A DNA stretch of 64,000 bases from a virus (taxonomy: Duplodnaviria; Caudoviricetes): positions 1-64,000 of IMG/VR virus record IMGVR_UViG_3300012983_000034; one strand, written 5' to 3'. The position numbers were made by a program, and so were the translations under genes. Of this stretch, positions 1 through 64,000 are shown one piece after another. Under the pieces are notes generated by a model that worked only from the letters and a program-made list of their open reading frames with translations, had not been told where the DNA came from and searched no databases. Positions within the stretch are counted from its first letter, which is position 1; each line of letters starts with the position of its first letter.

Positions 1-1139
1 AAAATGAAAAATGGCTCAAAAAAATAACATAGAAAGGAGAATCTTTATGTTACTTGATGAATATGTAGAAGTCAGATGGAATCCTCAAAATATAAAATAT
101 TATCAATCCAAAGGATATGAATTTACAAAGAAAGGCGATTCTTTTCTTGTAAAAGTCGAAGATTTGTCTGATTCTTCTAGCGTTCGTGTAAGAGTAAAAT
201 GCGATTTTCATGAAGATGGATGTAAAGATATTTCTTATGTTAGATGGGCTGATTATACAAAAATTCGCAAAAGAAATACTACCAACAAAGATTGTTGTAA
301 TAATAGAAGATGCACCGAAGCAAAACTTAAGGAAACCAATATTGCTAAATATGGATGCGAAAGCCCTTTTGGTTCGGAGATTGTAAGAAATAAGACCAGA
401 GAAACTAATATTAAAAAATATGGTGTTGAAAATCCATTTTCTTTAAAAGAGGTACAACAAAAAATAAAAGAAATCAATCTTGAAAAATATGGTTTTGAGA
501 ATCCAGTTCTAAACCCAGATGTAAGAAATAAATCTATACAGACAAATTTAGAAAGATATGGAGCAGAAAATCCTTTTGCTTCTGAACAAATAAAAGAAAA
601 GATTAGAAATACAAATTTAGAAAAATATGGAGTTGAAGTGCCGACTCAGAATCCAGAAATAAAAGCTAAAGGTATAGCTACTTGCATGGAGAGATATGGT
701 GTACCGAGTTATGGTGCTATTTATAGTGCTGAGCATAAAGGAGAATTGAGTCCTGTCTGGAAAGGCGGAGTAGAATACCATAGAGTAGAAAGGTCTACTT
801 ATGAGTATAGAGATTGGCGAAAATCTGTATTTGACCGAGATTTGTATACTTGTCAATGTTGCGGATATAGAAATGGAACTGGATTAAAAGAAGTAGTAGA
901 GCTTAATGCGCATCATATAAAAAATTGGAAAGACAATGAAGAATTAAGATACGATGTGAATAATGGTATTACTCTTTGCGAAAAATGTCATACGAATTTT
1001 CATAGTATATATGGTAAAAGAAATAATACAGAAGAACAATTAAAAGAATTTTTAAACTTAGATAAAAAGATATGCTGAACTATCAAGAATAGAAATTGAT
1101 AGAACTATAGGATAAAAAGCCTATAGGTTAACACAATTG
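1..1139 (+). ncRNA. Group I intron (3' part; 5' end upstream of window) interrupting the terminase large subunit gene
   Basis: S-like element AAGATATGCTGAACT (~1067-1081), P9 hairpins (TATCAA/TTGATA; CTATAGG/CCTATAG) and a terminal G at 1139. Terminase sequence VGLSVFD resumes at 1140 with no RBS. An HNH ORF is nested inside. Confidence 0.8.
11..1078 (+). CDS. Intron-encoded HNH homing endonuclease with tandem (N)LEKYGVENP repeats (likely start at 47)
   Basis: C-terminal RDLYTCQCCG...AHHIK...NGITLCEKCHTNFH HNH/Zn motif; about six KYGxxNP repeats; stop codon overlaps the intron S element. Confidence 0.9.
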   Translation: MAQKNNIERRIFMLLDEYVEVRWNPQNIKYYQSKGYEFTKKGDSFLVKVEDLSDSSSVRVRVKCDFHEDGCKDISYVRWADYTKIRKRNTTNKDCCNNRRCTEAKLKETNIAKYGCESPFGSEIVRNKTRETNIKKYGVENPFSLKEVQQKIKEINLEKYGFENPVLNPDVRNKSIQTNLERYGAENPFASEQIKEKIRNTNLEKYGVEVPTQNPEIKAKGIATCMERYGVPSYGAIYSAEHKGELSPVWKGGVEYHRVERSTYEYRDWRKSVFDRDLYTCQCCGYRNGTGLKEVVELNAHHIKNWKDNEELRYDVNNGITLCEKCHTNFHSIYGKRNNTEEQLKEFLNLDKKIC

Positions 1140-1700
1140 GTTGGATTATCCGTATTTGATATGCTTATACAAGATATAGTTGACCCTACTACTGGAGAGT
1201 TATATCCAGCTCTTTCTTGTTGTAATGATAAGGCTATGGCAGAAAGGTGCAAAGTTAATAATGCTCCGAAAGTAATTTGGTCAATCAAAGCAAGCGCATC
1301 GTTTAATAACGAAGTTTGCACGTTGCTTCGTAGCGGCTTTCAAAATGGCAAAATTAATTTACTTGTTTCAGAATTTGAAGCAGAAGAAATTCTAAAAGAT
1401 AAAATTAAAGGCTTTGCAAAAATGCCAGCCTTTGAACAAATGCAATATAAATTGCCTTATATTCAAACAACATTGCTTGTTTATGAGTTGATAAATCTCG
1501 AATATGAGATTAAGGGTACAAATGTAAAAATAACCGAAAAAAGTGGTATGCGTAAGGATAGATATTCTTCTCTTGCGTATAACTATTGGGTTCAATGTCA
1601 ACTTGAACGAGAAATGTTAAGAAAACAAAAAACTGGGTTTAATGCTTCTGAATATGCGTCAAAGCTAAGAAGGTTAAATCATAAGCCTAATACATATTGA
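1140..1700 (+). CDS. Terminase large subunit, 3' exon (nuclease domain)
   Basis: TxLLVYELINLE...RKDRYSSLAYNYW C-terminal motif of SPbeta-like large terminases; lies directly upstream of the portal. Confidence 0.85.
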   Translation, partial: VGLSVFDMLIQDIVDPTTGELYPALSCCNDKAMAERCKVNNAPKVIWSIKASASFNNEVCTLLRSGFQNGKINLLVSEFEAEEILKDKIKGFAKMPAFEQMQYKLPYIQTTLLVYELINLEYEIKGTNVKITEKSGMRKDRYSSLAYNYWVQCQLEREMLRKQKTGFNASEYASKLRRLNHKPNTY

Positions 1701-1735
1701 TTAATAGTAAAATCTAAAGGAGGTGAGATAGCGTT

Positions 1736-3292
1736 TTGAGCAACAAGAAAAATAATACAAAAACTAAAGATGTTTCTATATATACAGAGTTGGATTATAA
1801 GAATGACCAAAATAAATTTGAGAAATCTATGAAAACAGGTAAGGTTGATTTCAGTAATTTTCAACGACTTATGATAAGAGATATTTGTACAAATACAAGC
1901 GTTACTGAAACTGGTTGTATAGGTGATATTAGCTTAAAAGATGTAGAGACTGCGCTAAAATATCCAAAACTAGGATGGAAAATTTTACTTGCAGTTTCAG
2001 AACAATTAATGCGAGTCTCACCACATTACTTTAGAATGAATAATCTATATTCTAATATGGCTTCATTTTGTTGGTGGATAGACTTATATGATGTCAAAGA
2101 AAATGTACAGATTGATAAGATAAAGAAATCTTATTCGACTCTTGCAGCAAAATTAGAGAGTATGAATTTAAAACACGAATTCTCTAAAATTATGAAGGTT
2201 ATACCTTATCAAGATATTTATTGTGGGTTGGTATTTGAAAATCAATCTGATTTCTTTTTTCAACAGATAGATTATAAGATTTGTGAACTATATCAAATTC
2301 AAGATGGATTATATAATTTTAGAATTGATTTGTCTCAAATTAAAGCACAAAATCTAAGCGCTTACCCAAATTACGTGCAAAAGGCGTTTATTGATTTAAA
2401 AGATAATATAATAAATCCGAATATTAGTGGACAGTGGTATACACCACCAGCAGATAAACAAGTTTGTTTTAAAATGAATAGTCAATGGTACTTCCCATAT
2501 CCTATCTTAATTGGATTGGTTAAAGATATTTTAGATTTAGACATTTATAAAAAATTAAAATTACAATCTGCTAGAACGGATAACTATAAGGCGATTGCGG
2601 TTGAGGTTCCAATTGATGAAAACTCGGTCGATAAACCGCTGCTTACTCCAGAAACGCTTGGAATTTTTGCAGAAATTAATAGGGAGAGTATGACGGACGA
2701 TATTGGGTTGTTACACACTTTGGGTTCTGATGCTACACCTATTAGTTTTAAAGATTCAAGCAATACAAGAAACAACGTGTCTGATGCTATTGATGAATTG
2801 TATAATTCTTCTGGTATTACAAAGGAGTTGTACAATGGTTCATCATCTGGAACCGCTGTTACATTTTCTATTGAAAATGATTCTGGTTTTGTTTATGGAT
2901 TATATAGACAATTTGAGCGTTGGATAAATCGTTTTATTAAAATTAGAAAATATAATAAGCCGACATTTAAGTTTCTATTTTACCTTTTAGATGTTACGAT
3001 TTTTAATCGTGATAATGTGTCTAAGAGATATAAAGAAGCTGTGTCGCTTGGCGCAACTTGTATAGACCGTTATTTAGCTACGCTTGATTTAACGCCCTCT
3101 CGTACATTAGGAAGTTTCATAACGCATCACGACATATTTAAATTTAATGAAAACTTTATTCCACTCCAAACATCTTATAATTCTTCAGTCGATAATAATA
3201 AAACTGGAAGACCTACAAATAAGAGCCAAAATAAAACTTTAGATGAATCTGGCGAAAAGACAGAAGATTTAGATTCTAATATTGACAGGTAA
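1736..3292 (+). CDS. Portal protein
   Basis: 518 aa, follows terminase; YRQFERWIN and C-terminal GRP motif typical of portals; AGGAGG RBS. Confidence 0.8.
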   Translation: MSNKKNNTKTKDVSIYTELDYKNDQNKFEKSMKTGKVDFSNFQRLMIRDICTNTSVTETGCIGDISLKDVETALKYPKLGWKILLAVSEQLMRVSPHYFRMNNLYSNMASFCWWIDLYDVKENVQIDKIKKSYSTLAAKLESMNLKHEFSKIMKVIPYQDIYCGLVFENQSDFFFQQIDYKICELYQIQDGLYNFRIDLSQIKAQNLSAYPNYVQKAFIDLKDNIINPNISGQWYTPPADKQVCFKMNSQWYFPYPILIGLVKDILDLDIYKKLKLQSARTDNYKAIAVEVPIDENSVDKPLLTPETLGIFAEINRESMTDDIGLLHTLGSDATPISFKDSSNTRNNVSDAIDELYNSSGITKELYNGSSSGTAVTFSIENDSGFVYGLYRQFERWINRFIKIRKYNKPTFKFLFYLLDVTIFNRDNVSKRYKEAVSLGATCIDRYLATLDLTPSRTLGSFITHHDIFKFNENFIPLQTSYNSSVDNNKTGRPTNKSQNKTLDESGEKTEDLDSNIDR

Positions 3293-3297
3293 TATCT

Positions 3298-4017
3298 ATG
3301 GAATATTGTGTTTATAAACATACATCGCCTAATGGCAAGTGTTATATAGGAATCACTTCTATGAATCCACCAGAAAAAAGATGGAAAAATGGTCGTGGAT
3401 ATAGACTGCATCAATATTTTTATAATGCAATTCAAAAATATGGTTGGGATAATTTTAAACACGAAATTCTTTTTGAAGGTTTAACTAAAAAAGAAGCCGA
3501 ACAAAAAGAAGTGGAATTGATTGCTCTGTTTAAATCTGCCGAAAGCAAATATGGATATAATATTTCTTTGGGTGGAAATAGCGTTGGAAAACATAGCGAA
3601 GAAACAAAAAGAAAATTGTCTGTTGCTGCTACTGGCAGAAGGCATACCGAAGAAGAAATTAGAAGACAATCCGAAAAACAAAAAGGTCACATAGTTTCAG
3701 AAGAAACAAAAAGAAAAATTTCTGAGGCTCAAAAGGGTAAACATAAAAATTTTACCGAAGATGGTTTAAAAAGATTGTCAAATTTCAATAAGGGTAGACC
3801 CTGTGCACAAAAGGCTTTAGAAAAAACCAGAAAATCCGTAATTTGTATTGAAACTGGTATTATATATGAATCTTTGCAAGATGTTGAAAACAAAACACAT
3901 ATTAACAGAAAGAATGTGGGCAAGGTGTGCAACGGTGGCAAATATAGGCAGACTGCTGGCGGATATCATTGGATGTTTTATAACGATTATTTATTGACGA
4001 ATAAGGAGGCGGTATAA
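3298..4017 (+). CDS. Free-standing GIY-YIG homing endonuclease with NUMOD3/NUMOD1 DNA-binding repeats
   Basis: YCVYKHTSPNGKCYIGIT; HSEETKRKLS and VSEETKRKISEA repeats; C-terminal VICIETG...TAGGYHW. Confidence 0.9.
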   Translation: MEYCVYKHTSPNGKCYIGITSMNPPEKRWKNGRGYRLHQYFYNAIQKYGWDNFKHEILFEGLTKKEAEQKEVELIALFKSAESKYGYNISLGGNSVGKHSEETKRKLSVAATGRRHTEEEIRRQSEKQKGHIVSEETKRKISEAQKGKHKNFTEDGLKRLSNFNKGRPCAQKALEKTRKSVICIETGIIYESLQDVENKTHINRKNVGKVCNGGKYRQTAGGYHWMFYNDYLLTNKEAV

Positions 4018-5549
4018 TGCAAAATAAAAATATATCCCTCCCCATTTCCTTCTCTGTCAATAATGAGATTTCAGATAAAAATAATAGATTTATTGATGTA
4101 ACAATTGATGTCCTTCATACGGGACTTAATTATAATGGAAGTATTTTTAATAAAGAGGTTGTCGATGAAAATATCGATACAATTAAAAATACTCCAATTT
4201 TAGGGTTTATTACTGAAGTCCCTTATGACGATAAGGATTTCAAGGGGCACGAATATATTATTGCAAAAACGGACAAAGATGGTGTTACACGAAAATACAT
4301 AGGAAGTGCCTATGGCGTAATACCTGAATCGTGTAATCCTCGTTGGATAACTAAGACAACAGATTCTGGTGTAGAACGAGAATTTTTACAGGTAGATGGT
4401 ATACTGTGGACAAAATTTAAAGATGCTACAGATATTATGATAGAGGATGTTGAAAAACCAGAAAGTATGGAGTTATATCCATATGATATTGATGGTTATG
4501 AGAATGAAGATGGTGACTTTGTATTTACCAAGTTTTCTTTTGATGGTTGCTGCATTTTGGGTTCGAAAGTTGAACCAGCGATGGAAAACGCAAAAATTGA
4601 AGTTCAGTTCACTATGAGTGACTTTGTAAAAAGCATTCAAAATGAACTTAACGATAAATATAGTGCATTCACAAAAATAGTGAATGACACAAATACTTTC
4701 ACCGAATCAAATCTGGTGAATGAAAAAACTAATGGAGGTGTAGAAATCATGGAGAATACTGATTTCGCTCAGACTTTGCTTAGTCAATTCGAGGACATCT
4801 CTGCACAAGTAAGACAACACGAAACATTTACAGACAGATGGGGTTATGAATGTGCTCGATATTATGCTGTGGATGTTCAGGAAAATGAAGTGATTGTAGT
4901 TGACGCAAAGAATAACTATAACTACTTTGGTCTTTCATTTACCGTGAATGGTGATAAGGCAGAGATTGACTTTGAAAGCGCAAAAAGAAAGAAGCTTCGC
5001 TACGAAGACTATGAAGATGGTTCTTCTATTGAGGGAGCGTTTGATTTCGGAAAGCATATTGAAGAAATCGAAAACAATGCCTTTGCCAAGGTTGAAGAAG
5101 CAAATGCAAAGGTTTCTGAAGTTGAGGGCAAAGTGTCTGAGTACGAAGCAAAGGTTTCTGAATTTGAAGCAGCAAAGAATGAGATTGAAGAAAAATATAA
5201 TCAAATTAATGCTGAGTTTGAAGAGATGAAACCAAAGTACGAGGAGTTTGTTAAGAATGAACAGATTCGTATTGAGGCTGAGTTGGACGCTCAGAAAGAT
5301 GCAGAATTCACTAAATATGAAGCCGTTTTATCTGACGATGCTGGCTTTGCCGCTCTTAAAGAAAAGAAGTCTGAAATGTCGGTCAAAGAGATTGAAAGTG
5401 AATTGGCAATTATGTTTGCAAGAAAGACTCTTGCACAGACAGATTTTAGCAGAACCAATGACGGTGCTATGACCGCTGGATTGATTGACAACGACGATAA
5501 AGATGGATTCGTTGAAACCAAATATGGTTATATTAAAGTTGGACGCTAA
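4017..5549 (+). CDS. Prohead protease/scaffold protein
   Basis: LHTGLNYNGS, ESMEL and CILG-PAM protease-like motifs followed by an acidic coiled coil; position between portal and capsid. Confidence 0.75.
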   Translation: MQNKNISLPISFSVNNEISDKNNRFIDVTIDVLHTGLNYNGSIFNKEVVDENIDTIKNTPILGFITEVPYDDKDFKGHEYIIAKTDKDGVTRKYIGSAYGVIPESCNPRWITKTTDSGVEREFLQVDGILWTKFKDATDIMIEDVEKPESMELYPYDIDGYENEDGDFVFTKFSFDGCCILGSKVEPAMENAKIEVQFTMSDFVKSIQNELNDKYSAFTKIVNDTNTFTESNLVNEKTNGGVEIMENTDFAQTLLSQFEDISAQVRQHETFTDRWGYECARYYAVDVQENEVIVVDAKNNYNYFGLSFTVNGDKAEIDFESAKRKKLRYEDYEDGSSIEGAFDFGKHIEEIENNAFAKVEEANAKVSEVEGKVSEYEAKVSEFEAAKNEIEEKYNQINAEFEEMKPKYEEFVKNEQIRIEAELDAQKDAEFTKYEAVLSDDAGFAALKEKKSEMSVKEIESELAIMFARKTLAQTDFSRTNDGAMTAGLIDNDDKDGFVETKYGYIKVGR

Positions 5550-5599
5550 GAAAATAATAAATAAAAAATAAATTTATATAATAATTGGAGGATTAAACT

Positions 5600-6127
5600 A
5601 TGGCAGTACATGTAGTTTGTGAAACCTCGAACCTTAGAGCTGTGCATTATGCAAAGCGTATTTGGGATGCGGTTTCTAAAGTTGATATTGACAATGGCAC
5701 ACTTGGCTATCTCGAAGATAAGGAAGATGGCGGTGTGATTTATGATTTTAATGCTGGTACCAAGGAGGGTGCTCCTGTGGTTCTTGTTCATATGCCTGAG
5801 TGGACTGAAGACACTTCTCGTATGACTAATCAGCGCAAGGACAAGTTTACCAATGTAGCAGGTCGTCCATTCCGTGCATTTGAACTTGCAGAGGGTGACG
5901 AGTTTGCTCTTTCTGCCGAAGGCTTTGTAGGAACTCCTGAGATTGGCAAGTATGTTTCTATTAATGCAGACGGAAAACTCGCTGTTGCTGATGCTCCTGT
6001 TGAGGGTGCCGCAATGGTTGGTAAAATTATGAGAAAGCGTCAAGTTGGCTCTACTCTTGTAACCGATGTTCGTACTTACGGCTATGCTCGTATGATGTAC
6101 ATGGTTAAAGTAGAGACTTTGGCTTAA
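5600..6127 (+). CDS. Capsid decoration/head protein
   Basis: 175 aa directly before the major capsid gene; high-expression codon usage; strong RBS. Confidence 0.6.
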   Translation: MAVHVVCETSNLRAVHYAKRIWDAVSKVDIDNGTLGYLEDKEDGGVIYDFNAGTKEGAPVVLVHMPEWTEDTSRMTNQRKDKFTNVAGRPFRAFELAEGDEFALSAEGFVGTPEIGKYVSINADGKLAVADAPVEGAAMVGKIMRKRQVGSTLVTDVRTYGYARMMYMVKVETLA

Positions 6128-6149
6128 TTTATTAAGGAGGTAATAGAAT

Positions 6150-7184
6150 ATGAGAACTAATTTCAGTGTAGAAGAAGCAAAGGTTCTTGACCTCGTTAAC
6201 GATTTGTCCAGAGGTGACTTTTCGCTTCACGTAGATAAGGAAAAATGTACTCGTGCTGACCTTGAGCAGCATCTGAGAGATAAGATTAATAACGAAATTC
6301 TGAAGGGTGCTACACTCTATCAGGCATTCCGTCGTAACAATATTGTTATTTTCGAGATTATTGAGGAGATTGTTAACCTTACTATCTCTAATGACTTTGC
6401 AGACATCCCATTTATGGACGCATTTGTAGAGTTTAAGAATCGTGCTCTTGGCGACAAGACTGCTTGGTACTCTGAGGGCAAGAGCTATGTGACGGTTGCT
6501 TCTTTCGCTGGCAATCACTGGGATACCAACCGTGAGGCTCTTGATGCAGGTGAAGAGTATACTCTTGAAAAGGAGTGGGTATATATCCACGTTTATGATG
6601 AGTTCGAGAGATTCCTTCTTGGCATCGCTTCTCTTGAAAGACTTACTGATGTAATTTATAAGTCTTTCAACAAGTATATTAAGGAAAGAACTTATGTAAT
6701 GTTCCAGAGCGTTATGGGCGTTGTTCCTGCTGAGTTCACTGCAAATGGCAACTCTGAAGAAGCAGTAGGCGATTTGTGCGACCTGATTCAAGCTGCTGGC
6801 GGCTATTCCAACCTTACCATTGCTGGTACAAATGGCGCTCTGAGAAAGCTGGCAAAGATTATTCCTGATAACTATTTTGCAGATTCTCAGCGTGAGGCTA
6901 AGGCAAAGACTGGCAATATCGGTGAGTGGGAAGGCAAGCGACTGATGGTTATTCCTCAGGTAATTAAAGAAGGCACTTTTGAACTCGCTCTTGACAACGA
7001 TACAATCTTTGTTATGGGTGGAGATGTTAAGCCTATTAAGGTTGAGTTCATTGGCGATACTCGTACTCAGAATGTTACAGACCATAGAGTTAATAACGAT
7101 ATGACTTATGACCTTCAGGTTCAAACACTCTTTGGTATGGGCTTCGAGCTTCCTCAAGCATTTGGATGCTTTAAGTTTGCTTAA
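6150..7184 (+). CDS. Major capsid protein
   Basis: 344 aa, strong codon bias, IGEWEGKRLMVIPQ motif, synteny. Confidence 0.8.
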   Translation: MRTNFSVEEAKVLDLVNDLSRGDFSLHVDKEKCTRADLEQHLRDKINNEILKGATLYQAFRRNNIVIFEIIEEIVNLTISNDFADIPFMDAFVEFKNRALGDKTAWYSEGKSYVTVASFAGNHWDTNREALDAGEEYTLEKEWVYIHVYDEFERFLLGIASLERLTDVIYKSFNKYIKERTYVMFQSVMGVVPAEFTANGNSEEAVGDLCDLIQAAGGYSNLTIAGTNGALRKLAKIIPDNYFADSQREAKAKTGNIGEWEGKRLMVIPQVIKEGTFELALDNDTIFVMGGDVKPIKVEFIGDTRTQNVTDHRVNNDMTYDLQVQTLFGMGFELPQAFGCFKFA

Positions 7185-7232
7185 TAATATAATTATATAA
7201 AAATATTTGGATTTTAAAAGAAAGGTGGTTGG

Positions 7233-7808
7233 TTGATTATGGGAAGAACCGCAACTAACTCTGCTGCAAAAAATAAAGATGTTGTAGAAAACAACGTTGT
7301 TAATGCAGTAGAAGAAAAAAATGAAGAAATGAAAGAAGATACAAAGAAATCGGTTAAGGTGGAACCCTTGAAAGATTCAGATGAGATTGAAGTAATTTCT
7401 ATCGTACCTAATGTTAGCTATAAGGATAGCAAGACGCTTGATATGTATGAGTGGAAGGATGTTGGTCATTCTGAATATATGACTTTTGAAACGCTTAAGA
7501 ATATGTGGAGAAATAATAAAGGGTATTTTAAGAATCTTTGGCTTAAGCCCAATGATGATAGAGTTATCAGTAAGTTTGGCTTGAATAAGACTTTTGAAAA
7601 GTATGAATACCTTATGGATGGTTCTAATTACATCAAGAAGAACATTGACGTAATTTGTGATGCTATTAAAGGAACTCCAAATGGTCTCAAATTTTCAATT
7701 TGTAACAAGGTTAAGAATCTTGTTATTAGTGGTGAAGTTACAGATATATTTATTATTAGAGAGCTTGAAAAGCGTTTGCAAATCGACCTGATTGAATTTC
7801 TTAATTAA
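7233..7808 (+). CDS. Hypothetical virion/assembly protein
   Basis: ORF with RBS directly after the capsid gene. Confidence 0.6.
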   Translation: MIMGRTATNSAAKNKDVVENNVVNAVEEKNEEMKEDTKKSVKVEPLKDSDEIEVISIVPNVSYKDSKTLDMYEWKDVGHSEYMTFETLKNMWRNNKGYFKNLWLKPNDDRVISKFGLNKTFEKYEYLMDGSNYIKKNIDVICDAIKGTPNGLKFSICNKVKNLVISGEVTDIFIIRELEKRLQIDLIEFLN

Positions 7809-7832
7809 TTAAATTTGTGAGGTAAGAGCGTT

Positions 7833-8294
7833 ATGTATACCCCTTACGAAAAACTATATGATAATCTCTTACCTAAATTTCGCAGTTATGAGATACCTCT
7901 TATGACTGTGGAAGAAGTAAAAGATTTTCTGCACGATTATCTTGTTCCAGCAATTTCACGGTTTCACGTTTGTAGAAAAGATTTAAACAACAGAGATGAT
8001 ATTATACAAAGGTTTAATGTTGAGTTGTCTGATATAGAGGTTGAGATACTTAGTAATTATTTACTTATTGAATATATTGATGCCGAATATATTAGAACGC
8101 CTTCGCTTTTAAAAGTGCAATTGCCATCATCTGATTTCAAGGTGTTTAGTCCTGCTAATTTTCTTGACAAACTTATGGCAATGCATAAAACCTATGTAAG
8201 CGAAAATGAAACCCTTCTTTCTCGCTATGCGTGGATGGGCGTAAAAGAATCAGGAATTAAACTTGGCGCTGGATATAAGAAATCAAAATTTTAA
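7833..8294 (+). CDS. Putative head-tail adaptor
   Basis: LSDIEVEILS...DFKVFSPANFL; position after capsid genes. Confidence 0.55.
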   Translation: MYTPYEKLYDNLLPKFRSYEIPLMTVEEVKDFLHDYLVPAISRFHVCRKDLNNRDDIIQRFNVELSDIEVEILSNYLLIEYIDAEYIRTPSLLKVQLPSSDFKVFSPANFLDKLMAMHKTYVSENETLLSRYAWMGVKESGIKLGAGYKKSKF

Positions 8295-8326
8295 ATATAA
8301 ATTAAATATGAATGGAGGTGGGTCGA

Positions 8327-9379
8327 ATGCAAAGTTTAGATAGATTTAAGAAAAAAATGAGTTTAAGTGGTGGGTCACTCAGAGAAGAAAGTATTTTTAA
8401 TACAAGAGAATTACTCAAAGAAACATTTGCAGATGACCCATCTTTTACCGACAACGTTTATTTTTGGAGACTTGGATTAAAAGAATATCGAAATGAATCC
8501 TCTATTGGCATTCGTTTATTTGGCAGAACTTTCTCCGCTGCAAATGGTGTAACTGTAAAATTTCAGTCGCCTTATAATATTCCTATAGTTGTAGGAGATA
8601 TTATTTATGACAGCAAGGAAGATGAATATTTAATATGCACAGAAGCATTTAATATTGATGATATAAATTATAAAGGTAAATTTACTCTTTGTAATTGGAT
8701 GTTAAAATGGCAAAAGAAAGATGGAACGATATTAGAATATCCGTGTTATGATATGAACTCAACTCAGTATAACTCTGGTGAACAATCAAATGCACATTTT
8801 ACTATTGGTTCATCACAACACATGCTCACATTGCCAAGCGATGAAAATACCATCGCTTTGAGTACGCCACAAAGATTTTATCTTGATAAAAATATGGATA
8901 ACCCCACTTCTTTTATTGTGACTCAAAACGATACAACGAGTCATAATTATGGAAAGAAGGGGTTGGTAAAAGTGACGGTTTATGAACATCCGAATAATGC
9001 CGATACCGATAGACCAGATTTAGGAATATGTGATTATATCGATATTAATACAAAAGAAGAACTTTGTTGTTGTATGGCTGCAAAAGCGGTTATTGAATGT
9101 CAGACGACGATTATTAAGTCTGGCGGCGATTCGCAAATTTTTATTGGTAAATTCTATGATAAAAATGGATGTGAAGTAACAGATGTTATACCGCATTGGG
9201 TTATAACTTGTGACTTCTCAGAAAAATTACAGATAAAGGAATTTGATAATTGTTTAAGCATTGGAATAGATGACGATTCATATATTGACGAAGAATTTAA
9301 GTTGACCTGTTCTGATGGCGATAGTGAAAGCGGCATTCTTTCCGATACTTTAATTATCAAAGTTGATTCATTGTTGTAA
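8327..9379 (+). CDS. Putative head closure protein with C-terminal Ig-like region
   Basis: VGDII, CNWMLKW motifs; synteny. Confidence 0.5.
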   Translation: MQSLDRFKKKMSLSGGSLREESIFNTRELLKETFADDPSFTDNVYFWRLGLKEYRNESSIGIRLFGRTFSAANGVTVKFQSPYNIPIVVGDIIYDSKEDEYLICTEAFNIDDINYKGKFTLCNWMLKWQKKDGTILEYPCYDMNSTQYNSGEQSNAHFTIGSSQHMLTLPSDENTIALSTPQRFYLDKNMDNPTSFIVTQNDTTSHNYGKKGLVKVTVYEHPNNADTDRPDLGICDYIDINTKEELCCCMAAKAVIECQTTIIKSGGDSQIFIGKFYDKNGCEVTDVIPHWVITCDFSEKLQIKEFDNCLSIGIDDDSYIDEEFKLTCSDGDSESGILSDTLIIKVDSLL

Positions 9380-9891
9380 TGTCTAATAGCTCAATTGTAA
9401 GAAAAGCAAAAAATAGAATTATTAAAGAATTTATCAAAGATAAAGATATTATAGCTGCTATTGATAGCGAAGATATAAAACCAAGCGAACCAGAAAAACT
9501 AATTGGAACACATATTTTTAATTATAATCAAAACCCACACACTCTAAATAAAGTAGGAACATTTATAACAATACAGGTTCATATACCTCAGAATTACTAT
9601 AGTGATTATCACGGCAATTCGGCTATTCACGTAAAGCCAACCATTGAAATATGGATAATTTCTCACGAGCAACATATGTCGGTAGACAATGTGCCAAAAG
9701 TTACGCAAAATAGAAATGATTATTTATCAGAATTGATAGATAATAAAATTAATGGTAAGAGCGGCTTTGGCATTGGAGATGTTAAGTTGATAAGTAACAT
9801 TGAGGGTGCTTCTCAGGCAGATTATCTATATAGAAAACTAATTTTTCAATGTTTAGATTTAAATTGGTCTTTCTGTGAAGATGAAGATTAA
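9379..9891 (+). CDS. Putative tail terminator/completion protein
   Basis: RNDYLSELIDNKING-GFGIG; coupled start/stop; synteny. Confidence 0.5.
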   Translation: MSNSSIVRKAKNRIIKEFIKDKDIIAAIDSEDIKPSEPEKLIGTHIFNYNQNPHTLNKVGTFITIQVHIPQNYYSDYHGNSAIHVKPTIEIWIISHEQHMSVDNVPKVTQNRNDYLSELIDNKINGKSGFGIGDVKLISNIEGASQADYLYRKLIFQCLDLNWSFCEDED

Positions 9892-9904
9892 AGAGGTTAT
9901 GTAG

Positions 9905-10732
9905 ATGTTTGATGTAGATGATTTGAAAATATATAGAGGCTCAGATATTCGTATTACTGATAAGATAATTGTTACTCAGCCTACAATCGACCAGATTATT
10001 GAATTTGGTGAAAAAAAATATTTTTCAGCAGTTCATACTTTGATTGGCGTTGGTGCTGATTTTAAGTGGCAATTATGGGATTATTTTAGCATAGATTATA
10101 CCACAATTGATGATTTTGATTTATTTAAAATGATGATATGTGGACTTCTTTCGAGTAAGAAAAAAATATATAAAGAGCTAAAAGAAAATCCTGAAAAATA
10201 TGAAGAGCATATAAACAAAATGAAAAAAGAGGATTGGGATGAGCTATTGTTTAACCCAGTCTCTTTAATATTAAAAGATATTGACTTTGCTGATTTTGAT
10301 GAATACGAATCAGATAAAAGTCAGGAAACCATTTTATATGACAAAAAACACGATATTACTATTGACAGATTTGTATATACTAGAATTGTCGAAGCTGTTA
10401 GAAAAATACACGGGTTTACTAGGAATAATCAAATTCCTGCAAACGAAAGAACTAAAATGGATTTGATTGAAGATGCCAGAGACGATGCGATGGCTTTTGC
10501 TCAAAAACCATATAAAAGTGTATTACAACCGCTTATTTCTGCTTTGGCTGTTAAGACTGGTCAATTAGGAAATGATTCTATTTGGAATACAAAAATAAAT
10601 ATGTTTTTTGATAGTATAAAAAGAATAAATAAAATACAAGATGCAACCTTGTTATTGCAAGGTGCGTATTCTGGATTTGCTAGCCTTAAGGGAGTTGACA
10701 AAACTAGACTTGATTGGGCTGGCGAAATTTAA
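9905..10732 (+). CDS. Conserved phage protein, possible tail assembly chaperone
   Basis: 275 aa beside the tail tube gene; C-terminal LLQGAYSG motif. Confidence 0.45.
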   Translation: MFDVDDLKIYRGSDIRITDKIIVTQPTIDQIIEFGEKKYFSAVHTLIGVGADFKWQLWDYFSIDYTTIDDFDLFKMMICGLLSSKKKIYKELKENPEKYEEHINKMKKEDWDELLFNPVSLILKDIDFADFDEYESDKSQETILYDKKHDITIDRFVYTRIVEAVRKIHGFTRNNQIPANERTKMDLIEDARDDAMAFAQKPYKSVLQPLISALAVKTGQLGNDSIWNTKINMFFDSIKRINKIQDATLLLQGAYSGFASLKGVDKTRLDWAGEI

Positions 10733-10762
10733 AATAAAATTATTATAAAGGAGATATTTATT

Positions 10763-11542
10763 ATGGCTTTTGATAAGAATGAACTTATACTTGATAAAGT
10801 ACGTAGTCTGACTGCTCACGACCTGTCTACTGGCGAAATGCTTTTCAGACTTACTTCTCTCGAAGACCCCTCTCTGGCTTGCACTGCTGAGGGCGAGGAA
10901 GTTGTTGACGCTATTGGCGCTCTGATTACCACTCTGTATCGTGCAAAGAAGGCTACCTTCTCTGCAAGCAACTCCTTGATTTCTCTTGACCTTGCTGCTG
11001 CTCAGTTTGGTACAAAGAAGGAGATTGCATCTTCTACTGATAAGATTGTTGTTCCTACTTATGAGATTTTGACTGTTGCTGAAGATGCAACCACAGTTGC
11101 TCTGAAGAACGCTCCCGTAGGCACCATTCCTTATATTTATGGTCTTGAAAACGGCGAAATCGCTACTCGTTACGAACTTGGTGCTACCGCTTCTGCTACT
11201 GAGTTTGTTGTTAGCGAAGCTGGTGTCATTACTGTTCCTACTAGTTTTACTGGTAAGATTTATGTTGAATACAGCTATGAATCTGAAAAGGCTAACCGCA
11301 TTGTTAACAAGACTTCTGAATTCCCCAAAGCTTGCAGCATGAAGATTTTTGCTTACTTTAGAGACAAGTGCAATGAAAACCTTGTATATTCTGGTGTCAT
11401 TGTTTCTCCTAAAGCAAAGCTGAATCCCGAACAGGTTGAACTGGCTCTGACCTCTACTGGCAAACACGCATTTGAATTCCAGATGATGCGTGACTACTGT
11501 GATGATGAGGCAGAGTTGTTCTCCATCATCATTGCAGAATAA
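10763..11542 (+). CDS. Major tail (tube) protein
   Basis: 259 aa, beta-rich, same strong codon bias as the capsid gene, followed by a terminator. Confidence 0.75.
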   Translation: MAFDKNELILDKVRSLTAHDLSTGEMLFRLTSLEDPSLACTAEGEEVVDAIGALITTLYRAKKATFSASNSLISLDLAAAQFGTKKEIASSTDKIVVPTYEILTVAEDATTVALKNAPVGTIPYIYGLENGEIATRYELGATASATEFVVSEAGVITVPTSFTGKIYVEYSYESEKANRIVNKTSEFPKACSMKIFAYFRDKCNENLVYSGVIVSPKAKLNPEQVELALTSTGKHAFEFQMMRDYCDDEAELFSIIIAE

Positions 11543-11567
11543 TTTGGTTTAATTATTAAATATATAT

Positions 11568-11602
11568 GAGTAGGGGTTTACTCCCCTACTCTATTTTATT
11601 TT
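11568..11602 (+). terminator. Rho-independent terminator
   Basis: GAGTAGGGG-TTTACT-CCCCTACTC then T-rich tail. Confidence 0.75.
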
Positions 11603-11617
11603 AAGGAGGGAAATACT

Positions 11618-12025
11618 ATGGCAGAAAACAATAATGCTACCTGCTGTATTTGCGGTAAAGCATACCATAAGTGCCTTTCTTGCAAGGATTCAATGAAGCT
11701 TCAACCTTGGAAAGATGTAACAGATACTTCTGAGTGCTACAAAGTATTTCAAGCCGTAAAGGGTTTTTCTACTGGTGTATATACTAAGGACGAATTTAAA
11801 TCTAGGTTAAAAAATATAGATTTAAGTGATTTAGAAAATTATAGAGACCATATTAAAGTTTTAATTAAAGACGCTTTAAAAGAAGATAAGCCTATCAAAG
11901 AAGAGTCTATTGTGGAAACGGTAGCCGAAGAAATGGTAACTGTGGAAGTTCCAGTTGTTGAAAAAGCAACTGCATCTCGTAAGAGAAATTATAAAGCAAA
12001 TAGTGATGTTGTCGAAACAAAATAA
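11618..12025 (+). CDS. Hypothetical protein with N-terminal CxxC...CxxC zinc finger
   Basis: CCICGKAYHKCLSC; AGGAGG RBS. Confidence 0.7.
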   Translation: MAENNNATCCICGKAYHKCLSCKDSMKLQPWKDVTDTSECYKVFQAVKGFSTGVYTKDEFKSRLKNIDLSDLENYRDHIKVLIKDALKEDKPIKEESIVETVAEEMVTVEVPVVEKATASRKRNYKANSDVVETK

Positions 12026-12047
12026 TGTTTATTTGCTTCAATGTTTT

Positions 12048-12144
12048 ATGTGTGTGAAATTAGTTAAATCGTAAATGAAAGGATATATTGTAAAAATTTT
12101 CACACACATTTATAATACAATATATCCTTTTTTTTGCGATTTAA
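12048..12144 (+). promoter_or_regulatory. Structured intergenic element with interleaved inverted repeats (pseudoknot or terminator/antiterminator)
   Basis: Three complementary pairs ordered A-B-C-A'-C'-B'; C/C' is followed by a T run. Confidence 0.55.
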
Positions 12145-12162
12145 ATTTAATGTAAGAAATAC

Positions 12163-12411
12163 ATGAAGAAAGGTATAGATGGTGAAAAGAAAATGAAAAT
12201 GATATCTGAATTAAACGGACAAATGTATGAAGCCGAAGATTGTTGTTTTTTTAGAAATCCTATTCAATCGGCACATTATCGTCAGTGGGGTTGCGAACTT
12301 GTAGACTTATTTGTTGACGGTCAGATGAAATGGGTTTTTGTTTTTAAAAAGTCTGACCACGAGTGGGCAAAAATTAAGTGGGCTGAAAACAAGGAAAAGA
12401 ACAATGGTTAA
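12163..12411 (+). CDS. Small hypothetical protein
   Basis: ORF overlapping the next start; VFVFKK motif. Confidence 0.55.
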   Translation: MKKGIDGEKKMKMISELNGQMYEAEDCCFFRNPIQSAHYRQWGCELVDLFVDGQMKWVFVFKKSDHEWAKIKWAENKEKNNG

Positions 12412-12952
12412 AAATACTGGGAAAAATTTTGAATCGATAATTAAATCTAATGCCCCCTCTTATTTAAAAGTTGTACGCATCCCAGACCCCCCTCAATCGT
12501 TCACTCAAAGAAGTGATACCCGTTTTTCTAAAAAGAATCCTTATGACTTTGAAGTTTTTGATAGTGTTCACAGAATAAATTATTGTTGGGAATTAAAAAG
12601 TGTTGCTCAAAAATATCTTACTTATCATACTTGTAAAAAAGATGAAGATGATAAAAAAAGTGCTAATATAATGTGGCATCAGATTGAAGGTTTAACAAGG
12701 GCTGCTGAATATGATAATGTTATAGCTGGTTTCTTGTTAAATTTCAGATTGGATACTGGTGAACAACTTTTATATTTTTTGAATATAAAAGACTTTAATA
12801 GATTCAGAAGGAGCACAAATAAAAAGTCACTAAATATAATGGATGTCTCTCTTAACGGTGGTATAAAAATTAATGGTAAAAAACTTAAAGTAAATTATAG
12901 ATGGAATTTGGATGAATTTTTAGAGGTTCAGTCTAAAATATATCCATTATAA
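12404..12952 (+). CDS. RecU-like Holliday junction resolvase
   Basis: GKNFE...NPYDF...WELKS...HQIEGL PD-(D/E)xK pattern. Confidence 0.75.
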   Translation: MVKNTGKNFESIIKSNAPSYLKVVRIPDPPQSFTQRSDTRFSKKNPYDFEVFDSVHRINYCWELKSVAQKYLTYHTCKKDEDDKKSANIMWHQIEGLTRAAEYDNVIAGFLLNFRLDTGEQLLYFLNIKDFNRFRRSTNKKSLNIMDVSLNGGIKINGKKLKVNYRWNLDEFLEVQSKIYPL

Positions 12953-13001
12953 CAAATAAATATATATGCAATATTTATATTAAATTTTATGTAAGAAAGG
13001 T

Positions 13002-13604
13002 ATGAATAATATGATGAAAGAAATGAAAAATGGCGTTTTTATTTATAATGACGAATCTTATAATTTTGATTTTAGCACATCTCTTTCTGCGCCAGAAAAG
13101 CAGATGTTTGTTAAAACAGTGGTTGATAATATTGTTGATGATGATGGTTATGATATTGTAATTAGAGATTTAATTTTCGATTTTGTTATTGTCGAAATGT
13201 TTACTAATATAGATACATCTTTTATTAATATGAAGGATGATGATGGTAACGATGTCAATCCAATTATTGTTGTTGAGCACTTTTTAGAAGAAACTAGTGT
13301 TGTAGACATTGTTAAGGAGAATATGGATGATGGTTTGCTTGACGAATTAAATCGTGCAGTTGATTTAAATATTCAGTATCTTACTGGTATTCATCCAAAT
13401 CCGCTTGGCGAAGCTGTTGCAAAATTGCTTTCTACTATTGAAAAGAAGGTTAATGAAGTTGATTTGGATAGTATGATGGGTATGGCACAAAAATTTGCTG
13501 GTATGACCGATGATTTTACGCTTGAAAATATTGTAAATGCTTATATGAATAGCGATGTTCATAAGAAAAACTTAGCAGAGATTGAAGATGCTAAAAGCGA
13601 ATAA
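13002..13604 (+). CDS. Hypothetical protein (possible tail chaperone)
   Basis: Acidic helical 200-aa ORF in the tail region. Confidence 0.55.
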   Translation: MNNMMKEMKNGVFIYNDESYNFDFSTSLSAPEKQMFVKTVVDNIVDDDGYDIVIRDLIFDFVIVEMFTNIDTSFINMKDDDGNDVNPIIVVEHFLEETSVVDIVKENMDDGLLDELNRAVDLNIQYLTGIHPNPLGEAVAKLLSTIEKKVNEVDLDSMMGMAQKFAGMTDDFTLENIVNAYMNSDVHKKNLAEIEDAKSE

Positions 13605-13629
13605 AAACGCCAATTGTAGGTGATTAAAT

Positions 13630-14082
13630 ATGGTCTTCAAAAATGAAGCACAACTCAAAAGTTTCTTAATGAAAAAGTGTAATGAAGCAGTAGCTAATAC
13701 ACAAAAGAAGATTCACGAAGAATTTTCTGGAAACCTTAGTCAATTTTATGCAGAATATAGCCCAGAAGAATATATAAGAACTGGCGCTTTATTTGATTCG
13801 TTGGAAGTTGTTGGGGTTATACAAGCTGGAAACCGTGTGGAGGCAGAAGTGTATTTTATCACGCCAAGTTGGGAACACGGATGGGTTCCTTTGCAAAGTG
13901 GAAATTATGGTTATTCTTCTTGGAGTGACGAAAAAATTATGAATGTTGCTATGAGAGGAGCATTGCCACACGGGGGTTATGAAGGTGGAACCCGAATTTG
14001 GACTGATAGTATGAATGCTCTTGGCGGTCAACGAGGAATAAAAAACTTATTAAAACAAGAATTAAAAAGGCAAGGACTTTAA
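13630..14082 (+). CDS. Putative neck/tail completion protein
   Basis: FYAEYSPEEYIRTGAL and C-terminal LKQELKRQGL, reminiscent of HK97 gp10-like proteins. Confidence 0.5.
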   Translation: MVFKNEAQLKSFLMKKCNEAVANTQKKIHEEFSGNLSQFYAEYSPEEYIRTGALFDSLEVVGVIQAGNRVEAEVYFITPSWEHGWVPLQSGNYGYSSWSDEKIMNVAMRGALPHGGYEGGTRIWTDSMNALGGQRGIKNLLKQELKRQGL

Positions 14083-14104
14083 TTATTAGAAAGGAGGATG
14101 ATTT

Positions 14105-15139
14105 ATGGCTGGAAGAAAAACATTTAGAAAAGTAATTACATCCGAAGAATTAATTGCACAGATAAATCAAGAAAATATTAAATTGATGGATAGATTTTTG
14201 AAGAACTTTGCCACTAAGCGTTCTCCTAAATCTGTAACGGTTTATAAAAGTAATCTTCAAATTTTCTTTTGTTGGAATGTTGAAAACAATGACAACTTAT
14301 TTTTTGTAGATTTTAAGAAGTATATGTTATTAGATTTCTTTGACTATTGTTGTACTGAGCTTAAATGGTCAAGCGCAAGGTATTCGCAAATGCATTCGTG
14401 CCTGTCTAGTTTTAGTACATTTATAGAAGATATTTACGATGAACAATATCCAAACTTTCGAAATTTGCTTCCTAAAATTGAAAAGCTGCCAAAAGAAGCC
14501 GTTCGTAAAAAGTCTATATTTACAAAAGAAGAACTTGATGGTTTGATGGTAAAATTAGGTGAAGAAAATAGGATACAAGAACAATGCTTATTGGCTTTAA
14601 TGATGTCGTCTGGTTCCAGAGCGAGTGAACTAGAAAGGTTTACAACGGATATTATTGATGAAAATAATACTGCATTTGAAGAATTATTTTTGGAAACTAC
14701 CGAAGAAATTCAAGTAAAAGGCAGAGGCGTAAACGGAAAAAGTCTTATTCGTTATATTTTAAAAGACACTTTTCTTCCGTATTATCATAAATGGTTACCT
14801 ATTCGTGAAAAAATTATGCAAGAAAATAATCAATCTCATAATCGTATTTTTATAACGCAAAATGGTGAACCAGCATCGGTCATTACATTTAGGAATTGGG
14901 TTGAGAGATGGAACGAATATGTTGATAAGCCATTTTATATGCATAGTATCAGACATTGGTATACTACATATTTGGTTGCTACAGTGGGGCTAGAACAAGA
15001 ACTGGTACAAGAAATTATCGGATGGACAAGTTCGGATATGGTTCAAATTTATAATGATTCCACTGCCAAAGACCGAAAATGGAAAGGTTTAGAAAAATTA
15101 GCTCAAGCGTTAGAGCAAGAAAATTTTGATAACAATTAA
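14105..15139 (+). CDS. Tyrosine recombinase (Xer/integrase family)
   Basis: Catalytic set R (SGSRASEL), K (VKGRG), HxxR (HSIRH), W (IIGW), Y (VQIY). Confidence 0.9.
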   Translation: MAGRKTFRKVITSEELIAQINQENIKLMDRFLKNFATKRSPKSVTVYKSNLQIFFCWNVENNDNLFFVDFKKYMLLDFFDYCCTELKWSSARYSQMHSCLSSFSTFIEDIYDEQYPNFRNLLPKIEKLPKEAVRKKSIFTKEELDGLMVKLGEENRIQEQCLLALMMSSGSRASELERFTTDIIDENNTAFEELFLETTEEIQVKGRGVNGKSLIRYILKDTFLPYYHKWLPIREKIMQENNQSHNRIFITQNGEPASVITFRNWVERWNEYVDKPFYMHSIRHWYTTYLVATVGLEQELVQEIIGWTSSDMVQIYNDSTAKDRKWKGLEKLAQALEQENFDNN

Positions 15140-15160
15140 ATATATAAGTTTATAAATAAC

Positions 15161-15188
15161 GGGGCTTAAAAGTGCAATTTTAAGCCCC
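15161..15188. terminator. Perfect 11-6-11 palindrome: terminator and/or recombinase site
   Basis: GGGGCTTAAAA-GTGCAA-TTTTAAGCCCC followed by a pyrimidine/T tract. Confidence 0.65.
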
Positions 15189-15268
15189 TTCTTCTCTTTT
15201 ATTTTAAATTTAAATTTGAAAATTATTGCACCTTTTATGGTGCGTTTTATGATGCACCTGAAAGGAGT

Positions 15269-18200
15269 GTGTTGAAATATATGAGTGATTATAGGATTTT
15301 AGTCGGAACAGAACTTAAGACAGATGGTATTACAACTGCTCTTAATAGTTATAAGGGTAATGTTAAAGTAGGTGCAATATTAGACACAACTAATATTACC
15401 ACGGCGATAAATGGCTATAAGGCGAAGGCAATTACTGTTGATACTTTGCTTAATACAAATGGTATCACGGAGAAAATAAGAAGTTATACTCCGCCTAAAA
15501 AGATTCATCTTGAATCTGACCTTAGTACCGTTGGTATTGATGCCAAGATAAATAATTATATACCCAAAAAACCTATTAAAGTTGATGCAGAATTAACTGC
15601 GTCTAGTATTAATCAGCAGATAAGAGGCATAAAGCCAAGCGAAACTATTAAGCTTGATGCCAAATTAAATAACAATGCTATCACTGATGCGATAAGAAAA
15701 TATAAGGCTGCTGCACCAATTAAGGTAATGGTTGACCCAGACTTTAGCGAAGCTGGCGCAAAGATAAGTAATTATCAAATGCGCAATATGCTTAAAGTTA
15801 ATGTTAAGCTGAACAAGACTGCAATTGATAGCCAAATAAAAAATTTTCAAACAAGTAGCAAGATTGAAGTTGGTGCTAAATTAAGAGACAACGCTATTGA
15901 AACTGCAATAAAAAGATATGCTGGCAAAGAGCTTGTTCCTATTACAATAGACTTTAAAGTTGGCGAGACAAGGGAAATTACAAATAAGATAAATGAGTAT
16001 AAAAATAAATCAGTTTCTATTTCCGCCAAATTACAGCCAGCTCAAACTGGATTTGATAGTGCGATAACGAAAAAACCAGTAAAGGTTCAGGCTACATTAG
16101 ACCCAGATGGTATTGATAGTGTAATAGAAAAATTTCATCCAACAAGCAGAATTAAAGTTGATGTAAAATTAGAACCAAAAGATGTTAATGGGCAAATAAC
16201 AAATCTGCCAAAACCAACCGAAAAGATTAATGTCGATGTGGGATTGGATAACGACAGCATTAACAAGGCGATATCGGCGTTTAAACCCACTACTCGTCTT
16301 AATGTTGGTGTTGATTTAAAGACAGATGATATTAATAAGCAGATAGAGTCTATACATCCAACATCTATGGTTAATGTTGGAGTGAACTTGGATAATAGCG
16401 ACATTGATAAAGATACGGGAAAGAAAAGAGTTCAGACCCCTATCGAAGTTGATGTAACTTTAAACACTGAAAAAATTAACGAACAGATTAAAGCCTTTAA
16501 AACACAAAGCAAGATTGCGGTTGGTGTTAAACTTGATTTTGCTAGCCACAAGGGTGGTCAGGTTGGTATTCCGCAGCAAATAAAAGATTATAAAACCAGT
16601 GCAAAAATCAAAGTTGGCGTTCAGCTTGATAAGGATGATATTGCACAACAGATTGGACAAGTTAAGGTAGATTCGCCTATTAAACTTGGTGTCGAACTAG
16701 ACCCAGATGGTATCAACAATGTTCAAAAACAAATTGATAGTTTTAGAGAACAGATTAAAGCCATTGGAAATATCAAGATAAATCTTGGTGGAAACAATAC
16801 GGCATCTGGAACCGCTGGTAAGGGTAACGTTAAAGTTGCTGGTGTATCACGAGATTTTGTAGAGGCAGATATCAAGATTACAGATATGGCAAACCATATA
16901 AAGAGTTTGCAGTCTGCTTTAAAAAAAATTGGCTTTAATAAATCTTCGATAGACTCTATAACTAAGGAGTTTGAAGAACTTGATGTTGTAGTAAAAAGTG
17001 TTACAACCCGTTTAGACAAAGCTGGAAATCTTTCGCTTACTATAAAAGGTTTAGATGAGTATGGACGAGCTGTTACAATGATGAAGGGTGTCGATAAAAA
17101 AGGCGGTCTTACATCATTAGGCACAAGTGTTTCACAATCTTTTAAAGAGACGGAAGCTTCTTTTGCTAGGCTAAAAACTATAGCCAATCAAATGAAGGGT
17201 TTTAAGGTTCAGCTTGCAGGACTTGATTCGAAAAAAGATGCGAATAAGATTGCAGAAGTTACCTCTCAATTAAACAAGCTGCAATCCGAATATCGTGATT
17301 TATATAACATAACACGGCAAAATCTTAATACAAGTCAATTAGATGAATTAAAACAAAAGTCTATTGAAACTGGTAGAGCAGTTAAAGTTGCTAAGGCGGC
17401 AATGGCTGATAAGGTAGCCTATAATAAAGAACAAACAGAGATAAGAAAAACAAGAGATGAATATCAGAAGCTTGTCAAGATAGCTAATTCGATGAAGAGA
17501 ATTAAGGTTACATTGGCTGGTCTTAACCCAGAAAAGGACAAGCAAAGAATTGCTGAACTTACTTCTCAATTAAAAACTCTTGAAACTGAATATCGTGATT
17601 TATTTGTCTCAAATAAAGGAAAGTTTGACACAAAGCAATTAGACGCATTAAAACAAAAGTCTATTGAAACTGGTAGAGCTATAAAAGATGCAAAAGCTAA
17701 AGTTGCCGATACTGCTGCATACGACAAATTACAGGTTGAGATAAAAGAAACAAAAGATTCATATCAGAAGCTTATTAAAATAGCTAATGAAATGAAAAAA
17801 CTCAAAGTCGAGCTTGTTGGTCTTGATGCCGAGAAAGACAAACAAAGAATTGCAGATATTTATCTACAGTTGAAGAATCTTAAAACAGAGTATAAAACTT
17901 TGTTTTCTTCAACAAAACAAGGCTTTAGCACGGAACAGTTTAATGCATTAAGACAAAAGGCTCTTGAAACCGCTCAGGCTGTAAAAGAAGCTAAGTCTGT
18001 AATGTCTGACAATAGAACAAATTTGGCAAGTGCCATCAAAAATAATTTGAGCGGATATGAAGCTCAAGTAAAAGTTGTTGGTGGCAACATACAAAAACTT
18101 GTCAATACACCAGTTGAGCTTGAATCAGCTTTTAACAGAGTAAAAAAAGCGTTGATTGATATGCAAAACGCTTCTGATAATGAAGCGTTAATTGCGGCAG

Positions 18201-18961
18201 AGGAAAGATATCAAAATGCCTTAAAAGAAACGGAAGCTCAACTCAGAATAAACCAAGCGGCAGAGAATCAAGAGGGCGGCACGGGCATTGAAAACTTTGC
18301 AATAAAAAAGGAAGCTGCATTAATAAGGATAAGTAATTTGTTTGAAGATGGTTCTCAGGCTGCGAACAGATTTGGAGCAGAAGCAAGAGAGCTTTTGGCA
18401 GAGTTGAATAAGCTTGGCAGTGTTTCTGGTATTGATAAGGTTAATGCTAAGATTGCTAACCTAGAAAAAAAGATTAAGAAATCTAATCTGCAAACCAAAA
18501 CGTTTAGTACGAGATTAAAAGACCAGTTTTCTAAGTATTCACAATATATATCAATAGCTTCTGTTTTCATGTATGCTACTCAGGCTATGAGAAGTATGTT
18601 TGAGCAGGTTAAGCTAATTGACTCTGCAATGACGGAGCTTAAAAAGGTTACTGATGAAACAGATGCAACTTATAACAAATTTTTAAGTAATGCAGCCAAA
18701 AGGTCTAAGGAAATTGGAACCACTATCGATGGTCTTGTAAGTTCTACTGCTGATTTTGCAAGATTAGGATATGGATTTAAAGACGCACAAGGACTTGCTG
18801 AAGTAGCAAATATTTATGCAGTTGTTGGTGATGAAATTGAGGGTGTTGAAGGTGCAACAGAAAGTTTAATTTCTACAATGGCTGCGTTTAAAGATGAAAT
18901 GAATGGCATGAGCAATAGCGACTTTGCCATGAGTATCATTGACAAATTTAATGAATTAGGT
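15269..18961 (+). CDS. Tape measure protein, exon 1
   Basis: IDSAMTELKKVTDET...FARLGY...IIDKFNELG TMP core; N-terminal ~22-aa repeats; reading frame continues in exon 2 after the intron. Confidence 0.9.
17170..18000 (+). repeat. Three ~300-bp (100-aa) tandem repeats within the tape measure gene
   Basis: AAACAAAAGTCTATTGAAACTGGTAGAGC at ~17351 and ~17651, diverged copy at ~17951. Confidence 0.75.
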
Positions 18962-20198
18962 AAATTAATTGCCTATCAATATAGTAATATATTGTTGGAA
19001 AGTGGCTATAACGGTTAAAGGCTGGAGACAGCTCAGACCGTGGAAAGACTTAGTATTTGTAAAATATATAATAAGAGGATTAAATTGAAAAGAAAAGATT
19101 TAACGGGACAAAAGTTTGGACATTTAACTGTTGTCGAAATGTTGTATCATTATAACGGTGGTAGACATACGCATTGCAGGTGTATATGCGATTGTGGCAA
19201 TGAGCACATAATTAGTGCTGACCACTTACAAAAAAGAAAAAATGTTTCGTGTGGTTGCATGAGCAATCATTATAGAACAATAAATAATCGCACAAACGAA
19301 ATAGGCAATAAATATGGTAGATTAACAATTATTGATATTGACTATAATGCGAAACCTTCTATTGCCATTTGTGAATGTGATTGTGGTAAAATTATAAGAG
19401 CAATAAAAGCCGATGTTGTAAGTTGTCATACTCAGTCGTGTGGTTGTTTACAATCTGAAATGGCATCTCAAGCAAATGAAAAAGATTTTGCAGATGTTGT
19501 ATCTGATTCTGGAGTTATTCTAAAAAGAAGGGCACATAAAAACTCTCACGGCGTATGGTTGTGGTATTGTGACTGTCCCATTTGTGGTAATGAATTTATT
19601 GCTATGCCAGCAAGGGTAATGGAAAATCATACAACATCTTGCGGCTGTAAGCTTAACTCTTCTAAAGAAAGAATAATTGAAAATTATTTAAAAGAATTAA
19701 ATATAAAATATTGCAAACAAAAGAGATTTAAGGATTGTAAATATTCTTATACATTGCCATTTGATTTTGCCATTTATAATGATGATGAAACATTAAAATG
19801 TCTAATCGAATACGACGGACAACAACATTTTAGACCCATTGATTTCTTTGGTGGGATTGATGGTTTTGAAAAAACAAAAATAAGAGATAATATTAAAAAT
19901 CAATATTGTAAAGACAACGACATACATTTATTAAGATTAAATTATCTTAATACAGATAATGAAATAAAAGAAATAATTACAAATACTATTTATCCGTAAC
20001 GACTGTAACGGTTTATATGGTAACATATTGACCTTCGCCACTCCCCTACTCTCTTTTAGAGACAAGAGGGTGAAGATTCAGTCTGAACTGCAACTATAAT
20101 CTAATAATGAAATTGCAGAATAAGGTAGAAATGCCTTGTCGCTATATAACAAATAAATATATAGTCAGTAGGTTTGGCAAACCGAAAGTAACAGCTTG
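18962..20198 (+). ncRNA. Complete group I intron (IA-like) in the tape measure gene
   Basis: P1 TAGGT^AA/TTGCCTA with U.G at the splice site; P2 CAATATA/TATATTG; P3 AGTGGC(19001)/GCCACT(20037); P4 ACGGT/ACCGT; P5 GCTG-GAGA-CAGC; P7 GACTG(20001)/CAGTC(20079); P9 hairpins; terminal G20198. Splicing restores DKFNELG|NNFAISS in frame. Confidence 0.93.
19040..19999 (+). CDS. Intron-encoded homing endonuclease: Cys-rich Zn-binding repeats plus Vsr/DUF559-like nuclease domain (likely start ~19085)
   Basis: Three CxCxCG...SCGC-type repeats; LPFDFAIY...IEYDGQQHF...RDNIKN...LLRL. Confidence 0.85.
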   Translation: MERLSICKIYNKRIKLKRKDLTGQKFGHLTVVEMLYHYNGGRHTHCRCICDCGNEHIISADHLQKRKNVSCGCMSNHYRTINNRTNEIGNKYGRLTIIDIDYNAKPSIAICECDCGKIIRAIKADVVSCHTQSCGCLQSEMASQANEKDFADVVSDSGVILKRRAHKNSHGVWLWYCDCPICGNEFIAMPARVMENHTTSCGCKLNSSKERIIENYLKELNIKYCKQKRFKDCKYSYTLPFDFAIYNDDETLKCLIEYDGQQHFRPIDFFGGIDGFEKTKIRDNIKNQYCKDNDIHLLRLNYLNTDNEIKEIITNTIYP

Positions 20199-23100
20199 AA
20201 TAATTTTGCCATTTCGTCGGGCGGCATTGGCGAAGCTATGGAGAGGTCTGCCTCTTCAATGGTGGCTGCAAACAATACGATTGATGAAACTCTGGCGTTA
20301 ATTACGGCGGCTAACACCGTTGTGCAAAATCCCGATGCTGTAGGCACCGCCTTTAAAACGATTTCCATGAGAATTCGTGGTGCAAAAACCGAACTTGAAG
20401 AAGCAGGTCTTGAAACCGAAGGTATGGTGCAATCTACCGCCAAACTCCGTCAGGAGATTATGGCTCTCTCTGGTGTTGATATCATGGAGGCTGATGGACA
20501 AACATTTAAATCAACATATGTCATTTTGGATGAGCTTGCTCTAAAATGGAAAGACCTTTCTGACATTCAGCAAGCTACTATTACAGAATTAATAGCTGGT
20601 AAGCGTCAGGGTAATATCATTTCCAGCTTAATGAATAATTTCCAAACAGCCAGAGACGCATTGGAAACATCTCTTGGAGCTTCTGGTTCTGCTATGAAAG
20701 AACACGCCAAATGGAGCGAATCTCTTGAGGCTCGTTTGAATAAGCTTAAAGCTACTTGGCAAAGTTTATCTCAATCGTTTTTAAATTCCGATTTCTTAAA
20801 AATTGTCATAGAATCACTTAAAATATTAGTAGATATTCTTGATAAAGTAACAAGAAAACTTGGCACTTTTGGTACAATTGGTCTTGGTGCTGGTATTTTT
20901 GGATTATTTAAAAACAGAAGTAGTTTTTCTGGCATATTAGGCTCCCTTTCTTCGTTTGGTCAATTAGCATCGGAAGCGTGGCGTTCTGGTGGTAAATTAA
21001 TTGATAGATTTAAAGGCGTTGGGAAGGCTGCTGGTATGGCTGGTGGCGATATTGCAAAATCATTTACTGGTTCGTTGTCTGGAATAGTTGGTGGCATTGG
21101 GCTGGCGGTATCCGCAATCGGTCTTATAGTTAGTGCTTATAAAAATTACAGAGAAGAGATTTCTAGGGCAAGACAAGAAACCATACAATCAAGCAATGAA
21201 TTTTTGGATGCTGCTGGTTCATTCGAACAAGCTTATATCAAGTATTCTGGAAGAACAGATTTAACCGTTGAAGAAGAGGCTGAATTAGAATCTGCAATTA
21301 AAGGCACTGTAGATGCTCTTGGTGATAAATCTAGCGCTTTGCAAGATACTGTCAATAGCAGCAATGACTATATCGCATCTCTTGAGGCGATTACAAAGGC
21401 GGAGTTGAAAGCTGCCGAAAGTATAGCAAAAGAAAAGAAAGTCGCTGCTGAAAAAGAATTAAAAGATGTTGTTAAGCCAGATATTCTTGGTGCATTAGAT
21501 GCTAAAACTAGTTCTATAAGCGTTGTAATTGAAAGAAGAAAAAAAAATAAGGATAATCCAGACGATGCAAGCGAAGATGAAAAAATTGCACGAGAAGCTG
21601 CTGGTAAATACTACGGATTCATAAATTCTGATAGGGCAATAAAGCGTTATGGATTTCAATTGCCAAAGAATGCAAGCGTAGAAGAAATTGTTGATTATTA
21701 TTATACTCTTATTGAAGCCAAAAATAGATTGATAGAAGAAAATTTGACTGAGAATGATACATTTGATGCAATAAACGTGGCTATTAATAAGGTGTCGGAT
21801 GCGGTTGCAACATATGAAAACGGCTTATATGACCTTGCAAAAGCACAATATGAATCACAAAATGGCATTCCAAAGACGACTGAAGAATATCTTAAGATGC
21901 GAGAGAGTATTCTTAATGAAATTGGCGGAACGACTGATACTAGAAAAACAATAGCTAATACATTAGACTCTGAATACGGTCAAATGTTTGATTTGACATC
22001 TGCTGAGATTCAATCTAAAAAACTTATCGGCGTTGTCGATGATTTTGATGAAGAAAGAGCAAGAGAAGTTGAAGTACTTCTTAATATGAGAACCGCCGTA
22101 AATAATGGCGAATGTAGTGTTGGAGAATATATTTCTGAATTTGATAAAGTCGATGCTATTGCGAGAGGCTTTGGAAAAGAAGACTACAAAGAAATAGCGT
22201 TAGCTTTTGGTCTTGATACTGATTCAATAAAAGAACAATATAAAGACCTAAAGATAAAATTAACAGATGATTATTATAAGATTGAAATGTCTGATGATGA
22301 TGCTAAGACATTTTTGGATAATTTAAGTTTTAGAGAATTGTCTGCTTCCAGAGATTTGTTCAGCTCCAATAATGAAGATTTCAAGAATATTCTTAAGGGA
22401 TATAGCGATACTCTTAATGAAGCAAAAAAAGAAAGTGTAGATTTTTCTAAGACTGTATTTGGAAATATAGATACAAATGCAAGAAAAACACTCGAATGGA
22501 CAAGCGAAAATCTTGAAAAGTACAAAGATGAGCTTATGTCTTTTGAGCCAGATGGTGCTAAATGGGAAGATGTAAAAAAGAATTATGAAGGAACCATTTC
22601 TACCGTTATGGGGATGTGGGACACTTTTGAAATAGATGGCAAAAAAGTTGATATTGCATTCTCCCCCATGCTTCAAACTGACAGCGGTGTAGAAGTTTTA
22701 TCTGGTGGAACTTTAGATAGTTATATTAAAGAGTTAATTGCCAAAGCTACTGAAGATGGCAAGTGGACAAATGAAGAACTTCTTAAACTTGATGCGGAAG
22801 GTCTTGAAATTGACGGTCAAAAGATAAAGGGTGTTTTGGCAGATATCGGCAATACTGCACAACAAACTGCAAGTCAAATGCACTTTGTTGGTAAAGATGG
22901 TGCTCTTGCATTAGCGGAAAAAGAGCTTTTTGCAATAATTGAAGCTCAAGCAAAAATCAATGATGCATTAAATTTTAGTGCAAGTATAGAAGTAGATAAA
23001 ACAGCACTTGAAACTTTTAATACTGCGCTCGAAGAATCTGCTTCTGCAATGGGTTTGTCAGAAGAGTCGATAGATAGCCTAAGTGCGAAGTATAAAAACC

Positions 23101-26100
23101 TTGAAAGTTATGACCCTTCTCTCTTATTTGAAGCGACTGCTAATGGTGTTAAAGTAAATCGAGAAGAACTTGCAAAGCTTGAAAAAGAATATAATAACTT
23201 ATCAAAAACTAAGGTACAAGAACATCTTGATACTCTTACCGATAAATATAACGATGTTACGGCAGAAATTGACAAGTGTACTAATGCCGCTGAGAGAGCA
23301 AAGTTAATTAATGAGCGTGAAACATATAAAACAAAAATTGAAGAACTTGCCGAATACCAATCACAATTAGAAGGTGTAACTGGAGCTTATCAGAGATGGA
23401 TTGATGCTCAAAATGCACCAGAAAATTATGAAGGTTATGAAGCGGTTGCTACTAGTCGTGAAGATATCAAGGACGAAATTGGCAGAGGATTCATAAGTAA
23501 TGCATCAAAAGAATATATCGATTTGTTGTCTGGAAAGGATTTGCAAGGCGGAACAATTGATGATTATGCTAATGCTTGGGGTAAACTCGATGACAAAATT
23601 ACTGGTGCTGGGCATAGTATAAATGACTTCTTTACTGTTAATGACGATGGTGATATTACTGCCACTGGTATTGACCGATTCTTTAAGAGTTTACAGACAG
23701 ACTTTAAGGGTAGTGTTGCAAACTTTGACAAAGAGACTAAAAAGTGGACATACGACTTTGGCTCAGAAAATCTTGAAAAAATTCAAGAAAAATGGGGTAT
23801 CGGTATTGAAGCTATCGAGTTATTGCTTGAAGCTGCTGTTTCTGCTGGATATGACATTGACTGGGGCGGCATTCTTGACGGAATAGACTTAGATACTTCT
23901 AATTTTGAAACTTTGGTATCTGCTGCTGAAGTCGCACAAGAAGCTTTTAATAAACTCGATGGCGTTGATGATGTTAATTTTAATTTTACTGCAACTGGTG
24001 TCAAAGAAGCTACTACCGAAGTTGATAAAGCACGAGAAGCATACAATAAACTTATAACTAATAAGGACGGCACTATTAATCTTAATGCTAATGGAGCCGA
24101 AGAGATGCGACTTATGCTTGCAACTCTGCTTATTCAAAAACAACAGCTCGAAGATTCTAATATTGTAATGAATGTAGATACTTCTCAACTTGATAAATCT
24201 CAAGAACATATTGGGAAGGCTATCAATGCTGTAATAAACTTTAGAGAAAAATATAAAAACTTAGAAATTGCAGTAAGTACTGGTCAAGGCATAGAAGAGG
24301 CTAAAACAGAGCTTAATACTGCAATGACAGAATTGCAAGGTCTCGGTGATAAAGGTGTTGATATTGCGGCTCAACTTATGTTGGGTGAGGGCACAGATGG
24401 TGCCACCCTTAAAAGTAAAGTAGATGCCGCAATTAAAGCGGTTGGTAGTCAAGATATTAAAGTTGGTTGTAAGCTTGATGAAACAGCGCTTGGTACTTTA
24501 AATTCTCAAGTATTAACAAATTTTAATCCCGAAGCTACTGTTACAATTACTAAAATAGATGAATCTTTAGTTAATCAATATATTACTACTGAGAAAACTG
24601 CTGATGGTACAGTTAAGTGGAAGAATGACGAATCATTAGTTGTTGAATTCCAAAATAAAACCCACGAAGCAAAAGGTATTGTTAATTGGGCTAATAATGT
24701 AGAAAAAGTTAAAACAAATTTTTCTGCCAACGGTACAGTTAAGTGGTCGAGTGGCAACAAAGTTAAAGTCAGCGTTGTATCAGAAGCAAAAGGCACAGCC
24801 AATGCAAGTGGTACTACTGGAAGCTCTGGTCGTGCATTTGCTCGTGGCGATTGGGGAATTAAAGGTAATGGCACTGCTCTTGGAGGCGAGTTGGGTCAAG
24901 AACTCGTCGTTAGAGACGGTAAATTCTTTACCATAGGCGATAAAGGTGCTGAGTTCTTCCATTATAAGCAAAACGATATTATATTTAATGCGGCTCAAAC
25001 TGAATCTCTGTTCAAGTATGGTGGAATTAAAGGTGCAAAGCCAAGAGGTACAATGCTTGCTGGTGGTACCGCATTTGCAGAAGGAAGGGCGTTTCCTTGG
25101 AGCGCCACAGGAAATACATCGAATTTTGCGTCTAATCGTCAAAACACGAAGACAGAAACGAAAACAACCAAAAAAAATAATTCTGTCACAACAACCACAA
25201 CAACATCTTGGAGTGCGAATGCAAAAGAGTCTGATTTTGTAAATAATCGAAACTCAAAAGCTCAAGAATCTTCTTCTGGCAAATCTTCTTCTTCCAAGTC
25301 AAAAGAGACAGAAAAAGAGTTTGAAGAAACAATTGACTGGGTTGAAGTTGCGCTTAAACGCATTCAAAGAGAAATAGATAACCTTGACCAAAAAGCTGGA
25401 AATGTTTATAAAACTTGGTCTTCAAGAAATAATGCTTTAGCCAAACAAATAAGCGAGGTTGGAGACGAAATCAATCTTCAAAAACAAGCTTATGAACGAT
25501 ATATGCAAGAGGCTAATAGCGTTGGTCTCGATGAATCTTGGGCTAAAAAAGTTCGTGATGGTACTATTGATATAGAGACTATAACGGATGAAGACTTAAA
25601 AGAAAAGATAGATGACTATCAAGATTGGTATGAGAAAGCCCTTGATTGTAAAGATGCCATTGAAGAACTCAAAGAGACCGAAGCCTCTCTTTATGCACAA
25701 CGTTTTGATAATATTCAGTCTCAATATGATGCCATTTTACAAGGTTATGAGCATACAGAAGCTATGCTTAATGAATATATCGCTCAAGCAGAAACAAAGG
25801 GTCATATCGTAAGTAAGAAATATTATGAAGCGTTGATTAGTAATGAAAAGTCTAATATTTCTGAGCTTAAAAAAGAACAATCTGCATTAATTGCCGAAAG
25901 AGACAAGGCTGTTGCAGATGGAAAGATAGAAAAATATAGCGAAGAATGGTATCGCATGTGTAATGACATTGACAGTGTTACTCAGGCGATAGAAGAATCG
26001 ACAACTGCTCTTCTCGAATATGACAATGCTATGCGTGAAATAGACTGGTCTATTTTCGACTTAATCCAAGAGCGTATTTCTAGTGTTACCGAAGAGGCTG

Positions 26101-27815
26101 ATTTCTTAGTCGAATTGATGAGCAACAAAAAACTCTTTGATGATGATGGTAAGTTGGCAAGCCAAGGCTTGGCTACTATGGGATTACACGCTCAAAACTA
26201 TAACACGCATATGTATGCGGCTGATACATACGGTGCTGAAGTTGCTAAGCTTGATAAGCAGATAGCTAAAGACCCGTATGACCAAGAGCTTATCAATCGC
26301 AGAAACGAACTTCTTGAATTGCAAAGAGAATCTATACTTGCTGCTGAAGACGAAAAAAATGCAATTCGTGATATGGTTGAGGAAGGTATTAATCTTGAAC
26401 TTGATGCATTGCAAGAGCTTATCGACAAAAAGAACGAAGAGCTTGAGAGTGAGCGTGACCTTTACGAGTATCAGAAAAAAGTAAAAGAACAAACAGAAGA
26501 AATTGCTTCTCTTGAAAAGCAAATGGCTGCTTACAGCGGTGATGATAGCGATGAGGCAAAGCAAAAGATACAACAAATCAAGGTTGACCTCGAAGCCGCT
26601 CGTCAAGATTTGCAGGAAACAGAATATGATAAACTCATTGACGATACTTCTGCTATGCTAGATACTCTATACAATGAATACGAGCTTATTCTAAATACTC
26701 GTCTTGATAATATTGACCACCTACTCGAAAGCGTAATCGAAAGCATCAATGCTGCTGCGAGTGCTGACGGTACTATTGCAAGCGCCCTTGGTTCTGAGGG
26801 TGCAATAGCAATTGCCGTAAGCAATAATGCAACTTCAATCAAGGATACATTAGCATCTGAAGCAAAGAATGTTGGACTCACCCTCTCTTCTGCAATGAAT
26901 AATATTTGGAGTGTTGGTGAAGGTAATGCAAAGTCTGTATTGACAATGTATGGTGAAGACTTTAGAACAAAGTCCACCACCATAATTACGACATTGAACG
27001 GCATAAAATCTGATATTGCTGCAATGGTCGATGATGTTGATAAGGACGCAAAGAAGAAAACCACTGCCAATAAGACTGCTACTTCTGCAAAGAAGAGTCC
27101 GACTACTACCACCACTACTAAAAAACCTGATACCGATAAACCGACAACAACAAAACCAACCACATCTTCTGGCGGTGATGGAAAGCCAAAGGTTGGTGAC
27201 AAAGTTAAGTTTATTAGTGGTAAGTATTATTACGATTCACAAGGTAAAAAGCCACTTGGCTCTAAATATCAGGGAAAAGAAGTTTATATTACCAATATTA
27301 ATACAAAGAGTTGGGCGACTCATCCTTACCATATTAGTACTGGAACTAAACTTGGAAAAGGCGACTTGGGTTGGCTTAAACTTAATCAAATTAGTGGTTA
27401 TGCAACTGGCAAGAAGAAAATACCTAACAATGAATATGCTTGGACACAAGAAAACGGTCAAGAATATATAGTTAGACCTTCTGATGGTGCTATCCTTACA
27501 CCAGTTGCTAAAGACGATAGTATTCTTAATGCTGCTGCAAGTGGTAATATTTGGAATATGGCTAATAATCCTGCTGAGTTTATTAAAGATAATCTCAAGT
27601 TGGATAACTCAAATATTCCCAATGGTTCAAATGTTAATAATACTTATTCACAACACATTGATAATGTTGTGTTTAGGATGGATAATGTTAAGAACTATGA
27701 AGAGTTGTTATATGCTATGCAAAAAGATAAGAATTTTGAAAAATTAATTCTTTCTATGAGCGTTGATAGATTGGCTGGCAAGAGCAGTCTTGCAAAGGGC
27801 AAGTCTATCAGATAG
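20199..27815 (+). CDS. Tape measure protein, exon 2
   Basis: NNFAISSGGIGEAMERSAS...VGTAFKTISMRIRG...IAGKRQ; long coiled coils; SH3-like domain and GYATG near the C-terminus; no RBS at the ORF start. Confidence 0.9.
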   Translation, partial: NNFAISSGGIGEAMERSASSMVAANNTIDETLALITAANTVVQNPDAVGTAFKTISMRIRGAKTELEEAGLETEGMVQSTAKLRQEIMALSGVDIMEADGQTFKSTYVILDELALKWKDLSDIQQATITELIAGKRQGNIISSLMNNFQTARDALETSLGASGSAMKEHAKWSESLEARLNKLKATWQSLSQSFLNSDFLKIVIESLKILVDILDKVTRKLGTFGTIGLGAGIFGLFKNRSSFSGILGSLSSFGQLASEAWRSGGKLIDRFKGVGKAAGMAGGDIAKSFTGSLSGIVGGIGLAVSAIGLIVSAYKNYREEISRARQETIQSSNEFLDAAGSFEQAYIKYSGRTDLTVEEEAELESAIKGTVDALGDKSSALQDTVNSSNDYIASLEAITKAELKAAESIAKEKKVAAEKELKDVVKPDILGALDAKTSSISVVIERRKKNKDNPDDASEDEKIAREAAGKYYGFINSDRAIKRYGFQLPKNASVEEIVDYYYTLIEAKNRLIEENLTENDTFDAINVAINKVSDAVATYENGLYDLAKAQYESQNGIPKTTEEYLKMRESILNEIGGTTDTRKTIANTLDSEYGQMFDLTSAEIQSKKLIGVVDDFDEERAREVEVLLNMRTAVNNGECSVGEYISEFDKVDAIARGFGKEDYKEIALAFGLDTDSIKEQYKDLKIKLTDDYYKIEMSDDDAKTFLDNLSFRELSASRDLFSSNNEDFKNILKGYSDTLNEAKKESVDFSKTVFGNIDTNARKTLEWTSENLEKYKDELMSFEPDGAKWEDVKKNYEGTISTVMGMWDTFEIDGKKVDIAFSPMLQTDSGVEVLSGGTLDSYIKELIAKATEDGKWTNEELLKLDAEGLEIDGQKIKGVLADIGNTAQQTASQMHFVGKDGALALAEKELFAIIEAQAKINDALNFSASIEVDKTALETFNTALEESASAMGLSEESIDSLSAKYKNLESYDPSLLFEATANGVKVNREELAKLEKEYNNLSKTKVQEHLDTLTDKYNDVTAEIDKCTNAAERAKLINERETYKTKIEELAEYQSQLEGVTGAYQRWIDAQNAPENYEGYEAVATSREDIKDEIGRGFISNASKEYIDLLSGKDLQGGTIDDYANAWGKLDDKITGAGHSINDFFTVNDDGDITATGIDRFFKSLQTDFKGSVANFDKETKKWTYDFGSENLEKIQEKWGIGIEAIELLLEAAVSAGYDIDWGGILDGIDLDTSNFETLVSAAEVAQEAFNKLDGVDDVNFNFTATGVKEATTEVDKAREAYNKLITNKDGTINLNANGAEEMRLMLATLLIQKQQLEDSNIVMNVDTSQLDKSQEHIGKAINAVINFREKYKNLEIAVSTGQGIEEAKTELNTAMTELQGLGDKGVDIAAQLMLGEGTDGATLKSKVDAAIKAVGSQDIKVGCKLDETALGTLNSQVLTNFNPEATVTITKIDESLVNQYITTEKTADGTVKWKNDESLVVEFQNKTHEAKGIVNWANNVEKVKTNFSANGTVKWSSGNKVKVSVVSEAKGTANASGTTGSSGRAFARGDWGIKGNGTALGGELGQELVVRDGKFFTIGDKGAEFFHYKQNDIIFNAAQTESLFKYGGIKGAKPRGTMLAGGTAFAEGRAFPWSATGNTSNFASNRQNTKTETKTTKKNNSVTTTTTTSWSANAKESDFVNNRNSKAQESSSGKSSSSKSKETEKEFEETIDWVEVALKRIQREIDNLDQKAGNVYKTWSSRNNALAKQISEVGDEINLQKQAYERYMQEANSVGLDESWAKKVRDGTIDIETITDEDLKEKIDDYQDWYEKALDCKDAIEELKETEASLYAQRFDNIQSQYDAILQGYEHTEAMLNEYIAQAETKGHIVSKKYYEALISNEKSNISELKKEQSALIAERDKAVADGKIEKYSEEWYRMCNDIDSVTQAIEESTTALLEYDNAMREIDWSIFDLIQERISSVTEEADFLVELMSNKKLFDDDGKLASQGLATMGLHAQNYNTHMYAADTYGAEVAKLDKQIAKDPYDQELINRRNELLELQRESILAAEDEKNAIRDMVEEGINLELDALQELIDKKNEELESERDLYEYQKKVKEQTEEIASLEKQMAAYSGDDSDEAKQKIQQIKVDLEAARQDLQETEYDKLIDDTSAMLDTLYNEYELILNTRLDNIDHLLESVIESINAAASADGTIASALGSEGAIAIAVSNNATSIKDTLASEAKNVGLTLSSAMNNIWSVGEGNAKSVLTMYGEDFRTKSTTIITTLNGIKSDIAAMVDDVDKDAKKKTTANKTATSAKKSPTTTTTTKKPDTDKPTTTKPTTSSGGDGKPKVGDKVKFISGKYYYDSQGKKPLGSKYQGKEVYITNINTKSWATHPYHISTGTKLGKGDLGWLKLNQISGYATGKKKIPNNEYAWTQENGQEYIVRPSDGAILTPVAKDDSILNAAASGNIWNMANNPAEFIKDNLKLDNSNIPNGSNVNNTYSQHIDNVVFRMDNVKNYEELLYAMQKDKNFEKLILSMSVDRLAGKSSLAKGKSIR

Positions 27816-27872
27816 TCGGCATGGAGACTTTAAACCCGTGCCATTGCAGAATAAACTGCTTAAAATTATTGT

Positions 27873-27908
27873 GGGAGACAGATATATTTATCTGTCTCCC
27901 CTCTTTTG
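27873..27908 (+). terminator. Rho-independent terminator
   Basis: GGGAGACAGATA-TATT-TATCTGTCTCCC + CTCTTTT. Confidence 0.75.
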
Positions 27909-27926
27909 ATTTGAGGTGCAAATAAA

Positions 27927-28229
27927 ATGAATGAAAAGAATTTTAAAAAAAGATTAGATTTTCAAAACAAGATGATTTCTCGTCAGTCAGAACAGATTGA
28001 ATCATTAAAATTAGAAATCGAAAAATTTAAACAAAAACTAAAAGAAAAAGATGAAATAATTAATGCTGTAGAACCAACGAGAAAGGAAATGGCGGAAAGC
28101 ATTAAAGAACATCAAAGATTAAAAAAAGAATACAAAGACTTAGTTGAAGAACTGAGGAAGATGAAAGAAATTATGAATATGACCGTTTATAAAGGTCGGT
28201 GGAAATTAATAAGATTTCTTATAAAATAA
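27927..28229 (+). CDS. Small basic coiled-coil protein
   Basis: Heptad-rich 100-aa ORF with GAGGT RBS. Confidence 0.65.
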   Translation: MNEKNFKKRLDFQNKMISRQSEQIESLKLEIEKFKQKLKEKDEIINAVEPTRKEMAESIKEHQRLKKEYKDLVEELRKMKEIMNMTVYKGRWKLIRFLIK

Positions 28230-28262
28230 TAAAAATTTAAATTAGAAAAGAGGTGATGAAAT

Positions 28263-29054
28263 ATGAAGGCACTCGATTTTGAATTTGATGGTAAGCGTTT
28301 AAGCGACTTTGGAATGATTCTGTGTAAATTTGATTCAGGTGGGATAGACACGGTTGATGGTGTTCAAATATCCTTTAACACGGTGTCAACTTTAAACGGA
28401 GCAAAACACGAGTTGGTTAGTACTGTATATGAAGATTGTTTAGAGACTACTTTGCAAATATGTAAACATTCTTGTACTGATGGTATTCAAGAAATAACCG
28501 CAACAGAACACAGAGAATTAACCAAATGGCTTAGCAGAAAGAAATTTTTAAAATTTAAGATACTTGATAATGATTATATTGATTTGTATTTTGAAGTAAT
28601 GTTCAACATAAGTAAAATTGAAATGAATGGCGGAATTGTCGGATTTGAACTTGATGTAAAAACAAATCGTCCGTTTGCTCTTAAAGAACCGAGGATAATT
28701 AATATAGAAAATATAGTAACAAATGGCAAACACTCCGTTAATGATATTTCATACGAAGAGGGTTATATTTATCCATATACTGAAATCACTATAAGTGAAA
28801 ATGGTGATTTAAATATACATAACGCTTTAGAGGATAGAAGTACCTATATTGCTAACTGTGTTGCTGGTGAGGTTATTACCATGGAATATCCTATTATTCG
28901 GTCTTCTATTTCATCTCATAATATACAAAACGACTTTAACTGGAATTTCTTTAGGGTAGCAAATACTTTTGAGAATAGTAGAAATGATTTAACCATCTCT
29001 CTGCCTTGTTCTATTAAGATTAAATACTCCCCCATTGTTAAAGTTGGTTTATAA
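28263..29054 (+). CDS. Distal tail protein (Dit)
   Basis: DFEFDGKRLSDFG N-terminus; follows the TMP gene. Confidence 0.75.
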   Translation: MKALDFEFDGKRLSDFGMILCKFDSGGIDTVDGVQISFNTVSTLNGAKHELVSTVYEDCLETTLQICKHSCTDGIQEITATEHRELTKWLSRKKFLKFKILDNDYIDLYFEVMFNISKIEMNGGIVGFELDVKTNRPFALKEPRIINIENIVTNGKHSVNDISYEEGYIYPYTEITISENGDLNIHNALEDRSTYIANCVAGEVITMEYPIIRSSISSHNIQNDFNWNFFRVANTFENSRNDLTISLPCSIKIKYSPIVKVGL

Positions 29055-29067
29055 GGTGGTGTAGGTT

Positions 29068-32000
29068 ATGGCGATTGATATTAAATTCGATTTAACAAAT
29101 AATCCAGAATCACCTACTATAGTATTGGCAAATCGTAATGGTAATATGCTTGGACAGTTGGATGTTGATGTTAACAGTATTGATATGTCTGATAAATTTA
29201 ACGATGCATCAGAATTTAGTTTTGCATTGTATAAATATGTAAATGATAAGTTGACTAATTTATGGGACAAGGTATTAGATTTTAAACTTGTATACTGTAA
29301 AGAATGGGATGAATGGTTTGAAATCAAAGTTGAACTTGACGAAGCGACTGAGACCGTTAAAACGGTATTCTGTACGCAATTAGAAAAGTCAGAATTATCT
29401 CAATTAAATCTATATAATATTGAAATCAATACAGAAGCAGACATTGAACGAGATGATTATAAAATCTGCATTTTATATGATAAGGATGATGCTGACGCTT
29501 CTATCTTAAACAGATTATTAAAGGATAAAGCACCGCATTATTCTATTGCACACGTAGATTCTACGATTGCCAAGATACAAAGAAGTTTTTCTTTTGATGG
29601 AACTTCTATTGATGACGCATTCCAAGAAATTGCAGAAGAAATTGGATGTGTATTTATTTATCATTCATATTTAGAAGAAGATAAGATTTTAAGAAGAACC
29701 ATATCTGTCTATGACTTACAACAAACTTGCAATGATTGTGGTTATAGAGGTGAATTTACAGATGTTTGTCCTAAGTGTAATAGTGCAAATGTCACAAATG
29801 GATATGGTGAAGATACTCTAATTTTTGTAACTTCTGACGAATTGGCATCTGGTGGAATTGAATTGGTTACAGATACTGATGCAGTTAAAAATTGCTTTAA
29901 GCTTGAAGCTGGTGACGATTTAATGACTGCAACTGTAAGAAACTGTAATCCAAATGGAACTGATTACATTTGGTATTTTTCAGACAGTATGAAGGAAGAT
30001 ATGTCAGATGAATTGGTTAAAAAATTAGAGTCTTACGATGAGTTATATAAAAACCATTATAATAATAGCGAGTATGATGTTGACGCAAATTTACTAAATA
30101 GTTTTAATACTCTTGTAGACAAGTATTCTGCATTCAACAAAGACTTACAAAAGATAACTACACCAATTGTTGGTTATCCTTCTTTAATGAATGCTTATTA
30201 TAATACTATTGATTTGGCACTATATCTTAAGTCTGGTCTTATGCCAAGCGTAGAAATGAGCGATACAACCGCAGAAGAACAAGCTAGTTTATTAACCTCT
30301 CCCCCCCTCTCCCCTATCGCTGTCGCAGATATAACAGTCGCTTCTTTGGCTACTATGAATAGCGCTGTTTTGGCAATGGCAAAGATTATTGTGAAGTCTA
30401 CTTATAAAGTACAAGTCAAAGAGTCTGAAACATATGATGATGGCAATAAAAAATACTGGAAAGGTAATTTTGTTGTTGCCAATTATTCAGATGAAGAAGA
30501 TATTGCAATTAGCGATATTATTACTGTAGAAGTAAACGACGACTTGGAAACTTCTATTAAGCAGCAAATCGAAAAAGCATTAAACAAAGAAGATACAGAT
30601 GATTTAAGCATTACTGGTTTGTTCGAAAGGGGATATGATGAGTTTTGTTTAGAATTGAAAAAATATGCATTAAATCCATTAATCAGTTTTCGTGATGCTT
30701 GTCAATCTTGTATCAATATATTAATAGAGCAAGGTGTTGGAAGTGATAATACTTGGTCTAATGACAAAGAGGGTTCCGAAGGTAATTTATACGAGAATTT
30801 ATATGTACCTTATTATAATAAGTTAATAGCTATTGAATCTGAAATGAAAACCAGAGAAGACGAAATTAGTATTATTACAGGCACATATGATTTAGACGGT
30901 AACTTAACTGTTAATGGGCTGAAAACAGATATTGAAAAATGTCAAGTAGAAATTAAAAATACTCTTGACTTCGAGAAGTATTTGGGCAAAAAACTGTGGA
31001 TAGAATTTTGTGCTTATCGTAGAGATGACACATATTCAAATGAAAATTATATCTCAGACGGTTTAAACAATGCCGAATTATTTAAAAAGGCATTGGAGTT
31101 CTTTGAGGTTGCAGAGAATGAAATTTATAAATCTGCTGAATTACAACACTCTATTTCCACTACCTTAAATAATTTATTGGCTATTCCAAAGTTTAAAGAG
31201 TTAGTAAAATATTTTAAAGTTGGTAATTGGATTCGTGTTCAAGTCGATGAAAAAATCTTTAAGCTTAGGTTGCTTAAATATGATATTAGCTATAGTGATT
31301 TTGATAATATTTCTGTTGATTTTTCAGATATTACTAAAATAAAAAATGGCGTTACAGATGTACAAGATATTATATCTCAGGCATCTTCTATGGCTAGTTC
31401 TTACTCCTCTGTTCAAAAACAAGCAAAGCAAGGAGAAAGAAGCAATGCCGTTTTAAATAATTGGGTTGAAAATGGACTTAATACAACTCAAGCAGAGATT
31501 GTTGATAGCGTTGATAAGAATTTATTGTTTGGTAAAAATGGTTTTTGGTGTAGACAATATGACCCAGTTACAGAAACTTATGGTGATGAACAAATAAAAA
31601 TCATAAACTCTACTATTGCTATCACAGATGACAATTGGAAAACCACTAAAACAGCAATAGGAAAATTTTATTATGTTGACCCTGTTACTGGAGAGTTAAA
31701 AACAGCTTATGGCGTAAACGGAGAAACCATAGTAGGCAAATTCATATTGGGCGAAAACATGTCAATGCAAAATGAGTCTGGTGGTATGAAGTTTGATGGT
31801 GATGGATTAAGTGTTACAAATGGCAAAAACACTGTAAAAATTAGTCCAAACACCAAAGAAGTCATAAGTATTAGTAATGGCGATGAAAGCGTTTTTAATG
31901 TCAATGAAGATGGCGAACTTAGTATCAATGGCAATATTATTGCTCGTAGCTTAAAGTTGGAAAATGGAGTTACAATTGATTCTGGTGTTATTACTAATTT

Positions 32001-32367
32001 AGCTAGTGTAGCTACTTCTGGGTCGTATGATGATTTGATGGACGCTCCAACAAAGCTAAGTGATTTTGAAAACGATGGAGTGTTTATTACTAAAGATGTT
32101 AATGATTTGACCAATTATTATAAAAAGACCGAAACTTATAAGAAAACAGAAACTGATGATTTATTAAAATCAAAAGCTGATATAAGTAGTTTGACGAATT
32201 ATTATAAGAAAACAGAAATTGATGATTTATTAAAATCAAAAGCTGATACAAGTAGTTTGTCCGCCGTTGCAACATCTGGCTCTTATAATGATTTGGTTGA
32301 TATAGACGAATTCAAAAAATGGATTTCGGAACAAATACAGTTGGCAATAAACCAACAAAACAATTAA
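29068..32367 (+). CDS. Tail-associated/baseplate hub protein (Tal-like) with zinc ribbon and C-terminal fibre repeats
   Basis: Follows Dit; FKVGNWIRV; CNDCG...CPKC; VATSGSYxDL and YYKKTEIDDLL repeats. Confidence 0.7.
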   Translation: MAIDIKFDLTNNPESPTIVLANRNGNMLGQLDVDVNSIDMSDKFNDASEFSFALYKYVNDKLTNLWDKVLDFKLVYCKEWDEWFEIKVELDEATETVKTVFCTQLEKSELSQLNLYNIEINTEADIERDDYKICILYDKDDADASILNRLLKDKAPHYSIAHVDSTIAKIQRSFSFDGTSIDDAFQEIAEEIGCVFIYHSYLEEDKILRRTISVYDLQQTCNDCGYRGEFTDVCPKCNSANVTNGYGEDTLIFVTSDELASGGIELVTDTDAVKNCFKLEAGDDLMTATVRNCNPNGTDYIWYFSDSMKEDMSDELVKKLESYDELYKNHYNNSEYDVDANLLNSFNTLVDKYSAFNKDLQKITTPIVGYPSLMNAYYNTIDLALYLKSGLMPSVEMSDTTAEEQASLLTSPPLSPIAVADITVASLATMNSAVLAMAKIIVKSTYKVQVKESETYDDGNKKYWKGNFVVANYSDEEDIAISDIITVEVNDDLETSIKQQIEKALNKEDTDDLSITGLFERGYDEFCLELKKYALNPLISFRDACQSCINILIEQGVGSDNTWSNDKEGSEGNLYENLYVPYYNKLIAIESEMKTREDEISIITGTYDLDGNLTVNGLKTDIEKCQVEIKNTLDFEKYLGKKLWIEFCAYRRDDTYSNENYISDGLNNAELFKKALEFFEVAENEIYKSAELQHSISTTLNNLLAIPKFKELVKYFKVGNWIRVQVDEKIFKLRLLKYDISYSDFDNISVDFSDITKIKNGVTDVQDIISQASSMASSYSSVQKQAKQGERSNAVLNNWVENGLNTTQAEIVDSVDKNLLFGKNGFWCRQYDPVTETYGDEQIKIINSTIAITDDNWKTTKTAIGKFYYVDPVTGELKTAYGVNGETIVGKFILGENMSMQNESGGMKFDGDGLSVTNGKNTVKISPNTKEVISISNGDESVFNVNEDGELSINGNIIARSLKLENGVTIDSGVITNLASVATSGSYDDLMDAPTKLSDFENDGVFITKDVNDLTNYYKKTETYKKTETDDLLKSKADISSLTNYYKKTEIDDLLKSKADTSSLSAVATSGSYNDLVDIDEFKKWISEQIQLAINQQNN

Positions 32368-32417
32368 CAATATAAACAATATAGATAAATTAAAGTAAAA
32401 TATAGGAGGTAACATCT

Positions 32418-34088
32418 ATGGCAAACTTTAAATTAGCATTAAGTGCTGGTCACGGCTTAAAAACGGCTGGAAAAAGATGCTTGAAAGCACTTGACCCAAA
32501 CGAAACTCGTGAGTGGACTCTTAATAATAGAATTGCCGACAAAATTGAGTCTTTGTTGGCTGCTTATAACGGAATTGATATACTTCGTGTTGATGATACA
32601 ACTGGCGCTATTGACGTTGCTTTGGCAACACGAACTGCAAATGCAAATAAATTTGGAGCAGATTTTTATTTGTCTATACATCATAACGCAGGTGCTGGTG
32701 GCAGCTCTAGTGGCGGTATTGTAGCATACGTATATACCAAGCCAAGCTCTGCCTCTATAGATTGGCAAAATAAACTATATAATGAATTGATTGCTCAGAC
32801 GGCTTTAAGAGGCAATCGTTCAGATGGAACGATGAGTGCGAATTTTCACGAAGTTCGTGAAACTAATATGCCAGCCGTGCTGTTAGAGCTTGGGTTCATG
32901 GATTCAAAAGTAGATGTTCCAATTATTCTTTCTAATGATTTTGCAAATAAGTGTGCGCAAGCTTGTGTTAATGTAATTGTTAAAAAGGCTGGTCTTCAAA
33001 AAAAGCAGACAGCACAGAGTACGACTGCGACCACAATTACAAAGGGCAAAGAGTATAAAGTAGTTGGGGTTATAAATAGATACGCTAGTGCATCTGATGC
33101 TAAAGAAAAAATAAATGCTAAGGGTACCTATGAAATAGGTACTTATTATATTTATAACAAATATCCAGATGGATTGAATGGTATGTATAATATTAGCAAA
33201 GATGCTACTGGTGCGTCAGCAGGTTCTTGGATAAATCCAAGTGAAAATGTTGTTGCTCAGACTCAAATTAAAAATAAGGAAGTTTATGATTTAGACTATC
33301 CAATTAAAACAAAAATTATCGACAAGAGCGTATCACGAACCAATTCTGATTGCGTAAAAGCAATTAAATATATACTGGCAAATAATAGTGATTTTGATAT
33401 TTCAATTGCAAAATCGTTTTTTGAACTTTCAAAGAAGTATGGCATTGACCCAGTAATGGCAATATCACAATCTATTTTAGAGACTGGATGGTTTAAGTAT
33501 ATTGGTTCAGCGGTTAAGCCAGAACATCATAATTATTGTGGCTTAGGTGTAACTTCTAACGGTATAACTGGTGGTATTTTTGATTCAATTGAAGACGGTG
33601 TTACCGCACAACTTCAACATTTGTTTGCTTATGGTTGTAAAGACGCACTCCCTTCTGGCGAAAGTTTGTTAGACCCAAGGTTTAAGTATGTTACAAGAGG
33701 AATTGCACCGTATTGGCAGCAGTTAGCAGGTAGATGGGCGGTGCCAGGTTATGATAAAAATACCTATGCGACACCCGAAGAAGCTATGAAGGTTGAAAAT
33801 ACTTATGGTCAAAAGATACTTAATATTGCAAATAAACTTCTTACAACAATGGTAACGAATGCGGATATTGAAAAATATTTTAAGGTTGATGCTGGTAAGT
33901 TGGAACAACCAGAAGATGAACCTGAAGTTCCTGTGTCTCCTACTCAACCAGAAGAAAATAAAAAACCAGAAGATTATGCCGATGATGAAACTAAAAAGAA
34001 TATAAGTTTTGTATTCGATTTCTTGTCAAAACTTATCAAATCTTTGATTTCATTTTTCAAGAATTTTGGAGGCAACAATGATGAATAA
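32418..34088 (+). CDS. Endolysin: Amidase_3 + cell-wall-binding domain + glucosaminidase (GH73-like)
   Basis: SAGHG..E..SIHHNA..LLELGFMD; YGIDPVMAISQSILETGW..HNYCGLG. Confidence 0.88.
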   Translation: MANFKLALSAGHGLKTAGKRCLKALDPNETREWTLNNRIADKIESLLAAYNGIDILRVDDTTGAIDVALATRTANANKFGADFYLSIHHNAGAGGSSSGGIVAYVYTKPSSASIDWQNKLYNELIAQTALRGNRSDGTMSANFHEVRETNMPAVLLELGFMDSKVDVPIILSNDFANKCAQACVNVIVKKAGLQKKQTAQSTTATTITKGKEYKVVGVINRYASASDAKEKINAKGTYEIGTYYIYNKYPDGLNGMYNISKDATGASAGSWINPSENVVAQTQIKNKEVYDLDYPIKTKIIDKSVSRTNSDCVKAIKYILANNSDFDISIAKSFFELSKKYGIDPVMAISQSILETGWFKYIGSAVKPEHHNYCGLGVTSNGITGGIFDSIEDGVTAQLQHLFAYGCKDALPSGESLLDPRFKYVTRGIAPYWQQLAGRWAVPGYDKNTYATPEEAMKVENTYGQKILNIANKLLTTMVTNADIEKYFKVDAGKLEQPEDEPEVPVSPTQPEENKKPEDYADDETKKNISFVFDFLSKLIKSLISFFKNFGGNNDE

Positions 34089-34359
34089 GAATAATAAGCC
34101 TAAGAAAAAGGTATCAAACATTATGCTTGTACTTATTTGTGCAATGATTATCATTTATACCGCCGCTGATTTTGCTCTTCAATACTTTGCAGGTATTGAA
34201 GTTAGCCCAACGCTTACAACTGCTTGGTTTGCATTTTGGGGAACTGAAATAGTTGCCTTGGCAGCAATTAAAACAACTAAGGTTAAGCATGAATATGATA
34301 CAAAATCAAAATGCGAAGATGCATCTGATTTAAATCAAATGGGAAACGGAGATATCTAA
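34078..34359 (+). CDS. Holin-like two-TM protein
   Basis: Two hydrophobic segments; overlaps the lysin stop. Confidence 0.6.
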   Translation: MMNKNNKPKKKVSNIMLVLICAMIIIYTAADFALQYFAGIEVSPTLTTAWFAFWGTEIVALAAIKTTKVKHEYDTKSKCEDASDLNQMGNGDI

Positions 34360-34360
34360 G

Positions 34361-34753
34361 ATGGATTGGGCAATATTTACAGAACAAGTTTTTAAGCTTG
34401 TGTTATTTCCAGTTATATCGGTTTGCGGCATTTATTTAATTTATTTTTTAAATACAAAAATTAACGAACTTAAAAAGAAAACAGATAGTGATTTGGCAGA
34501 TAAATATTTAGATATGTTAAATGATACTATTACGAGTGCGGTTTTGGCAACTACACAAACATATGTAGAGTCATTAAAACAACAAAATAAGTTTGATGCA
34601 GACGCACAAAAAATTGCTTTTCAGCAAACATATGATGCCGTTATGAAGGTGTTGACTGATGAAGCGAAAAAATATATCGTTTCTTCTGTTGGCGATTTAG
34701 AAATATATGTAACTAATAGGATTGAATCTGAAGTTGCATTAAATAAAATATAA
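34361..34753 (+). CDS. Holin (LL-H-like)
   Basis: N-terminal TM; AVLATTQTYVESLK...IESEV. Confidence 0.7.
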   Translation: MDWAIFTEQVFKLVLFPVISVCGIYLIYFLNTKINELKKKTDSDLADKYLDMLNDTITSAVLATTQTYVESLKQQNKFDADAQKIAFQQTYDAVMKVLTDEAKKYIVSSVGDLEIYVTNRIESEVALNKI

Positions 34754-34770
34754 TACAATTTATAAATATA

Positions 34771-34801
34771 ACTAGAGGTGGTAAGTAAAACCACCTCTAG
34801 T
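34771..34801. terminator. Hairpin/terminator
   Basis: ACTAGAGGTGGT...ACCACCTCTAGT. Confidence 0.55.
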
Positions 34802-34872
34802 AATAAGACATCTCTATTCCAAGAGTGTCGTTTTTAAAGAAAATTTTATGAAAGGATGGTCGTGGATGTGAG

Positions 34873-35523
34873 ATGGCAGAGTTAAATCAATTAGGACAAA
34901 TAAATTGGTGGTATGTATTTATTGCTTTAATTCTTGCACTTGTTTGTGTTAAATTTGTTTGGTCTTTAGGAGAATGGTTTGTTAATAAGCTTGGAATCGA
35001 AACCAAAAAGACAAGACAAAGAAGATTAGAGCAAGAAGAATTAAAGGCTACTACCGAATTAGCAAAAACAACTGCTCAAAATTTGGATAGACTTGAAAAA
35101 AGACATACAAAAGACGAACAGGATTTTAGAAATAATTTAAATAATTATATGGAAGAAAGTCGTAGAGACCGTAAGGCTATACACGATGAAATGACAAGAT
35201 ACAGTGATAATAGAGCTAATGACAGAAAGCAAAGTCTTGAAATTCAAAAGGAATTAAAAGAGTCTATTTCTGCTAGAGATGAGCAAGTAGGTTCTTTAAT
35301 CGTTGCTCAAAAAGAAATATTGGCAGAAAAGATTAATGAGAAATATAAGAACTATATTAGTATTGGTGGAATACCAGAAGACGAATATGACGAGTTTGTG
35401 TCATTACACGCAGCATATAATGGTGTTGGTGGAAATCATCACGGAGATGCCAAGTTTCAGTATTGTATAGAACATCTTCCTATAATTCCTGTAAAAACGA
35501 AGTTGGTCTATAAAGATGAATAA
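34873..35523 (+). CDS. Membrane-anchored coiled-coil protein (lysis-associated?)
   Basis: N-terminal TM, coiled coil, YNGVGGNH motif. Confidence 0.6.
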   Translation: MAELNQLGQINWWYVFIALILALVCVKFVWSLGEWFVNKLGIETKKTRQRRLEQEELKATTELAKTTAQNLDRLEKRHTKDEQDFRNNLNNYMEESRRDRKAIHDEMTRYSDNRANDRKQSLEIQKELKESISARDEQVGSLIVAQKEILAEKINEKYKNYISIGGIPEDEYDEFVSLHAAYNGVGGNHHGDAKFQYCIEHLPIIPVKTKLVYKDE

Positions 35524-35540
35524 TAAAGGTGGTGAAGATT

Positions 35541-36824
35541 ATGTTACAAACCACTACAAATATAAATATTGATTTTTATGATAAAAAATACATATTAATC
35601 AATGCAAAACAATTTGATAAAAAATCAAGATTTTTATCTGTTACTTGTTATAATCACGGAGAACTTTATCCTCTTAATGAAGGCGAACATTCTGCATATA
35701 TAAGATATAGAAAAGCAGATAATAATAGTGTTTTTAATTTTTGTGAAATAGACCGTAAAGGAAAAATTATGGTTGAACTCACAGAACAAATGCTTTCCGC
35801 AGATGGTATTTGTTGTGCAGATTTGGTTATTGTAAATGAGGGCGGTGCCAAAGTAGACACTCAGACTGGTGAGATTATTGGGATAGAAAATGCATCTATT
35901 CTTTCTACTATGCCGCTTCATATAGATGTAACTGGAACCGCCGTTGCGAATTCAGACATTGAATCGTCATATGAATTTGATGGTCTCAACACAGCATTAG
36001 AAAAAGCAGAAGCTGAGTATGAAGAAGTGATGAAAACTTCTAAATCTTGGGCTGTTGGCAATACTGGTATTAGAGAAGGTGAAAACACTGATAATGCCAA
36101 GTATTATTCTAAGCAGTCTTCTAATAGTGCGAGTGCTGCTAATACAAGCGCCTTAAATGCAGCAGAGAGTGAGAGAATTGCTGGTGAACATAAAGACACG
36201 GCTATTGTACATTCTGGTAATGCATATACATATATGACTGATGCAAAAAACTCTATGGATAGTGCGAGTAAAAGTGAAGCAAACGCTGCTAATAGCGCAA
36301 GTGCTGCTGCTACGAGCGAAAGTAATGCTAAGGTTAGCGAAACTAATTCTAAGACTAGTGAGACTAAGGCGGCTACAAGTGAGGCTAACGCCAAGACCAG
36401 TGAGGCAAATGCATCTGCCAGTGAGCAAAATGCTAAAACGAGTGAGAATAATGCGTTAAATAGTGCCAATAAAGCTCAGTCTTATGCTGTTGGCGGCACT
36501 GGTACGAGAGGCAATGAGGATTACGATAATGCTCATTATTATTATGAATTAACAAAAAATATTGTTATTGGATTAGATACTGGTTTTATACCGATGGGTA
36601 CGATTGCATTTTCTGAATTGGCAAGCGTAGAAAAAGCTACTGGATATGTGTATAATATAAGTGACGATTTTGTAACAAATAATTCCTTTGCGGAAGGTGA
36701 AGGTAAGAGTTACACCGCAGGAACCAATGTGTATGTGCGTTCAGATGGTATGTTTGATTGCTTTGGCGGAGCCGCCTCCCCTACTGCTACAGTTGATGAA
36801 GTAAAAGATTATTTAGGTATTTAA
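35541..36824 (+). CDS. BppU-like baseplate/fibre protein with Ala/Ser-rich repeats
   Basis: INAKQFDKKSRFL N-terminal domain; SWAVG.TG.R.GE..DNAKYY motif; AATSEANAK repeats. Confidence 0.7.
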   Translation: MLQTTTNINIDFYDKKYILINAKQFDKKSRFLSVTCYNHGELYPLNEGEHSAYIRYRKADNNSVFNFCEIDRKGKIMVELTEQMLSADGICCADLVIVNEGGAKVDTQTGEIIGIENASILSTMPLHIDVTGTAVANSDIESSYEFDGLNTALEKAEAEYEEVMKTSKSWAVGNTGIREGENTDNAKYYSKQSSNSASAANTSALNAAESERIAGEHKDTAIVHSGNAYTYMTDAKNSMDSASKSEANAANSASAAATSESNAKVSETNSKTSETKAATSEANAKTSEANASASEQNAKTSENNALNSANKAQSYAVGGTGTRGNEDYDNAHYYYELTKNIVIGLDTGFIPMGTIAFSELASVEKATGYVYNISDDFVTNNSFAEGEGKSYTAGTNVYVRSDGMFDCFGGAASPTATVDEVKDYLGI

Positions 36825-36839
36825 AAGGTGGTGATATAA

Positions 36840-37541
36840 ATGGCTTATACAATTTTAGTTTGCGATGACAACAGTCTCTATGGTTCACAAAAAAGCAAAA
36901 TAATGCAAAAAGAGAAATTGGTGAATAAACTGTGTTTTTTGGTTGCACCACATTATAATGGACATGATATGTCGCAATTCACAGTTACTATGAGATATGT
37001 GCTTCCAATTAGCAAAGAATTTATAACAGAAACACTTGTGTTGGCTGATGATAAATATGAAGAATATTTGAAGTATGTGTTACCTGTTGACACCAACCTT
37101 TCGAAAGAATGGGGAGATGTTGAGCTTAATCTTACATTTACTAAGGTTGACACAGATAATGACGGAAACATCATACAGCGTGTAAGAAAGACTGACAATT
37201 ATATTTTGAAAATTACAGAACTTCCAGATTGGGATAAATTCGTCCCAGATTCCGCTTTGTCAGCATTAGACCAGCGCATTTTAAAACAAGACGCTCAGAT
37301 TATGGCGTTGGCTAATTTGGCTGATGCACTTGATGGAAACGTTAATATTGTAGATAATTTGGTGTATGATGATGTCGGCTCAACTCTTCAGCTCTCAGCA
37401 AATGGTGTTGCGGTTGGTGATAAAGTTTCTGTTAAGGATATGTTGGACGATGGAAGCCCAGTGGTAGACCTTAATTCTAAACCCGAAGATAAACCGAACA
37501 CAGACAACGACTCCACTGAAAGCAATGTTGTGGAATTTTAA
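36840..37541 (+). CDS. Baseplate/adsorption-associated protein
   Basis: BppU-like beta domain; ends NVVEF. Confidence 0.55.
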   Translation: MAYTILVCDDNSLYGSQKSKIMQKEKLVNKLCFLVAPHYNGHDMSQFTVTMRYVLPISKEFITETLVLADDKYEEYLKYVLPVDTNLSKEWGDVELNLTFTKVDTDNDGNIIQRVRKTDNYILKITELPDWDKFVPDSALSALDQRILKQDAQIMALANLADALDGNVNIVDNLVYDDVGSTLQLSANGVAVGDKVSVKDMLDDGSPVVDLNSKPEDKPNTDNDSTESNVVEF

Positions 37542-37595
37542 ATAAAAACAATTTAGAGGATGATTAACTTGTCCTCTGGAAAGGAGGAAATAACA

Positions 37596-40500
37596 ATGAG
37601 TTTATCATTTGAAGATTCTCTTAAACAAAATATTAAAAATAATAATGAGAATAATATAGCAATTGATAATATATCTGCCGAAGATGTTAGTGTTGCTATG
37701 CCAGACATTATGACGCTTGATGAAACACATATGGTTGCCGCCTATTCAGGTGACGACGGCAATTGGCAACAACATCCTGATTATGTTCGTTATTCAAGTT
37801 TTTCTGATGATAATATCTCTACTATTAATGATACAAAAGATATTGTTTTAAATAGAAAACAGTTTAATATAACACAAGAAGAAAACTCTCAATATATACC
37901 GTTTGAAATGCCGAGATATTATGATGGTTTTGATTTGGCTAGAACCACTATATCTATCCACTATCAAACAAAAAGCGGCAGACACGGAGCTTCCAAGCCT
38001 GTAAATGTAACTTTTAACGATGAGAAAATCAGATTTGGTTGGCTTGTTGACGCTGGTGCAACTCTTGATGTTGGAATGCTTGAATTTGAAATACACGCCT
38101 ATGGCACTATTGCTGGCACCGATGGCGTTTCTAAGAGTTATACTTGGAAGACAAAGAGAAATAAAGATTTAAATGTTCTTGAATCATTGTGTGATTGTAA
38201 TGATGTTATCAACAACATAGATGACACTTGGATGCAAGAACTTATTACTGATGTGGCTGAAAAGGTAGCAGACGAGATTAAGAATGTTGCAGTTGGCGAA
38301 CAAGTTGAGGCTGCTGAAAACGCTGCTGCCGAAGCAGAAAAGTATGCTAAGGATGCTCAAAGTTCAGCAGAGACAGCGGCTTCTGTTGCAAACACAGCCG
38401 TAACTACTGCGCTTAAAGATTATGCTAAAACTGAATATGTAGATGAGGCTATTGCAAGCGTAGATGTTTCTGAGCAATTAAAGAATTATGTAAAAACATC
38501 TGATTTACAAGAGAATTATTATAATAAAACCGAGACTGAGCAAAGAGTTTCAACTGTTTTAGAAAATTATGCTACAAAAGATGATGTTGCTACCGCAATT
38601 ACTGAGGCTGACATTTCTGAAAAGTTAAATGATTATTACACAAAATCAGAAACTTATAGCAAAACAGAAGTTGATACCGCTCTTGGTAATGTAAAAGTTG
38701 ATTTAACTGGTTATGCTACTGAAACTTATGTTGATAATAAGGTCACTCCTCTCTCTTCTTCTATTGGAACAAATGCAGAAAATATATCTTCTTTAAGCAA
38801 GACTGTTGGCGAATTACAAGGAGAGGTTAACTCCATAGACAAATCACCTCGTCTTACTTACGACGTTGAATATAATGACGCAGAAAATCCTGATGTTGGT
38901 GAGAATGTATTTGTTTTCTATGAAATTGAGAATGAGGGAAAAGAGAATGAAGTAAAGGAAGCCAAAAAGAAGTTTACTATTGTTGGTGGTAGTGGTGGCG
39001 GTGCTACAAGCAGTTCATTAAAGATTGGATATGTAACTACCTCTCCTCTTGTTGTAACCATAAATGATACGGCAATTATTAAATATACATTCTCTGGCAC
39101 TGACTCTTCTGGCGATGCTGTTCCAGAAGGAAATGCGACTTGGAAAATTAACGGAAAAACAATTGCAACTAATATTGCTCTTAATGGCGAGAACTCTTTT
39201 GATGTAACAGAATATCTTTCTGTTGGTACTCAAAAGGTTAATCTTTCAATTGTTGATGAAGCTGGTAGTTTAGTAACAAAAACCTGGACTGTACAAAAAA
39301 TTGATGTAAGGCTTGAATCTACTTTTAATGACAAGCTGACTTATCCTATGGGAACTGTGTCTTTTGACTATACGCCATATGGCGCAGTTTCTAAAGATAT
39401 TCATTTTGTTCTTGATGGTAAGGAAATAGGCAAGATTACCACTGCTTCCTCTGGTATTCCAATGGGTTATGAGATTCCTGCTCAAACACACGGTTCTCAT
39501 TTATTGGAAGTTTATATGGATACAGAAATCAATGGCAATGCTATTGAGTCAAACCATATTGTTAAAGATATACTTTGGTACGACACAACAAGTGCAGTTC
39601 CTGTAATTGGTAGTACTTACCAAAGCTTTACCGCAAGACAATATGATGCTACCAATATTGAATATACAGTATACGACCCAACTACAGAAACGCCCACTGT
39701 TGAAATTGCCGTTGATGGCGTAGTAGTGTCTACTCCTACATTGGATAAGTCTACAAATGTATATTCGTTTAAGACAGATGTTGTTGGCGAACATATTATT
39801 ACAATTACTTGTGGTGAGACTGTTAAAACATTAAAAGCTAATATTACTAAGTTGGATATTGATATAGCTCCTGTTACCGCTGGATTGGCATTCGACTTCA
39901 ATCCCTCTGGAAAGTCGAATAATGATGTTGATAGAGTTTGGACTGATGGCACGGTTTCTATGTCTGTATCTGATAACTTTGACTGGATTAATGGTGGTTA
40001 TCAGTTTGATGAAAATGGCGACCAATATTTCTGTATTAAAGCTGGTACTTCTGCTGAAATTGATTATCAATTATTTGCAGATGACGCTAAGAAAAACGGA
40101 AAAGAAATGAAGTTGGTTTTCAAAACAACCAACGTTTCCAAACCTGATGCTACATTCTTATCTTGTATGGATAATACAACAGATACAGACCATATTGGTA
40201 TTCAAATGGATGTTCACGAAGCATTTATTTATGGTCAGGCTGGCAAATTAGACCTTTCTTATTCTGAAGAAGATATTATTGAGTTTGAGTTTAATATCTC
40301 TAAGAATACAGAGGCAATCCCAATGGTTATGGGATATGAGGACGGTGTATCTACTCGTCCTATGGTTTATGATGATTCACATAACTTCACACAAAATACA
40401 CCTAAAGTTATATCCTTGGGTTCTGAAGATTGTGATTTGCATATATATAGATTTAAAGTTTATAATACATCTCTTACCGATAGAGGTATTTTGAACAACT

Positions 40501-43500
40501 TTATTGCAGATGCTCGTAATGCAGAAGAAATGGTTTCTCGTTATGACCGTAATCAAATTTATGATGAGAACCAAAATCTCGACCCAGATGTTCTTGCAGA
40601 GAAATGTCCTTGGTTGAGAGTATATAAGATTTCTGCGCCTTATTTTACTAATAATAAGAGTGATAAGGTTCCGAACACTACAATTCAACAGATTTATAAG
40701 AATGGCGACCCCGTTTTAGATAACTGGACTTGCTATGATTGTTCTCACTCAGGACAAGGCACAAGTTCAAACAACTATGGAGCCGCTGGCAGAAACCTTG
40801 ACTTTATTATGAACAAGTCGCAAATTGAGGGCGTTAAACCCTACTTTAAGTTGGGTGATGGAACTGTAACAGATAAGATTACACTTACTCGCACCTCTGT
40901 TCCTGTGGCTTATTTAAATGCCAAGGTAAACATTGCATCGTCTAACAATATGACAAATGCAATGTTAGCTAATAGATATAATGAGTTTCAGCCTTATAAC
41001 AGACCCTTTGTTAGAACAGCAAGCTTGTCAGATGTATATTCTGATGAGGAAATTTCTGCAATGACAGAAGAAGAGCAGTCTGCGGCTTTGACGAAGCTTC
41101 AAGAAAAAGTGGATGCTGAAACTTCTTATATTAAGGACACAATGGAATTTCATAACTGCGTAATCTTTATCCAAGAAACAAATGAAGATGCGTCTACTCA
41201 TAGAGAATTTGCAGATAATGACTGGCATTTTTACGCAATCGGCAATATAGGCGACAGTAAAAAGTCCGACAAAACTCGTCTGACGGATATGGATGACAAA
41301 TATGAATGTTGTGTTGAAATTATGGATGTTGAGTTACCCCTTTCCGATTTCCCCGTTGATACAATGTATAATGCAATGGGATATAAAGAAGATGAGACTA
41401 CGCACGAAAAGAAATATATTTGGGCAAAGAATGAAAATCTTGGTATTCTCTATGAAAAGATTAATGGAGAGTATGTTCTTACCGAAGATACTGAAGTTGA
41501 TTTAAATAAGACATATTATGTTGATATTCTTGAACACGATGACTTTAGTGAAGACTTTACTTATGGTTGGCGTTATCTCTACGAAGGTGACGACGATGAA
41601 GAAAATGCTGAGGTATTCGACTATTGCAAACAAAAGTGGATTGAGCTTTATAGATTTATAACTACTTCTACTGATGAAGAGTTTAAAAATAGATTTGATG
41701 AGTATTTTGTAAAGGATACGGCTCTTTACTATTTCTTATTTGCTATGAGATATTGTCTCGTTGATAATCTTGCAAAGAATTCGTTTTGGCATTATAGCAA
41801 AACTGGTGAAATAGACGCACAAGGCAATCCTATTCGTAAATGGTCTCTGGACTGGCTTTACGATGTGGATACTGCCTGTGGTTTAAATAACTATGGCAAA
41901 CAAGTTTATCGTTATGGATTAGAAACAACAGACACCGATGAAAAGGGCGAAGAGATATTTAGAGAGTCTGACAGTACATTCTTCTGTCGTATAAGAGACC
42001 TCTTCCCTGCTGAACTCAAGACAATGTACAATACTCTTGAGTCTAAAAATGCTTGGCACGCAGAAAGTTTTATAAACAAAGCTGACGAATGGCAGAGTCA
42101 ATTCCCCGAAGAATTGTGGCGTGTTGATATTGAGCGTAAGTATATTCGCACCTACAATGGTTCATTTATTAATGGAGAAGGCGATGCTCAATTCCTTACC
42201 AATATGGCAAATGGCAAGATGAAATACCACCGTAGACAATGGGAACGCAGCCAAGAGAAATATATGGCTTCTAAATATCAAAGTTCTGTTGCTTCTGGTG
42301 ATAACTCTGTATTTAGATGTAGTGTGCCAAATGGTGATTTGGTCGTTAAACCTAATTATAGGTTAAAACTTACACCGTATGCGTATATGTACTTGAATGT
42401 TAAATATGGTACACAAAATCCCATTCAGTTAAGAGCGGAACCTAATAAGACATATGAGATACCTTTTGACGGTGATAAGGCTGATATTGTTGATGTATAC
42501 AGTTCTTCTCTTATTCAAGACTTTGGCGACTTATCATCTTGTTATGTAGCAACTGCTGATACAAGCAAAGCGTCTAAGGTTAAGAAATTGATTTTTGGTA
42601 ACGAAACCGAAGGTTATGACAATCCGAACTTTACAACTTTAACTACTGGTGCTAACTATTTGTTGGAAGAGTTAAATATTGAAAATGTTTCTGGATTAAC
42701 ACAGTCTTTGAATTTGACTGCGTTAAATAACTTAAAAGAGTTGTATGCACACGGCTCTAACATTGGCGGTGTTACTTTTGCCGATGGTGGTAAGATTGAA
42801 ATTGCTGAATTACCAGCAATTAACGCACTTACTATGAAGAATCTGATTTATCTCGCAACGCTCGATATTACTAATTTGAGAAAATTGACTACTCTTACGG
42901 TTGAAAATTGTAATACTGTTGATTTGTTGACTATGTTAAATCAGGCGACCAATGTTAATCGTGTGAGAATTATAGGCATTGATTGGAATCTTGCAGACAC
43001 TTCTCTCTTAGAGAGATTGTATGAAATGAAAGGTATTGACAAGAATGGCTATAACGCAGACCAATCTGTTCTGACTGGTACTGTAACCGTTCCTGTAATT
43101 GGACAATATGAATTGTATAAATACCAAGAGGCGTGGTCAGATTTAACTATTATTCCTACTACTGTTATTAAACAGTTTGCAGTTACATTCAAAAATGACG
43201 ACGGAGCTGTGTTAGATATCCAATATGTAGACCAATTTCAAAACGCTGTTGACCCTATTACCAGAGAAGAAAATCCAATTGCTACTCCAACAAAGAAGAG
43301 TACTATTAGTCACGATTATACTTATGCTGGTTGGGATAGTTCTCTTGTTAATATTATTGAAGATAGAACTATTACTGCAACATATACTGAGTCTTTAAGA
43401 AAGTATACTGCTCAGTATGTTTCAAAGGGAGTAATTTTTAAAACTGCTAACGGTTTGTATGGTGATAATATTGTCTGTGATGATATCCCTGTATATACAG

Positions 43501-44891
43501 CAGAAGAACCATATGCTTATTATTTGTTTAACAGATGGGATAAGAGCGGTTTCTTAGATAATGGTTTTGATGAAAACGGAGTTAAAACTATTAACGCTAT
43601 ATTTGATAGATTTGAATACTCATCTACCGCTTTTGACGGAAAAGATTTGGCAGACCTCTCTCCTGTTGAAATTTATGCAATGAATAAGTTAGGCTTAGCA
43701 CGAGATGTTATTTCAGATGGCGACCCATATTCATTCTCATTAGGTTATGATTTTAACTATGACGATATTGAATCTGTTGAAATCATTGGTGAGAATAGTG
43801 AGTTTGGTAACAACTATAGTTCTACGGTTGAGTTTAACGGCAAAAATTATTTTGATACTGGTATTCAACTGTTTGACGAAGATAAAGATTTTATACTTGC
43901 AATGGATTATGAGTATACTGGCACTACTGCTAATGCTGTGCTTGCACAATGTTATCAAGGAAATGGTAGTATTGGATTTAAGTTGCAGTATAATAATGGC
44001 GTTCAGTTGAAGTGGGGTTCAAATACATCTAATGTTGCAAGTGTTAATGAAAGAGAAATGCTTGTTATCAGACATAAGAAAGGTGACACCAACCTAACTA
44101 TTTATAGTTCTAATCTGAACGAAACAGAAGTAGAAATTTCATCTCTTGCAAGTAAAGAGTTTACATCTACAACCACTTTGATGTTCGGTTGTGAAAAACA
44201 GACATCTACAATCTTTGCTAATTATGCTTCTGGCAAAATACATTGGGCGAAGATTTGGTACAAAGATTTGGGCGAAGATGTTTGTAAGAAGCTTGCTTTG
44301 TGGACACACGAAAATATCGGTTTCAATGCTTGCGGATTTAACAGATATTATTTGGTAGACAATCCTGACGGTATGTGTTCATTTAGCTTGGTTGGTTCAC
44401 ATTTATTGGAAAGAACGAGACAGATGAATACTACGGATACTAATGTTGGAGGTTGGGCTAACTCAGAGTTAAACAACTTCTTGAATGGCAGATTGTATAA
44501 CGCCATACCCACACAAATCAGGTCTTTAATCAAGCCCGTAGTTGTTTGGTCGTCTATTGGCGGTGGTTCTACAACGACTCCTTCAACAGAGCTTTCATCT
44601 TCTAGTTGTTATGTTTCAATTCCGTCTGTTAAGGATGTAGACGGAATTAATACAAGTGGCGTGGCAAATAGCGACCCGTATAATAGCGAAAGCTTTACTC
44701 CTGTTTCAATTTTCTCAAGTGTTGACGCAAGAAAACGAGCGTTTGAAAACGGAGATTATAATGACTACTGGTTGCGTTCACCTGCAATTAATTATCCAAG
44801 ATATTTTTGGAGAGTTGAAGCAGATGGTTCTTTATATGCCATTTCGCCTTCAACCGCTAAATATGGTGTGTTAATTGAGATTTCGTTTTAA
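37596..44891 (+). CDS. Giant multidomain tail/adsorption protein (BppU-like N-terminus, Ig-like, LamG-like, CotH-kinase-like, LRR, C-terminal DUF6273-like)
   Basis: LVDNLAKN...YDVDTACG; LEELNIEN/LKELYA/LTTLTVENC leucine-rich repeats; GGWANSELNNFLN...YWLRSP...YGV. Confidence 0.7.
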   Translation: MSLSFEDSLKQNIKNNNENNIAIDNISAEDVSVAMPDIMTLDETHMVAAYSGDDGNWQQHPDYVRYSSFSDDNISTINDTKDIVLNRKQFNITQEENSQYIPFEMPRYYDGFDLARTTISIHYQTKSGRHGASKPVNVTFNDEKIRFGWLVDAGATLDVGMLEFEIHAYGTIAGTDGVSKSYTWKTKRNKDLNVLESLCDCNDVINNIDDTWMQELITDVAEKVADEIKNVAVGEQVEAAENAAAEAEKYAKDAQSSAETAASVANTAVTTALKDYAKTEYVDEAIASVDVSEQLKNYVKTSDLQENYYNKTETEQRVSTVLENYATKDDVATAITEADISEKLNDYYTKSETYSKTEVDTALGNVKVDLTGYATETYVDNKVTPLSSSIGTNAENISSLSKTVGELQGEVNSIDKSPRLTYDVEYNDAENPDVGENVFVFYEIENEGKENEVKEAKKKFTIVGGSGGGATSSSLKIGYVTTSPLVVTINDTAIIKYTFSGTDSSGDAVPEGNATWKINGKTIATNIALNGENSFDVTEYLSVGTQKVNLSIVDEAGSLVTKTWTVQKIDVRLESTFNDKLTYPMGTVSFDYTPYGAVSKDIHFVLDGKEIGKITTASSGIPMGYEIPAQTHGSHLLEVYMDTEINGNAIESNHIVKDILWYDTTSAVPVIGSTYQSFTARQYDATNIEYTVYDPTTETPTVEIAVDGVVVSTPTLDKSTNVYSFKTDVVGEHIITITCGETVKTLKANITKLDIDIAPVTAGLAFDFNPSGKSNNDVDRVWTDGTVSMSVSDNFDWINGGYQFDENGDQYFCIKAGTSAEIDYQLFADDAKKNGKEMKLVFKTTNVSKPDATFLSCMDNTTDTDHIGIQMDVHEAFIYGQAGKLDLSYSEEDIIEFEFNISKNTEAIPMVMGYEDGVSTRPMVYDDSHNFTQNTPKVISLGSEDCDLHIYRFKVYNTSLTDRGILNNFIADARNAEEMVSRYDRNQIYDENQNLDPDVLAEKCPWLRVYKISAPYFTNNKSDKVPNTTIQQIYKNGDPVLDNWTCYDCSHSGQGTSSNNYGAAGRNLDFIMNKSQIEGVKPYFKLGDGTVTDKITLTRTSVPVAYLNAKVNIASSNNMTNAMLANRYNEFQPYNRPFVRTASLSDVYSDEEISAMTEEEQSAALTKLQEKVDAETSYIKDTMEFHNCVIFIQETNEDASTHREFADNDWHFYAIGNIGDSKKSDKTRLTDMDDKYECCVEIMDVELPLSDFPVDTMYNAMGYKEDETTHEKKYIWAKNENLGILYEKINGEYVLTEDTEVDLNKTYYVDILEHDDFSEDFTYGWRYLYEGDDDEENAEVFDYCKQKWIELYRFITTSTDEEFKNRFDEYFVKDTALYYFLFAMRYCLVDNLAKNSFWHYSKTGEIDAQGNPIRKWSLDWLYDVDTACGLNNYGKQVYRYGLETTDTDEKGEEIFRESDSTFFCRIRDLFPAELKTMYNTLESKNAWHAESFINKADEWQSQFPEELWRVDIERKYIRTYNGSFINGEGDAQFLTNMANGKMKYHRRQWERSQEKYMASKYQSSVASGDNSVFRCSVPNGDLVVKPNYRLKLTPYAYMYLNVKYGTQNPIQLRAEPNKTYEIPFDGDKADIVDVYSSSLIQDFGDLSSCYVATADTSKASKVKKLIFGNETEGYDNPNFTTLTTGANYLLEELNIENVSGLTQSLNLTALNNLKELYAHGSNIGGVTFADGGKIEIAELPAINALTMKNLIYLATLDITNLRKLTTLTVENCNTVDLLTMLNQATNVNRVRIIGIDWNLADTSLLERLYEMKGIDKNGYNADQSVLTGTVTVPVIGQYELYKYQEAWSDLTIIPTTVIKQFAVTFKNDDGAVLDIQYVDQFQNAVDPITREENPIATPTKKSTISHDYTYAGWDSSLVNIIEDRTITATYTESLRKYTAQYVSKGVIFKTANGLYGDNIVCDDIPVYTAEEPYAYYLFNRWDKSGFLDNGFDENGVKTINAIFDRFEYSSTAFDGKDLADLSPVEIYAMNKLGLARDVISDGDPYSFSLGYDFNYDDIESVEIIGENSEFGNNYSSTVEFNGKNYFDTGIQLFDEDKDFILAMDYEYTGTTANAVLAQCYQGNGSIGFKLQYNNGVQLKWGSNTSNVASVNEREMLVIRHKKGDTNLTIYSSNLNETEVEISSLASKEFTSTTTLMFGCEKQTSTIFANYASGKIHWAKIWYKDLGEDVCKKLALWTHENIGFNACGFNRYYLVDNPDGMCSFSLVGSHLLERTRQMNTTDTNVGGWANSELNNFLNGRLYNAIPTQIRSLIKPVVVWSSIGGGSTTTPSTELSSSSCYVSIPSVKDVDGINTSGVANSDPYNSESFTPVSIFSSVDARKRAFENGDYNDYWLRSPAINYPRYFWRVEADGSLYAISPSTAKYGVLIEISF

Positions 44892-44899
44892 TTTTTGAT

Positions 44900-44928
44900 G
44901 GAGGTAGGTTGTTCCTACCTCCTCTTTT
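44900..44928 (+). terminator. GC-rich hairpin/terminator after the giant gene
   Basis: GGAGGTAGG-TTGTT-CCTACCTCC + TCTTTT. Confidence 0.65.
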
Positions 44929-44945
44929 AGTGAGGTAAATGAATT

Positions 44946-45260
44946 ATGTTTTATAAAGTATTAAAAAACAATAAAGTTATAGATGTGCTTCAAGGTCTCA
45001 CTTATTTAAAATATCAGCCAAAGAATAAAATTATGGTTTTAAGTGATATAAACGAGGCACAAGCAATTCTTTCTTCTGACGGAAACACCATATGGCATGA
45101 GGTATCTTTATATGAATTACCTGTAAGTGGATATGATACAGTGGAAGTTGTTGAGATTGACGAGTATGAATATAGACAATTAAAGGTTCTTAATATGAAA
45201 TCACCTGAACAAATAATTGACGAATATAATTTGTTGTTATTGGAAATGGGGGTTATCTAA
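44946..45260 (+). CDS. Small tail fibre-associated protein
   Basis: GAGGT RBS; translationally coupled to the XkdX-like ORF. Confidence 0.6.
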   Translation: MFYKVLKNNKVIDVLQGLTYLKYQPKNKIMVLSDINEAQAILSSDGNTIWHEVSLYELPVSGYDTVEVVEIDEYEYRQLKVLNMKSPEQIIDEYNLLLLEMGVI

Positions 45261-45391
45261 TGAATCAGTTTGTTGAATCTATAAAACGCTTATATCGTAA
45301 TGGTATGGTATCCGAAGAAAAGATAATTGAATTATATAAGAATGGTAAAATAACAGAGAATGAAAAGAGTTATATCTTGGAAGTCAATTGA
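45260..45391 (+). CDS. XkdX-like small protein (43 aa; not in ORF track)
   Basis: MNQFVESIKRLYRNG...NGKITENEKSYIL; TAATG stop/start overlap. Confidence 0.7.
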   Translation: MNQFVESIKRLYRNGMVSEEKIIELYKNGKITENEKSYILEVN

Positions 45392-45451
45392 GTACTCTAA
45401 TACTCTATTAGGGTTTTATATAAATATTATTTTATAAAGGAGGAAACGAAT

Positions 45452-46408
45452 ATGGCTGACAGAGCAAAACACGCATTTGGTATGCTTGAAAACATTGATG
45501 CTGCTCTTTCAAAAGGCACAATTGATGCTTATGACATTTTATTTGTCAAAGATGCAGAAGGCAAACCCTATGTAGGTTGGATTGACAAAGACGGCAATAA
45601 AGTAATTGTTCAAGAAGACGAAAAAATTGTTCGTGTAGCAGAGCTTCCTATTGTTGATGGGAACAGCGATGTAATCTACATTTATAACAATGAAGGTTAT
45701 ATCTGGGATGGTACAAAATGCATCCCCCTTTCCAAATCAACAGACCTCTCTGAGTTAGAGGCAGAAATTGCAACAAAGGCTGATGCTAAAGAAATCAACA
45801 CCAAATTTGGCGAAATTGAAACTGCTTTGGACGATGTGGCAAATGCATCACATACTCACGAAAAGATTAAGTATGAGTTTACAAATGTTCCTGTTGGTAC
45901 TCTCGTAGATTATCGTGAGAACGAAATCAGAGTTATGTGCCCTGCTGATGCAGTATTTACAAAGCAATCTGTTGGTGCTGGTGGCAATCCCAATAATTAT
46001 TATGCGACATTTAAGACATATGCGCCTAATGACGATGTTGTTGGTTACATTGAACATTTGGGAAACCAAGTTGACAGCGAAGTTTTGACTGATTTAAAAA
46101 TAGACGAGTACGGCAGAAAGTATCAACCTACTTGGCTGGGCATTGCATCTTATGATGAGTCAACTGATACTTGGACTTATCTTGGTGAGAATTCATCGAA
46201 GGATAAGTATATTGGTTGGGACTATCAAATCGACTGGTACAATGCTGACGGTGTAATGATTGCATCGGATAGTATAAGAATTAATTTGTCTAACGAAAAT
46301 TGTCATTCATCTATTGAACCTTATTATGTAGGCAAGATGATGAATGAAGTTGATAAGAAAATTGAAACTGCTGTTGCCCAATACACAATTGAAGTCGTTG
46401 AATTTTAA
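45452..46408 (+). CDS. Tail fibre-associated structural protein
   Basis: AGGAGG RBS; ends IEVVEF like 36840-37541. Confidence 0.6.
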   Translation: MADRAKHAFGMLENIDAALSKGTIDAYDILFVKDAEGKPYVGWIDKDGNKVIVQEDEKIVRVAELPIVDGNSDVIYIYNNEGYIWDGTKCIPLSKSTDLSELEAEIATKADAKEINTKFGEIETALDDVANASHTHEKIKYEFTNVPVGTLVDYRENEIRVMCPADAVFTKQSVGAGGNPNNYYATFKTYAPNDDVVGYIEHLGNQVDSEVLTDLKIDEYGRKYQPTWLGIASYDESTDTWTYLGENSSKDKYIGWDYQIDWYNADGVMIASDSIRINLSNENCHSSIEPYYVGKMMNEVDKKIETAVAQYTIEVVEF

Positions 46409-46466
46409 GAAGGTGCAGCAAATATGAAAAACTTAATATTAACAAGTAAGGAGGTGACGATGAAAA

Positions 46467-47693
46467 ATGGCTAATGTAGAAAATGGCGCATTACAATCTG
46501 CAATAAATAATGCCGCTGTTGGTGAGACACTTGTATTAACAAGTGATATGGTGCTGACAGGTCGGGTAACTGTGTCAAATGTGGTGACTATTGACCTTAA
46601 TGGTCACGTTATTACTGGCAACGTTAACGACGGCTATGGAGCGATTTATGTGGGGACAAATGGTGTTTTAACCATTAAAGATAGTAGTTCTGCTAAGACT
46701 GGTGCTATCATTAACACTGTTGGAAATGCCATTGGTAACTTTGGTATTGTCAATATATATGACGGTACATTTACAGGAGATTATGCTTTGTATAATTTCC
46801 ATTACAATGACTCTATTTATGGGACTTCCGTTATATATGGTGGCACATTCAAATCTGCTGTTGACGGTCATCCATCAGTTGCAAACTGCGGTGATTTGAC
46901 GGTTAATGGCGGTACTATTGAACTCCTTGATACAACAAATGTGTTAAATGTTACTGGTGGCGCTATCGAATCTTTGTATGTTGGTATTGCAGATTATAAT
47001 CCCGAAAAACAAAGAACTTCTGTTAGTGGCGGTAATATTGTTAACTTAGATGTTGCAGAGGATAGCGACAATAAAGTTGTTGTCTCTGGTGGAACATTTG
47101 GTTGTGAAATCGATAGTCGGTATTTGGCTGACGGTTTTGAGCTTTCTTATAATGAAAGTACTGGCAGCTATGGTGCCATTGCGGATTCTAGTGTTGCAAG
47201 TAGTGGATTAAAAGTAATAGCCACATCGTCATCTAAAATCAGAGATTTGATTATTCGAGATAATCAGCTAATTTTCATTAGGGACTTAGGCAGAATTGCT
47301 TTTGATTCCAAAGGAAAGCGTGTCTTCTATAATCAGATTGTAGAATTAGAAACTGAAGCCGATAGATTGGCTTTGGTAAATCCTGCTGGTGGCTACTATT
47401 TTGTAATTGGGTCTGCGTGTTTATGGTTCTATAAAAACGGTTGGACTCAGATTACTGAAAGACCTCAAGAAGTTTTGTTTATCGGCGTTGAAATCCCTGA
47501 GCTTGGTCAAGAAGGTAAACTTTATGTCGATACTGATGATAGAGAAATTTCTGTATGGGATGACGAAACAGATAAATATATAAAAGTTTCCAATTTCACA
47601 GAAGAAGCAACAGATGTCGATATTGAGAGTTTATTTGATACAGACTCTGATACCGATGCCGATGTAGAGACTGATACCGAGGTTGAAACTTGA
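46467..47693 (+). CDS. Beta-helix (pectin-lyase-like) containing structural protein
   Basis: LQSAIN..TIDLNGHVI..IYGGTF..VSGGTF repeats; C-terminal ATDVDIESLF. Confidence 0.65.
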   Translation: MANVENGALQSAINNAAVGETLVLTSDMVLTGRVTVSNVVTIDLNGHVITGNVNDGYGAIYVGTNGVLTIKDSSSAKTGAIINTVGNAIGNFGIVNIYDGTFTGDYALYNFHYNDSIYGTSVIYGGTFKSAVDGHPSVANCGDLTVNGGTIELLDTTNVLNVTGGAIESLYVGIADYNPEKQRTSVSGGNIVNLDVAEDSDNKVVVSGGTFGCEIDSRYLADGFELSYNESTGSYGAIADSSVASSGLKVIATSSSKIRDLIIRDNQLIFIRDLGRIAFDSKGKRVFYNQIVELETEADRLALVNPAGGYYFVIGSACLWFYKNGWTQITERPQEVLFIGVEIPELGQEGKLYVDTDDREISVWDDETDKYIKVSNFTEEATDVDIESLFDTDSDTDADVETDTEVET

Positions 47694-47858
47694 TTTGATT
47701 AAATCATTTAATTACTAATTATTATTATTTTATGGTAATTTAACTCTCACTTAAAATGAGGGTTTTATTTGGTATATTGTTATGTTTAATATTGCGTTTA
47801 TCGCTTGGAAGTAAATTTATATATTATTAATTTTTTATTTAAAAGGAGAAAAATGATT

Positions 47859-49421
47859 ATGGCTACAAAAAAGTATGTATCTTTAGAGAAACTTGGTCTT
47901 TATGATGAGAAAATTAAGGGTGTAATTTCTGCTGGCGACGAAGCTGCTTTAGATGCTGCAAAGGCATATGCTGATGGTCTGGCTGGCAATTATGAAGCTG
48001 CTGGTACTATTGCTACCGCAAAGTCTGAGCTTGAAGGTAAAATTGCCACTGCTCAGGGCGCTGCTGATGGTGCCGCTGAAGCTGCTGCAAAAGCTCAGGG
48101 CGAAGTAGACGCTCTGGAAACTCTGGTTGGTACTCTTCCCGAAGGCTCTACTGTTACAAATGTTGTTGCTTATATCGATAAGAAGACTGAGGGTATTGCG
48201 TCCGAAGGTGCAATGACTGAGCTTTCTGGTCGTGTAAGCACCGTTGAGGGCAAAGTTACTACTATCGAAGGCGACTACCTGACTTCTGCTGACAAGACCG
48301 AGCTGAGCGATGCTATTGGCGCTGAGAAAACTCGTGCTGAGGGTATTGAGGCTGGTCTGCGTACCGATGTTGATGCTATTAAGGCTGACTACCTGAAGGA
48401 AGAGGATAAGACCGCTCTTCAGAATAGCATTGATGGCGTTGCAGAGGATGTTGCTGATATCGTCAAGGACTATCTGACTTCTGCTGATAAGACCGAACTT
48501 CAGGGCAAGATTGACGCTAAGGCTGCTCAGACCGCTCTGGACGCTGAGGTTACTCGTGCTACTGGCGTTGAAGAGGGATTGCAGACTCAGATTAACACAA
48601 TTATGAACAACCCTGATGCTGAGGGTGCTATCAACTCTATTAATGAGTTTACTACTTGGGTTAGTGAGCACGGTACTATTGCTGACGGTATGAGAACCGA
48701 TATCAACAAGAATAAGGATGATATCGCTGCAATGGATACCGCTTACAAGGCTGCTGACACCGCTCTGTCTGGTCGTCTGGACACTCTGGAAGCTATTGAC
48801 CACGAGGCTTATGTCGCTGCTGACACTGCTCTGAAGACTGAGCTTGAGGGCAAGATTAATGCTAAGGCTGATGCTTCTGTCGTATCTTCTCAGGGCGAAG
48901 CTATCGCTGCTCTTCAGGGTGCTGACACCACTCTCTCTGGTCGTATCGACGCTCTGGAGGGTGCCGTTGGCGAGTCTGGTTCTGTAGCAGAGGATATCGC
49001 TGCTGCTAAGCAGGAGGCTATTGATGCTGCTGCTACCGATGCTACTTCCAAGGCAAACGCCGCTGAGTCCGCTGCTAAGGGTCACGCAGATTCTCTGAAT
49101 ACTGCAATGAACACTCGTGTAGAGGCTCTTGAGGCTATTGACCACGACCATGCTAACAAGGCAGAGCTTGACCTGATTGCTACTGGCGATAAGGCTAAGT
49201 GGGATGCCGCTGCTGGCAAGGCTCACGAGCATAGTAATCTGTCTGTTCTTGAAGGTATTACCTCTGCAAAAGTAACCGCTTGGGACGCTGCTGAGGGCAA
49301 TGCTAAGTCTTATGCCGATACAGAGATTGCTAAGGACAGAACTCGTCTCGACGCTGTTGAGGCTGGTCTTGCTTCCTTCGTAGAAGTAAGTGAGCAAGAA
49401 ATTTTGGATTTATTTGCATAA
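47859..49421 (+). CDS. Highly expressed coiled-coil fibre protein
   Basis: RAEGIEAGL, LSGRLDTLE heptads; capsid-like codon bias; RBS AAGGAG. Confidence 0.7.
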   Translation: MATKKYVSLEKLGLYDEKIKGVISAGDEAALDAAKAYADGLAGNYEAAGTIATAKSELEGKIATAQGAADGAAEAAAKAQGEVDALETLVGTLPEGSTVTNVVAYIDKKTEGIASEGAMTELSGRVSTVEGKVTTIEGDYLTSADKTELSDAIGAEKTRAEGIEAGLRTDVDAIKADYLKEEDKTALQNSIDGVAEDVADIVKDYLTSADKTELQGKIDAKAAQTALDAEVTRATGVEEGLQTQINTIMNNPDAEGAINSINEFTTWVSEHGTIADGMRTDINKNKDDIAAMDTAYKAADTALSGRLDTLEAIDHEAYVAADTALKTELEGKINAKADASVVSSQGEAIAALQGADTTLSGRIDALEGAVGESGSVAEDIAAAKQEAIDAAATDATSKANAAESAAKGHADSLNTAMNTRVEALEAIDHDHANKAELDLIATGDKAKWDAAAGKAHEHSNLSVLEGITSAKVTAWDAAEGNAKSYADTEIAKDRTRLDAVEAGLASFVEVSEQEILDLFA

Positions 49422-49462
49422 ATAGCTTTAATTTAAAGTTGTTTAACTAATAAATATATACA

Positions 49463-49488
49463 AGGAGACCTCTTAATTGAGGTCTCCT
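49463..49488. terminator. Hairpin/terminator
   Basis: AGGAGACCTC-TTAATT-GAGGTCTCCT. Confidence 0.6.
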
Positions 49489-49533
49489 ATCTCTAAACAA
49501 AAATGAATGAAAAAATATTAATTTGAAAGGGGC

Positions 49534-49980
49534 GTGAATATCATGAAGATGTATTATAATAACGTTCCAATAAAATCTTTAAATGTTAAACATTATGAAC
49601 TTGATACCAATTCGGCTACGATGGTTCCTTCTGACCTTCAGACGGGTGTTACAGCATTCGCAAAAGGTAAGAAGGTAGAAGGCACAGGCAAAGCGTTTGA
49701 ATTTGCAATGTATGGAGATTGGAATACAAATACTCCAATTGTTGTTCCCTCAACAATAAATGTTGTTCAAGTTGGAAGTCTTAACTACCCGATAAGAATG
49801 ACTAATTCTGTATACAATATGAATTCTCTTGATTTTACGAAAACACAAAAAATAGCAGAAGTAACTATTGAAGGAACCGTATATTCTATTTCTGCATCTG
49901 TACAAAATGGAATGTTGACTATTTTTTGTGACAATACAATAGAAATACAATTATTTTTTGGAAAGGACAATTATAGGTAA
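49534..49980 (+). CDS. Small fibre-associated protein
   Basis: ATMVPSDLQTGVTAFAKGKKVEGT fibre-type motif. Confidence 0.55.
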   Translation: MNIMKMYYNNVPIKSLNVKHYELDTNSATMVPSDLQTGVTAFAKGKKVEGTGKAFEFAMYGDWNTNTPIVVPSTINVVQVGSLNYPIRMTNSVYNMNSLDFTKTQKIAEVTIEGTVYSISASVQNGMLTIFCDNTIEIQLFFGKDNYR

Positions 49981-49985
49981 ATATT

Positions 49986-50207
49986 ATGGATAAAAAAAAT
50001 GTAAATCTTCAATATCGGTACGCTTACATAAATTTAGAAACTGGCGAATGTCTTGGTTGTGCAACATTTAGTTATGAAATTATTCATGAAGCTTATATTT
50101 CTGTTCCTCACGGAGATAACACTTATGTTGGTCTCTTTTATAATCAACAGGACGGTCTTTGGTATACAGATGGAACTTTCAGCGTATTGGCTGATGGATT
50201 CAACTAA
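49986..50207 (+). CDS. Small hypothetical protein (fibre chaperone-like)
   Basis: YAYINLETGEC..YVG..Y pattern. Confidence 0.5.
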   Translation: MDKKNVNLQYRYAYINLETGECLGCATFSYEIIHEAYISVPHGDNTYVGLFYNQQDGLWYTDGTFSVLADGFN

Positions 50208-50253
50208 TTAATAACGCAAACAATAACAATTAAATACAGAAAACAAAAATCTT

Positions 50254-50286
50254 ACGAGGGTAGTCCTCTACCCTCGTTTTATTTTA
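50254..50286 (+). terminator. Rho-independent terminator
   Basis: ACGAGGGTAG-TCCT-CTACCCTCGT + TTTATTTT. Confidence 0.75.
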
Positions 50287-50398
50287 AATATAATTTTATT
50301 TTGTAATTATGTGTGATAGCTAGACACATAAAAACAAATAAATAAAATTTTTAAAAATTAAATTCTCTATAATCTATATAGAAAGGAGAAAAAATAAA

Positions 50399-53300
50399 AT
50401 GGCAACAAGAAAATATGTGAGTTTGAATAAACTCTCAGTCTTCTTAGACAAGTTAAAAGCCACATTCGCCTCTCTCACACACACTCATTCATATGATGAG
50501 CTGAGAAACAAGCCGTTTTATGAAGGCACAGACTACTCTTCTGTCTTCGCTTCTACGGTAAATTTCTATGAATGGGGCGGCGGAGTTTATGGTGCTGCTG
50601 TTACAGATGCACCGAAAGTGCTTACTCAAAGTATATCTCATAAAGTTATATGGGATGGCGTAGAGTATACTATGACTTCTGCTTTTGCTGGCAACAACGA
50701 TGCTGGTAATCCTATTACATCTATTGGTGCTCCATATGGCGACTATTCAAACTATCCATTTGGTATTGATAGTTATATGACCGCATCTGGCACATATGAG
50801 TTTAGTATTCATACAAATTCAACTACTTCTACTCACACAATTGATATCTTAGAACTTGGTTCTAGTTTTGTGACTCTTGATGATAGATTTATTTCTGATA
50901 ACATTGCTAGAACTCTTGATGTTGATACTGCAATCGAAAACCTCAGAGATAATACTGATAAAGTTGCTAATGCTTTAAAAGGCTATGCAAGTGGGGAATC
51001 AGTGACTCTAACCGATGTTTCTCCATTAGAGCATGAAATTAAAGTAAAAATACAAACAAATGGCGAACAAATTGGAAAAGAACCTGCTCTTATTGGTGAG
51101 GAAAATATGTTGCAGTATGAAGGAGACATTGAATTTGGTAAAAGCTATACAATAGATTCTTATGGCTATAATGATGACGAGGGAACAGACTATATTGGTT
51201 TTTATAATGACTATGAAGAATATTGCCTTCTAATAATTTATTCATATGAACATTCAATTTCTTCTATAGAAGAAATTAGTAATTATAATTTTATACGATT
51301 CGAAATGAAAGATGAAGAAGAAGGTTGGGAAGCTTATCTTGAACCAGATGATTTCTCTTCTGTTAGAGTAACCGTATCTGGTACAGGAGAAAAGTTCGCC
51401 TTGGGGAATTATGAGAATAGCGGTGGCGATTGCTGGGATAACAATGGAACTTTTATTGTAGAATCGGTAGAATCGGCTGATGATTTTGATTACGGAATAA
51501 TCTATTTTACAAATGGCACATATTACGAGGGAACAATAAGGAATGATAATATACAAGCGGGGGATAAAGCAAAAATTGAATACAACTATGACCCTGCTTA
51601 TGAATACAACGTTCCTTGTCTTGTTATTATTAAAGGTGATTATATAGAACCTACAATATACACGCCAAATAAAGAAGGTGTTATTTCTGGTATTATTGGA
51701 GATGGAAAAGTTATAATCATTTCAAATAATAAAGACTATATACTTGAAGTAGAATATAATAGAGACATAAATGGAATAATAAGCGATATTTCCAATGAGG
51801 TTGTCAGCGTACAAAGCAAAGCAGATAGCGCATATAACATTGCAAATAACGCACAGACTACCGCAAATAACGCTCTTGATAAGGCAAATGGTGCACAGAC
51901 TACCGCAAATAACGCTCTTGATAAGGCAAATGGCGCACAAAGCGTAGCAACTAATGCGCAGACTACTGCAAATAATGCTCTTGATAAAATAGAACAAATG
52001 TCTAATCCGAGCGTCATCACTGGTACAGCAAATGGTTCCGCCGTAGCATTGACTGATATTTCGCCTTTGGAACACGAAATCGGTGTGAAATTGGCGAGTG
52101 ACACATTGACCGATTTTTCTTCCGTCACCTTGACCAAGTACGGAAAGAACATTTTTAGCGATAGTATTCAGTTTACGGGCGTGAATTTTGAAGAAAACGG
52201 AGATAAGATTTTTGCTCCTCGTAACTACGATGTAGAGGGAGCAAGAAACGAATATATAGGTTTTACTATAACGGATATATGGCAATTAGCGTATGACAGA
52301 GGATTAAGCCTTACTGTTTCTTTTGATATGAAAGCCGCAAAAGAAGGGCAAATTCTAATTTATACTCTCGGAAAACCCCGTTTGACTCATAACCAATGGC
52401 ACGATGTTACCACCGAATGGCAACATTTTAGTTTCACCGCAACAACTTATATCGAGCCGAATGCCGATGGAAGCGATGATTGCGATTTATCTTTTTATGG
52501 CACTTATGAAAGTGGTGTTACTCCTTTTTTGAAGAATATTCAAATAGAGATAGGCACAATGGAAACGGAATATGAACAATTCCAAAAGCAAACATACACA
52601 CCCAATGCTGACGGAACGGTTGACGGTGTAACAAGCTTTTATCCCACAACTACACTTTTGACCAATGTAGAAGGTATAACCATTACAGCAGAATATATTA
52701 AAAATGTAAATGATGCTCTTAATATCGAACCCTCTAATGAAGCAGATACTTCTCTTGTAGTTGGTGCCAACATTTCTGATGTTCTTCGTTATACCAAACA
52801 AGATTTAACTGATGCTCAAAAAGCTCAAGCAAGGAATAATATTGAAGCGGTGAGTAGAGATGAAGTTGGTATTGTTATAGAAACATCAGTCAATTTATTC
52901 AATAGAAACGATGCAAGAAACAAATACAACACCTTCATTTTGGGCGGCTACAATGCTTTTAATGGCTATATTGTTTCTCACCCCATTTATATGAAAGCAG
53001 GCGTTTCTTATAAATATCGTTTCCACGGCAGTTTAGGAACAAATCAAGTTGTTGCTAGAGTTGAAGCCGATACAAGCGAAATTCTGCAAGAGTACACTTA
53101 CAATGTTGAAAACGTTGAGTATGTTTCTTTCACGCCAACCGAAAGCGGTTATTATGTAGTAAATCTCGGTAATGCTTCGGATGTTTTGGAATATTTTATG
53201 GTATGCCGTGAGAACGAATATCCTAGCAATTTTGTGGAGTTTGGAACAAAAACGACAACAACGACTATGAGAAATCCTCTTTTGGGTAAAAGCATTGCTC

Positions 53301-53920
53301 TTAATGGAGATAGTATTTGTTATGGTGCAGGAGCAACTGGTGGATATGGTAAAATTCTTGCAGAAAACAACCAAATGACCTTGCAAAATGTCGGCGTGAG
53401 TGGAGGTACGATTACAGCAGAAACTTATGTTGATGGAACAATCGCAAGGCATTGGATTTGTCGCACGATTGAGAATATGAACGCCGATGCAGATTATGTT
53501 ATTGTAGAGGGTGGTGTGAATGATTGTTCTTTGAAACCTGCTTTTGGAGCAATCACTAACGGATTTAACGAAGCGCTTGATGATACAACTTTCTGCGGAG
53601 CAATGGAGTCTATATGCAAACAGCTTGTAACACGATTCGCAGGAAAAAAGATAGGCTTTATAATCGTACACAAATGCTATCAAGGATATTCCAGCCAGTT
53701 TAATGGCGAAGAAAATTACTACAAAACCACCAAAGAAATTTGCGAAAAGTGGGGTGTTCCTTATTTGGATTTGAATACTTCTTGTCCTCCTTTTGGGGCT
53801 GGTGGAATTGACGAATTGCGCCTAGCATATACTTATAACGGTGACGGATGGCATCCAAATGAAGCAGGTTATCGAGCCTATTATGTGCCGAAAATTGAGG
53901 CGTGGTTGAAAACGCTATAA
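50399..53920 (+). CDS. Receptor-binding/fibre protein with CBM-like domain and C-terminal SGNH/GDSL esterase
   Basis: LNGDSI, GVSG, GGVND, DGWHPN SGNH blocks; VTTEWQHFSFT...NIQIEIG CBM-like segment; 42-bp AQTTANNALDKANG repeats at ~51850-51990. Confidence 0.8.
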   Translation: MATRKYVSLNKLSVFLDKLKATFASLTHTHSYDELRNKPFYEGTDYSSVFASTVNFYEWGGGVYGAAVTDAPKVLTQSISHKVIWDGVEYTMTSAFAGNNDAGNPITSIGAPYGDYSNYPFGIDSYMTASGTYEFSIHTNSTTSTHTIDILELGSSFVTLDDRFISDNIARTLDVDTAIENLRDNTDKVANALKGYASGESVTLTDVSPLEHEIKVKIQTNGEQIGKEPALIGEENMLQYEGDIEFGKSYTIDSYGYNDDEGTDYIGFYNDYEEYCLLIIYSYEHSISSIEEISNYNFIRFEMKDEEEGWEAYLEPDDFSSVRVTVSGTGEKFALGNYENSGGDCWDNNGTFIVESVESADDFDYGIIYFTNGTYYEGTIRNDNIQAGDKAKIEYNYDPAYEYNVPCLVIIKGDYIEPTIYTPNKEGVISGIIGDGKVIIISNNKDYILEVEYNRDINGIISDISNEVVSVQSKADSAYNIANNAQTTANNALDKANGAQTTANNALDKANGAQSVATNAQTTANNALDKIEQMSNPSVITGTANGSAVALTDISPLEHEIGVKLASDTLTDFSSVTLTKYGKNIFSDSIQFTGVNFEENGDKIFAPRNYDVEGARNEYIGFTITDIWQLAYDRGLSLTVSFDMKAAKEGQILIYTLGKPRLTHNQWHDVTTEWQHFSFTATTYIEPNADGSDDCDLSFYGTYESGVTPFLKNIQIEIGTMETEYEQFQKQTYTPNADGTVDGVTSFYPTTTLLTNVEGITITAEYIKNVNDALNIEPSNEADTSLVVGANISDVLRYTKQDLTDAQKAQARNNIEAVSRDEVGIVIETSVNLFNRNDARNKYNTFILGGYNAFNGYIVSHPIYMKAGVSYKYRFHGSLGTNQVVARVEADTSEILQEYTYNVENVEYVSFTPTESGYYVVNLGNASDVLEYFMVCRENEYPSNFVEFGTKTTTTTMRNPLLGKSIALNGDSICYGAGATGGYGKILAENNQMTLQNVGVSGGTITAETYVDGTIARHWICRTIENMNADADYVIVEGGVNDCSLKPAFGAITNGFNEALDDTTFCGAMESICKQLVTRFAGKKIGFIIVHKCYQGYSSQFNGEENYYKTTKEICEKWGVPYLDLNTSCPPFGAGGIDELRLAYTYNGDGWHPNEAGYRAYYVPKIEAWLKTL

Positions 53921-53940
53921 GCAAAATAAATATGTCAAAC

Positions 53941-53978
53941 AAGAGTGGCAGAATTTTGTCTGCCACTCTTTATTTTTT
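53941..53978 (+). terminator. Rho-independent terminator
   Basis: AAGAGTGGCAGA-ATTTTG-TCTGCCACTCTT + T tract. Confidence 0.75.
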
Positions 53979-54006
53979 ATACAAATAAGATTAGAGGTGG
54001 TAAATA

Positions 54007-55380
54007 ATGGCTTGGAATCCGTTTGGTGTCGCATTTGAACTCTCGGCATCTGGTAGTAATGTAACGAGAATATCTGCCACCCAATTTACTGTAAAAGTTA
54101 GTGCCTCTTGGGAGGTTTATTATTCTGGGAACAAAACAAATTATGGAATGAAAGTCACATCTGGCGGAAAAACCATATACATACCTGAATATGATGGAGA
54201 AAATCACTCCTCTGGTAGCGGCACTCTCACTGGCACATATTCGATTAGCGGAAATGGCTCTCAAACAAAGAGTGTTTCTGTGGTTTTTGAAAACTATAAA
54301 ACAAATCCAGATAGTTCTGCTACTACAACTGTTACTTTTAATGTAACCGTACCAGCTTGGACATCTTACACGGTTTCATATAATGCCAATGGTGGTTCTG
54401 GCGCTCCTTCAAGTCAGACAAAATGGAAAGACCAAACATTAACACTGTCATCTACAAAACCAACTCGAACTGGCTACACATTTAGTAAATGGAATACAAA
54501 AGCTGACGGCAGCGGAACTTCTTATAATTCTGGAGCTGGTTATACTGCTAACTCTGCCGCTACACTATATGCGATATGGACAGAGAATAAATTAACTGTA
54601 AATTATTATAGCAACTATGCTGACTATGGTACTTATAAAGGCGAAGCATTAAGTGTAAGCGCAAGTACCAATGTTAAAGTACATTCTCAAGATTTTTTAT
54701 ATGATAATTCGTATAGCAGCGCATTATCAAATGTTCAAAATGCAAGTTATTTGTATTTGTCACGCACTGGTTATACCCCTACTGGATATTGGGGAACTTC
54801 AACAAGTGGCGGAACGCTTATAGATGAAGATGCCAATTATTCAACTGGTCAAGCTCTTGCACAAGCATTTGGTAAGAGTCTTGCAAGTGGTAATGCATCT
54901 GTGAATGTATATCCGCAATGGAAAATAAACACTTATACAATTGGATACGATGGTAATGGCGGCTCTGGCAGTATGGAAGTTCAATCAGTTAATTGGCAAG
55001 AAACGTTCACTCTTCTTGATAATAAATTTAAACGAGAAGGATATAAATTTATTGGATGGAATGCACAAAGAGAAGTCGATAGAAAATGGTATGTTAATGG
55101 ACAAGGTTGGTTAACAGAAGATGAAATTACTACTAATGGATATGAGAAAAAGTTATATCTTAATCAAGATGAATTAATATTCGATTTGTCTTGGATTAGA
55201 GGAGAAACAGGAGTAATTCATCAATATACGATGTATGCTATATGGGAAATATCTGGTGTTATTTATATAGATAACGGTACAGTATTTGAACCATATCTTG
55301 TATATATAGATAATGGAACAGATTGGGATTTATATATTGCATATGTTGATAATGGCACAGATTGGGATATAATCTCATAG
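54007..55380 (+). CDS. InlB B-repeat (Listeria-Bacteroides repeat) structural protein
   Basis: YTVSYNANGGSG...PTRTGYTFSKWNTKADGSG...LYAIW and a second similar repeat. Confidence 0.8.
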   Translation: MAWNPFGVAFELSASGSNVTRISATQFTVKVSASWEVYYSGNKTNYGMKVTSGGKTIYIPEYDGENHSSGSGTLTGTYSISGNGSQTKSVSVVFENYKTNPDSSATTTVTFNVTVPAWTSYTVSYNANGGSGAPSSQTKWKDQTLTLSSTKPTRTGYTFSKWNTKADGSGTSYNSGAGYTANSAATLYAIWTENKLTVNYYSNYADYGTYKGEALSVSASTNVKVHSQDFLYDNSYSSALSNVQNASYLYLSRTGYTPTGYWGTSTSGGTLIDEDANYSTGQALAQAFGKSLASGNASVNVYPQWKINTYTIGYDGNGGSGSMEVQSVNWQETFTLLDNKFKREGYKFIGWNAQREVDRKWYVNGQGWLTEDEITTNGYEKKLYLNQDELIFDLSWIRGETGVIHQYTMYAIWEISGVIYIDNGTVFEPYLVYIDNGTDWDLYIAYVDNGTDWDIIS

Positions 55381-55395
55381 TAAAGAGGTGATTTA

Positions 55396-56169
55396 ATGGC
55401 AGATATTAAAAATAAAGTTGTTACGGTTGAATCTTTGTCGGCTTTGCACGAACATAATAAAGAAACTTATATGTCAACAACTACCATTACAGTCCCAGCA
55501 GGTCGTATGCGTGGAGATGTTAATGGTGATGGATATGTTGATTTAGCAGATGCTCAACTTGTTAATAATCATATTTCTGGAGATAATATCATTACAGATA
55601 AAATACAATTATTATGTGCTGATACGAATAATGATGGAAACATAGACGAAGAAGATGCGTCAAACATAGCATATATTTATCATTTTGGTTTTGAGGAATA
55701 CTTGGAATTAGCAAATGATGTTTTGGGAAATTGGAAGCGCAATCCAGAATATGATATTGAAGGCAGCGAAACTAAAGATATGATGTTCTATACAGATATT
55801 GTTGTTGGAAATATAGACTACGAATCTCATTCTTTTATAATCACTATTGCAGATAAAAAATATGACAAAGACTTTTTTTGTGCAATATGTGTTAATGAAG
55901 CAATTAGATTATATGCAAAATTTTCCCCAACTTCCGAAGTAAAGGCTATAGTGCAATATTGGAATGGCAATGGAACAAATGTTGTCGTAGTTGATTCATT
56001 AGGTATTTTGTCAATGACTAACGGTGGTACAAACGCTTCAAATGGGGCAGATGGTTTAGCAAATTTATTTGCTGACGGCAAAACAGTTCTTTCGTCTTAT
56101 CAGTATGGCGACACTCTTCCCGAAGCTGGAACTGTTGGCAGAATATTTTTTAAGAAAATAAGCGAATAA
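55396..56169 (+). CDS. Virion-associated protein containing a type I dockerin-like domain
   Basis: RGDVNGDGYVDLADA...CADTNNDGNIDEEDA duplicated Ca-binding loops; C-terminal NGGT...YGDTLP..GRIFFKK fibre-type motif. Confidence 0.75.
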   Translation: MADIKNKVVTVESLSALHEHNKETYMSTTTITVPAGRMRGDVNGDGYVDLADAQLVNNHISGDNIITDKIQLLCADTNNDGNIDEEDASNIAYIYHFGFEEYLELANDVLGNWKRNPEYDIEGSETKDMMFYTDIVVGNIDYESHSFIITIADKKYDKDFFCAICVNEAIRLYAKFSPTSEVKAIVQYWNGNGTNVVVVDSLGILSMTNGGTNASNGADGLANLFADGKTVLSSYQYGDTLPEAGTVGRIFFKKISE

Positions 56170-56175
56170 AAAATT

Positions 56176-56205
56176 AAGGATATCTTTACGGATATCCTTT
56201 TTTTT
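56176..56205. terminator. Terminator between convergent genes
   Basis: AAGGATATC-TTTACG-GATATCCTT + T run. Confidence 0.7.
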
Positions 56206-56326
56206 ACATTTTTTGTTTCGTGTTTTTCTCATTATATTTGTCTGCAAAAAACTTTGCTAATCTGCTTGTATTTATCTTTTTACTTTCTATAATTTTAATT
56301 GTTATCTCTCTTTCTTTTCTCGCCAT
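56204..56326 (-). CDS. 40-aa basic protein divergent from the integrase (candidate recombination directionality factor; not in ORF track)
   Basis: MARKEREITIKIIESKKINTSRLAKFFADKYNEKNTKQKM; AAGGAG RBS; own promoter. Confidence 0.6.
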   Translation of the reverse strand: MARKEREITIKIIESKKINTSRLAKFFADKYNEKNTKQKM

Positions 56327-56395
56327 ATTTAACTCCTTATTTTTATAACTTTATTTGTTAAATGGAAATACTTCTTACACTGCCTCTCTTATATT

Positions 56396-56437
56396 AGTAT
56401 ATTAAAATAATAATTTTATGTCCAATAAATTGGACAT
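56396..56437 (-). promoter_or_regulatory. SigA-like promoter overlapped by a perfect palindrome
   Basis: -35 TGGACA, 17 bp, -10 TATACT on the minus strand; ATGTCCAAT-AA-ATTGGACAT at 56418-56437. Confidence 0.55.
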
Positions 56438-56648
56438 TTTTTTAGTCAATAGGTAAATAGAATCATTTTATTTCACTTATTCTGATTATTATGTTAATAT
56501 GAATTTAAGAGGAGGTGGTGTAATCTTATGACAGTAATTAAAAAGGTTATAAGGAAAGAGGTGATGTGTTTCATTGTTTTTGCATTGTTTCATTTGTAAT
56601 GAGACAATGGATGTTTTAATGAAATAATCATCTAAGGAAGTGCATCCA

Positions 56649-58271
56649 ATGGCGAGTATACAAAGAACGATAATAAGAGAAAATCGAAGGAGAGTTGCTG
56701 TTGCTTACGCTCGTTTCTCTTCTAACAATCAGCGTGAAGAAAGTATTGACGCTCAATTAAGGGCTATCCGTGAGTATTGTGAAAGAGAAAATATCGAGTT
56801 AGTAGCAGAGTTTACAGATGAAGCGCAGAGCGGTAAAACAGATGACCGTGAAGATTTTCAGAATATGATTAACAAATTATTGAAAGGTCATATTCAAGCA
56901 GACTATGTTTTAGTTCATAAATTCAACCGTTTTGCGAGGAACAAATTTGATAGTGCTTTATACAAGAAGAAATTAAGAGATATAGATGTTAAAGTTGTTT
57001 CTGTATCTCAGAAGATTGACGATACACCAGAGGGTGAATTGTTAGAAGGTTTTCTTGAAACCATCGACCAATACTACTCTGCTAACCTTGCTGCTGAGGT
57101 AAGGAAAGGTCTTAGAGAAAACGCATTAAAAGGCAAACATGCTGGTGGTCAAGTCTTATTTGGATACTCTCTTGATGAAGATGGATATTATGTACCAAAT
57201 GAGAACGCAAAGATTGTTAAGCGCATCTTTGAAGAGTATGTACAGGGGTATCCTAAAACAGAAATTTGTGAAAGACTTAATAAAGAAGGATATCGCAACC
57301 AGCGTGGAAAGCCATTCAATACTCGTACACTCTATGACCTTTTAAGAAATGAGAAGTATATTGGTAATTATGTCTACACAATAGACAAGAAAGAAACAGT
57401 TCGTCTTGATGGGATTATTAAAGACCATCCGATTGACAAGCAACTTTGGCATCAGGTTCAAGAACTTTGTAAAGACTCAAGCGAAAAGGCACAAGCTAGA
57501 CAACGAACACAAAAACGCTTTTACTATTTAACAGGAAAGGCTTATTGCGAAGAATGTGGTAGCAGAATTTGTGCCAATGGTTCTAAGCGTTCAAATGGCA
57601 AAGGCAAGTTAAATTATTATTATCAGTGTATTGGAAAAGTAAAGCAAAAAAATGGATGCAAAAATCCAGCTCTTAACAAAGATTGGGTTGAGCCAAAGGT
57701 TCTTAAATCAGTAATGAATATTGTTATGGACGATAACCAGCTTGAGCAAATTGCAAAAGTTGCATTTGAAGAGATTATTGCTATGAGAGATACACCAGTT
57801 GTAACCACTGCTCAACTTAAAAAGGAATTAGCACAAATTGATAAAAAGCAAGAAAGATTAAGAGACTTGTATATTGATGGAAATATGAGCAAAGAAATGC
57901 TCGATGAGAAAAATGGAGAGTTAGCAAGACGAAGATATCAAATTGAAGATGAATTAGAAAAAAGAAAAAATATCTTCGACGCAGAAGACATTACGCCAGA
58001 AGATATTAAAGAGTTTATTGTTCAATATGTTGAAGATGTTCAGAATGATTACGACCAGTCAGATGATGAATTCAAAAGAATTATGATTAACACCTTTGTA
58101 GAAAGGGTTGATGTAAGCAAGGAGAAAGTGACCGTTCATATCCATACGCCGTTTAGTCGTATGGATAGAGGTTATAAGGGGAATTTTACTGGGGTGCTAC
58201 ACCGCTTATCAACCGTCAAACTAACACGGTCTTTCCCTCGTAAAAAGAATATTCACGGTAGACTTGATTGA
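56649..58271 (+). CDS. Large serine recombinase (phage integrase)
   Basis: AYARFSS catalytic Ser, KFNRFAR, recombinase domain (FGY..LRNEKYIG), Zn ribbon CEECG..YYYQC..C, coiled coil. Confidence 0.93.
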   Translation: MASIQRTIIRENRRRVAVAYARFSSNNQREESIDAQLRAIREYCERENIELVAEFTDEAQSGKTDDREDFQNMINKLLKGHIQADYVLVHKFNRFARNKFDSALYKKKLRDIDVKVVSVSQKIDDTPEGELLEGFLETIDQYYSANLAAEVRKGLRENALKGKHAGGQVLFGYSLDEDGYYVPNENAKIVKRIFEEYVQGYPKTEICERLNKEGYRNQRGKPFNTRTLYDLLRNEKYIGNYVYTIDKKETVRLDGIIKDHPIDKQLWHQVQELCKDSSEKAQARQRTQKRFYYLTGKAYCEECGSRICANGSKRSNGKGKLNYYYQCIGKVKQKNGCKNPALNKDWVEPKVLKSVMNIVMDDNQLEQIAKVAFEEIIAMRDTPVVTTAQLKKELAQIDKKQERLRDLYIDGNMSKEMLDEKNGELARRRYQIEDELEKRKNIFDAEDITPEDIKEFIVQYVEDVQNDYDQSDDEFKRIMINTFVERVDVSKEKVTVHIHTPFSRMDRGYKGNFTGVLHRLSTVKLTRSFPRKKNIHGRLD

Positions 58272-58392
58272 TTTAGTTTAACAATGATTATAGCACACTA
58301 CAGTATAAAAGGAAGTGAAAATATTTTACGCAAAGTTATCACAGAGTATGATGCTTTGTGGTAACTTTGTATCATATTAAACTTTCAGGTAG

Positions 58393-58635
58393 GTGAGATT
58401 TATGAATAGCGATAAAGAGTTATTTGACCTTGCTAAAAGATATGCTCATTTAGAAAGTCTGTTTCAAACAGTTGCAACAGAGTTTGAGATTGAAGAAGTT
58501 AAAGAAGCTATGGAAGAAATATTGAACACTCTTTTAGAAAAGAGATATAATGCCGACAAATTCGTTCATTATAAAAAGATGTACAAAGAAATGACTATGG
58601 GAGAATATTTTGAGTTTATCAAAACACTTGAATAG
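58393..58635 (+). CDS. Small hypothetical protein
   Basis: ORF with AGGT RBS after the integrase. Confidence 0.55.
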   Translation: MRFMNSDKELFDLAKRYAHLESLFQTVATEFEIEEVKEAMEEILNTLLEKRYNADKFVHYKKMYKEMTMGEYFEFIKTLE

Positions 58636-58648
58636 GAGTTGGAACATC

Positions 58649-59044
58649 ATGACGGATAAAATAAATGTTATGCATTATATTAGAAGAGGTAGACCAGAAA
58701 GAGCTGTAATTTATGTTAGAGGTCATGACGAAGAAGTAGAAACAGCACAAGAATTAAAATGTAGAATGTACGCAAAAGACAAAGGATATGAAGTTGCATA
58801 TGTAACAAGTCATATTGAAGATGTAAATTTATGTGATGTTTTGTTGGTTGCAAACTTTTCAAGAATTAGTCGCAAACAAATGGAGTTTGTAAAGATTTAT
58901 AAATTGTTTAAAGCAAGAGGTATTAGAATTGAAAGTGCTACTGGACAACACGATATTAGCAAAGCATTTTCTGCCAAAGATATTTATAAGGCATTAGATT
59001 TATTTTTTAAAAAAGATTTTAATGAACCATTAAAAAAAGATTGA
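58649..59044 (+). CDS. Stand-alone resolvase-like N-terminal domain lacking the catalytic serine
   Basis: RAVIYVRGH (vs YxRxS), Q...C..YA...GYEV, DVLLVANFSRISR, GIRIES; AGGAG RBS. Confidence 0.7.
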   Translation: MTDKINVMHYIRRGRPERAVIYVRGHDEEVETAQELKCRMYAKDKGYEVAYVTSHIEDVNLCDVLLVANFSRISRKQMEFVKIYKLFKARGIRIESATGQHDISKAFSAKDIYKALDLFFKKDFNEPLKKD

Positions 59045-59069
59045 CCTTAGATTATTATATTAGTATAAT
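59041..59069 (+). promoter_or_regulatory. SigA-like promoter
   Basis: TTGACC-17bp-TATAAT. Confidence 0.7.
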
Positions 59070-59075
59070 AAAGAT

Positions 59076-59219
59076 ACCCTTTCTAAAGACCAAGAAATTA
59101 CCATTTAGTATGTAGGGTTTGTCATTTCTAAACATATATCATATATGTATCATCTGTTTATTTCCACGTTGAGATGACAAATTAAACCCCGTAGATTAAT
59201 CTCTACGGGGTCTTTTTTT
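59076..59219 (+). ncRNA. Candidate ~140-nt small RNA
   Basis: Lies between the promoter and terminator; no credible ORF; stem TTTGTCATTTC/GAGATGACAAA. Confidence 0.5.
59186..59219. terminator. Terminator at the junction of the convergent genome arms
   Basis: ACCCCGTAGA-TTAATC-TCTACGGGGT + CTTTTTTT. Confidence 0.8.
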
Positions 59220-59280
59220 ACCTTGCTGGATGTACGAGCAGCCATTGATGCTAATTCTAATATTATTTATATCCACTTGT

Positions 59281-59484
59281 TTAAAATTTATGCGTCTTTT
59301 TATTTTTTTTATTTATTATTGACAACATTTTTCTGCCGTCTTTATAACCTTGATTGTATGCATTCTGTAAATTATCTTCTTGTTTATCATTAAACGGCGG
59401 AAAACTAATTGTGCACATTAATATTACAACATTAATTAACACAATTGATGCAATAGCAATAAAGGATAGTATATACTCCATCAT
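59281..59484 (-). CDS. Small membrane protein
   Basis: N-terminal hydrophobic helix; AYNQGYKDG. Confidence 0.5.
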   Translation of the reverse strand: MMEYILSFIAIASIVLINVVILMCTISFPPFNDKQEDNLQNAYNQGYKDGRKMLSIINKKNKKTHKF

Positions 59485-59487
59485 TTT

Positions 59488-60045
59488 TTAATATTCACTT
59501 CTTAAAGAATTATTCAAGCAATCATTCATAAAACAATTTGCTTTTACTTTTAGGTCTTCCAGTGTGCCGTTATTATTGATTACAATATCGTAATCATAAT
59601 TATATACATTTTCATCTGCCATATTAGAAGTAATGTGTTTTACCGAGTCTCTTTTAACCAAGATTGTCTTTGCGTTATATTCTTTAAATTCATTTAAAGC
59701 TTTCGAAATTTCTTTTGGTTCTCTAATATGTAAAAACAATATTTTTGAAATATCAACGCCATCATTCATAACGCTATTTGCAAATTTCTTCATATCATTT
59801 AAAGGCATATCATTGTATTCTGTGGTCAGTAATTTTAGGTCTGATAAAAACTTTCTATCTTTTTCTGTTTTTGCGCCATTCCAACCAATAATTTTAGCGA
59901 CTTCTTTAACCTTTGAAACAGATGAATAATTATCCACTTTTGTAGAAATATCGGCTTGGTTTCGTACTTCTTCAACAAATGCGTCTTTGCCTACTCCACC
60001 TGAGCCATTAATAATAAAAATTTGTTGTTTCATAATTTTCTCCAT
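59488..60045 (-). CDS. P-loop nucleotide (dNMP) kinase-like protein
   Basis: IFIINGSGGVGKD; YDIVINNNGTLEDL; adjacent to thyA. Confidence 0.7.
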   Translation of the reverse strand: MEKIMKQQIFIINGSGGVGKDAFVEEVRNQADISTKVDNYSSVSKVKEVAKIIGWNGAKTEKDRKFLSDLKLLTTEYNDMPLNDMKKFANSVMNDGVDISKILFLHIREPKEISKALNEFKEYNAKTILVKRDSVKHITSNMADENVYNYDYDIVINNNGTLEDLKVKANCFMNDCLNNSLRSEY

Positions 60046-60047
60046 AT

Positions 60048-60914
60048 TTAAATGCCTAACTCTAATGTTAACTGAGGCTTAATAGGTTCATAGTTTAACA
60101 TTGTAAAGTCGTCAATTGTCATTTCAAAAAAGTTTGTTACATCTGGATTTAGAATGAGATTTGGATTCGGCTTATACGCCTCATCTCTTTCTAAAAACAT
60201 TTTTCCTTCTAAAAACTCAAATCTGTTTAATAACTCATTTGCTTGCTCGGTATGTCTATCATAAATCTGTTCATTTGCGATAAAATGAGTAAACACACCA
60301 GCCTCATATCCACAATGTCTTGCAATCATCATAAGCAATGCGGCGTATTGAACTTCATTCATACAGCCAGCACCAGAAGCAGTAATCATATCCCCACTTC
60401 TCTGAATTAAGCACATATCAAGATACTTTCCTCTTACATTCCAAATTGTTAGAAACGCACAAGGGGCAAGACCTTTTGTTTCTCTCAAATCAGTTTCTTG
60501 CCAAAGAGACATAACTTTTCTTCTGCCATATGGGTCTTTCTTAATGTCTTCAATAAGATTATTAATTAAATCGTATCTTTTTACTGTAGCGCCATATCTT
60601 TGACCAATCGTGCCATCACCAATATCCCAAGGATTCCACCATTTTACACCCATCTCTTCCATTTCAGAAATTACATTGGTAGGTTTCTGATAAATAGTAA
60701 AAATTTCTTTGATACCAGTTTTCCAAACAATTGGTCTTAGTGTTAAGATGGGAAATTCGCCTTTGGATAAATCATATTTTCTTGTAATATGATTAACAGA
60801 TAGAGTATGTGCTGAACTTCCATCTGCATATTTTGGACGAGGGTTTTCATCCAAATATCCATTTACCAAAATATCTTTAATTGCATCATTCATATAAATA
60901 TCTGCTTTATTCAT
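60048..60914 (-). CDS. thyA: Thymidylate synthase
   Basis: DPYGRR, LAPCAF, QRSGD, N-x-x-QY, QIYDRH motifs. Confidence 0.93.
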   Translation of the reverse strand: MNKADIYMNDAIKDILVNGYLDENPRPKYADGSSAHTLSVNHITRKYDLSKGEFPILTLRPIVWKTGIKEIFTIYQKPTNVISEMEEMGVKWWNPWDIGDGTIGQRYGATVKRYDLINNLIEDIKKDPYGRRKVMSLWQETDLRETKGLAPCAFLTIWNVRGKYLDMCLIQRSGDMITASGAGCMNEVQYAALLMMIARHCGYEAGVFTHFIANEQIYDRHTEQANELLNRFEFLEGKMFLERDEAYKPNPNLILNPDVTNFFEMTIDDFTMLNYEPIKPQLTLELGI

Positions 60915-60943
60915 TATCTTACCTCTTATATATTTATGTCTTA

Positions 60944-61354
60944 TTAGATATAATCCCCATAGGTATGACCACTTAGAACGCCGTTATCCTGAAGAAACGC
61001 CATCCATTTTTCTACCTGTTCTTTAACAATATTTGCACATTCGTTTTGAGGATTTTTTCTTAATAAATGTTGATAATCATAAGGCTGACAAAAATCCAAA
61101 TCTACAATCATAATGTCTATATCTGAGCCATCTTTAGGAATCTTTACCGTAAAATCAATTTCGATATCTTTCCACTTTTTATTATTAGGAAACTGAATCA
61201 TCTTAGAAAACCACCAATAAGGACTTGGCTTTTCGTGGTCTGTTCCTTCATAGTAATTCTTTTTAAAACCAATCTCTTTCATCTTTTCATCTGAAAGAAT
61301 ATTGTACTTAATTAGTTTGTTTACTCCGTTGGAGTTTTTTTCTACATAAGGCAT
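60944..61354 (-). CDS. Hypothetical protein
   Basis: ORF with AGGAG RBS; DLDFCQPYDY motif. Confidence 0.65.
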   Translation of the reverse strand: MPYVEKNSNGVNKLIKYNILSDEKMKEIGFKKNYYEGTDHEKPSPYWWFSKMIQFPNNKKWKDIEIDFTVKIPKDGSDIDIMIVDLDFCQPYDYQHLLRKNPQNECANIVKEQVEKWMAFLQDNGVLSGHTYGDYI

Positions 61355-61369
61355 TTTAAATAATCTCCT

Positions 61370-61567
61370 TTAAATATCGCTATCTTCGATTACATCAAAT
61401 TCTTTAAGAAGACATTCTTCACATATTTCATCGCTTCCATATTTATATAACTTAACATCTTCTTCGCCACAATAATCGCACTTGAAATGTTGAACCTTTT
61501 TATATTTACAGGAGCTACCCAAACACGGTAATCCGCAGCCTACACAATCATTTGAATAATATTTCAT
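61370..61567 (-). CDS. Small Cys-rich zinc-binding protein
   Basis: CVGCGLPCLGSSC..CDYCG..CEEC. Confidence 0.7.
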   Translation of the reverse strand: MKYYSNDCVGCGLPCLGSSCKYKKVQHFKCDYCGEEDVKLYKYGSDEICEECLLKEFDVIEDSDI

Positions 61568-61588
61568 TATTATACAACCTTTATAAGT

Positions 61589-62095
61589 TTAATAGTCTTC
61601 TGATTCAAACGGGATTTCTGTAGAATAAAAATCATTGGACACAGTAACCTCATACATTTCATCACCGCTCCATCTGCGCACATTAATATAGAAATTACCA
61701 GTAATATGACCACCATAGGAATACTCTTCTTTGTTCGTTCTAAAATAATCAATTGCTTTTAAAATGTATTCTCTAATCATTTCATTATTGCAACAATCAA
61801 CAGCGCCAGTTTCTGTGGAAAAGCGCCAAAAATGAACTGGAAATTCAACATTGTTTGCCGTTAATGCAATATTGTTTTCATTATCTTCAAGCATATTATC
61901 GTGTTTACACAACGGACAGTCAACAAATACACATCCAAGAACGCCAATTCTTATATCTGATTTTTCATATTCCAATTCAGAACCACATTTTTCGCAAATT
62001 AATTTGCGAGGATACGGTTTTTCTTGCTTAATATCTTCTTCCTTGATATGTTCTTCAATATTTGTTTCTTGATAATTATTTTTTAATACCTTCAT
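61589..62095 (-). CDS. Zinc-ribbon hypothetical protein
   Basis: CEKCGSELEY..CPLC; GGAGG RBS. Confidence 0.7.
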   Translation of the reverse strand: MKVLKNNYQETNIEEHIKEEDIKQEKPYPRKLICEKCGSELEYEKSDIRIGVLGCVFVDCPLCKHDNMLEDNENNIALTANNVEFPVHFWRFSTETGAVDCCNNEMIREYILKAIDYFRTNKEEYSYGGHITGNFYINVRRWSGDEMYEVTVSNDFYSTEIPFESEDY

Positions 62096-62106
62096 TTTTA
62101 CCCTCC

Positions 62107-62400
62107 TTATTTATTTTCTTCCCACGAAATCATTACATTATTGCTAAATTCAATTTCGTTATTTAAAACCTTTTCTCTTTGTTCAAAGTTGTCCCAGATA
62201 GTCTCTGGTCGAATCATTTTTATTTTTATAGGTCTTTTATCGTTTTGAATTTGTTGAACGGTTTGAAGAAAGTTGGCAATTAACATTTCTTTTGGTGCTT
62301 GCATTGTTTGTTTATTTGTCAATTTGTCTTCTATATAAACTTCAAATGTAACTTCAAACGGCTCAAATATATCGCCAAAATTTATAAATATATTAATCAC
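62107..62400 (-). CDS. Hypothetical protein
   Basis: ORF in the same operon. Confidence 0.55.
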   Translation of the reverse strand: MINIFINFGDIFEPFEVTFEVYIEDKLTNKQTMQAPKEMLIANFLQTVQQIQNDKRPIKIKMIRPETIWDNFEQREKVLNNEIEFSNNVMISWEENK

Positions 62401-62421
62401 CTACTTAAAATATGGATTTTA

Positions 62422-62497
62422 TGGCTGCCCCTATTGGATTCGAACCAATGATGCAGGAGTCAAAGTCCTGTGCCTTAACCAGCTTGGCGAAGGGGCA
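62422..62497 (-). tRNA. tRNA-Gln(TTG)
   Basis: Cloverleaf, loop CTTTGAC, GTTCGAATC, encoded CCA. Confidence 0.92.
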
Positions 62498-62502
62498 ATA
62501 TA

Positions 62503-62577
62503 TGGTGACGCATACGAGAATCGAACTCGTGTTACCGCCTTGAAGGGGCGGTGTCTTAACCGCTTGACCAATGCGCC
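62503..62577 (-). tRNA. tRNA-Glu(TTC) with C33
   Basis: CCGCC-CCTTCAA-GGCGG anticodon arm, encoded CCA. Confidence 0.88.
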
Positions 62578-62581
62578 ATAT

Positions 62582-62658
62582 TGGTATGCCTGAGAGGATT
62601 CGAACCTCCGACCCATTGATTAAAAGTCAATTGCTCTGACCAACTGAGCTACAAGCAC
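62582..62658 (-). tRNA. tRNA-Lys(TTT)
   Basis: ATTGA-CTTTTAA-TCAAT, encoded CCA. Confidence 0.92.
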
Positions 62659-62662
62659 ATAT

Positions 62663-62750
62663 TGGTGCAAGGCATTTCCTCCTTGCCAGAGAGCTTTTCA
62701 TCTCTTATATATCCCCAAAAATATATAGCCTTTTGAAACGAGGATGCGCC
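62663..62750 (-). ncRNA. Atypical tRNA-like element ending in CCA
   Basis: Occupies a tRNA slot in the array; four small stems; lacks D- and T-loop consensus. Confidence 0.4.
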
Positions 62751-62759
62751 CAAGTGGGC

Positions 62760-62836
62760 TGGTCTGGACAACAGGATTTGAACCTGCGGCATCTACATCC
62801 CAAATGTAGCGCTCTACCAAACTGAGCTATGTCCAG
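62760..62836 (-). tRNA. tRNA-Pro(TGG)
   Basis: CTACA-TTTGGGA-TGTAG, encoded CCA. Confidence 0.92.
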
Positions 62837-62839
62837 ATG

Positions 62840-62915
62840 TGGAGCTAGATAAGGGACTCGAACCCTTAACATCTTGATTACAAATCAAGCCCTCTACCAA
62901 TTGAGATAATCTAGC
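62840..62915 (-). tRNA. tRNA-Thr(TGT)
   Basis: CTTGA-TTTGTAA-TCAAG, encoded CCA. Confidence 0.92.
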
Positions 62916-62919
62916 ATAT

Positions 62920-63013
62920 TGGCGCAGAGGGTGGGATTCGAACCCACGTGCCAGCTCATCACTGACAAACTGTTTTCAAGACAGCCTCGTTATGACCGCT
63001 TCGATACCTCTGC
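62920..63013 (-). tRNA. tRNA-Ser(TGA)
   Basis: GCTGT-CTTGAAA-ACAGT, long variable arm, G73, encoded CCA. Confidence 0.9.
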
Positions 63014-63051
63014 ATAGTAAGTGAGTATTTGCCCTCACTAACGGCATTTAA

Positions 63052-63177
63052 TTAGCCTTTGAGCTTTCTAATTCTTCGTTCGAGCTTACGAACGATTCTA
63101 CCATTCTCTCTACCTCTCTCCTTGAGAAGAGCAATTCTACACTCACACTTCAAAATTTCAAGTTCAACTGCACTCAT
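63052..63177 (-). CDS. 41-aa basic protein inside the tRNA cluster (not in ORF track)
   Basis: MSAVELEILKCECRIALLKERGRENGRIVRKLERRIRKLKG; AAGGAG RBS. Confidence 0.65.
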   Translation of the reverse strand: MSAVELEILKCECRIALLKERGRENGRIVRKLERRIRKLKG

Positions 63178-63213
63178 TTGTATTTCTCCTTTGTTTGTTT
63201 TGAATTTATAATA

Positions 63214-63290
63214 TGGTGGGTCTTCAGGGACTTGAACCCTAAACCTGCTGGTTATGAGCCAGATGCTCTGACCAATTGAGCTAAAGACCC
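63214..63290 (-). tRNA. tRNA(CAT), probably Ile2 (lysidine type)
   Basis: TCTGG-CTCATAA-CCAGC; paired G1-C72; no initiator GGG/CCC stem; encoded CCA. Confidence 0.85.
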
Positions 63291-63385
63291 ATATTCAATC
63301 CAGCAACTTAATGCTGGATTGTTTTTATATAACCTTATTAGTTATACAAAGTTTGTTTTGTCGCTTTCTTCCCTCGACAGTGTGT

Positions 63386-63414
63386 ATTATACCACACTTA
63401 AAAGGTTTTGTCAA
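63386..63414 (-). promoter_or_regulatory. Consensus SigA promoter for the tRNA operon
   Basis: TTGACA-17bp-TATAAT with extended TG and an A-rich UP element. Confidence 0.85.
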
Positions 63415-63437
63415 TAGTTTTTTTGAAATTTTTTAAT

Positions 63438-63998
63438 TTATTTTTCATTCATTACAATTATCTCTTTTAGTGTTCTTGGAGTCCAATCTAATATTGCGGC
63501 TCCAACATTGTATGCAACTGCTGTCGGACAATCGGTGTATCCCTTTAATTCTCTGTCTTTAAAAAATTCATTTAAATACTCCAAAGAATGTTTATATACA
63601 TCCCATTCGTTGCTTGCGTGAACGTGACCATACAAATGAATCCATCCTTTATGTTGATTGTTCCACATTAAAATAGGATAGTGACACAAAACAAGGTTAT
63701 GATTAAGACCGTTATAATTGTCTGTAATTTCTTTATAAGGAACAACTTCTACAAACAATTGTCTTAACCTATTATCTTTTAACTTCTCGTGGTTTCCTTG
63801 AATTAAATGTTTATTTCCTTTAAGAGTAGAAATAATTTCGCAAAGATATTCATTATCTTTATTGCTGCCTTCTCTGCCAATATCGCCAAGGATATACACA
63901 TTATCGTTATTATGAATTTTGCTGTTCCAATTTTCTTTTATTATTTTATCGTGTTCTAATGTACGACCTTCATATATGTTTTGACAGCCTAAGTGCAT
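63438..63998 (-). CDS. Calcineurin-like metallophosphoesterase (5' end outside window)
   Basis: HLG, LGD, GNHE, LCHYP, HLYGHVH motifs. Confidence 0.85.
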   Translation of the reverse strand: MHLGCQNIYEGRTLEHDKIIKENWNSKIHNNDNVYILGDIGREGSNKDNEYLCEIISTLKGNKHLIQGNHEKLKDNRLRQLFVEVVPYKEITDNYNGLNHNLVLCHYPILMWNNQHKGWIHLYGHVHASNEWDVYKHSLEYLNEFFKDRELKGYTDCPTAVAYNVGAAILDWTPRTLKEIIVMNEK

Positions 63999-64000
63999 AT

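Follow-up and report, generated by a model that had tools for sequence, protein, structure and literature searches.

The window analyzed here covers positions 1–64,000 of an IMG/VR virus record of 109,934 bp, from an uncultured, SPbeta-like gut phage. Two long open reading frames (ORFs) lie on its plus strand, one at 15269–19018 (1249 aa) and the other at 20196–27815 (2539 aa), and between them is a third ORF of 319 codons (19040–19999). When the 1237 nt at 18962–20198 are removed, the two long frames fuse into a single frame of 3769 codons (15269–18961 joined to 20199–27815), which has one stop codon, at its end. The product is a tape measure protein that reads SIIDKFNELG|NNFAISSGGIGE across the join, and the in-frame fusion at DKFNELG|NNFAISSGG put forward in the original prediction is thus confirmed. 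At the nucleotide level the spliced exons would read GAATTAGGT|AATAATTTT, and the predicted peptide spanning the junction is FNELGNNFAISSGGIGEAMER. Exon 1 (15269–18961) comprises 1231 codons ending in GAA TTA GGT, and exon 2 (20199–27815) starts with AAT AAT TTT and comprises 2538 codons plus the stop. In the unspliced RNA, the exon 1 frame is closed after 19 codons of the insert by the TAA at 19016–19018. At 3769 aa, the spliced protein (window 15269–27815) is very long even among SPbeta-like phages, and its N-terminal 500 aa are composed of repeated units of ~35 aa.

Both exons resemble known tape measure proteins. SPbeta-like phages, Basilisk-like phages and Sundance have tape measure proteins similar to the C-terminal 170 aa of exon 1, and exon 2 starts midway through the Pfam PhageMin_Tail core (profile positions 87–199 of 201), the second half of which it encodes. 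Brevibacillus phage Sundance has one annotated tape measure gene in which the sequence matching the end of exon 1 runs directly into that matching the start of exon 2 (32306|32307). A 500-aa probe over the junction gave a single, unbroken alignment in Sundance, MT837120 and the loci L010–L014, L020, L021, L025 and L027. L010–L014, which are IMG/VR relatives, are 69–72% identical to the probe (over ~460 aa in L010 and L011). Over the 120 aa that flank the junction, the identity is 82.5% for L010 and 79% for L011, both of which are intron-less, and the alignment is gap-free at the junction, where they read DKFNEVSNNFAISSGGIGEAMERS and DKFNEIGNKFAISSGGIGEAMKRS, respectively. These uninterrupted homologues thus run gap-free through the exact exon boundary that had been proposed, and they encode one piece here, not the two separate proteins that would have spoken against the original prediction.

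The insert at 18962–20198, on the plus strand as are all of its parts, has the helices, junction, family profile and covariation of an IA-like group I intron. P1 (18957–18975) is formed by the end of exon 1, UAGGU (18957–18961), and the guide GCCUA (18971–18975), which places U18961 opposite G18971 in a U.G pair at the 5′ splice site; its loop (18962–18970) contains a P10 strand. P2 (18977–18994) is a hairpin of 7 bp with a GUAA loop. This is followed by the 5′ strand of P3 (AGUGGC, 19001–19006), whose partner is GCCACU at 20037–20042, and by P4 (19011–19041, pairing 19011–19015 with 19037–19041), which encloses P5 (19020–19024 with 19029–19033, GAGA loop). In P6, GGA (19042–19044) is paired with 19993–19995, and in P6a, 19051–19060 is paired with 19979–19988, with the ORF inside the P6a loop. 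Here, the last codons of the ORF double as the 3′ strands of P6a (19979–19988) and P6 (19993–19995), and the stop codon (19997–19999) is in J6/7 directly before P7. This agrees with the position proposed earlier for the ORF, namely in the P6 region with its stop next to the R element.

The 3′ half of the intron contains the remainder of the core and a peripheral domain. The 5′ strand of P7 (19999–20005; R element AACGACUG) consists of A19999, a bulged C20000 and GACUG (20001–20005), and it pairs with 20079–20083 and, beyond the bulge, through A19999 with U20084. Between P7 and the 3′ strand of P3 is P7.1 (20010–20033), the extra hairpin of IA-type introns, with 10 bp, one mismatch and a GUAA loop. 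P8 (20043–20070) pairs CCC..CUCU with AGAG..GG around an internal bulge, although this pairing is approximate. J8/7 (UGAAGAUU) then leads into the P7 3′ strand, CAGUCU (the S element; 20071–20084 for both). The peripheral 3′ domain (20088–20183) is made up of P9 (20088–20093 with 20113–20118), P9.1 (20120–20139), P9.2 (20142–20164) and a last hairpin (20171–20183), and the intron ends with the terminal G at 20198, the 3′ splice site. Energy folding of the 5′ half alone recovered P1, P2, P4 and P5, and that of the 3′ half alone recovered P7.1, P9, P9.1 and P9.2 (z ~ −2.7 in each case).

All structural elements named in the original prediction are present, among them the U.G pair in P1, P3, P4, P5, P7, the hairpin between P7 and P3 and the terminal G, most of them with covariation. 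The exception in strength is P10: a pairing exists in the window copy, but it is weaker than claimed, with three contiguous pairs, a bulged A and then five pairs, and by itself it is not significant in AT-rich sequence. A single hairpin, P7.1, lies between P7 and P3′ and no second P7.x hairpin was found there. The intron likely belongs to the IA subgroup and, because it has just one P7.x hairpin, the assignment applies to IA as a whole, as IA1, IA2 and IA3 are not distinguishable.

The intron is one of a family represented more than 100 times in contigs from viral metagenomes. A pattern taken from short, ORF-less inserts retrieved at least 118 stretches in viral contigs, and an HMM built from six ORF-less copies gave 127 matches (E up to 1e-3) across the collected loci. 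Some of these matches are full-length and ORF-less, and others are divided in two by an ORF, as in the window copy. Among ~170 loci, the family profile matches the window at 19988–20198 (E 2e-26) and 18996–19063 (E 3e-6). When the whole 110-kb genome was searched with a profile of ORF-less relatives, this locus only was found (E 3.6e-31 and 9e-10). Short DNA matches to the 3′ part at 11580, 12948 and 72269 were considered as further introns and rejected, as they represent a terminator hairpin and AT-rich chance matches. The terminator-like hairpin (window 11568–11600; GAGTAGGGG..CCCCTACTC, then a T run) has 18 of 19 bases in common with the P3′/P8 segment of the intron (20040–20058), probably by chance.

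Covariation was assessed in 27 distinct ORF-less members collected with nhmmer and aligned with MAFFT; the helices of one member were projected onto the alignment columns and the pairs were counted. Standard pairs occupy 88.7% of cells, compared to 63.5% in shuffled alignments (0 of 500 reach the observed value) and 34–39% when the partners were slid, and 53 of the 57 pairs show changes on both sides. Pairing is 99% for P4, 98% for P5, 100% for each of P6, P7 and P9, and 94% for P7.1, with several pair types per helix. P3, which crosses P7 to create the pseudoknot characteristic of group I introns, is 78% paired, even though one subgroup of the alignment is out of register by one column, and all six of its pairs have changed on both sides. 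P8, P9.1 and P9.2 aligned less well (65–79%), with P8 being 65% paired in the MAFFT alignment. The outer pair of P7, past the one-base bulge, is A-U in 16 members, G-C in 9 and C-G in 2, so that it is formed in 27 of 27. The neighboring G-C and A-U pairs of P7 are invariant in all 27, and this G-C we take to be the guanosine-binding site from the layout of the Tetrahymena and Twort introns. The P7.1 loop is likewise GUAA or GCAA in every member. Overall, ~125 nt of non-coding sequence 5′ of the ORF and ~200 nt 3′ of it are conserved and covary as RNA, and the compensatory changes over more than 100 copies imply selection on the fold.

The pairing of the guide with the exon changes in step with the insertion site. 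At six sites, the guide/exon pairs are GCCUA/UAGGU, GCCC/GGGU, GCCUC/GAGGU, GCCAC/GUGGU, GCUC/GAGU and GCCGAC/GUCGGU. Here, the guides of the relatives track the changes in the exon, and the first base is always the G of the U.G pair. The last base of the intron is G in the 8 of 8 members with mapped junctions, and P10 has 3–6 contiguous pairs in most of these, with 4–6 bp in most relatives. At one locus, L022, the reading frame alone allows either G3996 or G3999 as the 3′ splice site (L022:3996–3999); its P10 of 6 bp favors G3996, which reproduces the FNEVSNNEAISSGG of the intron-less relative L020.

The standard model for group I introns does not recognize this family. Neither at the gathering score nor with E relaxed to 10 did Rfam RF00028 (Intron_gpI) match the window, its halves, the genome or any of seven related loci, ORF-less relatives included, and the result was the same for ORF-less members searched in a 616-nt stretch. 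In the positive control, the three orf142 introns of Staphylococcus phage Twort scored 63–101 bits, with orf142-I2, a proven ribozyme, at 97 bits. In a small search, the family HMM was colinear with this orf142-I2 intron between J5/4 and P7′ (E 1.2e-5), and it gave no match in the Twort terminase region. In the three orf142 introns, I1–I3, the sequences AACGACUA (P7 5′ strand) and GAUAUAGUCUGAAC (J8/7 and P7 3′ strand) are almost identical to the family consensus, and both groups have a GUAA-capped P2 and a GUAACA..UUG 3′ end. In contrast, P4–P6 and the P9 periphery are unlike in the family, which also has a single P7.1 hairpin with a GNRA loop, and RF00028 recognizes the Twort introns and not this family. 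A common core combined with a differing P4–P6 and P9 periphery thus probably explains the Rfam miss. We take the miss to mean that a single model covers only part of a diverse class and do not count it against the fold, and the group I assignment is kept on the strength of the covariation and of the resemblance to the Twort introns, which the Rfam model detects.

The ORF in the P6a loop encodes a homing-type nuclease, in agreement with the endonuclease named in the original prediction. The gene (19085–19999, plus strand) specifies 304 aa from a probable TTG start, preceded by the ribosome binding site AAGAGGA at 19073–19079. The N-terminal part of the protein consists of three Cys-rich repeats and the Vsr-like domain is C-terminal. 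Matches to PHROGs labeled as HNH, homing or intron-encoded nucleases range from E 4e-39 to 1e-17; as no HNH motif was seen in the 304-aa protein, the HNH label seems to be a generic one. Over its C-terminal 136 aa, the protein shares 39% identity with the Twort intron-encoded protein B (IepB), which resides in a terminase intron; IepA is encoded in the Twort terminase introns as well. Matches to Pfam DUF5889 and DUF2726 fell below the cut-offs, and phmmer gave no significant match between the nuclease and PDB sequences.

Modeling was used to place the nuclease in a fold class. A model of the domain from 16 sequences had a pLDDT of 86, and its top Foldseek matches were BstEII, Vsr (1cw0; probability 1.00, TM 0.60) and the catalytic domain of I-Bth0305I (3r3p; probability 0.98), with weak E-values of 0.008–0.02. 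Lower in the ranking were restriction-like folds of the R2 and TnsA type, also with weak E-values. The invariant residues are the D in FDF, E-x-D-G-x-x-H and a later D. These residues, together with the structural matches, place the modeled domain with the EDxHD nucleases, so that by fold class the 304-aa protein is a Vsr-like homing nuclease, and the residues would map onto the EDxHD set. The prototype of this group is I-Bth0305I, from a group I intron in the recA gene of phage 0305phi8-36 (Taylor et al. 2011, PMC3239194; PDB 3R3P). Both proteins are intron-encoded and have a DNA-binding N-terminal part followed by a Vsr-like C-terminal domain. They differ in that the N-terminal part of the present nuclease has three Cys-rich repeats and not NUMOD/HTH motifs, and in that its ORF is in P6a and not P5. 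The nucleases encoded by the L022 and L026 inserts at the tape measure site used in the window have, by eye, the same motif and, in each, a different N-terminal part. Outside the window, the genome of the phage has, at ~81829–82065 and 90330–90572 on the minus strand, Cys-rich repeats that are 32–46% identical to the N-terminal repeats of the nuclease (tblastn E 1e-11 and 2e-9), and these two loci may represent related nucleases that are free-standing.

The site occupied in the window is occupied in many other loci as well. In L016 and L018, the same tape measure site contains an ORF-less homologue of 278 nt, and in L022 and L023, a homologous insert of 1.77 kb with different ORFs; the site is filled in at least 20 further loci. 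The short inserts are all visibly homologous to both ends of the window insert. L019, L024 and L026 have further short inserts a few dozen codons 3′ of the present site. In L026 (IMGVR_UViG_3300021387_000240, 2397–4729), three inserts are located within ~70 codons of one tape measure gene: the one at the same site is 1.6 kb of a different RNA, with no match to the family HMM and with the nuclease ORF mentioned above, and the two downstream are ORF-less family introns (4148–4411 and 4461–4729). Inserts of 1.6–2.4 kb are also present at other codons of the tape measure core in L001 (MT835469.1), L015 (4379–6302) and L017 (1577–4000). That of L015 has a full family intron at its end (6001–6302), preceded by ~1.6 kb of other sequence, and those of L001 and L017 have no match to the family HMM.

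Across the collected loci, at least 58 of 102 family 3′ ends adjoin, within a few bases, sequence homologous to the tape measure exon of the window. The exon starts cluster at residues ~1163–1170, 1224–1226, 1232, 1281–1284, 1291–1297 and 1367. Residue 1232, the site in the window, is used in more than 20 loci whose proteins are 28–62% identical to that of the window, and two or three introns occur in a single gene in L019, L026, L094, L116 and L138. When bacterial genomes were scanned with a pattern, most matches were due to chance and six were real family members (L215, L236, L234, L230, L196 and L289), found in gut Firmicutes and a Treponema MAG. The named hosts are Thomasclavelia cocleata DSM 1551, Butyrivibrio sp. 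INlla21 and Clostridium, Faecalimonas and Treponema MAGs, with L289 being one of the six bacterial-contig loci beside these five; presumably, the members on bacterial contigs are in prophages. An ORF-less copy of the family compared by blastn with 50,697 phage records gave no match.

Taken together, we are confident that 18962–20198 is a mobile, IA-type group I intron inserted into the tape measure gene within its conserved core. It is intact-looking and occupies a recurrent homing site in this core. From its sequence, the intron is predicted to splice and to do so unaided, and the nuclease is predicted to be active on a target at this site. In the late transcript, the P1–P6 and P6′–P9.2 parts would fold around the ORF-bearing P6a loop, and the guide GCCUA would pair with the end of exon 1 to create the U.G splice pair. 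A guanosine bound at the invariant G-C of P7 would then attack the 5′ splice site, after which the P1 loop would align exon 2 through P10 and the terminal G20198 would be exchanged. Spliced RNA would yield the 3769-aa tape measure protein and unspliced RNA a fragment of 1249 aa. In a co-infection, the nuclease presumably cuts intron-less tape measure alleles near GAATTAGGT|AATAATTTT, and repair would copy the intron in.

An intron derived from group I that has lost autonomous splicing is a different, and unlikely, reading of the same RNA. Such an intron would need a helper, either its own nuclease acting as a maturase or a host factor, or it would be a decaying copy that lowers the yield of tape measure protein. 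The failure of the Rfam model fits with this idea, as do the compact P4–P6 domain and the weak P8 and P10 of the window copy. However, all core helices are intact in the window copy, the phage needs the full tape measure protein, and compensatory changes have been kept over more than 100 copies.

It is more improbable still that splicing plays no part here and that the two long ORFs are distinct tail genes flanking a free-standing homing nuclease gene. Free-standing nuclease genes are common among phage structural genes (PMC10448857), and a TTG at 20196 could serve as the start codon of the second ORF. Yet the break would then fall inside the PhageMin_Tail core, which is one gap-free piece in all intron-less homologues, and such a nuclease gene would account neither for ORF-less copies of the RNA at the same site nor for the ~125 nt before and ~200 nt after the ORF that covary as RNA. 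That another type of intervening element is present, an intein or a group II intron, has a negligible probability: an interrupted gene is all that speaks for it. The insert is not an intein, since its length of 1237 nt is not divisible by three and translation continuing from exon 1 would terminate after 19 codons. A group II intron was rejected as well, there being no reverse transcriptase ORF, domain V, group II boundary motifs or Rfam group II match. The mobile group I intron is consequently the reading that we retain.

The original prediction implied that introns in tape measure genes are rare, and this was overstated, as such introns were described in 2008 (PMC2504315) and splicing of one was shown in 2023 (PMC10448857). 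Tourasse and Kolsto (2008) reported IA1 and IA2 group I introns, TMP-IVS1, IVS2 and IVS3, at three sites of the tape measure gene in prophages of the B. cereus group, and also listed an intron in the tape measure gene of Lactobacillus phage JCL1032 (PMC2504315). In the B. cereus group, related introns have been re-targeted to different sites and different introns occur at one site (PMC2504315). Compared by description, several features are shared with the present family: the introns are IA-type, they lie in a conserved part of the tape measure gene at several sites per gene, P1 adapts to the site, and some copies have nuclease genes while others do not. The nuclease genes differ, being GIY-YIG and H-N-H in the B. 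cereus introns and Vsr-like here, and the present host is an uncultured, SPbeta-like gut phage with a tape measure protein of 3769 aa.

The second precedent is vibriophage ICP1, where the intron-split tape measure gene was demonstrated to be spliced using RNA-seq and RT-PCR (Barth et al. 2023, PMC10448857). In the same study, the tape measure gene is termed "frequently interrupted" (Barth et al. 2023, PMC10448857). As in the window, the ICP1 tape measure intron carries a homing nuclease gene, and the nuclease content of the intron differs among isolates in a constant context. The differences are that the ICP1 nucleases are HNH-3 and its host is Gram-negative, and that splicing was seen in ICP1, whereas the present intron is known from sequence.

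As the principle has been in print since 2008, the gain here is incremental, and only three points are mildly new: how large the family is, its specialization in tape measure genes and the fact that Rfam does not detect it. The related copies at neighboring sites illustrate the retargeting of the guide. It is an evenly balanced proposition that these copies make up a large, IA-like ribozyme lineage which is specialized in tape measure genes and which no curated model recognizes. This proposed lineage would have at least 6–7 sites in ~200 codons, up to three introns per gene, and FNE.G|NNFA as the most occupied site, with at least three different intron/nuclease combinations there. If true, the lineage would merit its own RNA family model, and the tape measure core would be a natural system in which one ribozyme is re-targeted to neighboring sites.

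There are also consequences for annotation and for the biology of the phage. Gene callers would report two ORFs and an "HNH endonuclease" at this locus and pipelines based on Rfam would miss the intron, where the product would be one protein of 3769 aa. The tape measure gene would then be another essential late gene that depends on RNA splicing. Elsewhere in the window, at 62425–63290 on the minus strand, there is a cluster of seven tRNA genes (Rfam, 55–72 bits).
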